Of a stretch of 64,000 nucleotides of DNA, positions 1 through 64,000 are shown one piece after another (positions within the stretch are counted from its first letter, which is position 1; the number at the start of each line of letters is the position of its first letter). The position numbers were made by a program, and so were the translations under genes. The DNA is taken from the IMG/VR virus record IMGVR_UViG_2579778941_000001; one strand, written 5' to 3'. The stretch comes from a virus. Lineage: Duplodnaviria; Heunggongvirae; Uroviricota; Caudoviricetes. The notes beneath the pieces are model-generated. The model was not told the origin of the DNA. It worked only from the letters and a program-made list of their open reading frames with translations, and searched no databases.

Positions 1-759
1 ATACTTCCCGTTAGCCAGGTCATATGCAGCCTTGACAGCTTTCGGTGTGGCGGCCAGCACTTCGGACGTACTGTTAGTGGCACTACTGAGCTGAACTAAT
101 CCCTTTTGCGTTGTGCTTGCATCCTGCGCCGTATACTTGCTTTTCGCCAGATCGTAGGCTTTTTTAACTGCCAGCGAACTCGCAGCAACATCACTTCTGG
201 TACTGGTTACAGAGTCTGAAATATCAATGCCGATCGTGCGGTTGATACGCTCGGATGTATCAATCATCTCTTGAGTAATGGTAGATACGCCAGCAGGGAT
301 ATTCACCGTACAAACCAGCAGTTCCCCATCACCTAACTGATATGAATCGGTATAGGTTCTGGCAACAAATTCAGCTGCATGAATATGTGACGCGGTATTC
401 ACCTGATAGGTATCTTCTCCAAGAAGGTATCTTCCCTTCAGCACAATTGCATATTTCTTGCCTGCGTTAAGTGCAAGAGAGATATCCTTACGATGCTGAA
501 TAGTTACCTGGTAGAATTCACCAATATCCACTGACGCCGCGCCAGCGGTTTTATCTCCATCCACTGAGGTGATTAACAGGTTCATCCCACCGCCAGGCTT
601 AGGCAAGAAACCAGCATAAAATCCCGGGTCAACAATTCCCCTGAATTTTCGGTTTAGAGCGGCTGACAGATATGGTTCGTGGTATTGCACATCAGCCACC
701 AGAGCCAACGACTCGGGTGATGGGTAAGTAACCGATGTAACAACTGTAACGTCATTCAT
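1..759 (-). CDS. Tail fibre protein S, 5-prime portion; gene continues beyond the window start
   Basis: Reverse-strand ORF open to the window edge; ATG at complement of 757-759; translation starts MNDVTVVTSVTYPSPESLALVADVQYHEPY and continues with Ser/Thr/Ala-rich fibre-like sequence. Confidence 0.6.
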   Translation of the reverse strand, partial: MNDVTVVTSVTYPSPESLALVADVQYHEPYLSAALNRKFRGIVDPGFYAGFLPKPGGGMNLLITSVDGDKTAGAASVDIGEFYQVTIQHRKDISLALNAGKKYAIVLKGRYLLGEDTYQVNTASHIHAAEFVARTYTDSYQLGDGELLVCTVNIPAGVSTITQEMIDTSERINRTIGIDISDSVTSTRSDVAASSLAVKKAYDLAKSKYTAQDASTTQKGLVQLSSATNSTSEVLAATPKAVKAAYDLANGKY

Positions 760-770
760 CAAGCATATCC

Positions 771-1205
771 TTATGCTGTAGTCGAGTTTATGGCCATAAC
801 TGCGGTATATGTTTTGCCCACATACAGCGAGTCTTCCTGGACACAAATAATGGCGATTGGCTTATTCTCGTTATCCAGAACAACCAGAGTGTTGAATGGG
901 TAGTTTTTCCCTTCCTGCAACTGACTTTGATCAAGGTCCATTCGGACAGTAATTATCCCGCCTGAGTAGGTTGGGACGAGGTTGATGGTGCAAAATTGAC
1001 TGGTCAGTTCTGCCAGATCGAAAGCCTTTGGCAGTTCTCCAATCTCATAAGTGCCATCTCCTTTCTTAGTAACCAGTGAACTGGTACCGAAAACGGCCTT
1101 GCTGATTAAAAATCGAGAGCCTTTGTTAATGGACGATTCAGCGCGCCGCTGATAGTAATAGTCCAACAACTGACTCTTATAGAGGTTTGTTGAGACGTCA
1201 GACAT
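771..1205 (-). CDS. Tail/baseplate-associated structural protein (position of P1 gene R)
   Basis: 144-aa ORF in track, immediately upstream of tail-fibre gene in same operon. Confidence 0.45.
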   Translation of the reverse strand: MSDVSTNLYKSQLLDYYYQRRAESSINKGSRFLISKAVFGTSSLVTKKGDGTYEIGELPKAFDLAELTSQFCTINLVPTYSGGIITVRMDLDQSQLQEGKNYPFNTLVVLDNENKPIAIICVQEDSLYVGKTYTAVMAINSTTA

Positions 1206-1283
1206 GATTTTCCCTAATCAATGTTGTGAAGCCTCATTGTAAGATAAGTAACTTGTCACCCCGCCCTGCGGACGGGGTGATTG

Positions 1284-2123
1284 TCACGCATCGCTATCCA
1301 ACAGCAAATCATCTGCGCGGGTGCGATCAAACGTAGGCGTTGCTTTCACAATAGTGCCGCCCGGCGTTGCAGTGATCGGGGCGTTAATCGACGTAACTTC
1401 AGTAAGCGAAGTTGTATCCGAAGTTTCAAACCAGCAGAATGCTTTTTCGGTATCAGAAATCTCATTCAAAGTGATCATGTCGGCCTGTTCATTTACAACA
1501 ACCGACAAATAGAGCGTAAGCCCATCAAACACTATATGCAGTGGCAGTAGAGGCTTTACGAACTGATTAAACTTTCTGAGAATTTCTTCTGTAATTGCGG
1601 ACTGATCTATCGTTCCAGTAATACCCATTGTCCGGGCCAGGTCGTTTATGGGAATACTGATCATTCCTCTGGAAGTCAGAAACATCTCGCCGAATGTGCC
1701 GCCGGTGGTTTCCAGTGTGCTTTCTGGAATCAGGACCGTGCCATAGGGATGACGTTCAAAGTCCACCGGAGCATATATTGGATCCCATAAAACCGATATA
1801 CCGTTAAATTCGCGATAAATTGTCTGGTTTATAGGGCGTTCAGTACCCTTAAAATGGATCTCATCAAACCGCTGTTGTAACAACATCGGAACGGAAGATG
1901 AATTCGACGTTCTGATAGTAAAAAACTGGCCAAGTTCATTTGTTCTAGTCTCCAGATCCTCCTTGCTCATGGAGAAAATAGACTTCCGGTTGGTAATTCG
2001 CTCCAACCATGGGTCAACAAAGGTGTCCATCATTGACTGAACCAAATCAGCCAATGATTTATAAAGTAATGACTTTTGCTTAGCTGATGTAAGCCGGTTA
2101 TTAAACCAGGAACGCTGCATCAC
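1284..2123 (-). CDS. Baseplate/tail protein
   Basis: 279-aa ORF, stop overlaps start of downstream gene, within baseplate cluster. Confidence 0.45.
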   Translation of the reverse strand: MMQRSWFNNRLTSAKQKSLLYKSLADLVQSMMDTFVDPWLERITNRKSIFSMSKEDLETRTNELGQFFTIRTSNSSSVPMLLQQRFDEIHFKGTERPINQTIYREFNGISVLWDPIYAPVDFERHPYGTVLIPESTLETTGGTFGEMFLTSRGMISIPINDLARTMGITGTIDQSAITEEILRKFNQFVKPLLPLHIVFDGLTLYLSVVVNEQADMITLNEISDTEKAFCWFETSDTTSLTEVTSINAPITATPGGTIVKATPTFDRTRADDLLLDSDA

Positions 2124-3553
2124 TCCTCCTCATACGAAATATTAAAGGTGGAGTTTTCTGTATCCAGATAAACGAAATCGTAAAAGCCGTTGGACTCATT
2201 CCACTCGACAAATTCCAGATAAAAGTCGCGGAAATAACCCAGCGTTTCGATAAATGCCCAAACGTCTTTTTTCTTGATTAGGATGTACTTGCCGACACGG
2301 TTCGGATCAAAGAAAGTTGAGTCACGCCCAAATTTTGTTTCCAGTGCCGACTTCAGCTCATCAGTCACGTTCTCAATGGTCAGGCTTGCCGATATCCGCC
2401 CAGTGATAGTGATCTTAAAGGGGAGTTTTCTGACCTCTTTATACGAGAATTTCTTGTTCAACTCATTCGGCACCTTCTTAAAGGCAGCCAGGATCACTTC
2501 TTCAAGCTCTGACTGGCTTTTGTTTGGATGCCATCCTGAAATAAATATCTTATTGATATTCCGAACATTATAAGCACCATCTAATTTCTCTTGCTGGCCT
2601 TCGCCCCATGCCTTTACCCAGGACAGTCCCGGGATGTTACGCACCAAAAAATACGTATAGTCCCCGCCCCATACGACCTGATCATCATAGGCAAGGTAAT
2701 ATTGTGCACGATTACGTGTGATCTCCGTTGTTTCGGCATCGGTACCTGCGGTTATGGGTGTCGTTGTCTTAACTGAAATCAAATTAGCTAAATTAGCCGC
2801 AGAATCGACAGGCGTCAGGTTTTGGCCAGCAACCAGGGTTATATCTCCGTTGGTGCACCATACCTTAAGTGTAATGGTCGAGCCTTCTGGCGGTATTTGC
2901 CCAATTAGCCCATCACCGAATCGAACCCCCAACTGCTCGGATGGCTTATAAAACTCAACGTAGACCTGGCTTTTACTACCGGCTAACCGGAACATAGTGC
3001 TGGAAGACCACTGCGTGGTCTTACCATCGGTCGTCACGAATACTTCCAGCTTATAGCAGACAGCAGTGAGAGCCTTTGATAACACGACTTCCAGAAATTC
3101 TTTGGCTGCCGTAACGGTATATGTCACCTCCTGGATTTCCAACTGTGCCACTTCTACCGTACCGGTGCCGTCAACCAACCTGCATACATCCATAGTCATG
3201 TAAGGGTACTGGTCGTCAGATATTAAAGGCATATTTTTGGGGATTACCGCTGGGGCATCTTCACTTGTGGCGGTGATCTCAATCATCCCCGATGACGGTG
3301 TTGGCTTGGTACCAACGTAACTATTCGTTTCTGCCGCTGCCAGGATAGAGGAACGCCGCGTCGCGGTCGATATAAAGCCTTCAGCCAGCGCCGCATCGGC
3401 ATACTGAAAGCACCTGTAGACAATCTGGGTAATAAACAATGTCAGCATCGAGACAAATTGAGAGCCGACAAACTTCGACCAGAATGAATCTTTCTCGACA
3501 AGCTCTTCAAACTCTGCACGAATACTGTCTTTAGTCGGTGTTGTTTTACTCAT
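2120..3553 (-). CDS. Baseplate wedge protein (gpJ-like)
   Basis: 477-aa ORF translationally coupled to flanking baseplate genes; size and position typical of baseplate J-family. Confidence 0.5.
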   Translation of the reverse strand: MSKTTPTKDSIRAEFEELVEKDSFWSKFVGSQFVSMLTLFITQIVYRCFQYADAALAEGFISTATRRSSILAAAETNSYVGTKPTPSSGMIEITATSEDAPAVIPKNMPLISDDQYPYMTMDVCRLVDGTGTVEVAQLEIQEVTYTVTAAKEFLEVVLSKALTAVCYKLEVFVTTDGKTTQWSSSTMFRLAGSKSQVYVEFYKPSEQLGVRFGDGLIGQIPPEGSTITLKVWCTNGDITLVAGQNLTPVDSAANLANLISVKTTTPITAGTDAETTEITRNRAQYYLAYDDQVVWGGDYTYFLVRNIPGLSWVKAWGEGQQEKLDGAYNVRNINKIFISGWHPNKSQSELEEVILAAFKKVPNELNKKFSYKEVRKLPFKITITGRISASLTIENVTDELKSALETKFGRDSTFFDPNRVGKYILIKKKDVWAFIETLGYFRDFYLEFVEWNESNGFYDFVYLDTENSTFNISYEEE

Positions 3554-3909
3554 AGCACCACGTCCTGTGTGATAGTTATATCCCTGATACGAATGGATAT
3601 TTTCAACTTATCAAAAGCATCTCCCTCGGCTACTGACAAGCCAGAAATCGGTATGTCAGGTAAATCTACCGTCAGTTTTTGCAACAGCATTGCCTCAACC
3701 GCAATTTGAACATGCGACAAGTTGGTCGGTTCGTGTTTAAACAGCGGTAAAACATTGCCCCATGACGGATCTCCGTATACCTCACCCTGATAAGTGTTTA
3801 GCCACTCATATAAACGAGCGCCCCAGGCCTCCTCCTGGGACTCATACGTTTTTACGCCGGATAACTCCAGCGTCAGCAAAGGATCAATTTCGTTATTGTT
3901 GGCCATCAA
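3550..3909 (-). CDS. Small baseplate protein (gpW/gp25-like)
   Basis: 119-aa ORF overlapping stop of sit and start of next gene. Confidence 0.45.
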   Translation of the reverse strand: MMANNNEIDPLLTLELSGVKTYESQEEAWGARLYEWLNTYQGEVYGDPSWGNVLPLFKHEPTNLSHVQIAVEAMLLQKLTVDLPDIPISGLSVAEGDAFDKLKISIRIRDITITQDVVL

Positions 3910-6900
3910 TCAACTCTCGCGTAGTCATTCATCAACGGATCATCAATTGACAGTGGTACCGTGCGCATAACGCCCGGCTGAGGCGTGCTGACCTTTACGA
4001 CAGTTCCCTGGCCTTTCGCCGAGTCTTTGGTGTGCTCTTCAATCCTGGCAAGCAATGAGGTCATCTGCGCAAACAGCCGCTTCGTTTCACCATCAAGTGA
4101 AACGGTATTATCAGCCAACTGCATTGTCGGCTTGGCACCGGAACCGCCAAGGTCACTAATAACCTGCCCGTCTATCTGCATACGACCGGTTGGTTGCTGC
4201 AAATCGTTGGCGGCAGTCGTCACCTGGGACGTGGAGGCTGGTTCAGGCGCATTATTTTTCCGCATCCCCGGCGAGTTGCGGAGTTTATCGAATAGTCCAT
4301 CAATCCCCATTTGTGCGCCGAGATGGTCAAAGTAACTTGAGTTGTTGGCCACCGGACGCGCCTCTTCAACTGGCATCGGAGTATCAACATACACATTGCC
4401 AGCTGCTGTTGCGGTCCCCTTCTCTCGTGCACGTTCTTCTAGCGTTCCCTGAACGACTTCCCGACGCATCCCCCGGCCATTCATGAATTTGTTGACCAGA
4501 TCGTTAACGCCAACAGCATTGCCGATTTTGTCGACCAGACCGCCTTTCTCAAACGGGCTATCACCAGGGGTAAACGCCAGGCCAGTATACTGATCGATAA
4601 CAGCGTTATCAGGCAGTGGTCCCCTCACTCCATATTGCGCCCCACCCTGTGCTCCTGCTCCAGGTGTATAGATTTCACCACCTAAATAGCGAGCACGATG
4701 AGTATTGACCTTGATCGCGTACTCACGGTTTTCTTTCGATAAGTCACCGGTGCCTTTTTTCCACTTATTAATAGTGCCAAACCCAGCATTATATGCAGTG
4801 ATGGCCTCGTTTAAGTCTCCATTGGCTTGCTTAAGATACTTGCTCATGAGAAGAGCCGCAGCTTCTGCCGATTTCACAGGATCAAACGATTCACCTTCAG
4901 CTAAGCCAGTCTCTTCACGAGCAATCCCCGTGAACTGAAACATCCCCAGAGCACCGGTTTGGGATTTTGCATACGGATTACCACCAGATTCAGTTGCAGC
5001 AATCGCGTAAAGAGTGCCTTCTGGAAGACCGTATTTATTCTCTAGTTCGGCAAAATACGGAGCCAACTTATCGAGATTTGCCTTACCTTCAGCGCCAAGA
5101 CTTCCGACTTTTACATCTAATTTGCCATTGTTGTAAGTATCCGCAGCTTTCTGAATGTCATTCCTGGTGCCAGTGGTATTAAGCGACGATGATGACGAGC
5201 TATTTTGACCAATAGCTTTATCAATTTTCTGCAACGCGCTATTGCCCGTTTCTACGGCATTTGCATTGATAATCTGATTGGCAGTTTGTTTAACTGTTTT
5301 ATTGCTATCTTTCGCTGTGTCCAGTGCCGCATTTATCACGCGGGTAGCAATATTACTCTGTTTGGCATCGGATTCAGTTTTAGAATCAGACGTCTCCTGG
5401 TGGCTATTAACCGGAGCTTTTAACTCCGGAGTGATTTCTTTCGCATTAGCCTCGCCGATCGGATTGGGTATTTTTGATACAATCATTGCCGCAGGGGTAT
5501 TTTTAACGGCATCAACCGCTGCATCTAATGCTTTACCAGGTAAATTTTTAACCCCATCCCAAATATTACCAGCCGCCTCTTTAATGTGTTTCCCTGGGTT
5601 CTTAATGAAATCAATTGCACTATCAATTGCATCACTGAAAACCTGTTTCAGGTTATCAACAGTAAAGAAGTCTTTGATGGCATCCAGCTTTTCAAGCAGC
5701 TTATTAGATGTATCGCTAAACCATGCTGAAACAGCATCACCAATCTTTGCTGTGTAATCTTCGAACTTGGTAGAAATGGTGTCGCCAAGGTTAGAAATAT
5801 ATGTTTCTAAGTTGGTAATCCCACTATCAATGGCCTGGGCAATACTTTCCGTCGAAAATGATTGCAACATATTGCCGATATCCTCAAATCCAAGTGATTT
5901 GAGAACCTCACCAATGGCGCTGCTAATACCAGATACCAGTCCCCCCATATCAAGAACATTGGCTAACGTATAAGCGGCTTTTTGCTGGAATGATGGCTCT
6001 TGTCCTGATTTAAGCCCAAACGCTCGACGTTGCGCTTCTGTATCATTCCAACCGGTTACCGCATCATAAATACCTCCAGCCACTGTGCCGACTAAGGGAA
6101 TTGCGCGTAACGCCCCTTTACCAACTGCCTTTAATCCAAATTTACCTGCTGCCCGGGCAGCCAAATCTCCACCTTCATGGGCGATAGTCTTCTTGCCACC
6201 ACCGCGTAGCATTCCTACAAGTTTCTTTGCCCCCAGAGCGCCAAAAGCGAGTGCTCCAGCTTTTTTCAGCATGCCACGCCCCATTAACAACGACGCGACG
6301 CCACCGGCCCCCTTCCCTAACAGGCTAAATAGTTTGGACAGCAAGCCGCCCTTCTTTTTCCCGGTGTTTTTGGCTATCTGATCAAGGGCGCTGAGAATCT
6401 TGTCATTGCCCTCTTTAATTTCGCTGGTCTGCTCCTGAAGTTCCTGAACCGTCCGTTTTTGGGTGTTAACCTGAACGACATCGGCACTATTTTGCGATTT
6501 ACGCCTAAAAAAACCTTTTCTACGGCTGTTATCGTCATTGCCACGAATCACATCGGCAATAGACTTTCTGGCGCCATTAAGCGATCCACCAACTTCTTTT
6601 GATATCCCGCCAAGCTCCTTCCCTGCTGCCCACAATGGACCAGCAACGGCATAACCTAACGCATCGACGGCACGAGTCTCTGAAGGGTTACCTATGCCTT
6701 CAGCTACTTTTGACAGTTTTTTTAATAAACCTGATTCAGCATTTAGACGCTCATCATCCTCTTTGCGCCTGGCCTTTTCAGCACGTTCAGCACGGGCATC
6801 TTCCGCTGCGGCCTTACTCCCTGACTTTCCAATAAAACGACCACGCGCATCGCGTTGGTTTTGGCTTTTTTGCGCACCGCCTTTTTGATCGAACATTTCG

Positions 6901-7595
6901 CGAGCGTGTTCGGCTGCTTCGGTCCGTTGTGCCTTTATATCCTCTGATATAGCCTTCCTGCGTCTTTTTTTACCCTTTGGTGTAGTTGATTTGGCCTGCT
7001 GTTCCTGTTGAGCAATGCCCTCCTGAACTACACGAGAAACGTCCCCTAAATTAAGCCGTTTCATTGCGTCAACAATAGGGTCTACTGATGGCGCATTGGC
7101 CACAAAGTCTGGCCGGGAATTTTCGATTGTTCGATTTAATGCCGACACACTGCGAGATACTGGGTCAACCGTTGCAACGCGTTCCCCTTTCAAATCACGA
7201 GCGAGTTTGACCGTTTCTAACCGCTGTGCTTTAACATCCTCTGTTATTGCCTCTCTTCGTCTATTTGGGGGATTGTGCGCTGTTGGTGCAGCCTGCTGTT
7301 CACGGTTAGTGACTTTGTCCTCCCGTATACGAGAAACGTCCCCTAAATTAAGCCGTTTCATTGCGTCAACAATAGAGTCCACTGATGGCACATTGGTCAC
7401 AAAGTCAGGACGTGAATTTTCGATTGTGCGATTTAATGCCGACACACTGCGAGAGACAGGATCAACAGTTGCAACTCGTTCCCCTTTCAAATCTTCAACA
7501 GCTTCCCGAATACCTGCAAGCTCTTCCAGCTCTTTCGCGCTGGCGGTTTCAACTGTCCTTATAACATCGTCAATATTGGCGTTTTTTCTTTCCAT
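3906..7595 (-). CDS. sit: Sit-like tape-measure/injection protein with soluble lytic transglycosylase domain
   Basis: 1229-aa ORF; SLT motif region LYAIAATESGGNPYAKSQTGALGMFQF; Gly/Ala/Lys-rich low-complexity segments typical of tape-measure proteins. Confidence 0.8.
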   Translation of the reverse strand: MERKNANIDDVIRTVETASAKELEELAGIREAVEDLKGERVATVDPVSRSVSALNRTIENSRPDFVTNVPSVDSIVDAMKRLNLGDVSRIREDKVTNREQQAAPTAHNPPNRRREAITEDVKAQRLETVKLARDLKGERVATVDPVSRSVSALNRTIENSRPDFVANAPSVDPIVDAMKRLNLGDVSRVVQEGIAQQEQQAKSTTPKGKKRRRKAISEDIKAQRTEAAEHAREMFDQKGGAQKSQNQRDARGRFIGKSGSKAAAEDARAERAEKARRKEDDERLNAESGLLKKLSKVAEGIGNPSETRAVDALGYAVAGPLWAAGKELGGISKEVGGSLNGARKSIADVIRGNDDNSRRKGFFRRKSQNSADVVQVNTQKRTVQELQEQTSEIKEGNDKILSALDQIAKNTGKKKGGLLSKLFSLLGKGAGGVASLLMGRGMLKKAGALAFGALGAKKLVGMLRGGGKKTIAHEGGDLAARAAGKFGLKAVGKGALRAIPLVGTVAGGIYDAVTGWNDTEAQRRAFGLKSGQEPSFQQKAAYTLANVLDMGGLVSGISSAIGEVLKSLGFEDIGNMLQSFSTESIAQAIDSGITNLETYISNLGDTISTKFEDYTAKIGDAVSAWFSDTSNKLLEKLDAIKDFFTVDNLKQVFSDAIDSAIDFIKNPGKHIKEAAGNIWDGVKNLPGKALDAAVDAVKNTPAAMIVSKIPNPIGEANAKEITPELKAPVNSHQETSDSKTESDAKQSNIATRVINAALDTAKDSNKTVKQTANQIINANAVETGNSALQKIDKAIGQNSSSSSSLNTTGTRNDIQKAADTYNNGKLDVKVGSLGAEGKANLDKLAPYFAELENKYGLPEGTLYAIAATESGGNPYAKSQTGALGMFQFTGIAREETGLAEGESFDPVKSAEAAALLMSKYLKQANGDLNEAITAYNAGFGTINKWKKGTGDLSKENREYAIKVNTHRARYLGGEIYTPGAGAQGGAQYGVRGPLPDNAVIDQYTGLAFTPGDSPFEKGGLVDKIGNAVGVNDLVNKFMNGRGMRREVVQGTLEERAREKGTATAAGNVYVDTPMPVEEARPVANNSSYFDHLGAQMGIDGLFDKLRNSPGMRKNNAPEPASTSQVTTAANDLQQPTGRMQIDGQVISDLGGSGAKPTMQLADNTVSLDGETKRLFAQMTSLLARIEEHTKDSAKGQGTVVKVSTPQPGVMRTVPLSIDDPLMNDYARVD

Positions 7596-7676
7596 GATCT
7601 TATCGCCTACCGTTTCGGTTTAAGTTTTTCTTCCAGTTTCTCCAACAGGAAAAACGCATAGGATTCAGTAAGCCTT

Positions 7677-8558
7677 TCAGCGTCCTGAATCGGTATACCC
7701 CCATACAAAACCAGGTTGGACACTAAGGTCTGATAGCTTTTCAATCCCCACCTGTGGAATGAAGTCGGTAGCCCGAAAGGGCACCCACAGACGGGTATAC
7801 GCACCCTCTGTGGACTCCTTTGTATCCTGGTTTGGGCATTTGTGCGGCGGGAGACGAAGACGCATTTCGCCTTTATCGATGTAGCACGGTAAACCATGTT
7901 CGAGCTTTTCATGAGCCAGCCGGATGTGTGCCGCCAGCTTCATAAATTCAGTATCAATGGCCATCCGTTTGATCGTTTCATAACGACGCTCAGCCTGCTC
8001 TTCACGAGTACCGCTAACATCGTTATAAAGTTCACACTGATAAGCGAATTCCCAAAAACGCAAATCAACGATCGCTTCTTTGAATTCCGCGTCGTCTTCA
8101 GGTGGCAATGCTGCTCGGCGCATCTCCAGCATTTCCATTGCCCAACCATCAAGCGGCACGATACGCCATTGATAAGGCACGCCCTCTACAGACACCTCAA
8201 TATCGTCAATGAACGGTTCCACTTCCAGGACCTGGATATCTTCAGCCAGAGCATTCATATCGCAATCGTAATAATGCTCTTTACCGCAATGTTTACAGGT
8301 GTAGGTAAATGTCTCGATCGGTGTTTCGCGGGAGCCAGTAAATATCCACCATAACGCGGTAATCCGGTCCTGTGCCGTCCATTTCAGTGGATCATGTTTC
8401 GCAGCTTCAGCCAGCAAGGCTTTTAAATACGCTGTTGTCTGCTGTTCTTGTTCCTCCGGTGTTATCGAGTTGAAACGCATCGCATCAGCAATATTTGGCT
8501 GACGGAACTGGATTAATTCAGTTGGCCGCGATGGTAGCGGGAAAAGGGGTAAAAGCAT
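7677..8558 (-). CDS. Phage tail morphogenesis protein
   Basis: 293-aa ORF upstream of sit in same orientation; contains CxxC...C cluster. Confidence 0.4.
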   Translation of the reverse strand: MLLPLFPLPSRPTELIQFRQPNIADAMRFNSITPEEQEQQTTAYLKALLAEAAKHDPLKWTAQDRITALWWIFTGSRETPIETFTYTCKHCGKEHYYDCDMNALAEDIQVLEVEPFIDDIEVSVEGVPYQWRIVPLDGWAMEMLEMRRAALPPEDDAEFKEAIVDLRFWEFAYQCELYNDVSGTREEQAERRYETIKRMAIDTEFMKLAAHIRLAHEKLEHGLPCYIDKGEMRLRLPPHKCPNQDTKESTEGAYTRLWVPFRATDFIPQVGIEKLSDLSVQPGFVWGYTDSGR

Positions 8559-8572
8559 CCTTGCTCCTTAAT

Positions 8573-9184
8573 TTAAAGCGAAAAACTAAAGCCCAGAAGG
8601 GAAGCTAAAGAACTTGAGGATTGGTTAAACGTGCTGTGCAACGCGAAGGTCATTGGGAATGACTTAAATTCCGTAACCTGATCCCGCGCATAGGTGACAT
8701 CGCCGGTAGTGACCGGGAATACCGTCATCTCATTTTCCAGTTTGGTTAAACCGGAGGACAGCAACCGATAAATACGCACATTGAGCAAATATTTAGACGG
8801 TATATTCCCGGTACCGTCCGGATTGATCACCCGACTTTTTGCCGTCTTAAACCAGTCCAAAACGAGGCCATCAACGGTATCCCTGACCATCATTGTTATC
8901 TGCCCAGGCGAACGCTCCGTTGGCTGAAGGATATTCCCTCCGCCGATTTTAATCGTTTCATATTCGATGCTGTAATCGTGGTAGGTAATGTCTTTAGCAA
9001 AGAAGTCTGCCCCCTCCAGACCATCAACTTCGACAGAGAACTGCCATCCTTGCGCGAACAGCATTTTGTTCATGATGATTGACGTCAGCTTGCCAACTTC
9101 CCGCTCACCAACGCCGGAGCCAAATAATGTCGTCGTTAATGCCGAAGATACATAAGACTTTACTGAAGCAACATTAAGCCCCAT
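8573..9184 (-). CDS. Putative tail tube protein
   Basis: 203-aa ORF in tail operon; size typical of contractile-tail tube subunits. Confidence 0.35.
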   Translation of the reverse strand: MGLNVASVKSYVSSALTTTLFGSGVGEREVGKLTSIIMNKMLFAQGWQFSVEVDGLEGADFFAKDITYHDYSIEYETIKIGGGNILQPTERSPGQITMMVRDTVDGLVLDWFKTAKSRVINPDGTGNIPSKYLLNVRIYRLLSSGLTKLENEMTVFPVTTGDVTYARDQVTEFKSFPMTFALHSTFNQSSSSLASLLGFSFSL

Positions 9185-9194
9185 ATCAGCCCCC

Positions 9195-9785
<591 letters not shown>

Positions 9786-9819
9786 TTAACCGATTCTACG
9801 AGTAGTCATTTGTGACAGG

Positions 9820-10296
9820 TCATTTTGCGCGCTTCAGGCAGCCATCTTCAGGTGCCGCGTTGAAAAGCTCTGCGGCCTTACGTAGCGTAAATGTTGCGAT
9901 TTTTTTTCCGTCTACGTATGCATCGAATGTTTTTACTTCCATATCAGGGGTATCTGACCAAAAACCATACCAGTAACTATCACCCACAGAGGAACCGATA
10001 GAACTTATAGGATATTCATCATCACCAACTTTCAGCGTTATTTGTTCTTTTTTAGCATCAAATGACTCACCGCCAGGTTCTGTTTTCATGAGAGTGAGTA
10101 GTCGTGTTCCTACTTGATTGGGATCCGTATTATTAAATCCAACATCGCACTCAAATGTAAGCGTATAATTATCTTTGCTGGAAACAGCATAAGAACGAAC
10201 ACCATGAGTCTCGCCGGTTGACCATTTGCTTACATTTGCCATTGATGAAAATGGAGTAAGCAAAGCAAGAATTAGAAAAAATCGTTTGATGCGCAT
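9820..10296 (-). CDS. Secreted/periplasmic protein with N-terminal signal peptide
   Basis: 158 aa; N-terminus MRIKRFFLILALLTPFSSMA is a classical signal peptide. Confidence 0.45.
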   Translation of the reverse strand: MRIKRFFLILALLTPFSSMANVSKWSTGETHGVRSYAVSSKDNYTLTFECDVGFNNTDPNQVGTRLLTLMKTEPGGESFDAKKEQITLKVGDDEYPISSIGSSVGDSYWYGFWSDTPDMEVKTFDAYVDGKKIATFTLRKAAELFNAAPEDGCLKRAK

Positions 10297-10357
10297 TAAT
10301 TTATCTCCTTTGGATATTAACGATTATCAATATTTTAATTGGTTATCCATAATATAT

Positions 10358-11032
10358 TTACCATTCATATGGTAAATTAAGCGCTTTTAAACCTTGCTGA
10401 AAGGTATTAAGTGAGCCGTTCTTTTGTTGTTCCATTTGTTCGCGTGCCGCTTTCTCATACTGCTCCATCCGTTGGTTATACTCTTGCAATTCCTCTGGTG
10501 AGAGGTTTCCCATTGGGGAGTTTGTACCCGGCCCCCTGGCCCGCTCTTCAAGCGTACCCTGCACGTTTTGATGGCGCATTCCAGGGGCATTTCTGATTGA
10601 GTCAATGCCATTTCTTCCAACGTCTTCTTTATTAACGGCATTGCTCGCCACCAGCACACCCCAGCTAGGAATAGCAAAATCAGGAGCGGTTTCGCATGCC
10701 TTTACCATATAATCGAAAGAGCTTCGATTGATCTCGTTTGCGTCGGGATTTAACAGGCGAGAATATTGATATTTAGCATTTTCGTTGGTTGCGACTTTAT
10801 ACAGTTCTTGCTGCACCATCGCTTCAGAAAGTTTAAGGCGTTTCATATCTGACAGTAACTTCTTGCGCATGGATTCGTCTTGACTGACAGCAAAGCCGTA
10901 AACGTGCCCAAGATATTTCGTATAATCGGTACAAATCTCCTTTACGCTTGATGCTGCATTAACAGTCCCAGCCATAAATAATAACGATAGTAATAGTTTT
11001 CTCATTATAACCTCACCTGCCTTATAACTCAT
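10358..11032 (-). CDS. Periplasmic protein, candidate superinfection-exclusion Sim-like (true start probably the Met at 11005)
   Basis: 224 aa; internal MRKLLLSLLFMAGTVNA signal peptide; location just upstream of the c4/icd/ant immunity region; shares a motif with Sit C-terminus. Confidence 0.45.
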   Translation of the reverse strand: MSYKAGEVIMRKLLLSLLFMAGTVNAASSVKEICTDYTKYLGHVYGFAVSQDESMRKKLLSDMKRLKLSEAMVQQELYKVATNENAKYQYSRLLNPDANEINRSSFDYMVKACETAPDFAIPSWGVLVASNAVNKEDVGRNGIDSIRNAPGMRHQNVQGTLEERARGPGTNSPMGNLSPEELQEYNQRMEQYEKAAREQMEQQKNGSLNTFQQGLKALNLPYEW

Positions 11033-11101
11033 TTAGGGTACATATTTTCGCCTTTAAAAAAAAGAGGTTATTAGATCCAATTGTGTATTTATTAAGCACA
11101 C

Positions 11102-11118
11102 AATGCTCTAATAAATTT
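11102..11118 (+). promoter_or_regulatory. C1 operator-like site upstream of the c4-icd-ant transcription unit
   Basis: AATGCTCTAATAAATTT, one mismatch to the operator consensus ATTGCTCTAATAAATTT. Confidence 0.5.
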
Positions 11119-11299
11119 GTATTTTTAAGTCGCGAATGCTATCTTTTCGCATCATATTGACCTTTTAATCGTTCAGGCTTATAGTTCCGCCGTCGTAGCA
11201 AATTCTGCGACCGGGTTTAGCAGCCTGAATGTTAGTGCGGACAACCGCAGATATCCGATATTGCGGTATTTTTGTGTCCGTAAAACCGCGTTACGCCCA

Positions 11300-11380
11300 A
11301 ATTATGGTGGGGCGTGATGGGGAGGCTTCGGCCTGCTGGTTTCACTAACGCCAGTCTGCTAACCCCGTCACGTCCTGCCA
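11300..11380 (+). ncRNA. c4: c4-type antisense repressor RNA (boundaries approximate)
   Basis: Segment contains TCACTAAC and CTGCTAACC, complementary to repeated target elements GTTTAGCAG and TGTTAGTG found upstream (11213-11236) and at the icd ribosome-binding region (11385-11418). Confidence 0.4.
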
Positions 11381-11432
11381 CCTGTTTAGCAGCGGGTAGC
11401 AGGTTGTTAAACCTGTTAGTGAGGCCGTAACT

Positions 11433-11654
11433 ATGGTTAATGCCAATCCTTGCGCACGCCAAGAATTCATCTGGCGTTTCTATTCCTGTAAAAAACACCA
11501 CTATCACTTCGTTATCGCAGCAACAGAAGACGAAGCACGCTCTCAATTGCCTGATGGCCCCTGCATTTTTACTGCCCGTTTTTCAACTAACTCGCGCAAT
11601 TCACTTAGTTACTGGAGCCTCCCCTTCTCTGCCGACGTTCAGGGGGGTTTATGA
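11433..11654 (+). CDS. icd: Icd-like small protein (inhibitor of cell division), translationally coupled to ant
   Basis: 73-aa ORF whose stop overlaps ant start in ATGA. Confidence 0.5.
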   Translation: MVNANPCARQEFIWRFYSCKKHHYHFVIAATEDEARSQLPDGPCIFTARFSTNSRNSLSYWSLPFSADVQGGL

Positions 11655-12685
11655 AAACACCTCTCGTCACCCGTAATGAAATAGCCGAAGCGATCGCCTT
11701 GCATACAATCTGTATGCCGACACGGGAGATCCCCGGCGCAATTGCCAACTATTTCATGATAACCAGGCGTTTTTATACCCGAACAGATAAGGCTGTGATC
11801 AACAGGCTACTGATAGCCGAGATCAGGGATTATTTGATTGAACAAGGACGTCTACGTTACGCAACAGTGGCAGCAGAAATGAGAAAGGAGGCACATAGAA
11901 TGACCGGTAATAATTTAAATGTTGAAAAACCAGCACCTGTTGCTTCAGCTACGCCAGCACCAGCCCTGAATGTCATCCCCAACACCGGAGACACAATCGA
12001 CAGCCAAACATTGTTGAAGATGGTCAATGAGGCACGGAAATTATGTAGCGAAAAACCAGTTCGCAACAATGATTTCATTGCCAGAGTTAAGGATGAGCTT
12101 GAAGGAGAAACCTACGAAATTTTCGTAGGTCAAAAAAACGGCGCAGAAATAGATATTATAACCATGACCTACAAACAAGCCCTGCGAGTTGCCGCGCGCG
12201 AGTCAAAAGCGGTCCGCCGTTCGCTGATCGACAAACTGGAAGAATTACAGCAGGCAAACTCCCCTACCCCATCGATCCCCCAAACATTACCAGAAGCCCT
12301 ACGCCTGGCTGCCGAGTTGGCAGAACAGAAAATGCATCTGGAACAACAGCTGGTGGCCGCAGCACCTAAAGTCGATTTTGCCGACCGGGTATCAGTGGCT
12401 AATGGAATCCTGATCGGTAACTTTGCAAAGGTCGTTGGACTTAAGCAAAACGCCCTTTTCTCATGGTTGCGCCAGAACGGCATTCTCATGGCTTTTGGTG
12501 CGCGCAAAAACGTACCGCGCCAGCAGTACATTAACGCCGGGTATTTCACGGTGAAAGAAGTGGTGCTGGATGATGAAAATGGCTATCAGATACGGCTGAC
12601 GCCACAATTAACGGGTAAAGGCCAGCAGTGGTTAACTCGCAAGCTACTTGATGCTGGTTTGTTAAAACCAGTAGCAATAGGTTAA
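11651..12685 (+). CDS. ant1: Antirepressor Ant
   Basis: 344 aa; C-terminal 110 aa (PEALRLAAELAEQK...GKGQQWL...LLDAG) is an antirepressor C-terminal domain also present in the adjacent KilA ORF. Confidence 0.65.
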   Translation: MKTPLVTRNEIAEAIALHTICMPTREIPGAIANYFMITRRFYTRTDKAVINRLLIAEIRDYLIEQGRLRYATVAAEMRKEAHRMTGNNLNVEKPAPVASATPAPALNVIPNTGDTIDSQTLLKMVNEARKLCSEKPVRNNDFIARVKDELEGETYEIFVGQKNGAEIDIITMTYKQALRVAARESKAVRRSLIDKLEELQQANSPTPSIPQTLPEALRLAAELAEQKMHLEQQLVAAAPKVDFADRVSVANGILIGNFAKVVGLKQNALFSWLRQNGILMAFGARKNVPRQQYINAGYFTVKEVVLDDENGYQIRLTPQLTGKGQQWLTRKLLDAGLLKPVAIG

Positions 12686-12763
12686 CAAAAGAAAAAAACC
12701 TGCCAGCAAACTGGCAGGTTTCTGAGCAGATCGTCCAACCCTATCTGGATCGAGTCAGAAAAA

Positions 12764-12780
12764 TTTGCTCTAATAAATTT
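12764..12780 (+). promoter_or_regulatory. C1 operator upstream of kilA-repL
   Basis: TTTGCTCTAATAAATTT match to operator consensus. Confidence 0.55.
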
Positions 12781-12849
12781 CGTTTTCTAAGTGCAAAGAA
12801 TCACCATTTCGAGCTGGTGATTGAAGGTTGATGCAAATTTGGAGAAAAA

Positions 12850-13650
12850 ATGCAACAAACATTCAATGCGGATATGAATATATCAAACCTTCATCAAAAT
12901 GTCGATCCTTCAACCACTCTGCCCGTTATTTGTGGTGTTGAAATTACGACCGACCGCGCTGGCCGTTACAACCTTAATGCTCTACACAGAGCGAGCGGAC
13001 TCGGTGCCCATAAAGCGCCAGCTCAATGGCTAAGAACGCTGTCAGCCAAACAGCTCATCGAAGAGCTTGAAAAAGAAACTATGCAGAATTGCATAGTTTC
13101 GTTCGAAGGCCGTGGCGGCGGCACTTTTGCCCATGAATTGCTCGCAGTGGAGTACGCAGGCTGGATTTCTCCCGCGTTTCGGCTGAAGGTAAACCAGACA
13201 TTTATCGACTATCGAGCCGGAAGATTACAACCTGCTATTCCGAAGAGCCTCCCAGAAGCTCTCCGTTTGGCTGCTGACCTGGCAGAGCAAAAGCAACGGC
13301 TGGAGCAAAAAATGCTGATGGATGCACCTAAAGTCGAATTCGCCGAACGCGTTGCTACCGCCAGCGGGGTTCTAATCGGCAACTATGCCAAAGTGCTCGG
13401 CCTGGGCCAAAACTATCTCTTCACCTGGTTGCGTGATAACGGAATTCTGATCGCAACCGGTGAACGTAGGAACGTCCCCAAACAAGAATACATATCCCGT
13501 GGGTATTTCACCCTTAAAGAAACCGTGATCGATACAAGCAATGGAAGCAGGATTTCTTTCACGACTCGTATAACCGGCAAAGGTCAGCAGTGGCTGATGA
13601 AGCGATTGCTTGATGCTGGTGTGCTGGTACCTGTCGCGGCAACGCGCTAA
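12850..13650 (+). CDS. kilA: KilA (KilA-N domain plus antirepressor C-terminal domain)
   Basis: 266 aa; N-terminal KilA-N-like region and C-terminal domain paralogous to Ant. Confidence 0.7.
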   Translation: MQQTFNADMNISNLHQNVDPSTTLPVICGVEITTDRAGRYNLNALHRASGLGAHKAPAQWLRTLSAKQLIEELEKETMQNCIVSFEGRGGGTFAHELLAVEYAGWISPAFRLKVNQTFIDYRAGRLQPAIPKSLPEALRLAADLAEQKQRLEQKMLMDAPKVEFAERVATASGVLIGNYAKVLGLGQNYLFTWLRDNGILIATGERRNVPKQEYISRGYFTLKETVIDTSNGSRISFTTRITGKGQQWLMKRLLDAGVLVPVAATR

Positions 13651-13679
13651 CAGACGTAGTAAGAACCACCAGCATTGTA

Positions 13680-14525
13680 ATGCTGGCTAAAGTCACTTTC
13701 CTGAGCTGTATAACGATGAGCGATTTTACTTTTTCTGGCTATGAATTGGCCTTCTTTGTAACACACTCCGGTCTATCCCGTAGCGCCGGGCATATCCTGT
13801 CGCAATGTGCAAATCTCGCGGCAACAACCAGTGAATACTTCATTCACAAGCCCCACCGCCTGATCGCGGCAGAAACTGGTTATAGCCAATCAACCGTCGT
13901 TCGTGCATTCCGTGAAGCTGTAAACAAAGGAATTCTATCTGTAGAGATTGTTATCGGCGATCACCGTGAACGTCGCGCTAACCTGTACCGGTTTACACCA
14001 TCCTTTTTGGCCTTCGCACAACAAGCCAAAAATGCGCTGATTGAAAGCAAATTAAAGATCTCTTCAGCGGCAACCAAGGTTAAAGCTGTTCTCGCTAAGA
14101 CATTGGCTTTATTTAATTTTTTATCCACACCCCCATGTCAAAATGATACCCCCTCCCCATGTCAGGATGACGTGGCAATAAAGAATAAGAAGTCACAAGT
14201 TAAAAAAACAAAAAGATCAGTTTCCGGCGGTGCCGGAACGATCAGACTCAAAAAATTGACTTCATGGATCGCTGAGACAAAAGCAAAGGCTGACAATCTG
14301 CGGTTATCCAAAAAACGCGCACAAAAACATGAGTTCAAGCAGAAAGTAGAGGCGGCAGCGCGGAAATATGCTTACCTGAAGAACAAGCGTTCTCCTGATA
14401 TTGGCGGGGTATCAAACTTCGATAATCTGCCGCATTGCATGACGGTAAACGAAGCTCTTAATGCGGTTTTAGCCAAAAATAAAGATAACGAACAATGGGG
14501 TATACCGGCAGGATTCAGAGGGTGA
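13680..14525 (+). CDS. repL: RepL lytic replication initiator
   Basis: 281-aa ORF directly downstream of kilA, matching P1 kilA-repL organisation and size. Confidence 0.65.
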   Translation: MLAKVTFLSCITMSDFTFSGYELAFFVTHSGLSRSAGHILSQCANLAATTSEYFIHKPHRLIAAETGYSQSTVVRAFREAVNKGILSVEIVIGDHRERRANLYRFTPSFLAFAQQAKNALIESKLKISSAATKVKAVLAKTLALFNFLSTPPCQNDTPSPCQDDVAIKNKKSQVKKTKRSVSGGAGTIRLKKLTSWIAETKAKADNLRLSKKRAQKHEFKQKVEAAARKYAYLKNKRSPDIGGVSNFDNLPHCMTVNEALNAVLAKNKDNEQWGIPAGFRG

Positions 14526-14821
14526 TAGATTGCTCTAATCTGGAGTTACCTGGCGTTTTCAGTTTGAGGTCGGAGATGCAATCTGATTTTTTACAGTTAG
14601 CGATCGCTTTTGCAGGATATGTTTGTATTGGCTTCTGTGTATACATGATCAGCCGAAAAATGCTTGTCGATATCGACCGCAAAGAACAAGCAGAGAAGAT
14701 CTTAGTATGGATTTTCTTTGGCGCGGTCTGGCCATTAGGGATCATGTTTGCTGCAACATTTCTTCTGATGTGGATATTCACCCTTCCAGGTGATTTCTAT
14801 AGAAAAAAAGCCAGACATTGA
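14495..14821 (+). CDS. Small membrane protein
   Basis: 108-aa ORF with two hydrophobic segments; start uncertain. Confidence 0.35.
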   Translation: MGYTGRIQRVIDCSNLELPGVFSLRSEMQSDFLQLAIAFAGYVCIGFCVYMISRKMLVDIDRKEQAEKILVWIFFGAVWPLGIMFAATFLLMWIFTLPGDFYRKKARH

Positions 14822-14884
14822 TACAATCGTTGCGGGTGCTTGAGGCTATCTGCTTCAGGCATTACCCGAAAAGCAGATAGAAGA

Positions 14885-14955
14885 AAGCCCCAGATAACAT
14901 TACGCGTCCTGCAAGACGCTTAACATTAATCTGAGGCCATATCTATGCTTAGCAT
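14885..14955 (-). ncRNA. Candidate Sok-like antisense RNA (position inferred, not resolved)
   Basis: Inferred from hok/mok architecture; antisense to the mok translation initiation region. Confidence 0.25.
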
Positions 14956-15151
14956 ACGTAGATTAGCCTCTTACCGACCAAAAGGTCAAGGAGAAGCAGG
15001 CTATGAAGCAGCAAAAAGCGATGTTAATCGCTCTGATCGTCATCTGTTTAACCGTCATTGTGACGGCACTGGTAACGAGGAAAGACCTCTGCGAGGTACG
15101 AATCCGAACCAGCCAGACGGAGGTCACTGTCTTCACAGCCTACGAATCTGA
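14945..15151 (+). CDS. mok: Mok-like overlapping reading frame (modulator of killing)
   Basis: 68-aa ORF overlapping the hok frame, as in hok/mok/sok loci. Confidence 0.5.
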   Translation: MLSIRRLASYRPKGQGEAGYEAAKSDVNRSDRHLFNRHCDGTGNEERPLRGTNPNQPDGGHCLHSLRI

Positions 15152-15158
15152 AAGGTAA
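15003..15158 (+). CDS. hok: Hok/Gef-family type I toxin
   Basis: 51-aa ORF MKQQKAMLIALIVICLTVIVTALVTRKDLCEVRIRTSQTEVTVFTAYESER; near-identical pattern to Hok/Gef toxins; below the 60-aa ORF-track threshold. Confidence 0.85.
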   Translation: MKQQKAMLIALIVICLTVIVTALVTRKDLCEVRIRTSQTEVTVFTAYESER

Positions 15159-15232
15159 GAGACCTGGCGGGGAGAGATCTCCGCCACTCTTCGTGTGTCA
15201 GGTATCCTCAATGCACCCTTTCCTCTCCAAAT

Positions 15233-15259
15233 AAAAAAGCTCCCGAAGGAGCTTTAAAA
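15233..15259. terminator. Bidirectional rho-independent terminator
   Basis: AAAGCTCC-CGAA-GGAGCTTT hairpin flanked by A and T runs, between convergent genes. Confidence 0.55.
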
Positions 15260-15274
15260 TACAAGGGATGACTC

Positions 15275-15784
15275 TTAATCCCACTCAATCCAGTTGTAGA
15301 CGATACGAAGTGACGGGCGCACAGCGGCAGTCACATCTTCGGTACTAAAGTCGATTGCATCACTGTAGATTTTGCAGTCCAACATTTCAATTGTTGTAGC
15401 AGCTTTTGTCACAGCGTTAACCCCGGAAGATTTGGATTCAGGGGTCGCAGCCATCGTGATATCAACATAGTCCTTCGCCGCAATGCGATCTTTAATGAAC
15501 TGAAGAATATCGCCTTCGATAGTCTCCACGCACTGGACCTGGATTTCCCCAGAGTTTCGAATTGGACCGTGCTGGTTGAACTTCACACCATTCGGACCAT
15601 AGTCCTCCACATCCTCGCGGGTCATTTCAGGAATTTGCGACGTGCGAACCAGTACGCTGATATCTTCATGGCCTGCAAAAGTGAGCTGGAATTCAGAAGA
15701 TACCAGTCGTTCGCCTTTGGCCGCGTTGGCAGTATAGCGGCCCTTAATAAATTTACGGTTTCCCTTAGTGTTATTGTGCCCCAT
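15275..15784 (-). CDS. Phage structural/morphogenesis protein
   Basis: 169-aa ORF, last gene of a five-gene reverse-strand structural operon. Confidence 0.4.
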   Translation of the reverse strand: MGHNNTKGNRKFIKGRYTANAAKGERLVSSEFQLTFAGHEDISVLVRTSQIPEMTREDVEDYGPNGVKFNQHGPIRNSGEIQVQCVETIEGDILQFIKDRIAAKDYVDITMAATPESKSSGVNAVTKAATTIEMLDCKIYSDAIDFSTEDVTAAVRPSLRIVYNWIEWD

Positions 15785-15795
15785 ATAAAATCCTT

Positions 15796-16377
15796 TTACT
15801 GGAACGCCCGAACAATATCGGAGCTGTTATATATCGAAGAACCGGTCAACTGGAGGTTGACGGTGTTTTTCAGGAAATGCCCATTGCTGTCCCTGGGCGC
15901 ATCGAGATCGAAACTTATGTCCTGGATAGCGACATCAATGATGTTGATCCGGCGACCAATGTTTAGCGTCACACGCTCCGGGATTCGACCACCAATACTG
16001 GCATCTTTGAGTTCCGGGCTAATCATCGCTGACAATGCGGCGATAGCTCCTGAAACCTCCGTGAATGGGTCAAACAAAGCGATGAAAGTTACTGGCAGCG
16101 TGAAAGTCGGCGGTGTTCCCCCTTCCCAAACCATTAAGCTGTTCCAACGAGCAACAGACGTTGTTTCAGTACCAACCTGCGCAAAACCACTGAAGGCACC
16201 AGCAACAGAACCCATGGACATACCAGTAAAAGGTGCTTCCCAATTCTGGGCCATGTTCATTGCCGCCCCCTGGCTGATATATCCGGTAACCTGGTACTGA
16301 GAGTTCGTTAAAGTAACTTTCAGAAATGGCGATACACCGTCAGCCTGGCTGTAAACCCCATAAGGTATAGGTGCCAT
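15796..16377 (-). CDS. Phage structural protein
   Basis: 193-aa ORF in structural operon. Confidence 0.4.
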   Translation of the reverse strand: MAPIPYGVYSQADGVSPFLKVTLTNSQYQVTGYISQGAAMNMAQNWEAPFTGMSMGSVAGAFSGFAQVGTETTSVARWNSLMVWEGGTPPTFTLPVTFIALFDPFTEVSGAIAALSAMISPELKDASIGGRIPERVTLNIGRRINIIDVAIQDISFDLDAPRDSNGHFLKNTVNLQLTGSSIYNSSDIVRAFQ

Positions 16378-16412
16378 TCAAGTTAAAGGCCGGAGTTCTC
16401 CGGCCTCCTCCT

Positions 16413-17228
16413 TTAGCCGAGGCGCTTACGGCGCAGTTTCATTGACTTTTTGCGGGCCAGTTTTGCCGCGCCGGTCTGGGCTTTACGACGCGCTTTTTTC
16501 AGCGCCGATTTTTGAGCCGCAGTCAGACGTTTTTTACGCAGACGTTTACGGATGAGCTTGATCTCACCGTTACGAACAACCTTCTTAAATGCTTCAGTCA
16601 GCATTTCATCAGAAGTGCCAGCAACAACAAACGCCGCTTCCAGTTCGTCGCGGTCGTCGCTATCCAAACCAGCGATAGCGGAACCAACATCAGCAGCTGC
16701 GTCGTCGTCTTCATCGTCGGCCAGTGCTTCGATCAGGTCATCATCTACACCGCATGCTGCGAGGAAGTCAGCAACATTTGCCCATGCTTCGTTATAGGCA
16801 TCGTCCTGTTCTTCTGTAACTTCGGAGTCGTCGTCATCAGAGATACCAGCGATAGCCTGAACGAAACCATCAAGGGAGTCGAAAGTCAGATCGCCGCTAT
16901 CAGCCCAGGAGAAAACGGCGTCGGCCGCATCACTCAACGCATTCTGCATAGCACTTCGATTTGCAGCTTCCAGAATCATCTGGTGCGCCTGTTCGACGGT
17001 CCATTCTTTACCGTCTTTCCCTTCCAGGATTTGCTCTGGAGCCGGGGCAGATGGAACGTTATCGTTAGTCTGTGCCGCCGGTTCCGGATTATTATTAATA
17101 ACCAGATCTGTTGGCGGTTCGGCGCTTGCTCGGGCAGACTCCATCAGCTGCACAGGATCAGAGTTCAAAGCGAAACGGGACAGTCCATTCCCCAAAAATG
17201 CCCCGGATTGAAAAAAGTTTTTGCTCAT
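16413..17228 (-). CDS. Acidic protein with polybasic C-terminal tail (candidate scaffold or internal head protein)
   Basis: 271 aa; long Asp/Glu-rich tracts followed by a 45-aa Lys/Arg-rich tail. Confidence 0.4.
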   Translation of the reverse strand: MSKNFFQSGAFLGNGLSRFALNSDPVQLMESARASAEPPTDLVINNNPEPAAQTNDNVPSAPAPEQILEGKDGKEWTVEQAHQMILEAANRSAMQNALSDAADAVFSWADSGDLTFDSLDGFVQAIAGISDDDDSEVTEEQDDAYNEAWANVADFLAACGVDDDLIEALADDEDDDAAADVGSAIAGLDSDDRDELEAAFVVAGTSDEMLTEAFKKVVRNGEIKLIRKRLRKKRLTAAQKSALKKARRKAQTGAAKLARKKSMKLRRKRLG

Positions 17229-17237
17229 TGTATTCCC

Positions 17238-18827
17238 TTACTTAATAAGCAGCGGTACGCCCTGGATACGACGGGCTACGCCAGTCGGGCAGCAGGCCCA
17301 GACTACTTCCCATTTATCGAATTCCGCCTGCGTAACTTTCAGCACATACGGTTCTGTACCGTCAGCATCGGGATCACGAGGAGCCACCAGAGCGCCGGAG
17401 GCGACAAAGCGATCTAAAAGTTTGGTCATCCCTTTAGTCAGGCCAGCCGCAGTAATACCGTCCGGGCTATGCTTCATCTGTCGGGCTAACTGGACAAAGA
17501 AACGACTGATTGCATTCATCAGGGATGGGACGTGCTGGAAGTGCAGATAGTTATCCTGCGTGCAGCAAGTTAAAGCATCGTCGATGATCATCTGGCCAGA
17601 GGTGCCAACAGATACTTTATTGAGACGGCCCTTGACCATTGCTTCTTCGTCCGGGGTATCTTCCGGATACAGCGGTTGAATTGACGCACGAGCAATGACG
17701 GCACGTTCTTCACCAGCCGGTGAGTAATGCCAACCGCCGACATCAGAGTTTTTCTTGACGCCACGAGCTTTCGCCGCATACGCCGCGCCAGACAGACCGA
17801 AGACCACACGGGATTGGGTCCATTTGTCTTTGCAGGAGAACGGGTAGTGATAGACAGAACAGCTTACATAATCGGTACCAAGTAAACCGGTACCCTCAAC
17901 AGCTGTTAGTGCTTCTGCGTACCTTAATGTCGGTTTGACATCAAAGAAGCCATCAATCAGGCGATCTGCACAGATTTTACCTAATGCGGTGATAGCCGCA
18001 TTGTCATAGCAGCCCAGGCCAAGAACAGCGGTGTACATGTACGGCGCATTATTCAGCACTTTAACCGCACGCAGGTAAGCAGCGGTTGAGATTTTCGACT
18101 GATCGCCATTGGTACCGCCAGTGAATGCCACCGATTTTTTATTTGTTACTTTCGCTGTAGAAATCAGCTCTTCATTAACAACCGCACGCAGATATTTAGA
18201 ACGGGCTTCCAGAGCCGTAGGCAGATAACACAAGCGGCCCATGTCATCTTTCGCTTCTTCCGCCAAAGACACAGTGTGTGTCTCCAGGGTCGTTACCACA
18301 CCGAGCGAAGTCGTCTGGGTCAGTTTTAAGAGGAAGCGTTCATTACCCGCGCTGTCCGCTGTTGCCGTTTCGATGGTTAACTCACGGGTAGGTGAAATAC
18401 ACGGATCACCATCATCAACGTAGATAGCAAAGGCTTCGCCGCTATCAAGTTCAATTTCAGAACCGTATGGCAACGCACTGTTAGCCGGTTCGCCTGATTC
18501 ATCGAACATAATAATCGGGAACTTCGCATCATCCGGAACAGCACGGACAACATAACCAGACGTTTGCTGAATAGCTTCGTACACATGGCGAATTGGTTCA
18601 AACTGTGAGCCGGAAGACGGCTTCAGCGGTTCGCCAAGAACATCTTCGTAATTGGACTCAGTAACCGCAAGAACAGTAAACGGCTTGCCACGCGCAAATA
18701 CGCCAATACCAGCCCACAAGCTGCTATTTAATGCAACACCGGTAGATAACGTCGCATCGGCATTGATCGGGCTAACCGCGACGCCGGATGCATTACCTAA
18801 TGACTGTTGAATTGAATATTGAGACAT
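17238..18827 (-). CDS. Major structural protein (candidate tail sheath)
   Basis: 529-aa ORF in structural operon; assignment by size and position only. Confidence 0.35.
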   Translation of the reverse strand: MSQYSIQQSLGNASGVAVSPINADATLSTGVALNSSLWAGIGVFARGKPFTVLAVTESNYEDVLGEPLKPSSGSQFEPIRHVYEAIQQTSGYVVRAVPDDAKFPIIMFDESGEPANSALPYGSEIELDSGEAFAIYVDDGDPCISPTRELTIETATADSAGNERFLLKLTQTTSLGVVTTLETHTVSLAEEAKDDMGRLCYLPTALEARSKYLRAVVNEELISTAKVTNKKSVAFTGGTNGDQSKISTAAYLRAVKVLNNAPYMYTAVLGLGCYDNAAITALGKICADRLIDGFFDVKPTLRYAEALTAVEGTGLLGTDYVSCSVYHYPFSCKDKWTQSRVVFGLSGAAYAAKARGVKKNSDVGGWHYSPAGEERAVIARASIQPLYPEDTPDEEAMVKGRLNKVSVGTSGQMIIDDALTCCTQDNYLHFQHVPSLMNAISRFFVQLARQMKHSPDGITAAGLTKGMTKLLDRFVASGALVAPRDPDADGTEPYVLKVTQAEFDKWEVVWACCPTGVARRIQGVPLLIK

Positions 18828-18887
18828 AACTTTCCCTGTTATGCGCCCCGCGCGGGGGCGCTATGTTAAACGGAGAGCTTCCCCTGA

Positions 18888-20615
18888 TTACTCAGAGTCA
18901 CCAGCATCAATCGTGTTACCGGTCAGGAAGTTAATTCCGCCATTTTTTGCCATAGTCAGAGTTACACGGGTGAAGTAGTCAGCACCGTTGCGTGGATGCA
19001 TATCGTTGATAGCCGAACCCCACAGAGTGGTTCGGTTGACTAGTGCCGGGGTGGTCGGATGCTGGAATGGGACAGCCGGGACTGCATCACCAGTTACGAA
19101 GCCCGCTTTGCCCGGATTTTCATCACGGACGTAGCACAGCACATCCATTGGGCTGAACTGGATACCGTCGGCGGTCAGGTTCGTACAAATACTTTCTGGT
19201 ACTTCGAACACTTTGACGTTGCCGAACAGAGTGCCAATGTAGTGGACGTATGGGGTCTGGATGTAATCTTCTGCTGGCTGGAAGAAATCCTTCGGCAATT
19301 GTTTGAAGAAAGATGCCGCATCAGCACCGGCATACATCCCCATCGCACCAGAAGATTTAACACGCTCAATAATACCGCGATATACCGTCTGGAATTTGCC
19401 TCGAATGATGGTTGCCCACACATCAAAGGTCTGGTTAGCTGGTAGTGCAATATCAAAGGAGTCGGTCGCAAGAGTTCGCCAAATCATGATACGAAGACGA
19501 AGCATATCTTGCTCATGGGACAGGTATTCCTTCAGGGTGCGGAACTGTAGGGAGCCAAGATCCAGACCAAATTCACGCTGTGCTTCATACGCCGCCTGTA
19601 CCGTGTGCTCAGCCGCGATGACGAACTGGTTTGGGAACAGGGTGTAACTCTTCATTTCGTGGTTGATAAGTGGGATCAGCTCAGGAGCTGCTTCTATATT
19701 GATCTCCGCCTCAATGGCGATCTCAGTGCCTTTATCCGGCGCTTTGGAGAACGACAGGGCAATCTGACCAACGTTGTAATTCAAAGAGCAAGTAACAGTG
19801 ATTTGTTCGCCTGCTTTGTTATTGAATGTGTGAAGCAGAGTACCGGAGCCGTTATCAACAACAGACTTAATACGGTTAACGTAGATGTTTGTGCGACCTT
19901 TGCGAATCGGGACACTCTGACCTTCGACATCTTCCATCTTGAAGGTTGCAGTTTTGCTGGTGCCGTCGGAGCTTGCAACCAGCACATAGCGGCGGCGCAA
20001 CTGGCTGTACACGCCAACGGATTGCATGTCCAGAACATCACCAATAGCATAGGAGCCAAAAGAAGAACCCGCTACGTTAAAGATTTCATAGATTTCGGAC
20101 TTGTCACGCGTAACCGGAATGAATGTACACGCATCAGCGGTAGCTGCCCCCAACTGAACAGGCAGGATCATCGCCAAGAATAAAGGCAGACGCATAACCC
20201 CGTCAGAAACACTCATCATCTCTGCCGCGACTGATTCCAGCATCGCTTTATTGGTGGCGTCCATGCTATTGCGGGTGGACTCAATCAGGCAGTTTTCCAG
20301 CGTCTGATGGCAGGAGGCCAGAATTTCCGGACGTGGCATAGATTTATGTGTTGCGGCGTAGTCAGCCAGTGCACTTGCCCACGCTGTAGCGATTTGAGCG
20401 GTGGCATTATCAGAGATACCCGCAAAAATTGGGTCTTTACGTGCAGCTTCAAGGATAGATGCGGCACGCGCGGCATCATCTTTAATGAATTGGTTATCAG
20501 TACCGAACTGCGCAGTGCTTGCCCAGCCAAGCACAGCTTTAGAGCGTTTTGCGATATCTGCAATACGATTCTGGTATTCGCGTAAGTTACTCAATTTACT
20601 CTTCCTTAAACACAA
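18888..20615 (-). CDS. Major structural protein (candidate major capsid precursor)
   Basis: 575-aa ORF adjacent to the par locus; assignment by size and position only. Confidence 0.35.
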   Translation of the reverse strand: MCLRKSKLSNLREYQNRIADIAKRSKAVLGWASTAQFGTDNQFIKDDAARAASILEAARKDPIFAGISDNATAQIATAWASALADYAATHKSMPRPEILASCHQTLENCLIESTRNSMDATNKAMLESVAAEMMSVSDGVMRLPLFLAMILPVQLGAATADACTFIPVTRDKSEIYEIFNVAGSSFGSYAIGDVLDMQSVGVYSQLRRRYVLVASSDGTSKTATFKMEDVEGQSVPIRKGRTNIYVNRIKSVVDNGSGTLLHTFNNKAGEQITVTCSLNYNVGQIALSFSKAPDKGTEIAIEAEINIEAAPELIPLINHEMKSYTLFPNQFVIAAEHTVQAAYEAQREFGLDLGSLQFRTLKEYLSHEQDMLRLRIMIWRTLATDSFDIALPANQTFDVWATIIRGKFQTVYRGIIERVKSSGAMGMYAGADAASFFKQLPKDFFQPAEDYIQTPYVHYIGTLFGNVKVFEVPESICTNLTADGIQFSPMDVLCYVRDENPGKAGFVTGDAVPAVPFQHPTTPALVNRTTLWGSAINDMHPRNGADYFTRVTLTMAKNGGINFLTGNTIDAGDSE

Positions 20616-20724
20616 GGCACTTGTGTGAATCCCTTTTCGGAAGAGATTTTATTGAAAGTCACTTGTTGACTTTCTCGTGACAAGCAATTTTTTTATTTTT
20701 TTTCGGGAGTAGGGGAGGAAGGTA

Positions 20725-20820
20725 AAATCCAAGGTGAAATCGTGGCGATTTCACCTTGAAATTTTAGAGTGATTTACTTTAAAAACAGTAGGTTAATAGT
20801 GAAATTTGAATGGCGAAAGT
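20725..20820. promoter_or_regulatory. parS centromere
   Basis: GTGAAAT-CGTGGCGA-TTTCAC box arrangement, A/T-rich central region and second GTGAAAT...TGGCGA set, immediately downstream of parB. Confidence 0.65.
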
Positions 20821-21822
20821 TTAAGGCTTCGGCTTTTTATCGAGGCTCTTTCTAAGGATATGCCCAATCATCCTGTCGAGTTCTTCCTGTAGCTCTTTTG
20901 AAAGTCGATTAAACTCATAAGAAAATGCACGGCCTTTCACGCGCTTCCTTGCAAAGCGATCCTTGTCCTCAAATTTCCATAATTCAGTAACTACGGACTT
21001 ATCTTTAGAACCTTTATCCGTGAGTAGTGAGGCTTCCTTTGTTATCAAGCGCAGGATTTTATTTTTAACTTCATCTTCGGCCATTTCTTCAATGGATAAG
21101 ATGTCGTTTATTTCCGGGGATATGTTTTGAATAAGCTGATCAAACTCTAAATTCTTGTTCCCCATTTCGTCGCCAACAGCACAAAGCGTTTTGTAGTCCG
21201 AAAAGGTTAATTCCGACTGCACAGGGAAAAGGGCGACTAATTCTTCCGGAGCACTCGCTGCCTGGAGAGCACGCGTGACTTTCGCCTGAGACAGCCCTTC
21301 CTTGGCTGCAATATCCTTCTGACTCATCCCATCATTTTTCATTCGCATCAAACGCAGACCTATTTCTCGAATGCTGTGCTGCAATGCTGTCTGAACGTCT
21401 TTCGCTAAATTTTGCGCTTCCTGAACGCTGATCTCCTGGTCCGTGACTAAAACCCGCAACCCTACGTTCTCTAAGATGGCAGAAGCTCGACGCCGGGAAC
21501 CATCCAAAATTTCAATTTTCCCTGTAGCCCGTCTAACACCTATTGCAGGGTAAAATTGCTGATGCTTAATAGTGCTTCGGATACTTTTTAATGATTTTGG
21601 CGTAAGAGATGCCTGGTCACGCCCGTTGTTATGCTGATCAACAAAGGTATCGCTTTCTACCTGGTTCGGAGGTATTACCTCTTCAATAAATGTGGCCTGG
21701 CGACCAGTTGATAACTTGAATACCTGCTCGACTCGATCGCCAGAGGCTGAAGAACTATCAAATCCGCTTAATATTGAAGGATTAAGGGTTCGCCCAATTG
21801 TTGGTCTGTTTTTCTTTGACAT
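20821..21822 (-). CDS. parB: ParB partition protein
   Basis: 333-aa ORF with ParB-like sequence and helix-turn-helix region; downstream of parA. Confidence 0.85.
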   Translation of the reverse strand: MSKKNRPTIGRTLNPSILSGFDSSSASGDRVEQVFKLSTGRQATFIEEVIPPNQVESDTFVDQHNNGRDQASLTPKSLKSIRSTIKHQQFYPAIGVRRATGKIEILDGSRRRASAILENVGLRVLVTDQEISVQEAQNLAKDVQTALQHSIREIGLRLMRMKNDGMSQKDIAAKEGLSQAKVTRALQAASAPEELVALFPVQSELTFSDYKTLCAVGDEMGNKNLEFDQLIQNISPEINDILSIEEMAEDEVKNKILRLITKEASLLTDKGSKDKSVVTELWKFEDKDRFARKRVKGRAFSYEFNRLSKELQEELDRMIGHILRKSLDKKPKP

Positions 21823-21838
21823 GGGGGTTTCTTACTCC

Positions 21839-23035
21839 TCAGTTAGATCTGATAAATTCAATACGGTCAAAAACTGCTTTAGCAAAATCTTCCGCGGCAA
21901 TTCGCGCGTTCTTCAATGCATCAGCACTACCAACATACGTTGCCGGGTTAGCTGAAATAACAGTGTCAAAAGACTCGCCGCAACGTTCAAAACCGTCAAG
22001 GCGAGGGAGGACGACATCGAGCATATCCCCACCGAACACTTCTTTAGCCAAGCTATGGCAATACTTATGATCTGCCTTGTTACTCAACTTGGACATAAAA
22101 CCAATGTTAGTCGCAAGCTGGCACTCGCAGCCTTCATCCGAAATGAGTTTCACCAACTCAGGAAGGCGGGCAACGTATTTAAGCGATGAGTGGAAATCGA
22201 CAGTTGCTGGCGGCAGAGGTGTAAACAGTATATTGGCCGAGGCCAAAGCATTTTTCAGGAAGGCGTCAAGGTGAGGACCACTATCAACGAGGATAAAGTC
22301 ATAATCGCTCTTCAGCTTATCAATCACATTTTCTTTCAGGACAGCATGGATGTTCTGACCCGGTAGATGCTCATTGCACAGCTCTCTCCAATCGGATGCA
22401 ATAAAGGCATCGTCAATCGACGCAGGCATAACGTCAACCCCAGGTACAACAGAAGGAACAATAAACTCCTCTAACAGCTCTTCACGGCTTACATTCTGCA
22501 ACATAGCCTGTGCAGATGTTGCGTTTACGATACCAATAGAGTGTTTATGGCTTAAAAACATCGTTGCTGAAGATTGCGGATCAAGGTCAATAACCAGAAT
22601 CCTTAAATCTTCCATCAGAAGATGAGGGTGGGCACGCATTGCATGCGCCAGAGAAACCGTCGATACAGTTTTTGACACACCGCCTTTAAGATTGGAGATG
22701 AAAATCACATACGCTTCGCTGTAGCGATCCCGGTATTTTGGCACTCCGCGATGTTCATATATGTCAATGATGTTCTGAATTGACATCGCATATTTCATTG
22801 AAGAGCCAGCAGGGCGTTTATCGAAAACATAGCCCTTTTCTTCCATTTCACTTACGGCATAGTCAACGTTCGCTCGAGTCAGTAGAGGCAATTTTGCCAG
22901 TGCCGCTTTCGCATAGACCTGGTAAAACTCGTTCGCGTGTAGCTCATCCTTTTGCAACTGTACTTGTTCAGTCAGAACATTGAGCATTCTGTTTGCTCTT
23001 TGAGCAACCTTGTGAAGCTGGCTGGAATCACTCAT
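21839..23035 (-). CDS. parA: ParA partition ATPase
   Basis: 398 aa with deviant Walker A motif NLKGGVSKT. Confidence 0.85.
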   Translation of the reverse strand: MSDSSQLHKVAQRANRMLNVLTEQVQLQKDELHANEFYQVYAKAALAKLPLLTRANVDYAVSEMEEKGYVFDKRPAGSSMKYAMSIQNIIDIYEHRGVPKYRDRYSEAYVIFISNLKGGVSKTVSTVSLAHAMRAHPHLLMEDLRILVIDLDPQSSATMFLSHKHSIGIVNATSAQAMLQNVSREELLEEFIVPSVVPGVDVMPASIDDAFIASDWRELCNEHLPGQNIHAVLKENVIDKLKSDYDFILVDSGPHLDAFLKNALASANILFTPLPPATVDFHSSLKYVARLPELVKLISDEGCECQLATNIGFMSKLSNKADHKYCHSLAKEVFGGDMLDVVLPRLDGFERCGESFDTVISANPATYVGSADALKNARIAAEDFAKAVFDRIEFIRSN

Positions 23036-23299
23036 CGAAAGTCATCCTTTATGCTGTATTTTTGAATTTAATTAAAAATGCTGCATAAAATAATAATGTA
23101 TGCGTAGATGCTTGTACATAGCATTCTCTGCATGTTTACTCCTTTGCCAAGTGTGTCACAACATGCTTTGGCATCCTCCACGTATAAAGGACGCGGATTT
23201 CTTCTATGTTCAGGTTGTAGCCTGAATCATTTTGGTGATTTCCTGCTTCAACGGGCAGCCAGGCTTCACTCTCTATCAACTGGTGAGAACGGCTTGCCC

Positions 23300-23595
23300 G
23301 GCAGCTTCGATGTGTGCTGGAGGGAGAATAAAAGTCTAAGATGTGCGATAGAGGGAAGTCGCATTGAATTATGTGCTGTGGAGGGATCGCTGGTATCAAA
23401 TATGTGTGCTGGAGGGAAAGACAGAGAATTACATGTGCGCTGGAGGGAAAAACTGATGGACAGATGTGTGCTGGAGGGAAAGTCTGGGCAAACTGCGGGG
23501 CGTCCCCCTCCAGCGCACATCAAAAACAGGAAATTGGACAAGCCTTCCCGGCAGCACACATTTTTTGAATGCAGCTGCCCTCCAGCACACACTTA
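23300..23595. repeat. incA-type iteron array (about nine ~19-bp RepA-binding repeats in both orientations)
   Basis: Repeated GATGTGTGCTGGAGGGAAA-like units at 23309, 23341, 23371, 23402, 23433, 23463 and inverted copies at 23503, 23548, 23574. Confidence 0.7.
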
Positions 23596-24453
23596 TTCGG
23601 GGAGTTTCAGCTTTGGATTGCGAGAATGGACGATTACAAAACTTTCCCGGCCTTTCTTCTCAATTGAACAGTCGAGATAGCCGATTGTTTTAAGCTGTTC
23701 TATCGCTTTCTTAATGATACGGTTTTGCTCGCCAACAGCTGACTGCAAAGCCAGGCGCTCACGGATTCGCGCGAACGATAGCGGCAACGGGTTCTGCGGA
23801 AGGCTTTCGATGAAAGTGTAAATGGCTTGTGCAGCTTCTTTCTTCGGAAGGGCACGCAAGGCGTGGTGTTGCAACAGAACGCGATAATCAAGCTGGAACA
23901 GCTCCCACAACTTCGAATCAGCCTCCAGCTCTATCAGATCAAGGTCAGCATCAAAACGCCCGACCTTCAGCAGACCAGTCTGATAGCCGCCTTTAGCATC
24001 TTTTCCGCGCTTAAAAGCGATACCCTTGTTACGCAAGCGTCCAAGTGATTCATGAATGGTTAAACGCAGTTTCGCATCCAGACGTTTTGAGGGGAAACCA
24101 CAGGCTTTAGCGAATTCCTGAAACGATAACTGGATGGTGTTTGAGGACAAGCCGTATTTGCTGAACGCGTAGATGACACCGATCCACGTTTTGAAATCAG
24201 TATCCATATCGAGTCGAGGACCGGTGATTTTAATATCATCGTAACCCTCGGCTTTAGCTATCTCCAGCTGGGAAAACGCTTTGGTGGCATCAATCTCTTT
24301 ACTTTCTCCTTTGCTCTTTGATGGCTTCGGCACGAATACCCCCAAGCGCATCAACGCTACAGGCTGCACAGTGTTGTTTGAATTAACTGTTAGTTCTTTT
24401 GCCTTACTTTCAATGTCTGCGTAAAGAATATCGGAGATAAATGATTGATTCAT
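23593..24453 (-). CDS. repA: RepA plasmid replication initiator
   Basis: 286-aa ORF flanked on both sides by iteron arrays. Confidence 0.85.
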   Translation of the reverse strand: MNQSFISDILYADIESKAKELTVNSNNTVQPVALMRLGVFVPKPSKSKGESKEIDATKAFSQLEIAKAEGYDDIKITGPRLDMDTDFKTWIGVIYAFSKYGLSSNTIQLSFQEFAKACGFPSKRLDAKLRLTIHESLGRLRNKGIAFKRGKDAKGGYQTGLLKVGRFDADLDLIELEADSKLWELFQLDYRVLLQHHALRALPKKEAAQAIYTFIESLPQNPLPLSFARIRERLALQSAVGEQNRIIKKAIEQLKTIGYLDCSIEKKGRESFVIVHSRNPKLKLPE

Positions 24454-24509
24454 ATTACTTTTTCCGAATTGTGTGGATAGTTTTTATAAGTGGTGATAAC
24501 TACCCAGGC

Positions 24510-24616
24510 TTTCCCGTCAGCACACATCCTATATCCCGCCAGCACACATTAGCAACCCGTCAGCACACATTTTTATCCCTCCAGCACACATCGTTTTCCC
24601 TCCAGCACACATCGCG
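24510..24616. repeat. Origin iterons (five direct 19-bp repeats, incC-type)
   Basis: Five tandem copies of the CCAGCACACATC core at ~21-bp spacing. Confidence 0.75.
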
Positions 24617-24735
24617 ATACACTTCTAAGCCAGACGTGGCGCGGCCTGCAACGATCAGGGATCTATATGGATCTAATTGGGATCTGTATGGACCTGATTA
24701 TTGGATCTACCCAGTGGATAATGTGGATAAGTGAA
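24617..24735. other. Plasmid origin core: GATC cluster and tandem DnaA-box-like sequences
   Basis: GATC at 24652, 24660, 24670, 24681, 24705; AGTGGATAA and TGTGGATAA at 24713-24730. Confidence 0.55.
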
Positions 24736-24779
24736 AAACCGGCCACTGAGGACCGATTTCTGTGAAGAGTTGAAGCGAA

Positions 24780-25181
24780 TTAGTTGTCGTTTTCCGTACC
24801 TACTTCTTCGATCAACAAACTACTTGTATAGATGCGTAACGTATCACCTTTGTAGAGGAATTGATAACCAACACCTCCTATGGCAGGGAGGTCGGGGAAC
24901 ATTTCAGAAGCAACCCCAGAGCAAATCACGGCGATACAGTCATCCCGCTGTACATCCTTACGCTCTGTACTCAAAGTTTGCTCTTCCCCGATTGCCTTTG
25001 TCATCTCCTCATCTTCGTACGCAACAGGGATATATTCAATCGCATCAGGCGTTTTGATACCCAGTTCTTCAGCAATCTCGAATGCCTGTTTAAATTGATC
25101 TGACCCAGGATATCCAACGGTAATACTCTCAATTTCGAACAAAGAAGTAGCGTTGTTTATTTCTTGTTTAACCGCAAACAT
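24780..25181 (-). CDS. Hypothetical acidic protein
   Basis: 133-aa ORF. Confidence 0.4.
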   Translation of the reverse strand: MFAVKQEINNATSLFEIESITVGYPGSDQFKQAFEIAEELGIKTPDAIEYIPVAYEDEEMTKAIGEEQTLSTERKDVQRDDCIAVICSGVASEMFPDLPAIGGVGYQFLYKGDTLRIYTSSLLIEEVGTENDN

Positions 25182-25251
25182 GTTGTTTGTCCTTAGTGGC
25201 TTCCTGCCAAAGTAAAGTCATGAGTGTTGATATTACGATTTCTACAGTTGA

Positions 25252-25611
25252 TTAAATCTGCTCGCTGAGCTTTTGCTTCAGCAGATAACCTTCCAGCGGC
25301 CAGATTTTCTCAATGGCGTTCTTACGGGCCACCTTACGGCCAATCTCCGCGTCGAAATTTTCAGGGCTGGCACAGGCGCTTTCCCCGGTAACAATGAATC
25401 CATTGCACAGCACCAAGACACAGATGGTCAGGCTACGCGTAGAGGGATGAACAGACAGCACCTCACGAACGCCTTCGTGCGCAGCGCGAATGCCGTCAAA
25501 AGCTGTGAAATAATGCTCTTCGGCAATCACACTCTCGATGTGATCAGGAGTCAGGCGTGGTGCTGTTTTGCCTTTGGCCAGAATCTCTTTTTCAATTTCC
25601 ATATCGGACAT
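25252..25611 (-). CDS. Hypothetical protein
   Basis: 119-aa ORF. Confidence 0.4.
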   Translation of the reverse strand: MSDMEIEKEILAKGKTAPRLTPDHIESVIAEEHYFTAFDGIRAAHEGVREVLSVHPSTRSLTICVLVLCNGFIVTGESACASPENFDAEIGRKVARKNAIEKIWPLEGYLLKQKLSEQI

Positions 25612-25622
25612 AGTTTTTCCTT

Positions 25623-25874
25623 TTAGTTACCGCTGATAGCACGGTTGTAATCATTAACGTTGCGATTCTTCCTGTTAATCCCCTTCAGCATCGTTTCTGT
25701 ATCGAGGATATACGCTGGCAGATCATCAAAATATTCACTGCTAAACTCTGGCATTCTGCACATAAATGCACTTTTGGGGGCAGGGTGGTTAACCTTTGTC
25801 GGCGTCGGCGTTAAATTCGCTGATCGACTCCCGGAGCAACCGCTGAGTGTCAGCAGGAATGCGCTGGCGAACAT
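25623..25874 (-). CDS. Small lipoprotein (start adjusted to the Met preceding the lipobox)
   Basis: Signal peptide MFASAFLLTLSGCSG with LSGC lipobox. Confidence 0.4.
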   Translation of the reverse strand: MFASAFLLTLSGCSGSRSANLTPTPTKVNHPAPKSAFMCRMPEFSSEYFDDLPAYILDTETMLKGINRKNRNVNDYNRAISGN

Positions 25875-26238
25875 TACCCGCCGCAACCAGTTGTTTCTGA
25901 ACTTCAGCTTTTCGTTCCATTTGCCTGTCAGCATATTTGGCTTGTTCTGATTCATTTTTCACTTCCTGGCTGTGAAAATGTTGCTCTGCTTTGTTCATCG
26001 TCTCAATGGTCTGGTTAAGATCCATTATTGACTTATCACGTTCCTTAACAGCCTGATCAAGACTGCCAATTTTCTCCATGGCTTGCTTTAGCTGATGACG
26101 TTCCCATGCAAACCCAGCACCAACAAGTGCGCAAATCAGAACAAGAACACCAGTAGCAGCAAGTTTCTCCTTCAAAGACAAAGCTGTTTTTAACGTAGAA
26201 AAGAATGACATGTCTTCCTCCTGAAGAAAAATTATCAA
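25789..26238 (-). CDS. Membrane-anchored coiled-coil protein
   Basis: 149 aa; N-terminal hydrophobic segment followed by charged helical region. Confidence 0.4.
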   Translation of the reverse strand: MIIFLQEEDMSFFSTLKTALSLKEKLAATGVLVLICALVGAGFAWERHQLKQAMEKIGSLDQAVKERDKSIMDLNQTIETMNKAEQHFHSQEVKNESEQAKYADRQMERKAEVQKQLVAAGNVRQRIPADTQRLLRESISEFNADADKG

Positions 26239-26250
26239 TGAAGTCCTTTG

Positions 26251-27096
26251 TTACTGTGCCGCTTTGTTTAATTCATCAAGAACAGAATCAGGAACCAAAG
26301 CGGCAACTGCGCTGGCTGTGCTGACCTTATTTGCTGATGCTTCCGCAAGCGCGGTACCGATAGCATGGTTATAAGCAGTTATGGCTACGTTGGCGCTTTC
26401 ATTCGCTCGTTCATACTGCTGTTGTAACGCAGTTGTGGGCGCTGTTGTCTGGTTGAAAACAACCCCAAACTGTTCAGTTGCTACTTTCAGAGATTCAATT
26501 TGCTCTTCTGTTAGTGCTGGTGGGGGAGTGGCAGTGCCGCCGCCTGAACCAGAGCCTGACGAGCTTCCTGAGCCAGTGTTAAGGGTCTGGTTAATCTCCC
26601 CCATAGCAGCGACTAAACTTGATGTATTAAGCGCGTTTACAGCGTCCTCAAGCGATTTAGTAATAGTCACATCACCAATGGCAATAGAGATCGGCAGTTC
26701 TGATACTTCTCGCTCATTAGCACGACAGTAAACATCCCAACCAATATCGAGTTGAAGGAGCATTGACAGATCAGCATAACCAGCCAACAGGTCCGCGTGC
26801 TTAGTTGCCAGTTCTCCAATGTTCGTTAAGCCGGTTGTGGTTGTTCTGATCGTTGAAACATAGCTGGTAATAGTGTCGGGATAGACAATTGTATCCAGAA
26901 TTAATCCGGTCAATTCTTCTGCAAGCAGTTTTGCTGTGTTAGCACTGTTTCGTGCCGATGTTATGGCACCAGGTGTTTTCATCCCACCGGCGGCGGCCAA
27001 TTTTTTATATGCGGATAACTGGTAGTCTTTTTCCAGCATGATATCTCCTAACTTACCTGAACCAGGCCGTCTCCGGACGCTACGGTAGATCCGCAT
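26251..27096 (-). CDS. Hypothetical protein with Gly/Ser-rich linker
   Basis: 281-aa ORF; GSGSSSGSGSGGG linker. Confidence 0.4.
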   Translation of the reverse strand: MRIYRSVRRRPGSGKLGDIMLEKDYQLSAYKKLAAAGGMKTPGAITSARNSANTAKLLAEELTGLILDTIVYPDTITSYVSTIRTTTTGLTNIGELATKHADLLAGYADLSMLLQLDIGWDVYCRANEREVSELPISIAIGDVTITKSLEDAVNALNTSSLVAAMGEINQTLNTGSGSSSGSGSGGGTATPPPALTEEQIESLKVATEQFGVVFNQTTAPTTALQQQYERANESANVAITAYNHAIGTALAEASANKVSTASAVAALVPDSVLDELNKAAQ

Positions 27097-27332
27097 GAAA
27101 CAGGGTCACCAACGCATACGATCCCTTTACCATTGACGGTAAACCATGCCCTGGTTGATATAGCTTGCCCACCGTGCGTACTGTTTCCATCGGTATGCTG
27201 TGCATATTGCTTACCATCAACTAACACTTCGACTCCGTTGACTTTAAGTAGTGGTTCACTCTCTACAGGAGGCCTGGATGGGAATCCTCCGTGCCCCGAA
27301 CAAATGCTGTCTTTTGTTGCAATACTTGCCAC
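27048..27332 (-). CDS. PAAR-like small protein
   Basis: 94 aa with CSGHG and VGDPVSCG motifs resembling PAAR spike-tip proteins. Confidence 0.4.
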   Translation of the reverse strand: MASIATKDSICSGHGGFPSRPPVESEPLLKVNGVEVLVDGKQYAQHTDGNSTHGGQAISTRAWFTVNGKGIVCVGDPVSCGSTVASGDGLVQVS

Positions 27333-27412
27333 GTCATCACCAATTATTTGCTCTGGTTTTCGTTATTTTAACTTAGGTTACTTGTGGTCTATATGGTGTT
27401 AACTATTGCATG

Positions 27413-27429
27413 ATTGCTCTAATAAATAT
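27413..27429 (+). promoter_or_regulatory. C1 operator
   Basis: ATTGCTCTAATAAATAT. Confidence 0.5.
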
Positions 27430-27500
27430 TGTTTTTTATGTCGTGTTTTCGGTACCATTCAGCCATCGCCCTTCAATGGGTATTTGTTTGGAGTCGTCAG

Positions 27501-27785
27501 ATGCAGATGGAGCTAATAAGCCGCAAAGAGTTCGATAGCCGTGTAACCAGCGGTGAACTCGACAACTTGCAGGCTATCAAGGTGAAAGAAGGCTTTTGCC
27601 TCATTGGGAATCAGAGCGGAACAAATCGCGTTTTTATGCTTCGCCGTACGGATTTGAAGCCATTTGTCTGGAAGAACGAAATTGGTCCCAGCTCATACGC
27701 TCAAACTAGGGGGTGTCTCAACCTGGCCTTTTTCTACAAAAACGAGCTTTCTGTGGTTGATATTCAAGGGTTACAACATGTTTAA
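27501..27785 (+). CDS. Hypothetical protein (start adjusted to ATG with GGAG RBS)
   Basis: 94 aa from [11 protein letters not shown]. Confidence 0.35.
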
Positions 27786-28683
27786 GCACTGGAAAAACAT
27801 TACTATTTATAAACTTTCTCGTGAAGCGGATCTGACCGACTTAGAAGATAAAAAGAAAATGATCCTTTTCACGCCATGCGGTAGTCAGGATATGGCCAAG
27901 TTCGGTTTTGTATCTCCATTTGGTGATAATTCCGAAGTTATCGCTATGCATGGAAATGGTTTTATCCTTGTTGAAGCAAAGCGCGAAACAAAAATCCTTC
28001 CCCCGCCGGTTATCCAGCGAGCTATTCAAGAAAAAATTGAAAAACTCGAGCAAGAACAAGCGCGTAAACTGAAGAAAACAGAGAAGGACTCCCTGAAAGA
28101 CGAAGTTCTGCATTCTCTTCTGCCACGGGCTTTTTCAAAGTTTTCTGTTATCCAGGCGATCTACGACGGTTCAACTAAACGTATCTATATCAATGCCAGC
28201 GCGCGGCAGGCAGAGGATATGCTCGCGCTTATGCGTAAATCTCTGGGTTCTCTTCCTGTTGTTCCCCTAAGTGTTGAAAATCCCATTGAATTAACGCTGA
28301 CCGACTGGGTACGTGATGGTAGTGCTCCACAGGGATTTCAAATGGGGGATGCGGCAGAACTTAAGGCAGTGCTTGAGGATGGCGGTATTGCCCGAGTGAA
28401 AAAGCAGGATTTGGGAAGCGATGAAATTTCCACACACCTGGAAGCTGGCAAGCTCGTTACTAAGTTGGCACTCGACTGGCAGAACCGCATTAAATTTACA
28501 CTGGACCATAACTTCAGCCTTACCAGCGTCAAATTTGCGGATGAATTGCTTGAGCAGAACTCTGATATTGATAGTGAAGATGTTGCGCAGCGACTGGACG
28601 CAGATTTCTTCCTGTTGACCAGTGAAATTTCGTGCCTGGTTGATGCTCTGGTAAATGCCCTTGGTGGAGAGGCTAAGCAGTGA
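27778..28683 (+). CDS. hrdC: RdgC-like recombination-associated protein
   Basis: Starts [13 protein letters not shown], characteristic of RdgC N-terminus; about 300 aa. Confidence 0.7.
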
Positions 28684-30698
28684 AAGAGCTGTGCTATGGA
28701 TCTGTTTGCAGTGGAATTGAAGCCGCGAGTATTGCCTGGGAACCGTTGGGTATGCGTCCGGCGTGGTTTGCTGAAATCGAGCCTTTTCCATCTGCCGTTC
28801 TTGCGCACCGCTGGCCCCATGTCGCCAACCTTGGCGATATGACAAAACTTGCCAAAAAAGTCCTGGCTGGGGAAATCGAATCCCCTGATGTGCTCGTCGG
28901 GGGTACGCCTTGTCAGGCATTCAGTATCGCGGGCTTACGTGGTGGGCTTGATGATGAACGCGGCGCGCTAACTTTGAAGTATGTGGAGCTTGCAAATGCA
29001 ATTGACGACAAACGGTCTGAGTCCTTCCTCAAACCGACAGTTATCGTCTGGGAAAATGTCCCAGGAGTCCTGTCATCGGCAGATAACGCCTTCGGATGTT
29101 TCCTTGCCGGATTGGCTGGAGAAGATGCGCCATTTGAACCAGGTGATCGACCTGAATCAGGAAAAAGTAACGCGTTCTGGCGGTGGGATGGCAAAACCGG
29201 TTGCCATGCTCCAAAGTGGCCGCAGTGTGGTTGTATTTATGGACCGCAGCGAAAGGTGGCCTGGAGAATCCTTGATGCCCAATACTTCGGAGTGGCACAA
29301 CGACGCCGACGCGTGTTTGTTGTCGCAAGTGCTCGAACAGACCTCGATCCCGCAACGGTACTTTTTGAGTTCGAAGGCGTGCGCCGGAATATTGCGCCGA
29401 GCAGAGGCGAGGGGAAGGAAACTACCAGATATACTTCAAACATCGCTATCAGATCTTGCGATGATACAAACATAGTTGCCATGGCACATGGGCAAGGAGG
29501 GGCTGAGATAAAAACCGATAATTCGGCACCAACTTTGACATGTAACCATGAAGCACCAATTGTATTGCTCGTCGACGGTAGAATGCGCCGTCTTATCCCT
29601 GTCGAATGTGAAAGGCTGCAAGGTTTTCCTGATGGACATACATTGATCCCTACGGAAAAGCGTAAAAAAGTTTCTTCAGATGAACTGGCATACCTTCGCA
29701 AAAACTATCCTGATTTGAGCGAAGAAGAGGCCGCGATGCTTGCAGCTGACGGACCGCGTTACAAAGCGATCGGCAATAGTATGGCGATACCAGTAATGCG
29801 CTGGATTGGCGATCGGATTGCCAAGGCTGCATGTCGGCAGAAGGAAGGGAGTGAAACAAAAGAGCGAAAAGTTAAACCAGCGGCAGAATTCGAACGGTCC
29901 ATATTCAAATGGGCTGGTGGAAAATTTGGTGTTCTGGAACAAATCTTTCGCTATTTGCCAGAAGGGAAGCGCCTGATTGAGCCTTTCGTTGGTGGCGGAG
30001 CTGTCTTCATGAATGCCGGATACCAGGAAAATCTGCTAAATGATGTGAATGCTGACCTGATTAACTTTTACAAGACTCTGCAACGCGAGGCGCATTCACT
30101 TATCACTCTGGCACATCGTTTCTTCCAGGACTACAACACGCAGGAAGGATACCTGGCAGTACGGAATGCGTTTAACAAACAAGTCTATGATGATTTACAT
30201 CGCGCAGCGGCGTTTTTGTTCCTGAACCGACATTGTTTTAACGGATTGACGCGTTACAACCAAGCCGGTGAGTTCAATGTCGGTTATGGGAAGTATAAAA
30301 CTCCGTATTTCCCATTGCAGGAGATGGAAGCCTTCCTTGGTGCGGAAGGGCGTTCTGAGTTTGTATGTGGTGATTTTGCTGCGGTGATTGAAGCTGCCGG
30401 AGAAGGAGATGTCATCTTTTGCGATCCGCCGTATGAACCGCTCCCAAATACAGAGGGATTCACGAACTATTCCGGTCATGACTTTAAGTTTGAAGAGCAA
30501 AAACGCCTGGCGTCTCTGTTGACGGATGCTCATCGCCGAGGTGCAAAGGTTCTCATTACTAACAGTGGCGCGCCAAACATCAGAGAACTTTATCAGGACA
30601 GTGGCTTCAGAGTGGAACCTCTTTTTGCCAGACGTTCTGTGTCTTGTAAGGGGGACACTCGAGGTGTTGCTCATGACGTTATAGCAATATTGCTCTAA
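28680..30698 (+). CDS. dmt: Bifunctional DNA methyltransferase: N-terminal C5-cytosine domain and C-terminal Dam-like N6-adenine domain
   Basis: [13 protein letters not shown] and QRRRRVF motifs in the N-terminal half; FVGGGAV and DPPY motifs in the C-terminal half. Confidence 0.8.
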
Positions 30699-30716
30699 TA
30701 AATTTATTAGTGTAAT
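30689..30716. promoter_or_regulatory. Palindromic pair of C1 operator half-sites overlapping the dmt stop codon
   Basis: ATTGCTCTAATAAATTTATTAGTGTAAT. Confidence 0.45.
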
Positions 30717-30882
30717 ATCGCCTCAATGAATCGTGATTTATAGAGCGATTTAGCTGTTAGCCGCGACAGGCGCGGCGGCAAGTATGGCGGGGTAGTGACT
30801 CCTTCCCCCTCATGACGCCGAGTTGCCAGGTTGACCATACGCCTAAGTGGCAACACCGAAGTGCGTTACGAGCTTCCAGTTT

Positions 30883-30908
30883 GCCCATCTTCGGGTGGGC
30901 GTTTTTTT
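30883..30908 (+). terminator. Rho-independent terminator
   Basis: GCCCAT-CTTCGG-GTGGGC hairpin followed by a T-run of seven. Confidence 0.55.
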
Positions 30909-31090
30909 CAGGGTTTTCGTCATGGTTAGCGACTTTGCGGCGGTTTAGAAACTGACCATTAAAGTAAATGCAAACGATGATCTGATGATGGTAGCGGCCT
31001 AAGAAGCCAGACGCCACGGGGTATGAGTCGTCCCCCGTCAAAAAATCGACCGCAGAGTGTCCCCGTCTGTGTATTAGGGAACGGGGAGGC

Positions 31091-31171
31091 ACAACAGGTA
31101 AGGGCGCTGGTGTGATTAACCAGATGAACGAGAAGGGGCCATCTGTTGGTCAGCGTCCTTTCCTGTTGCGT
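31091..31171 (+). repeat. Hairpin element A (conserved ACAGGTAAGGGC stem family)
   Basis: 5-prime arm ACAACAGGTAAGGGCGCTG pairs with 3-prime arm CAGCGTCCTTTCCTGTTGCGT. Confidence 0.6.
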
Positions 31172-31373
31172 CTTCTTTTCAGCGTAACAGCGGTGCTTAA
31201 CAGCACTTTGGGTACAGTTCCACGAATTTACGGGTATATCCCGTCATGCTGAAAGCGCTAATCACGCTGGAAGCCAGGGTTATGCATCCCCTGTTACCGA
31301 ATTGCAGCCAGGGCGCGGTGCGCCGAAAAGCATACGGAGGTGGAAGCCCTCGCCGGAGACGTACCCGGCAAGT

Positions 31374-31449
31374 GATGGTGTAGCTCAGCGGTTAGAGCGG
31401 TTGACTGTTAATCAACGGGTCGATGGTTCAAATCCATCCACCATCGCCA
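31374..31449 (+). tRNA. trnA: tRNA-Asn (anticodon GUU)
   Basis: Cloverleaf folds by hand: acceptor GATGGTG/CACCATC, anticodon loop CTGTTAA, T-arm GATGG-TTCAAAT-CCATC, 3-prime GCCA. Confidence 0.85.
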
Positions 31450-31451
31450 AT

Positions 31452-31527
31452 GCCGGTTTAGCTCAGTTGGTAGAGCGCCTGCCTTGTAAGCAGGATGTCA
31501 GCGGTTCGAGTCCGTTAATCGGCACCA
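31452..31527 (+). tRNA. trnT: tRNA-Thr (anticodon UGU)
   Basis: Acceptor GCCGGTT/AATCGGC, anticodon loop CTTGTAA, T-loop TTCGAGT, 3-prime ACCA. Confidence 0.85.
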
Positions 31528-31529
31528 GC

Positions 31530-43373: not shown

Positions 43374-44047
43374 TGGCACCCACAATTTATCACCGTATCG
43401 ACGGTACCAAATACAGGAATGTCTGGGTTGTTGGTGATCTGCATGGTTGCTACACCAGACTGATGTCCGAACTCCATCGTGTGGATTTTGACCCGGCGCA
43501 GGATTTACTGATATCGGTCGGCGACCTTATCGATCGCGGTACTGAAAATGTCGAATGTCTGGAGCTATTGCAGATGCCCTGGTTCAGGGCAGTGATGGGG
43601 AACCATGAGCGGCTGATGATTGATGCGTTAAGTCCAGATGGCAACGTGAATAACTGGCTAATGAATGGCGGACAATGGTTCTTCATGCTGGACACTGATC
43701 AGGAAATATTAGCCTGGGCGCTGGTGGAGCTGGTAAAGCGTCTGCCCTATATCATTGAGTTGAACACGGGGCAAGAAACTATCGTTATAGCCCATGCCGA
43801 CTATCCGGATAATGAATACCAATTCGGTAAGGAGGTGCCGCTTTTCAACGTTGTCTGGGCGCGCGAGCGTATCAGTGATTCGATGGATGATATTGGTGGC
43901 GAAATTTCGGGCGCAGATCGTTTTATCTTTGGTCACACTCCGGTGAAAAGCCCGAAGACATTCTGGAATCAGCAGTATATCGACACTGGTGCCGTATTTT
44001 GCGGAAACCTGACATTGATGAAAGTGAAAGGTGATGGTGCAGCATGA
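43355..44047 (+). CDS. ppp: Ser/Thr protein phosphatase (metallophosphatase, lambda-PP-like)
   Basis: GDLHG, GDLIDRG and GNHE metallophosphatase motifs. Confidence 0.75.
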
Positions 44048-44745
44048 AGATTGCTTTAGTTCTTCGCTCTGGTGGTGACTATAACGCTTCCGATGTGCAG
44101 TGGCTGGTTAATCAACTGCCAAAAGACTATGAAATTATTTGCCTGACAGACCTGAAGTGTTTACATGTACCTGGCGTCAAAGTTGTCCCATTGATCAACC
44201 AGTGGCAAAAGTGCCGTGGCTGGTGGGCGAAAATCGAGTTGTTCCGACCGGATATAACCGATGATCTGTTCTATCTGGATTTGGACACGGTTATTGCCGG
44301 TGATATACGCCCAATCCTAGAGCATCCACCAACCAGCTTCACCATGCTTAGGGATTTTTACCATCCACAATATCGTGGCAGCGGTGCCCTGTGGATACCA
44401 AATAGTGTTAAAGCGCATATCTGGAGTTCATTCTGGCAAGATCCGGAAGGTTGGATTTCTCGTTGTGTCACTACTGAGTGCTGGGGTGACCAGGGGTTCT
44501 TACGAAAGGTTATGGGCGATGATACACCAGCATTTCAGGATCTGTATCCAGGATGGTTTGTAAGTTACAAGGCCGATGTTGTGGAACCTGGTTCAAAATA
44601 TGCGAGCGCGCGTTACTCCAGGGGGAATGGGGCATTACCAAAAGACTGCCGAATAATCTTTTTCCACGGCAAACCGCGACCTCGCGAAGTGTCAGAGGAT
44701 TGGCTTCCCCTTATCAGCTCATTTTTTGAGCGAGAATCAGAATAA
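44044..44745 (+). CDS. Glycosyltransferase-like protein (DxD motif)
   Basis: 233 aa with LDLD motif in a nucleotide-sugar transferase-like context. Confidence 0.35.
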
Positions 44746-44746
44746 T

Positions 44747-44812
44747 ATTGCTCTAATAATTCCATATTTTTAAAACGTGATGTACACTCATCACGTTTTT
44801 TATTAGAGCAAT
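44747..44812. promoter_or_regulatory. Two inverted C1 operators flanking a perfect 10-bp inverted repeat
   Basis: ATTGCTCTAATAAT ... AAACGTGATG-TACACT-CATCACGTTT ... TTATTAGAGCAAT. Confidence 0.5.
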
Positions 44813-44826
44813 CTACAGGGTGCACT

Positions 44827-45045
44827 ATGTGGCCATTCCGACGGAAATATCACTACTGGCTGATCGCCTTTGTTACGCCGACCGGCGGTATCAGGCATGT
44901 CATCACCAGGTATCGCAACAAGAGACTCACCTTAGCCAGAATTTTACAGGCTGCCATAGGTGAGGGACTGGATACAAATTGCGTAGTCCTTCCTCCTTCA
45001 TACTTAGGAAAAATGACCGAAGCACAAGCTAATACGGAACTTTGA
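44827..45045 (+). CDS. Small hypothetical protein
   Basis: 72-aa ORF. Confidence 0.3.
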   Translation: MWPFRRKYHYWLIAFVTPTGGIRHVITRYRNKRLTLARILQAAIGEGLDTNCVVLPPSYLGKMTEAQANTEL

Positions 45046-45046
45046 A

Positions 45047-46309
45047 ATGAGCACTTCAGCACAAAACCAATCAATCGAAAATGTATCTATCCCTGATGTC
45101 CTGAATGCCGGTATCCCGGCCATTATCCAGAACATCCGGGCCGCGCAACGCCGCGTTAGTTGTGATGACCTCACAGCACGTTTTTTTGATAATGCGGTTC
45201 AGTCAGCGGAGATGCTTCACGCACAGCTTATTGATGTTTATAACGCAGAAGCTGATAGCCATAACTCCCTGGTAGATGCAGCTGAAAATATGCAGTTGGA
45301 TCTCGGTCTGAAGGGTAAAGAAATTGAAGAGCTTCAGCTGCAAATTGAACATTTGAAACGCCAGCAACAGGACGCGATCGACGATGCGACGCATGACGCC
45401 AACCAGCGTGCTGATAATGCCGAACGTATAAGCATTGAGCTGGAAACAAAACTCAATGAAATGACCGCGATGGTTGAACTGCGGAACTCACAGATTTCAA
45501 CGCTAAAATCTCAATATAAAGAGATCATGAAACTTGATCCTTTTAACCTTGAGAAACGCTATAACAAAGCTAAAAGCGAGCGACAGGAACTGCGTAAGCA
45601 GGTCGCCGACCTTAACCAACAGCTCAAAAAAACTATTAAAGATGCAAGCGAAGCGCGCGTGGCATTTGCTAATAAAAAAGCAGAGGTTACCGCGCTGGTT
45701 AATGAGAATGCCAAATTTGCGACGCTCAAGAAGGAAATGTATGGCATTACTGAGCGCCGTTTCCCTGCAAGCAAACTTCATCCGACGTTAGGGCAAATCT
45801 CCTTCTTCCCGCGCCTCCTGGCTTATGGGATCTCATCGCCTAAAGAGTTCAATAACGAGCGTCCTTATATCGTTTCTAAGCTGGACTTTGCTTATCAGTT
45901 CTGCTGCGACATGGGCTATGCCATTGATATCCGAATCAACGAATGGTTGATGCCAAACTTCCAGCCGCTGGCCATTTTCCGCGAGTTCCAGCCGGAAGGT
46001 TGGGTAGAGTTCTTCCATGAATTGATCTGTAAAGAGATGGAAAGCCGCCGCCCGGAACTGGTCCGCCGTGTCGAGTGGGCGCAAGAGGTTATGTTGGCAG
46101 ATGCAGAGCTGCCGTTCGAACCGGAATTTATTGATGATCTGGCAGCTAAAGGGCTGCATACCCTGTTTGATGTGGTTACCCGCCGTCATGAGCAGTTGGT
46201 TGTCGAATTGGGTTTAGAGGAAACAGCGGCAAGAAGACTTCTCGATGTTTGCTATGCACGTAGCGATGCATGGGAAAAAGAGAACGGCGGCACTATTTAC
46301 GTTCGCTGA
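45047..46309 (+). CDS. Hypothetical protein with N-terminal coiled coil
   Basis: 420-aa ORF. Confidence 0.45.
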   Translation: MSTSAQNQSIENVSIPDVLNAGIPAIIQNIRAAQRRVSCDDLTARFFDNAVQSAEMLHAQLIDVYNAEADSHNSLVDAAENMQLDLGLKGKEIEELQLQIEHLKRQQQDAIDDATHDANQRADNAERISIELETKLNEMTAMVELRNSQISTLKSQYKEIMKLDPFNLEKRYNKAKSERQELRKQVADLNQQLKKTIKDASEARVAFANKKAEVTALVNENAKFATLKKEMYGITERRFPASKLHPTLGQISFFPRLLAYGISSPKEFNNERPYIVSKLDFAYQFCCDMGYAIDIRINEWLMPNFQPLAIFREFQPEGWVEFFHELICKEMESRRPELVRRVEWAQEVMLADAELPFEPEFIDDLAAKGLHTLFDVVTRRHEQLVVELGLEETAARRLLDVCYARSDAWEKENGGTIYVR

Positions 46310-46381
46310 CAGTTACAGTGTCACTTTTAATGCTGGTGGAGTGCGCCCACCAGCATTTTTTTCGTCCAATGAGGAGGGCAT

Positions 46382-46888
46382 TTGAGTATTTTCAATAAAC
46401 ACGCACACCAGGAACGTCCGTATATCGTCATAGTTGATATTGATGGAACAATATCAGAGGCAACTGAAGACAGACTGCATTTGCTTCCGCCACCAGGTAA
46501 AGGTGCATTAACAAAGGACTGGAACGAGTTTAATCTCGCCTGTGACACCGATACTCCCATCACTTCAGTTATTGATATGGTGCGCCAGTTATTTAACGTT
46601 TACACGGTCTGGTTTGTAACCGGGCGCTGTGAGATCGCAAGGGATAAAACACGAGCCTGGCTGCGGAAGTACGTAACAAACGGGGCTGAGCCTTTGCTAT
46701 CTATGCGTCCTGCCACCGATGACAGAAATGACGGCCCAGCAAAGATTGATCTCCTTAAGAAAATTGGTCTAAGTAAAATCGCGTTCGCGCTGGAAGATAA
46801 GATTGAAGTGGCGCGTGTTTTCAGGAGGCACGGCGTGCTTACGTTAATGGTCAGGGAGTATGAAAATGCGCTTCTTCATCAACAATGA
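46382..46888 (+). CDS. HAD-superfamily phosphatase-like protein
   Basis: N-terminal IVIVDIDGT (DxDGT) motif. Confidence 0.45.
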   Translation: MSIFNKHAHQERPYIVIVDIDGTISEATEDRLHLLPPPGKGALTKDWNEFNLACDTDTPITSVIDMVRQLFNVYTVWFVTGRCEIARDKTRAWLRKYVTNGAEPLLSMRPATDDRNDGPAKIDLLKKIGLSKIAFALEDKIEVARVFRRHGVLTLMVREYENALLHQQ

Positions 46889-46904
46889 TTGCTCTAATAA
46901 ATCT
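46888..46904 (+). promoter_or_regulatory. C1 operator
   Basis: ATTGCTCTAATAAATCT. Confidence 0.5.
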
Positions 46905-47082
46905 TGATTTTTAAAACGGAGAAAGTGAAAATAAAAACATGCCGCAAGGCGCGGCATGTATCCAATCAATCACAGGAGCTGAAAATATGAACACGGCATT
47001 CAAAATCATTATGGCCGCGATCTATTTCTGGCTGTTCTCTATCACTTTTGGCGGCATCGTCGCACATGGGTAAGGGGGATGC

Positions 47083-47664
47083 ATGAAAGGCGAAGTGAAA
47101 GAGCGCGGCATGATTTTCAACGATGAGATGGTCCGGGTAATTCTTGGCGGGAATAAAACACAGACTCGCAGGATTGTTGAAGAAAAATTCTATGGACGGG
47201 CAGTGGCCGCAGAGTTGCTTGCTAAGCATTGTCCATATGGTCAACCGGGCGATCGTATTTGGGTTCGCGAAACCTACCGGGTACATGGCAAAGCGACGGA
47301 CGTCGCAACGCTGGTTTATCGCGCAAGCGTGCGTAACTCCTGGACAGAACAAACGCACCGGGTTCCGGTCGAGGTTTGTAATAAACCAGTATCAGAAAAG
47401 TGGACGCCATCAATTCACATGCCGCGCTGGGCATCGCGCATTCTTCTGGAAATTACCAACGTGCGCGTTGAGCGGTTGAACGATATCAGCGAATGTGATG
47501 CAAGGGCTGAGGGCGCACCAACAGAATCGACCCTCATTGGCGATAAGCATTACCCAGGTTTCCGTAGCCTATGGAAATCAATTTATGGCGAAGATAGTTG
47601 GAACGCTAATCCTTGGGTGTGGGTAATAGAGTTTGAGCGTATTCAGGGGGCAACCAGTGAGTGA
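47083..47664 (+). CDS. Hypothetical phage protein
   Basis: 193-aa ORF. Confidence 0.4.
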   Translation: MKGEVKERGMIFNDEMVRVILGGNKTQTRRIVEEKFYGRAVAAELLAKHCPYGQPGDRIWVRETYRVHGKATDVATLVYRASVRNSWTEQTHRVPVEVCNKPVSEKWTPSIHMPRWASRILLEITNVRVERLNDISECDARAEGAPTESTLIGDKHYPGFRSLWKSIYGEDSWNANPWVWVIEFERIQGATSE

Positions 47665-47917
47665 GTCAAAATGCCAAATTAATGGCAACAAGATAGAGCC
47701 GTGCGCGGCGTTGGCACAATCCCTGGAGCATGACGCTGAATACACGACGCGAAAAGGTCTGCTGAAATACAAAATCTATAACCATGAATTAATTCATTCA
47801 CAAGACCTGATCATGCTGCGGTCTGGTGAATTTTCTAAATCGCCTATTCGAGTTTCATTTTGCCCGTTCTGTGGTGAAAGTCTGAAAACGTGGGAAGCGG
47901 AGGCAACCAGTGAATAA
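47633..47917 (+). CDS. Small zinc-ribbon protein
   Basis: CPFCGESL motif. Confidence 0.35.
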   Translation: MSVFRGQPVSESKCQINGNKIEPCAALAQSLEHDAEYTTRKGLLKYKIYNHELIHSQDLIMLRSGEFSKSPIRVSFCPFCGESLKTWEAEATSE

Positions 47918-48554
47918 CCGCTTTTACATGATGTGCTTGCGTGAAACTGTGGGTAATAACGCCTCATTCCATTGCCATAACGGCAATGGTTACAGTTCTG
48001 ATATCGATCGCGCTCATGTTTACACGCTGGAAGAAGCCCAAAAAGCCTGGAATTGTGGGCGAGATATCGATCAGCCTGTTTGCGCTGATAGCGTGGATGC
48101 AATGGCTGTGTGGCACGTTGATTGCCAGTACATCCCCACAGAAAGCCTGATTGAGTCAGATTGCACTGCGTATGTGGCCTACAAAAAAGGTAGCTGGAAC
48201 GGCAACGATGTTTACTGGCTTCAACACGGTGGATTGCCAACAGATGACTTCAGTAAAGCGACCATCTTTAGCGTCGCCAACAAAAACGAACCAGGAATAG
48301 TTTGGTTGCCATTTTCCATTGCTGATGCAGCAAAGCGTCGGACGTTCAATATCAATAACTTTAGCCGCAGAACAATGGTTCAGGGCGCAGGTTTGGTCAT
48401 GCCTGACTGGTTGAAAGAGCAGAACAGAAGAAAGAAGTCGCGAAGCGGGAAGGTGCGTTGGAATTGTCCGCATTGCGGAAAAATAACCTGGCAGTACAGC
48501 CCATATGATTTTGAAGGCTGTAGTGATTACAACTGTGAAGGATGGCGAGAATGA
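47910..48554 (+). CDS. Hypothetical Cys-rich protein
   Basis: 214 aa; NCPHCG...CSDYNC motifs. Confidence 0.4.
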   Translation: MNNRFYMMCLRETVGNNASFHCHNGNGYSSDIDRAHVYTLEEAQKAWNCGRDIDQPVCADSVDAMAVWHVDCQYIPTESLIESDCTAYVAYKKGSWNGNDVYWLQHGGLPTDDFSKATIFSVANKNEPGIVWLPFSIADAAKRRTFNINNFSRRTMVQGAGLVMPDWLKEQNRRKKSRSGKVRWNCPHCGKITWQYSPYDFEGCSDYNCEGWRE

Positions 48555-49099
48555 CAATTGACTATCAGGCACTGCGAGATGCGGCAGTTGCAGTAGAAAC
48601 AGAACCTATGCATCAAAATTTTGTGGCGTTTCGTATGGCGTTCACGCCATCGGTGGCACTGGCACTACTGGATGAAATTAAGCGGCTGGAAGACACAAAT
48701 ATTGATGCTATGTGCCGTATTGCAGAGCTTGAGACTAATCTCGCGGCGCTGGTGGCAGAGAACGCCGGACTGAAACACGCAATGGCCGTAACTCTTGAGC
48801 ATGTGTCGGTCACGGATGCAGGGCAGGCTGGTGTTGATGCAATGATTATCAACGATGCCCTACACCACAGCGAAACTCCAGCTACCGATGCTTTCCTGTC
48901 TGAAGTGCGGGCGCAGGGGGTGGATGCTGCTATAGAAGCTGCAAAAAATCTGGTGGCCCAAGAATATGAGTATAAGGATTTCAAAGCGGCGCAGAGTGAT
49001 TGCTGTATGCACCCTGGTTCAGACCTGGTAGGGAAGGTTGAAATGACTGAGTGGTTAGTTGACTTTGCTGCCCAGCTTCGCAAAGGAGGCAACCAGTGA
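48542..49099 (+). CDS. Hypothetical protein, paralogue of the next ORF
   Basis: N-terminal IDYQALRDAAVAVE...ALALLDEIKRLED shared with downstream ORF. Confidence 0.4.
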   Translation: MARMTIDYQALRDAAVAVETEPMHQNFVAFRMAFTPSVALALLDEIKRLEDTNIDAMCRIAELETNLAALVAENAGLKHAMAVTLEHVSVTDAGQAGVDAMIINDALHHSETPATDAFLSEVRAQGVDAAIEAAKNLVAQEYEYKDFKAAQSDCCMHPGSDLVGKVEMTEWLVDFAAQLRKGGNQ

Positions 49100-49848
49100 G
49101 CGAAATTAATTACCAGGCACTGCGTGAGGCGGCGGAACGTGCAATTCCAGCAATGGAACGCCTGTTAATGTTGCCAGCTGATGATGATTTGTTAAGTGAA
49201 CAGGAACTTAAAGATTACGGTGTGGATATTGATGCGCTCAACGCCTTCAAATTTCTGACCGGACCAGAAACCGTGCTGGCGCTGCTGGATGAACGGGAAA
49301 GAAACCAGCAATACATAAAACGCCGCGATCAGGAGAACGAGGAAATTGCGCTAACGGTAGGGAAGCTGAGAGTTGAGCTTGAGGAAGTAAAACAACACGC
49401 TGAAGAATTATCCGAAACCAAGGCTGTTCGTAACCAATGGCGGCCAGATATTTGCCCAATAACCGGACGTGCATTTTTCATGTGGATTGAGCATCCAACA
49501 TTGGGAAATGTGCCGACATATGGTGGCCCATTAGATAGTTACACCATTCCAACAAAGGACGGTGACGGTGAGTTTTCATGTGAGCGTTACGATCATGATT
49601 TTGGCGGTTGGGTAGAAAGCGAATGTCTTGGGTTATATCTGATTGATGATAGAGAACAATGCAGGGTCTACGAACTGGAGGAACGCGTTAAGGAACTGGA
49701 TGCTCGGGAAATATCGCTCCCGGAACGTAGCAGCATGCTTCATCGAACAGATTTTCACGATGATTACCAAACGGTAATGGCATACAAAGTTTCTGAGGTC
49801 ATCGCTGCAATCCGCGCCGCTGGCATCCGTATCAACGGAGGTGAGTAG
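49096..49848 (+). CDS. Hypothetical protein, paralogue of the previous ORF
   Basis: N-terminal INYQALREAAERAI...VLALLDERERNQQ. Confidence 0.4.
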   Translation: MSEINYQALREAAERAIPAMERLLMLPADDDLLSEQELKDYGVDIDALNAFKFLTGPETVLALLDERERNQQYIKRRDQENEEIALTVGKLRVELEEVKQHAEELSETKAVRNQWRPDICPITGRAFFMWIEHPTLGNVPTYGGPLDSYTIPTKDGDGEFSCERYDHDFGGWVESECLGLYLIDDREQCRVYELEERVKELDAREISLPERSSMLHRTDFHDDYQTVMAYKVSEVIAAIRAAGIRINGGE

Positions 49849-50020
49849 TGCGTGTGGTATGTATCAGCTTGTTACCGTACCCGACTCGTTTTTGGGCTTC
49901 TGCGCTAATTGCAAAGCCACATGTCCTGATGGCTGACAACATCATCCCGGCACCAAAGCGCCGCCATACCGGTATTGCAGCGGCACGACGAGCAGCAAAG
50001 AGACGCAGGAGAGCAAAGCG

Positions 50021-50197
50021 ATGAAAAACCGTAAGGCAAAACGACTTTTTTTACAGCGGCCTGTGCGTGTGGTGGAGCTGGTTATTAGCAACCATAAGAT
50101 AGCGGTACTCCATCCATTTGGTCAGGTGGCTTTTGCCGCAAAGCGTAAGCCTACTGCGTCACAGAACAGGCGGAAGAAAGGGTACGCAGTAAGATGA
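50021..50197 (+). CDS. Small basic protein (58 aa), first of a tandem paralogous pair
   Basis: MKNRKAKRLFLQRPVRVVEL...; below ORF-track threshold; stop overlaps start of next ORF. Confidence 0.3.
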   Translation: MKNRKAKRLFLQRPVRVVELVISNHKIAVLHPFGQVAFAAKRKPTASQNRRKKGYAVR

Positions 50198-50382
50198 AAA
50201 ACCGTAAAGCAAAGATTCTGTTAGTTCGTAGAAACGCTCCTGGCGTCTGGCAGTGGGTGAGACTCAGCAACCGACGGATGGGGTTGATGAAATATTACGG
50301 GATGATGGATTGTGGTTTTTGCAAAAAGCCCAGCGCGGCGCAAAACCGCTGGAAAAACCATTTGCGCACTAAAGGAGAGTGA
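50194..50382 (+). CDS. Small basic protein (62 aa), second of tandem pair
   Basis: MKNRKAKILLVRRNAPGVWQWV...; shares N-terminus with preceding sORF. Confidence 0.35.
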   Translation: MKNRKAKILLVRRNAPGVWQWVRLSNRRMGLMKYYGMMDCGFCKKPSAAQNRWKNHLRTKGE

Positions 50383-50383
50383 T

Positions 50384-50899
50384 ATGGCGTTAACACACCG
50401 CGAACTCTGTCAAATTGCGTACAAGTTCCTTAAGCGCAACGGGTTCAAGGTTTGTTTTCATGACCGCTTTATAGCTGTAACCAGTACCGGAGAACAGCCA
50501 GATGCTATGGGGTTCAGAAATTCAGCATCATGCCTGATAGAGGCGAAGTGTTCTCGTGCTGACTTGTTGGCAGATAGAAAAAAGCGTTTCCGTAAAAATC
50601 CCTCACTTGGCATGGGCGACTGGCGATTCTTTATTAGTGAGCCGGGAATTATTTCAATTGAGGATTTACCACCTGGCTGGGGATTACTTCACGTTGTTAA
50701 CGGAAGAGTACGGAAAGTACATGGGTGGCCCAAGGGTAATTGCTGTTGGGGTAATCCTGACGATAAGCCATTTACTGGAAATAAGCAGGTTGAATGCGAT
50801 TACATGTTATCTGCATTAAGGCGCATGGAGTTGAGAGGGCACCTTAATGAAATATATGACGGTGTAATTGTTAATAAGAAAGAAGGAAACGCGGCATGA
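50384..50899 (+). CDS. MmcB-like PD-(D/E)xK nuclease-fold protein (start adjusted)
   Basis: Starts MALTHRELCQIAYKFL with AAAGGAG RBS; D...IEAK motif. Confidence 0.45.
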   Translation: MALTHRELCQIAYKFLKRNGFKVCFHDRFIAVTSTGEQPDAMGFRNSASCLIEAKCSRADLLADRKKRFRKNPSLGMGDWRFFISEPGIISIEDLPPGWGLLHVVNGRVRKVHGWPKGNCCWGNPDDKPFTGNKQVECDYMLSALRRMELRGHLNEIYDGVIVNKKEGNAA

Positions 50900-51759
50900 T
50901 CACTATTACCAAAGAGCGACTGCTGACAATCAAGCAGTGGCGCGAAACATACGGACCTGATAGCAACGTTGTACTGCCAGCAGAAGAAGCGGAAGAACTG
51001 GCACGAATTGCACTGGCATCGCTGGAAGCAGAGCCAGTTGCTTATATTTTCAAACATCCGGCCGGGAAATTATTCTGGGCTTTAACGGATGAAAGCAATA
51101 AAGAGCAACCGGACGTTATTCCTGTTTATGCTGACTCACCTGCGCCGGTTGTGCCGGATGAAATAGACGTAAACGATGTACCAAGGGCGGTGACATATTT
51201 CAAGACACACAGAGATTGTTACGCAGATGGCTGGAACGCCTGCCGCGCCGCCATGCTTCAGTCCGGAAACTTTCGGGAAAACAAGAATTCGTCAACCAAT
51301 AATTTTCGGGAAATCGCGGAAACGTCAACCAACTATCCGGTAATTCCTAGTGAGGTGTTGTCCGCAATCCGGGAGGTTGCCAAGATTCGTGCCGATTTCG
51401 ATGATTTTGACGGTGACAGGCGAGGTATCGGTGATTGTCTGGATGAGGTCGAGCAAGAGCTAATCGTTACCATTAACAAATATGCCAGTCAGTTGGCAGC
51501 AGAACCTATAGCGCCTAATGACGTTCGAGAGCAGACAGCCATTCCGCAAGTTCCGGTAACTCAGGATGGTTGGATAAGCTGTAGTGAGCAAATGCCCGCT
51601 CAAGATGATTGGATTTTAATTTATTCAAAGCACGGTGAGTATATGGCAGGACAGGTGCAAGGGGAATACGTGGAGTTGAGCGACGGCACTTTATCCTGGT
51701 TAGGGAACGCCTTGTTCTGGATGCCTCTACCAGAACCGCCGAAGGAGGTGAATCAATGA
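50896..51759 (+). CDS. Hypothetical protein with DUF551-like C-terminal domain
   Basis: C-terminal DGWISCSEQMP...W...FWMPLPEPP pattern. Confidence 0.4.
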   Translation: MITITKERLLTIKQWRETYGPDSNVVLPAEEAEELARIALASLEAEPVAYIFKHPAGKLFWALTDESNKEQPDVIPVYADSPAPVVPDEIDVNDVPRAVTYFKTHRDCYADGWNACRAAMLQSGNFRENKNSSTNNFREIAETSTNYPVIPSEVLSAIREVAKIRADFDDFDGDRRGIGDCLDEVEQELIVTINKYASQLAAEPIAPNDVREQTAIPQVPVTQDGWISCSEQMPAQDDWILIYSKHGEYMAGQVQGEYVELSDGTLSWLGNALFWMPLPEPPKEVNQ

Positions 51760-51839
51760 GCTGGCCTGAAGCATTCACCACGGTAGGAATTGTGATGGCG
51801 GCAGCACTGGGTTTGTATTCAATTTGTCGCTGGTGGTAA
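51756..51839 (+). CDS. 27-aa hydrophobic peptide
   Basis: MSWPEAFTTVGIVMAAALGLYSICRWW preceded by GAAGGAGGTG RBS; start overlaps upstream stop. Confidence 0.35.
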   Translation: MSWPEAFTTVGIVMAAALGLYSICRWW

Positions 51840-51841
51840 CG

Positions 51842-52075
51842 ATGGGGAAAATAACTTTTGTAGTCGAATTTGAGGATGGTAAAGAGCCACCTGTTAGCGC
51901 CAATCTTGATGTTGCTGGTGGCAGGCTTGTTTCGGTTCTATTTGGTGACTACCGAGATGATTTCTTCCAACCAGAAGAAGTTGATGTGGTGCGAGAGGCA
52001 TTAAACGAGTTAAGTGTTGATAACGATGATGCTCATGCGGAAATCATCCAAAAAATGGAACTGCTAACTCACTAA
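51842..52075 (+). CDS. Hypothetical acidic protein (start adjusted to ATG)
   Basis: 77 aa from MGKITFVVEFEDGK. Confidence 0.35.
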   Translation: MGKITFVVEFEDGKEPPVSANLDVAGGRLVSVLFGDYRDDFFQPEEVDVVREALNELSVDNDDAHAEIIQKMELLTH

Positions 52076-52123
52076 ATTATCAATTATGGTGCTATCACCT
52101 ACGACACCGAGAGAAAATTTATA

Positions 52124-52246
52124 ATGTCAAAAGTAAATGTTTTGATTTTTTCAGTAATTGTAGGTTTTGGTTTTTCTGCTGGAGTGCATATTTATATTAC
52201 GTGGGAAAAAATCATCAACTACGTATGGAGTTGTTTTATTAAGTGA
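52124..52246 (+). CDS. 40-aa hydrophobic peptide
   Basis: MSKVNVLIFSVIVGFGFSAGVHIYITWEKIINYVWSCFIK. Confidence 0.3.
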   Translation: MSKVNVLIFSVIVGFGFSAGVHIYITWEKIINYVWSCFIK

Positions 52247-52253
52247 GGTAAGT

Positions 52254-52547
52254 ATGTGGAGAGGTAATAGTCATGGCAAAAGCCAGATGATACTTACCGA
52301 ATATCAGTTTGACCATAAAACCAATAAATCACGTTCAGTATATTTGCTTCGGCACAATAGCCGCGTAAGGAATACCGTGCTGGAGCAAAATCTGACTGTT
52401 GAAATGGATAATTACGGGGGCTTCAAGCCAACAATTTCGCTTGATGATTTTCCTCGTGGTTTAAGCGAAAGAGAAGCAATGCTGAAATTAGCAGAATGGC
52501 TACAAAGATTAAGCATTGCTATTGAAGATAACTGGTCTGAACCTTAA
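52254..52547 (+). CDS. Hypothetical protein (start adjusted)
   Basis: 97 aa from MWRGNSHGKSQ with GAGG RBS. Confidence 0.35.
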   Translation: MWRGNSHGKSQMILTEYQFDHKTNKSRSVYLLRHNSRVRNTVLEQNLTVEMDNYGGFKPTISLDDFPRGLSEREAMLKLAEWLQRLSIAIEDNWSEP

Positions 52548-52553
52548 ATTTAT

Positions 52554-52928
52554 ATGATGACACTAAAACATTTTCTTGACCGCCCATTATGGGCGGCAGC
52601 CGCAGGCTATGACTTTAATTATATGGATTGCATGTCTTATACCGCCAATGCATACGACCATTCCTTCAGTCTGCTGCTTAATTCTTTAAGAATATTGCCG
52701 CAAACAGAAGTTGGAGAGCTTCATTTATGGCTATTGGGCTTTATCGCGGCTGGAGTTGGTATTGCTGTATGGCCTTTTATTTTCTGGCTGGTGGCTGTTG
52801 TAGTGTGGTTTAAGTGCAAGACGTACCGGAGAAAGTATTTCTTAGGTGATGGAATGACTGATATTGCCAAAATGAACATTGAAAAATGGATTAAGGAATG
52901 TGAAAAGAAATGGCGCAAAAAGAAATGA
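52554..52928 (+). CDS. Membrane protein
   Basis: 124 aa with two hydrophobic helices. Confidence 0.4.
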   Translation: MMTLKHFLDRPLWAAAAGYDFNYMDCMSYTANAYDHSFSLLLNSLRILPQTEVGELHLWLLGFIAAGVGIAVWPFIFWLVAVVVWFKCKTYRRKYFLGDGMTDIAKMNIEKWIKECEKKWRKKK

Positions 52929-53848
52929 CCAGAATCACTGAAGAGCGTATATCAGAGATTATTTCCCGTATCGAAATGTATGGTCACGGTGCTGGATATA
53001 CGGCAGATGAAGTATTGGCACTTGCCCAAATGGCTTTGGCGGCTTGCAAAGATGATAAAAAAATGAAGTTTATCGACTTGTTAGTGAAGGAGCTGCCTAA
53101 GTGCGGCGGGTGGCCTGATGGAATGAGTTATTGTTACCTACCCAGTGTCAATTTAATGGCACCATGCGCGACTTTTGCTTTTGGCTCAGACCACAAAAAA
53201 GACACTTTCTTTGGGCGCAATTTTTGTTGTGAGATTGAGCTTCCAATTGGTGACCTTGATAGCGATGAATACCAGTCAGTTGTCACTCGCGAACAATACG
53301 AATCAGCTCTCATAGCGTCGCAGAAAGTCGAGTTCAATGGTGATGAACTTGAAAGTAAGACTTACAGGTTGGATTTTGGGCAATGGCTGGAACAGCAACG
53401 CGGGAAAATCGATGTGGACTGTGGTTGTGTGTCCACTGAAACATTCATGCACTGGCTGCGGGTAGCTTACGAGGCTGGCAACTATCCGGATATTCCGGAT
53501 AGTTCGGTGCCAGCACCAGGAAAGGGCGTCACCGGTGAACGTATCCGAATTAAGCCGCATGTTTATCGCGAACTGGTTAACCGTCTCCACGATACAGCGA
53601 TCAAGTGTGCTGGCACCCAGCAATTACGAGAAAGAATAAGCCGTGTTTTGGGCGACGTTATTACACCAGATCATCATAAACAAGCCGAGAAAAGTGGCCT
53701 GGAAAGGTGTCGCCTTGAGGCGGCATTAAACATTAAGCCGGGGCATACGCTTGGCATTATTGATGCACTATTGGTTCATAAGATGGCCAGGGCTTTATTG
53801 CCGCTGGTGGCTGAAAAGCATGAGGTGGACCATGCCAACGAAAGCTGA
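52910..53848 (+). CDS. Hypothetical protein
   Basis: 312-aa ORF. Confidence 0.4.
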   Translation: MAQKEMTRITEERISEIISRIEMYGHGAGYTADEVLALAQMALAACKDDKKMKFIDLLVKELPKCGGWPDGMSYCYLPSVNLMAPCATFAFGSDHKKDTFFGRNFCCEIELPIGDLDSDEYQSVVTREQYESALIASQKVEFNGDELESKTYRLDFGQWLEQQRGKIDVDCGCVSTETFMHWLRVAYEAGNYPDIPDSSVPAPGKGVTGERIRIKPHVYRELVNRLHDTAIKCAGTQQLRERISRVLGDVITPDHHKQAEKSGLERCRLEAALNIKPGHTLGIIDALLVHKMARALLPLVAEKHEVDHANES

Positions 53849-54116
53849 ATTACAGGTGCGCGTAGATGAGCTTGAAAAAGAGAACGCGAGCCTCAAAAAA
53901 ATGCTGTCGCGGGCGGAAAGGGAATTATCAGGCAAATTATTGCCAGAAGAACTGCCACCAGCAGATATACCTGATCGAGTGTCCTGGTGGATGAAGTATT
54001 TCCGTGCACCGTGGGAGGCGTTTTGGTGCTACGACCATCGCAGATGGTGTGATGAACTTGATAGCAATTTTCCCTACTTTGCGGAAGGGAACACCTGCCC
54101 TCAATGCAGGGGATAG
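53832..54116 (+). CDS. Hypothetical protein with C-terminal zinc ribbon (start adjusted)
   Basis: MPTKAELQVRVDELEKENASLKK...NTCPQCRG with GAGGTGG RBS. Confidence 0.35.
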   Translation: MPTKAELQVRVDELEKENASLKKMLSRAERELSGKLLPEELPPADIPDRVSWWMKYFRAPWEAFWCYDHRRWCDELDSNFPYFAEGNTCPQCRG

Positions 54117-54451
54117 CATTTGACGAAATCGATCACCCTATCCTGAACTTCAGAAAGAAGGTCTTTTTCACGCGCCAGGACGTCAGGATATTGACGTTCT
54201 GGCCTTACCAGATGCCGGAGCTTCCCATTAAGCAGAATGGCCTCAGAAAACACTTTTACGCTGTGCTTTATCCCCTCTGTTTCACTTTTCAGCGTCAAAA
54301 TAAAGCGCAATTGCTTATTAGCCTGATTCGGATTCAATACACGAATTTGCAGTTCGTCTATGCTGTTCCGCAATGGGATTGATGCTACCACACTGGTGCA
54401 GTCTCTGATTGTCTGAATTGAACGGCTAACATTGAGAACGTTATTGTGCAT
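54101..54451 (-). CDS. Hypothetical protein
   Basis: 116-aa reverse ORF between forward operons. Confidence 0.3.
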   Translation of the reverse strand: MHNNVLNVSRSIQTIRDCTSVVASIPLRNSIDELQIRVLNPNQANKQLRFILTLKSETEGIKHSVKVFSEAILLNGKLRHLVRPERQYPDVLAREKDLLSEVQDRVIDFVKCYPLH

Positions 54452-54483
54452 GTGCCTGATCCACTAACTCCTGGAGGTTTCTT

Positions 54484-54735
54484 GTGTCAGATCGAAATAT
54501 AGCAGCTAAAAGCCAGGAAGAGCGAGACAAGGTGAACGTAGACCTTGCCGCCAGCGGCGTTGCTTACAAAGAACGGCTGAATATACCTGTGATTGCAGAG
54601 CAGGTGGCTCGTGAGCAACCGGAAAACCTGCGCGCCTATTTCATGGAACGGCTACGGCACTACCGGCAGTTAAGCCTCCAGTTGCCAAAAGGGAGCGATC
54701 CGGTGTATCAGAACGAGGATGCACCAAAAAAATAA
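54484..54735 (+). CDS. hot: DNA polymerase III theta-subunit homologue
   Basis: 83 aa; [45 protein letters not shown] closely resembles HolE. Confidence 0.75.
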
Positions 54736-54822
54736 CGGCAAGATGGGGGAGAAATGTGATTAGCCCCCAGCGTGGCGCGCCTACAAACCCCGCTTTCACA
54801 AACTATGCCTTTTCAATGTATA

Positions 54823-54838
54823 CTGTATGAATAAACAG
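54823..54838 (+). promoter_or_regulatory. LexA (SOS) box upstream of humD
   Basis: CTGTATGAATAAACAG fits CTGT-N8-ACAG. Confidence 0.65.
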
Positions 54839-54858
54839 TATCATTGAGGTAAAACGCT

Positions 54859-55248
54859 ATGGGCTTCCCTTCTCCTGCGGCGGATTATGTTGAAAGCCGA
54901 ATTTCTCTTGATCAGCAGATAATTAGACATCCTTCAGCGACCTACTTCATGCGGGCAGCTGATAGCCATCACCGTGAGGGAATATTGCAGGGTGCTTTGC
55001 TGGTGGTTGATTCCTCGCTTACTCCGGTTGATGGTTCTCTGCTTGTGTGCGCTATGGAGGGTGAATATCGCATAAAGAGATACAGGAAGTATCCGCGCCA
55101 GCACCTGGAGGACTTAAGCACCGGGAAGAAAGAGGCGTTACCAGTAGATGACGATGGATACACGGGCAGTAATGCTGTTTTTGGTGTGATCACTCATGTC
55201 ATCAATGATGCCCGAAGTGGGGAATTTGATGATTGTCCGGTTATTTAA
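54859..55248 (+). CDS. humD: UmuD-like protein
   Basis: 129 aa with S24 peptidase/UmuD-like sequence. Confidence 0.8.
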   Translation: MGFPSPAADYVESRISLDQQIIRHPSATYFMRAADSHHREGILQGALLVVDSSLTPVDGSLLVCAMEGEYRIKRYRKYPRQHLEDLSTGKKEALPVDDDGYTGSNAVFGVITHVINDARSGEFDDCPVI

Positions 55249-55320
55249 GCTGCAAAGTGCTGGTGCTTTATGCCTGTGAAGTTTATAATTGTGTACACAT
55301 AACGAGTACACGAGGTGTTT

Positions 55321-55542
55321 ATGCAATCCATTAACTTCCGTACCGCGCGTGGCAACCTTTCTGAAGTGCTCAACAATGTTGAAGCCGGGGAAGAGGTTGA
55401 AATCACCCGCAGAGGCCGTGAGCCAGCAGTAATTGTCAGCAAGGCTACTTTCGAAGCCTACAAAAAAGCGGCGCTGGATGCTGAATTTGCATCCCTGTTT
55501 GACACCCTGGACTCCACCAACAAGGAACTGGTTAACCGATAA
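55321..55542 (+). CDS. phd: Phd antitoxin
   Basis: 73 aa [49 protein letters not shown]... Confidence 0.9.
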
Positions 55543-55922
55543 TGAGACATATATCACCGGAAGAACTTGTTGCGCTTCATGATGCGAATATAAGCCGCTA
55601 CGGCGGCCTGCCGGGAATGTCTGATCCGGGTAGGGCAGAGGCCATTATCGGGAGAGTTCAGGCCAGAGTTGCCTACGAAGAGATCACCGACCTTTTCGAA
55701 GTCTCCGCCACCTACCTGGTGGCTACAGCGAGAGGGCATATATTCAATGATGCCAATAAGCGTACCGCGCTAAACAGTGCGCTGCTATTTCTACGCCGTA
55801 ACGGGGTGCAGGTATTTGATTCACCTGAACTGGCAGACCTTACCGTAGGCGCTGCGACTGGCGAGATATCTGTATCTTCTGTCGCCGACACGTTACGTAG
55901 ATTGTATGGTTCTGCGGAGTAG
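55542..55922 (+). CDS. doc: Doc toxin (Fic-fold kinase)
   Basis: 126 aa, start overlaps phd stop; Fic-like [10 protein letters not shown] motif. Confidence 0.9.
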
Positions 55923-56106
55923 ATTAATGGCACGTAAATACAACAAGTTGTCCCGTGAAGCGTTAAAGATGCTTCTTGATGGCGTGAGCCGCCGCAAGGT
56001 AAAGCAATACCTGGTTGGTAAGCAAATTGGAGTCAGGACCGCTATTGCTGTGTTATGCCGTCAGGAAATGGTTGTGCTTAAACAGAGAATGCCGGGCAGC
56101 AGATAA
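55906..56106 (+). CDS. Small basic protein
   Basis: 66-aa ORF downstream of doc. Confidence 0.4.
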
Positions 56107-56133
56107 AGCCCAATCAGTGATTAAAGGTGTGAT

Positions 56134-57177
56134 GTGAAAGCCATAATTACTCCCTTTGTACAGAAAGAGCTTGGCCTCGCCACGTTCAAAGTGGATCAGG
56201 AGGTCAGAAAGCTGGTGGAGGCTGGCCGTAAATTTATTATGGAGCCGGTGCCGCGTGAGTTAATCGAGCACATGGAAGACGGCCTCGTTGTTACCGAGCA
56301 AACCATGGCAACAAATGAGGCGTTGCAGCCGTTTTTTAACAGCGATGAACTGTTTCGCCGTATTGGTGGAATTGACTCGCTGGTGGCGTGGTTGCGTAGG
56401 AAAGAGGGTCAATGCCAGGCCGCAGATCGTAGTTGGTGTGACAACCATATTGTCCACGCTGAACGAGACAATAGCGCGGTGTTGTTGTGCTGGCATCACG
56501 ATAACCATTACCGGATGCGTGGTTTTAATGAGCTGAAAGAAACGCTGCACAATAATCGCGTTAACTGGATACTGGATGTCGCCCGTCAGGAAATGGGCCT
56601 TTCAAATAGCCATGATTTAAGTATTCAGGAGCTGTGCTGGTGGGCTTTCATGCGCAACATGATGCACCTGATGCCGGAAGAAGTCTGCCGCATATCAATA
56701 AATAAGATGAAGGCTACTCCGCAGGATAGCGGACCTCTGAAAGAGGCGGATATTCGCCCGTATGACGATCGCGCTACAGCATATGTTCAGATGATGGAAG
56801 AACGCGCCGCGCCGATGCGTGCAAAAGTATGCCCTGTGGATGTTGACTCCGACCCAGGTATGGCGCATTTCAAAATACCAAAACTTCAATCGCTAAAATT
56901 GCCCGAGTACATGGACTTTGTGGCTTCCCGTCCATGCTGTGGCTGTGGAGCTGCGGGAGCTGGCGCTCACATTACGCCTTATATCGTTCGTCATAGTCGA
57001 TTATGCGCGCATGACATTTATGCTATTCCTCTGTGCCAGTCATGCCAGCGTGATATTGAGCGTGACCGCGATAATTGGGAGAAGACGCACGGTAGGCTGG
57101 CGATGCATCAACGATTGTTCTTTGATTACGCGCTTGGAGTCGGCGCTATCACAAGTCATTCGTCGAGCGTTAGATAA
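56134..57177 (+). CDS. Hypothetical protein with C-terminal Cys cluster
   Basis: 347-aa ORF; [12 protein letters not shown]...CQSCQ. Confidence 0.45.
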
Positions 57178-57178
57178 A

Positions 57179-57194
57179 ATTGCTCTAATGTATT
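57179..57194 (+). promoter_or_regulatory. C1 operator upstream of lpa-like gene
   Basis: ATTGCTCTAATGTATT. Confidence 0.45.
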
Positions 57195-57265
57195 GCTATT
57201 TCTTTAATCGAGGGTATTATATTCGACGTTGATTAGTTGACATGGGCTAATCAGTAGGTGACAGG

Positions 57266-57718
57266 ATGTTACTTAACTGGCAGGGACGCCACTTCATGGA
57301 AATAAATCACTCACGAATAACATCGTACGAGATTGCGGATTACATGATCCGCACTAAATCTCTTCTATCAGCGAAAGAACTCGCAGCAATTCTTGAAAAG
57401 GAATACCCGCATCTGGATGTCGATAAGCGCGATGTTTATCTGCGCTTAAAGGCTATCGCTGTGTCTAAGTATTCGTCTGTTTTGATTGATGACAGTACAC
57501 GCCCACGTAGATTTCAGATCCACTCTCTGAATCCTGAATTCTTTCGCCGCAGCCGCGCTCCGCGCCGGTTTGATGAAAAACTCCAGAACGAACTCTATAT
57601 GACGCAGGACGAAAAGGAACGCCGGGAGCACCAGCCTTGGGTGATGGCGCGTCAACTTTTCAATAAGGTGGTCCGTCAGCACCGTCATTACGGTAATGCC
57701 ACATCCGCACGTATCTGA
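57266..57718 (+). CDS. Candidate late promoter activator
   Basis: 150-aa ORF controlled by a C1 operator and located upstream of pacA as in P1. Confidence 0.45.
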   Translation: MLLNWQGRHFMEINHSRITSYEIADYMIRTKSLLSAKELAAILEKEYPHLDVDKRDVYLRLKAIAVSKYSSVLIDDSTRPRRFQIHSLNPEFFRRSRAPRRFDEKLQNELYMTQDEKERREHQPWVMARQLFNKVVRQHRHYGNATSARI

Positions 57719-57804
57719 TTGATTGCTTGCCCGTTCCGGGCCTTTTGACATGTGACTTTCGTTACCCTCGCGTCAAAAAGAGTTTTATACGAAAGGAAGC
57801 ATAA

Positions 57805-58998
57805 GTGACCTGGGACGATCACAAGAAGAATTTTGCTCGCCTGGCGCGAGATGGTGGTTACACCATCGCACAGTATGCCGCCGAGTTTAATCTTAACCCT
57901 AATACCGCACGTCGTTATCTCCGTGCCTTCAAAGAAGACACCAGGACAGCGGACAGCCGCAAGCCAAATAAGCCAGTCAGGAAGCCTCTAAAAAGCATGA
58001 TCATTGATCACGCTAATGATCAACGTGCATGTGATCACATTGTGGCTGAAATGGCTGAAAAACAAAGAGTTAATGCTGTTGTCAGTGCCGCAGTCGAGAA
58101 CGCTAAGCGCCAAAATAAGCGCATAAATGATCGTTCTGATGATCATGACGTGATCACCCGCGCCCACCGTACCTTACGTGATCGCCTGGAACGCGACACC
58201 CTGGATGATGATGGTGAACGCTTTGAATTCGAAGCTGGCGATTACCTGATAGATAACGTTGAAGCGCGGAAGGCCGCGCGCGCTATGTTGCGTCGGTCCG
58301 GGGCCGATGTTCTGGAAACCACTCTTCTGGAAAAGTCTCTTTCTCATCTCCTTATGCTGGAGAACGCCAGGGATACGTGTATTCGCCTGGTGCAGGAAAT
58401 GCGCGATCAGCAAAAAGACGATGATGAAGGTACTCCGCCTGAATACCGTATCGCGAGCATGCTAAACAGCTGTTCCGCGCAGATAAGCAGCCTGATCAAC
58501 ACCATTTACAGCATCCGGAATAACTATCGAAAAGAAAGCCGGGAGGCGGAAAAGCACGCTTTATCTATGGGGCAAGCTGGCATTGTTAAGCTGGCATACG
58601 AACGAAAGCGTGAAAATAACTGGTCAGTGCTGGAAGCGGCTGAATTCATCGAGGCGCATGGAGGAAAAGTGCCTCCCCTGATGCTGGAGCAAATCAAAGC
58701 CGATCTGCGTGCTCCTAAGACCAATACCGATGATGAGGAAAACCAAACAGCATCTGGCGCTCCATCACTTGAAGATCTGGATAAAATCGCGCGAGAACGG
58801 GCCGCCAGCCGCCGCGCTGATGCCGCATTGTGGATTGAGCATCGTAGAGAAGAAATTGCCGATATCGTCGATACAGGTGGTTATGGTGATGTCGATGCGG
58901 AAGGCATATCAAACGAAGCATGGCTTGAACAGGATCTGGACGAAGACGAGGAGGAAGACGAAGAAGTTACCCGCAAACTGTACGGGGATGATGATTAA
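57805..58998 (+). CDS. pacA: Terminase small subunit PacA
   Basis: 397-aa ORF containing the pac site; acidic C-terminus. Confidence 0.8.
57998..58157. repeat. pac packaging site: seven TGATCA/G hexamers (four left, three right)
   Basis: TGATCA at 57998, 58005, 58017, 58032 and TGATCG/TGATCA at 58127, 58140, 58152. Confidence 0.8.
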
Positions 58999-60482
58999 TG
59001 GCCAGAAGTTGCGTAACGGACCCACGTTGGCGCGAGCTGGTGGCGCTATATCGTTATGACTGGATTGCGGCCGCTGATGTGTTGTTTGGGAAGACACCAA
59101 CCTGGCAGCAGGATGAGATCATTGAGTCCACGCAGCAGGACGGCAGTTGGACAAGTGTGACCTCCGGCCATGGTACTGGTAAATCGGATATGACGAGTAT
59201 CATTGCAATACTCTTCATCATGTTTTTCCCCGGCGCTCGCGTCATTCTGGTCGCTAACAAAAGACAGCAAGTCCTTGATGGTATTTTCAAATACATAAAG
59301 AGCAATTGGGCTACTGCTGTTAGCAGATTCCCGTGGTTGTCGAAGTATTTCATTCTTACAGAAACGTCTTTTTTTGAGGTGACTGGCAAGGGTGTTTGGA
59401 CAATATTGATAAAGTCCTGTCGCCCCGGGAATGAGGAGGCGTTGGCTGGTGAACACGCCGATCATCTCTTGTATATCATCGACGAAGCGTCGGGTGTGAG
59501 TGATAAAGCATTCAGTGTGATAACAGGTGCGCTGACCGGTAAGGATAACCGTATTCTGCTTCTTTCCCAGCCTACGCGACCTTCAGGCTATTTCTACGAT
59601 TCACACCACAGACTAGCTATTCGCCCGGGAAATCCTGATGGATTGTTTACTGCGATAATACTGAATAGTGAAGAATCTCCGCTTGTAGATGCAAAATTTA
59701 TACGAGCAAAACTTGCGGAGTATGGCGGTCGTGATAACCCCATGTACATGATCAAAGTACGTGGTGAATTTCCCAAATCTCAAGATGGCTTTCTTCTTGG
59801 TCGTGATGAGGTTGAGCGGGCGACGCGGCGAAAGGTCAAGATTGCCAAAGGATGGGGCTGGGTTGCATGTGTTGACGTTGCTGGTGGCACAGGACGAGAT
59901 AAGTCCGTTATTAATATCATGATGGTGTCCGGCCAGCGAAATAAACGCCGTGTAATCAACTATCGTATGCTGGAATACACAGACGTTACAGAAACGCAGT
60001 TAGCCGCCAAGATTTTCGCAGAATGTAACCCAGAACGGTTCCCGAACATAACCATAGCTATTGATGGCGATGGCTTGGGGAAATCGACGGCTGATCTAAT
60101 GTACGAACGCTATGGCATTACCGTCCAGCGTATCCGCTGGGGTAAAAAGATGCACAGCCGTGAAGATAAAAGCCTTTATTTCGATATGCGCGCTTTCGCG
60201 AATATTCAGGCGGCAGAAGCTGTAAAATCAGGGCGTATGAGGCTTGATAAGGGGGCTGCGACTATAGAGGAAGCATCAAAGATACCGGTAGGGATAAATT
60301 CCGCAGGTCAATGGAAGGTGATGTCAAAGGAAGATATGAAGAAAAAACTCAACCTGCACTCACCGGACCATTGGGATACATATTGTTTCGCTATGTTGGC
60401 GAACTATGTTCCCCAGGATGAAGTGCTTAGCGTCGAAGACGAAGCGCAGGTTGATGAAGCTCTGGCATGGCTTAATGAATAA
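58998..60482 (+). CDS. pacB: Terminase large subunit PacB
   Basis: 494-aa ORF translationally coupled to pacA. Confidence 0.8.
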
Positions 60483-60506
60483 CTCATTAACCATGCCGGA
60501 TAGAAA

Positions 60507-61358
60507 CTATTGCGCGCTTTCGGGGTTGTCGTTTACTGGCTGCCCCTTCTTAGTTTTACGGCTGCGCGTAACTGATGCGGCTGATTTGACCTTTTTCTCT
60601 TCGCGAGTGATGGCAATTTGTTTTTTTACATTTTCAATATCTGCCAGGCGATATATTTTTGCCTGCGGCCAGCGGTCGCAGATGATCGGTTCTATAGAGT
60701 CATAAAGGCTAAATTTTGCTTTCTCGAATTCACCGTTGATGATGATTCCATCACGGAGAGTTTCATCGCAGATAAACACACCACACAGCGGCACATGGTA
60801 ACTAACTGATTTACCATCATTGTAGTTAGGGCTACTGGAAATGTAATGGACGCGCAGCATTGTTTCGCTAAAGCCGTGTACACGCATACGGAATTTTTCA
60901 TCCTCCGGGTACTGCTTCATTAGCTCTTTTGTTGCTTCCAGGTTCTCTATGTATTTCGCACTGTGCTCATTGATCCCCGCGCTTTTCTGGATGCGAATGT
61001 CCTTATCAATCAGATGAATAATGCGGCCAGCGGTCATGTTGACGCTGTTCACAGCTTCTGTCTGATAAGTTGTAACCTTACGCACACCGCGAAGGATGTT
61101 AGGCACTGGATATAAAATAGTCTTTGGGATATTGAGGTCTGGGTACTGTTCCAGTTCTCGCGCCATTAAAGTCCATTTATCAATTTCAGCCTGAATGCTG
61201 TCCGTTTCTTTGAACGGCAGAACGACAACCGGGCGTACAGGACGACCGTCGCTGGCGGCATCAACGTGTTGGGCGCGTGCAACAGCTTTTTTTAGAAAGA
61301 GATCCCTGAAGCTGACGAACTCCTGGTACAGTTGTTCGCCGTAGACATAATTTATCAT
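60507..61358 (-). CDS. c1: C1 repressor of lysis (283 aa from MINYVYGEQLYQEF)
   Basis: Sequence recognised as P1 C1; track ORF extends to an upstream in-frame ATG at 61442. Confidence 0.85.
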   Translation of the reverse strand: MINYVYGEQLYQEFVSFRDLFLKKAVARAQHVDAASDGRPVRPVVVLPFKETDSIQAEIDKWTLMARELEQYPDLNIPKTILYPVPNILRGVRKVTTYQTEAVNSVNMTAGRIIHLIDKDIRIQKSAGINEHSAKYIENLEATKELMKQYPEDEKFRMRVHGFSETMLRVHYISSSPNYNDGKSVSYHVPLCGVFICDETLRDGIIINGEFEKAKFSLYDSIEPIICDRWPQAKIYRLADIENVKKQIAITREEKKVKSAASVTRSRKTKKGQPVNDNPESAQ

Positions 61359-61468
61359 TGATCCTCCTCCAGAATTGACATGGCCAACAACTCCCAGTGT
61401 AATCCGCTGTGAGTTGTTGGCCACCATTATAGAAGGATCCAACGAAAATAATAGATTTATTAGTGCAT

Positions 61469-61678
61469 TTATTGTGAGTCTGGCTGGTTAGTGGCCATGA
61501 GATATTCGATTGTGTCAGTGAGATCATCCAGGTCGTCTTGGGTGATGCGGTACTCCTGATTGGATATCTTTGAGTAGTGTTCAGCAATGGCGCGGGCAGC
61601 GTCGGTTTCGGCAGGGTCTACAGATAAAGCGTTAGAGCAATGTCTAACGTCGTCGATGGTTGGTGGAATGAAAGCCAT
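61469..61678 (-). CDS. coi: Coi, C1 inactivator
   Basis: 69-aa ORF immediately upstream of c1. Confidence 0.75.
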   Translation of the reverse strand: MAFIPPTIDDVRHCSNALSVDPAETDAARAIAEHYSKISNQEYRITQDDLDDLTDTIEYLMATNQPDSQ

Positions 61679-61914
61679 AATTATGCCTCACTGTATTGAC
61701 AACACAGAGCCTGAAGCTCTGACCTACTGTTTCACCCATGATCCATGCTGGGGTAATCTAACAACATTGCGCTGTGTGTAAGATGAGCAATGCATAGCTG
61801 TAATGCCGTTGTATAAGGTTTCCCTGTTTGCTCATTTCCTTCTGAGCCGCTCTACAACGCTGAAGACACATTAAATAGTGAATCCAAAGTCGTATTACGA
61901 AACGGCGGCAAAAC

Positions 61915-62016
61915 TATAATTTATTAGAGCAATTGTCAAACAACAATGAAAAACAATCCAGTTTTTGGCTGGTGGAGTGGGATTTTTCTCTCAAAATTTA
62001 TTGCTCTAATAATTCT
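61915..62016. promoter_or_regulatory. C1 operator cluster upstream of the coi-c1 region
   Basis: ATAATTTATTAGAGCAAT at 61915-61932 and ATTGCTCTAATAATTCT at 62000-62016; weaker site at 61449-61469. Confidence 0.5.
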
Positions 62017-62059
62017 TGATTTTTATGCGCAGCTGGACGTAAACTCCTCTTCGGACCTA

Positions 62060-62093
62060 ATAACTTCGTATAGCATACATTATACGAAGTTAT
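62060..62093 (+). other. loxP site-specific recombination site
   Basis: Exact ATAACTTCGTATA-GCATACAT-TATACGAAGTTAT. Confidence 0.97.
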
Positions 62094-62282
62094 CTTAAGG
62101 GTTATTGAACATGATCAATTTACCTGTAAATCCATACAGTTCAATACCTTATCAGGTCAAATAGTGATCACTTGATCATTTGATCAAGGTTGCGCTACGT
62201 AAAATCTGCGAATTGTTGGCAGTGTTTGTGCTCCAGATTTCGCGTAGCGCACTTAGCACCACCAATCAATCAGAGGTGAAAA

Positions 62283-62504
62283 ATGGGATATTCAGCTGCT
62301 AAAGTGTCCACTCATCTTGAGCTTGAGAAAAACCGTGGTTACTGGCGGGCAAAATGGTTTGATCGTGATAGTTGCCAACTGTCATTATCGCGCGGTGAAG
62401 AGAAAATAGAACGCACGCGCGGTCGCTGGCGTTTCTATGACGAGAACCATAAACAGGTAAAGGCAGAGCCGATCCTGTACACTTTACTTAAAACCATTAT
62501 CTGA
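62283..62504 (+). CDS. Small ORF between loxP and cre
   Basis: 73-aa ORF; GATC cluster upstream. Confidence 0.3.
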   Translation: MGYSAAKVSTHLELEKNRGYWRAKWFDRDSCQLSLSRGEEKIERTRGRWRFYDENHKQVKAEPILYTLLKTII

Positions 62505-62511
62505 GTGTTAA

Positions 62512-63543
62512 ATGTCCAATTTACTGACCGTACACCAAAATTTGCCTGCATTACCGGTCGATGCAACGAGTGATGAGGTTCGCAAGAACCTGATGGACAT
62601 GTTCAGGGATCGCCAGGCGTTTTCTGAGCATACCTGGAAAATGCTTCTGTCCGTTTGCCGGTCGTGGGCGGCATGGTGCAAGTTGAATAACCGGAAATGG
62701 TTTCCCGCAGAACCTGAAGATGTTCGCGATTATCTTCTATATCTTCAGGCGCGCGGTCTGGCAGTAAAAACTATCCAGCAACATTTGGGCCAGCTAAACA
62801 TGCTTCATCGTCGGTCCGGGCTGTCACGACCAAGTGACAGTAATGCTGTTTCACTGGTCATGCGGCGGATTCGAAAAGAAAACGTTGATGCCGGTGAACG
62901 TGCAAAACAGGCATTGGCGTTCGAACGCACTGATTTCGACCAGGTTCGTTCACTCATGGAAAATAGCGATCGCTGCCAGGATATACGGAATCTGGCATTT
63001 CTGGGGATTGCTTATAACACCCTGTTACGTATAGCCGAAATTGCCAGGATCAGGGTTAAAGATATCTCACGTACTGACGGTGGGAGAATGTTAATCCATA
63101 TTGGCAGAACGAAAACACTGGTTAGCACCGCAGGTGTAGAGAAGGCACTTAGCCTGGGGGTAACTAAACTGGTCGAGCGATGGATTTCTGTCTCTGGTGT
63201 GGCTGATGATCCGAATAACTACCTGTTTTGCCGTGTCAGAAAAAATGGTGTTGCCGCGCCATCTGCCACCAGCCAGCTATCAACTCGCGCTCTGGAAGGG
63301 ATTTTTGAAGCAACTCATCGATTGATTTACGGCGCTAAGGATGACTCTGGGCAGAGATACCTGGCCTGGTCTGGACACAGTGCCCGTGTCGGAGCCGCGC
63401 GAGATATGGCCCGCGCCGGAGTTTCAATACCGGAGATCATGCAAGCTGGTGGCTGGACCAACGTAAATATTGTCATGAACTACATTCGTAACCTGGATAG
63501 TGAAACGGGGGCAATGGTGCGCCTGCTGGAAGATGGCGATTAG
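62512..63543 (+). CDS. cre: Cre tyrosine recombinase
   Basis: 343 aa beginning MSNLLTVHQNLPALPVDATSDEVRKNLMDMFRDRQAFSEHTWKMLLSVCRSWAAWCKLNNRKWFPAEPEDVRDYLLYLQARGLAVKTIQQHLGQLNMLHRRSGLPRPSDSNAVSLVMRRIRKENVDAGERAKQALAFERTDFDQVRSLMENSDRCQDIRNLAFLGIAYNTLLRIAEIARIRVKDISRTDGGRMLIHIGRTKTLVSTAGVEKALSLGVTKLVERWISVSGVADDPNNYLFCRVRKNGVAAPSATSQLSTRALEGIFEATHRLIYGAKDDSGQRYLAWSGHSARVGAARDMARAGVSIPEIMQAGGWTNVNIVMNYIRNLDSETGAMVRLLEDGD-like sequence recognised as Cre. Confidence 0.95.
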   Translation: MSNLLTVHQNLPALPVDATSDEVRKNLMDMFRDRQAFSEHTWKMLLSVCRSWAAWCKLNNRKWFPAEPEDVRDYLLYLQARGLAVKTIQQHLGQLNMLHRRSGLSRPSDSNAVSLVMRRIRKENVDAGERAKQALAFERTDFDQVRSLMENSDRCQDIRNLAFLGIAYNTLLRIAEIARIRVKDISRTDGGRMLIHIGRTKTLVSTAGVEKALSLGVTKLVERWISVSGVADDPNNYLFCRVRKNGVAAPSATSQLSTRALEGIFEATHRLIYGAKDDSGQRYLAWSGHSARVGAARDMARAGVSIPEIMQAGGWTNVNIVMNYIRNLDSETGAMVRLLEDGD

Positions 63544-63560
63544 CCGTTCATTTGCGCCAG

Positions 63561-63577
63561 ATTGCTCTAATTATTTG
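63561..63577 (+). promoter_or_regulatory. C1 operator downstream of cre
   Basis: ATTGCTCTAATTATTTG. Confidence 0.5.
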
Positions 63578-63593
63578 ATATTTATGGTGACAC

Positions 63594-63905
63594 ATGCGGA
63601 AGGATTTCAAAATAGACGGAAAATATGTGGTGCTGTCTGTAAGCTCTCAAATTCAGTCACCATCTGTCATTGTCACCGTAAAGTTGAGCGATAGGATGCC
63701 TGATATCGACTCGATATCTGTTGCGTTCCCCGTTAAAAGCATGCGGAGTGCTGAACATTTTGTGATGAATGCAACGGAGGAGGAAGCGCGGCGCGGGCTT
63801 ACTAGAGTGATGGTGGAATTTGGCGAACTCCTGGGTAAGGTAAACAATGCCCTTTCAATCAGTTCAGCAAGATCCAAAGCGTTAACAGCTTCCATGATGA
63901 AATAA
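63594..63905 (+). CDS. Hypothetical protein downstream of cre
   Basis: 103-aa ORF followed by a terminator. Confidence 0.4.
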   Translation: MRKDFKIDGKYVVLSVSSQIQSPSVIVTVKLSDRMPDIDSISVAFPVKSMRSAEHFVMNATEEEARRGLTRVMVEFGELLGKVNNALSISSARSKALTASMMK

Positions 63906-63907
63906 AA

Positions 63908-63932
63908 AAAGCCTGGCAAGGAGCCAGGCTGC
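63908..63932 (+). terminator. Rho-independent terminator
   Basis: GCCTGGC-AAGGA-GCCAGGC hairpin preceded by an A-run. Confidence 0.5.
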
Positions 63933-64000
63933 ACAAAAGAGCGGGTTTGTATTCCGCATCCAATCAATCAAGAAGGAGTATAGCACACAGGTACTGAAGT

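What the first reader, a model, noticed from the sequence alone, without database searches (positions are those of the whole stretch)
10358..11032. Secreted Sim-like protein shares a conserved motif with the C-terminal region of the Sit injection/transglycosylase protein
The 224-aa periplasmic protein contains IRNAPGMRHQNVQGTLEERAR (encoded about 10535-10582). The Sit-like protein contains GMRREVVQGTLEERAR (about 4425-4472) and a second RNSPGMRKNN copy about 50 residues downstream. Eleven of fourteen motif residues are identical, while the DNA is only ~65% similar, so this is not a recent duplication. A superinfection-exclusion protein mimicking a segment of the injected tail protein would suggest competition for the same periplasmic or inner-membrane partner during DNA entry. 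The same Gly/Pro-rich motif flanked by Glu/Arg also looks like a protease-processing or docking site.
Basis: partly seen in the sequence, partly recalled or inferred. Interest (0 to 1): 0.55.

Follow-up and report, generated by a model that had tools for sequence, protein, structure and literature searches.

The report
Tail-protein motif copied in secreted prophage protein
A P1-like plasmid prophage encodes a secreted protein that carries a conserved ~35-residue peptide otherwise found only in the phage's own tape-measure/cell-wall-cutting tail protein, which suggests, without proving, that it works as a decoy blocking DNA entry by related phages.

Summary
The ORF 10358..11032(-) probably starts at 11005, giving 215 aa with a Sec signal peptide. 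It shares a ~35-aa segment with Sit, the tape-measure/transglycosylase (3906..7595-): BLASTP E=1e-7, hhalign 95%/E=4e-8. A profile of the motif searched against 1.84 billion representative proteins found only Sit-like tape measures and relatives of this secreted protein, so it is not a common low-complexity feature. The core is the most conserved stretch in both families. Codons are scrambled at synonymous sites, and the segment lies in predicted disordered regions of both proteins.

The "Sim-like" label needs correcting. The protein is not related to SimC, the P1 exclusion protein. It is the full-length form of simA, of which P1 keeps only a 52-codon 5' remnant. It sits in the hypervariable sim slot beside immI, followed by a second secreted protein (9820..10296-).

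The best reading is a periplasmic decoy that displays a tape-measure linear motif and interferes with genome delivery. That function is inferred, not shown, and the motif's binding partner is unknown.

The parts
10358..11032 (-). ORF for the secreted 'full-length SimA' protein (224 aa as listed; probable start ATG 11005, 215 aa)
   Evidence: One search lists the ORF. One search shows a GGTGAGG ribosome-binding site 5 nt before ATG 11005; the RefSeq homologue gp35 is annotated from the equivalent ATG; the first 57 aa are 86% identical to the P1 simA region; phrog_3933, E=2.5e-136.
10955..11005 (-). Sec signal peptide MRKLLLSLLFMAGTVNA, with predicted cleavage VNA/AS and no lipobox Cys
   Evidence: Read directly from the sequence. 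Conserved across the family.
10616..10948 (-). Orphan all-helical N-terminal domain with two invariant Cys residues
10502..10603 (-). Tape-measure-like linear motif DSIRNAPGMRHQNVQGTLEERARGPGTNSPMGNL (core 10535..10582)
   Evidence: Searches give the statistics. N139, G142, M143, R144 and Q146 are invariant; the half-motif has 0.82 mean pairwise identity, against 0.27 for the linker and 0.08 for the tail; pLDDT 33-44, predicted disordered.
3906..7595 (-). sit: tape-measure protein with a lytic transglycosylase domain (1229 aa)
   Evidence: PF01464 SLT, E=2.3e-27; phrog_2533. The tape-measure role in P1 comes from PMC9024508 and PMC12810830.
4728..5057 (-). SLT lytic transglycosylase domain of Sit (aa 847-956)
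   Evidence: The AF2 model is confident for this domain only.
4392..4496 (-). Sit motif copy 1, VNKFMNGRGMRREVVQGTLEERAREKGTATAAGNV (core 4425..4472)
   Evidence: G1042, M1043, R1044, G1050 and R1055 are invariant in 7 Sit homologues down to 31% identity. The core has 0.67 mean identity against 0.51 for the SLT domain. pLDDT is about 30.
4251..4304 (-). Sit motif copy 2, a half motif: IDGLFDKLRNSPGMRKNN
   Evidence: (E=0.017). It lies in an insertion that single-copy Sit variants lack.
9820..10296 (-). Downstream gene for a second secreted protein (158 aa, two conserved Cys), usually found together with the SimA-like gene
   Evidence: phrog_3429; present next to SimA-like genes in diverged elements at 28-57% identity; precomputed PF27224, found only on ~90 kb P1-like contigs. 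One search shows the signal peptides.
11102..11118 (+). C1 repressor operator (equivalent of P1 Oc4/Op51), immediately upstream of the predicted leftward simA promoter and of the rightward c4 promoters
   Evidence: 1 mismatch to the consensus. P1 annotation places PsimA next to Oc4. C4 RNA at 11300..11385 and the a1b1 targets at 11179..11231.

Best explanation
The ORF is the intact form of the P1 'simA' gene: a Sec-exported periplasmic protein. It is encoded together with a second exported protein in the hypervariable sim slot, between the late tail operon and the immI (c4-icd-ant) region of a P1-like plasmid prophage.

It has an orphan helical domain (shown by AF2 and family conservation) followed by a flexible tail. 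The tail displays a ~35-residue linear motif, [FLI]-x-N-[ASG]-[PR]-G-M-R-x-[QE]-x-V-x-G-[TS]-L-x-[ED]-R-A-x-G. Outside this protein family, that motif occurs only in the region between the transglycosylase domain and the C-terminal end of Sit, the tape-measure protein (shown).

Inferred mechanism: when a related phage infects, the C-terminal part of Sit is taken to enter the periplasm first. There the motif docks onto a partner needed to build the DNA conduit. The partner could be a host envelope component, another phage tip protein, or other Sit chains. In the lysogen, the resident periplasmic protein presents the same peptide and competes for or poisons that interaction. Adsorbed phage would then fail to deliver DNA, which is superinfection exclusion at the entry step.

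Periplasmic location, expression in the lysogen, the partner and the exclusion phenotype are all inferences.
For: 1. The homology is real and confined to the motif.
2. The motif occurs only in these two families among 1.84e9 representative proteins and 2.9 million viral contigs, all of them P1-like elements.
3. Purifying selection: it is the most conserved stretch of the secreted family and is more conserved than the SLT domain in the Sit family. It survives in a 39%-identical Pantoea homologue and in a 31%-identical, 1367-aa tape measure. Synonymous sites are scrambled.
4. Three different C-terminal architectures of the secreted family all keep the half motif, and a natural 172-aa form ends right after the full motif.
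5. The segment is predicted disordered in both proteins and is repeated in Sit, as expected for a docking peptide.
6. The protein has a signal peptide. The gene lies outside the late operon, next to a C1 operator, in a slot that carries SimC in P1 and a lipoprotein plus a protein annotated as membrane protein in P7.
7. In P1 the simB-simC cassette replaced this gene from about codon 50 onward, which suggests the cassettes are interchangeable.
8. Exclusion proteins acting on tape measures are known (PMC3952083).
Against: - No experiment links this gene, or P1 simA, to exclusion. In P1 annotation the superimmunity function is assigned to simC, which is unrelated in sequence.
- No partner for the motif is known. 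No host protein carries a similar segment, and no solved structure contains it.
- The motif variants of the secreted protein and of the resident Sit do not covary in a way that points to a specific target.
- Part of the family has only the first half of the motif.
- Expression in the lysogen rests on a predicted promoter taken from P1 annotation. My own consensus scan did not flag it.
Confidence: 0.38

Rival explanations
1. The motif is the binding site for a phage-encoded periplasmic binder, most obviously the co-encoded 158-aa secreted protein. The two-gene module works as a unit. The 158-aa protein would capture the Sit motif of incoming phage, and the SimA-like protein would hold, position or regulate it through the same peptide.
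For: The 158-aa family sits directly downstream of SimA-like genes in diverged elements and evolves faster, at 28-57% identity against 59-98% for SimA-like. Both proteins have signal peptides and a conserved Cys pair. The motif region is disordered on its own.
Against: The partner family also occurs without SimA-like genes: it is on conjugative plasmids and has an E. coli K-12 CP4-6 homologue, YkfB. The Pantoea SimA-like gene has no detectable partner-family gene next to it. No complex prediction could be run.
Confidence: 0.15
2. The secreted protein inhibits the Sit transglycosylase, analogous to T4 Sp acting on the gp5 lysozyme. In Sit the motif would normally contact the adjacent SLT domain, and the free copy would bind that domain in trans.
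For: In Sit the motif lies about 85 residues after the SLT domain. The secreted protein is predicted to be in the compartment where the SLT domain acts.
Against: The AF2 model of Sit 830-1229 does not pack the motif against the SLT domain; pLDDT is about 30 beyond residue ~975. The motif was not found in any other SLT-domain family.
Confidence: 0.1
3. The motif is a shared processing, turnover or localisation signal, such as a protease site or a peptidoglycan/envelope tether. The secreted protein would then have a role unrelated to phage exclusion, for example lysogenic conversion of the envelope.
For: It is a short conserved peptide in disordered regions of two exported or ejected proteins. 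Other cargo in the same slot consists of envelope proteins of unknown role.
Against: A general host-recognised signal should appear in host or other phage proteins, but it is confined to P1-like Sit and SimA-like families. The dibasic site after GMR is not conserved.
Confidence: 0.2
4. The motif is a non-functional relic: a fragment of sit was once recombined into the neighbouring accessory gene and has simply persisted.
For: The two genes lie about 6 kb apart in the same genome. The sim slot is a recombination hot spot (PMC9603915).
Against: Synonymous sites are saturated while the peptide is kept. The motif is the best-conserved part of the secreted family, whereas its flanks are not conserved. 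It is retained across three different C-terminal architectures.
Confidence: 0.07

Closest known systems
P1 sim operon (simA-simB-simC; superimmunity/superinfection exclusion)
   Same: Same locus, orientation and upstream region. The first ~50 codons, including the signal peptide, are the same gene as P1 simA: 92% aa identity over 50 residues, with DNA homology running from the promoter region. SimC is also a signal-peptide protein.
   Different: P1 SimA is a 52-aa remnant that lacks both the helical domain and the motif. SimC, which P1 annotation names as the superimmunity protein, is unrelated in sequence: phrog_14355 versus phrog_3933, no BLAST hit. Neither SimC nor SimB has similarity to Sit.
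Superinfection-exclusion proteins that act on the tape measure: T4 Imm (binds gp29), TP-J34 Ltp lipoprotein family, HK97 gp15
   Same: Encoded by the phage itself, located in the envelope, and block genome delivery after adsorption through the tape measure (bioRxiv 10.64898/2026.03.06.709160; PMC3952083; HK97 gp15 from my own knowledge).
   Different: Those proteins are membrane-anchored or lipoproteins and are described as binding the tape measure. Here the protein is soluble and periplasmic, with no lipobox or TM segment, and it carries a copy of a tape-measure peptide, which implies competition or co-assembly instead. No sequence similarity to any annotated exclusion family was found.
Short motifs embedded in mycobacteriophage tape measures that resemble secreted host proteins (Rpf-like motifs; PMC1796659)
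   Same: A small conserved motif inside a tape measure is shared with a secreted protein and acts at the cell wall during infection (listing).
   Different: Those motifs are enzymatic peptidoglycan-hydrolase modules shared with host proteins. This one is a non-enzymatic, disordered peptide shared with a phage accessory protein.
Disordered translocation epitopes of colicins (e.g. the TolB box of colicin E9 competing with Pal) - analogy from my own knowledge
   Same: A linear peptide in a disordered region of an imported protein docks on a periplasmic partner, and competition between carriers of the same epitope decides the outcome.
   Different: There is no sequence similarity, and no partner has been identified here.

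Membership tests
P1 SimC (Sim exclusion protein) | Sequence homology to SimC (264 aa, phrog_14355) | tested here: not met
   No BLASTP hit between any window ORF and P1 SimC. The two belong to different PHROGs.
P1 SimC (Sim exclusion protein) | Exported to the periplasm through a cleavable signal peptide | tested here: met
   MRKLLLSLLFMAGTVNA/AS shows n-, h- and c-regions with an AXA-type site. This is a sequence inference only.
P1 SimC (Sim exclusion protein) | Blocks P1 infection after adsorption | not testable with these tools
   Needs plating and DNA-entry assays.
SimA / 'simA domain protein' (phrog_3933) | Homology to P1 SimA and the same genomic position | tested here: met
   tblastn 86% over aa 1-57 and BLASTP 92% over 50 aa. 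DNA collinear from the promoter to about codon 50. phrog_3933 E=2.5e-136. NCBI names some homologues 'simA domain protein'.
Sit / tape-measure with SLT domain (phrog_2533) | SLT lytic transglycosylase domain and a long helical tape-measure region | tested here: not met
   This row concerns the 224-aa protein, for which only the 35-aa motif matches. Sit itself (3906..7595) meets the feature: PF01464 E=2.3e-27.
PTP-like phytase (PF14566) | Score at or above the Pfam gathering threshold, and a catalytic C-x5-R P-loop | tested here: not met
Known anti-phage defence or exclusion families (PADLOC, PHROG-annotated Sie, Pfam) | Profile match to a described family | tested here: not met
   PADLOC returned 0 families for both secreted proteins. 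There are no annotated PHROG, Pfam or NCBIfam matches.

The most novel reading that the evidence does not exclude
A resident prophage blocks genome delivery by molecular mimicry. It secretes into the periplasm a protein that displays the docking peptide of the tape-measure protein, so incoming P1-like phages cannot complete the trans-envelope conduit. The shared 35-mer would then mark the so far unknown periplasmic interaction site used by P1 for DNA entry.
Probability: 0.3. Interest if true: 0.75.

Novelty: new variant of a known kind. Interest (0 to 1): 0.55.

Why it matters
How P1 moves its DNA across the periplasm is unknown. Sit could not be resolved in the virion cryo-EM structures (PMC12810830). 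This finding pinpoints a short segment of Sit under strong constraint that has a natural soluble copy in a prophage accessory protein. That gives a concrete, mutable handle, a 35-mer with an invariant G-M-R, for finding the partner and for testing a decoy-type exclusion mechanism I did not find described. It also reinterprets P1 simA as the stump of a larger gene. The intact gene is common in P1-like plasmids of Escherichia, Salmonella and Klebsiella: 84 of 267 matching plasmids carry it at near full length.

Tried and rejected
- **SimC homology:** none found.
- **PTP-like phytase:** borderline Pfam hit below threshold with no catalytic motif, so rejected.
- **Motif in solved structures:** none.
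- **Defence-system models:** none.
- **AF2 of Sit 830-1229:** run to see whether the motif docks on the SLT domain. Everything beyond ~975 is low confidence, so this is uninformative and weakly negative.
- **Covariation between the SimA-like motif and the resident Sit motif over ~60 loci:** only lineage-level association. P1-type two-copy Sit goes with full-motif forms, and single-copy Sit mostly goes with short-motif plus Cys-hairpin forms, with an exception in L010. This does not discriminate between models.
- **OmpT-type dibasic cleavage site after GMR:** not conserved.
- **Lobocka 2004 P1 genome paper:** not held, so the P1 statements come from GenBank annotation and other papers.
- **Other sim-slot proteins and virion proteins:** local BLAST found no similarity between any other sim-slot protein and a virion protein.

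Full report
**What the window is.** The region is a P1-like phage-plasmid (Punavirus). Nucleotides 9700-11700 are 97% identical to Escherichia phage vB_EcoM-Ro157c2YLVW. They match P1 and P7 only in the flanks (pmgC on one side, c4-icd-ant on the other). Annotated comparisons show that the stretch between pmgC and c4 is a replaceable slot:
- P1 carries simA-simB-simC.
- P7 carries a lipoprotein plus a DUF5384 protein annotated as a membrane protein.
- This window and Ro157c2YLVW carry two other genes.

The literature already lists simABC as one of eight hypervariable regions of P1-like plasmids (PMC9603915). C4 antisense RNA (11300..11385) and its a1b1 targets (11179..11231) are present. A C1 operator equivalent to P1 Oc4 lies at 11102..11118.

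**Checking the observation.** The ORFs are as described, and the motif coordinates are exact:
- SimA-like core: 10535..10582.
- Sit core: 4425..4472.
- Sit second copy: 4251..4280.

BLASTP of the two proteins gives 22/47 identities at E=1e-7, and E=0.017 for the second Sit copy. PHROG profiles hit reciprocally. After collecting homologues of both proteins, an hhalign comparison of the two family alignments gives 95% probability and E=3.9e-8. The match is confined to 35 columns: 215-aa numbering 135-168 against Sit 1034-1068. The helical domain of the secreted protein has no counterpart in Sit.

**Is it a common or low-complexity feature?** No. I built a 45-column profile from eight motif instances and searched it against one representative per 50%-identity cluster of about 15 billion proteins. 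It gave only 12 hits at E<=1e-3. Ten are Sit-like tape measures (1081-1367 aa), fragments of them, or relatives of the secreted protein (176-222 aa). The two weakest are unrelated tandem-repeat proteins. A pattern scan of 2.9 million viral contigs returned 124 confirmed matches in 71 loci, all P1-like. No PDB chain contains the motif.

**Conservation.** Diverged Sit proteins keep the segment, often in a form closer to the secreted protein than the window's own Sit is:
- APGMRHQVVQGTLAERAYGRGTTTTMGNV.
- NAPGMRHQVATGSMADRAYGMGTSTMMGNT.
- A 1367-aa tape measure at 31% identity carries two AEGMRHQV copies.

G1042, M1043, R1044, G1050 and R1055 are invariant in seven Sit homologues. In the secreted family N139, G142, M143, R144 and Q146 are invariant, including in a Pantoea homologue that is only 39% identical overall.

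Mean pairwise identity in the secreted family is 0.82 for the half motif, 0.65 for the folded domain, 0.27 for the preceding linker and 0.08 for the tail. In the Sit family the core scores 0.67 against 0.51 for the catalytic SLT domain. At the DNA level, 13 of 18 identical residues use different codons and third-position identity is 12/32. The sharing is therefore old and maintained by selection on the peptide. It is not a recent duplication or gene conversion.

**Anatomy of the secreted protein.**
- Start: the likely start is ATG 11005, which has a good ribosome-binding site and is the start annotated in RefSeq.
- Signal peptide: MRKLLLSLLFMAGTVNA/AS is a typical Sec signal with no lipobox.
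- N-domain: AF2 with the family alignment gives a confident helical domain (residues 20-130, pLDDT 85-94) with two invariant cysteines.
- Motif and tail: a low-confidence stretch contains the motif (pLDDT 33-44), followed by a weakly predicted C-terminal helix.
- Fold: the domain has no significant structural neighbour. A Pfam PTP-like phytase hit falls just below threshold and lacks the C-x5-R signature.
- Modularity: after the invariant N-x-[PR]-G-M-R-x-Q, members continue in one of four ways. Some have the second half (V-x-G-T-L-E-x-R-A-R-G) plus a helical tail, as in this window. Some have the second half and then stop (172-aa form). Some have the second half plus a Cys-hairpin module. Others go straight into one or two Cys-hairpin modules.

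**Relation to Sim.** tblastn shows that P1 simA (52 codons) is the first ~50 codons of this gene (86-92% identity). The DNA alignment is collinear from the promoter region to about codon 50 and then breaks at the start of simB. P1 simA is therefore a 5' stump left when the simB-simC cassette replaced the rest of the gene, or the reverse happened. SimC, annotated in P1 as the superimmunity protein, is unrelated to either window protein. Among 267 PLSDB plasmids with a match, 84 carry a near full-length copy and most of the rest carry only the P1-type stump. All sim genes are dispensable for lytic growth of P1, whereas sit is essential (PMC10695390).

**Anatomy of Sit.**
- Role: Sit is accepted as the P1 tape measure with an SLT domain (PMC9024508, PMC12810830). 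It is unresolved in the cryo-EM maps.
- Length: here it is 1229 aa. The SLT domain is at 847-956.
- Motif positions: copy 1 is at 1034-1068. A P1-type insertion carries half-motif copy 2 at 1098-1115. A strongly conserved C-terminal ~95 residues follows.
- Structure: AF2 models only the SLT domain with confidence; the rest, including the motif, is predicted disordered.
- Orientation: from general knowledge of tape measures, the C-terminus sits in the baseplate hub and leaves the tail first. The motif would then be among the first parts of Sit to reach the periplasm. This is an inference, not shown for P1.

**Neighbour gene.** The 158-aa ORF at 9820..10296 also has a signal peptide and two conserved cysteines. 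Homologues lie directly downstream of SimA-like genes in diverged elements at 28-57% identity and carry a precomputed Pfam PF27224. The family also occurs without SimA-like genes, including a 31%-identical match to E. coli K-12 YkfB of the CP4-6 cryptic prophage.

**Interpretation.** What is shown: a lineage-restricted, selection-maintained, disordered linear motif is shared only by the tape measure and by a predicted periplasmic accessory protein. That protein is encoded in the slot which holds the exclusion gene in P1.

The most economical mechanism is competition or poisoning. The resident protein presents the peptide that the incoming Sit uses to dock onto a partner, or onto other Sit chains, and so blocks genome delivery. 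This fits the growing set of exclusion proteins that act through the tape measure: T4 Imm and Ltp. It would differ from them in using mimicry instead of binding. I give this reading about 0.38.

They are:
- binding by the co-encoded 158-aa protein;
- inhibition of the SLT domain;
- a shared processing or localisation signal;
- a non-functional relic.

The relic model is the least likely, given the conservation pattern.

**Novelty.** I found no mention of this motif or of the full-length simA gene in the papers searched. The kind of system, prophage envelope proteins that block entry, is known. A tape-measure-mimicking soluble protein would be a new variant of it.

Noticed in passing
window 6985-7196 and 7282-7493 (inside sit, - strand gene): A 212-nt direct repeat with 297-nt spacing and 84% identity. 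It corresponds to a 99-aa internal duplication in the N-terminal part of Sit (1229 aa against 1140 aa in P1). About ten IMG/VR P1-like loci have Sit reading frames of similar extra length (1237-1257 codons), which suggests a common allele, though I did not check them for the repeat. If tail length follows tape-measure length, these phages should have longer tails.
   Followed up: partly
L002 (P1 NC_005856) 2898-3056 versus window 10880-11032: P1 simA is a truncated 5' remnant of the window gene. Homology runs from the promoter to about codon 50 and breaks exactly where simB starts.
   Followed up: yes
window 9820-10296 (-): The 158-aa secreted neighbour (phrog_3429, precomputed PF27224) has a distant homologue in E. 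coli K-12, YkfB of the CP4-6 cryptic prophage (31% identity over 91% of the query, E=4e-6). The family also occurs on conjugative plasmids, so it is wider than P1-like elements.
   Followed up: partly
window 10358-11032 (-), start codon: The mechanical ORF starts at 11032, but the ribosome-binding site GGTGAGG precedes ATG 11005. The real product is probably 215 aa, as annotated in NC_050153.
   Followed up: yes
window 10387-10677 (-), alternative frame: A 96-aa ORF overlaps the motif region in another frame. Several 205-aa 'proteins' in the Logan assemblies (P0002, P0004, P0007, P0008, P0016) are frameshifted fusions into this frame and are most likely assembly errors, not real variants.
   Followed up: partly
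L009 10628-11662 and L012 10089-11258 (sim slot of other P1-like plasmids): Some alleles of the slot carry an additional 344-389-aa protein annotated as SH3 domain-containing, downstream of the SimA-like gene and its partner. Its N-terminus shows no obvious signal peptide. Its role is unknown.
   Followed up: no
window 11102, 12764, 27413, 30689, 30700, 41123, 46888, 61917, 62000: Nine matches to the C1 operator consensus (0-2 mismatches; 0.02 expected by chance), as expected for a P1-type immunity network.
   Followed up: no
window 3909-3980 (Sit C-terminus, aa ~1205-1229): The conserved C-terminal end of Sit contains QPGVMRT, which loosely resembles the PGMR core. It may be chance; I did not test it.
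   Followed up: no
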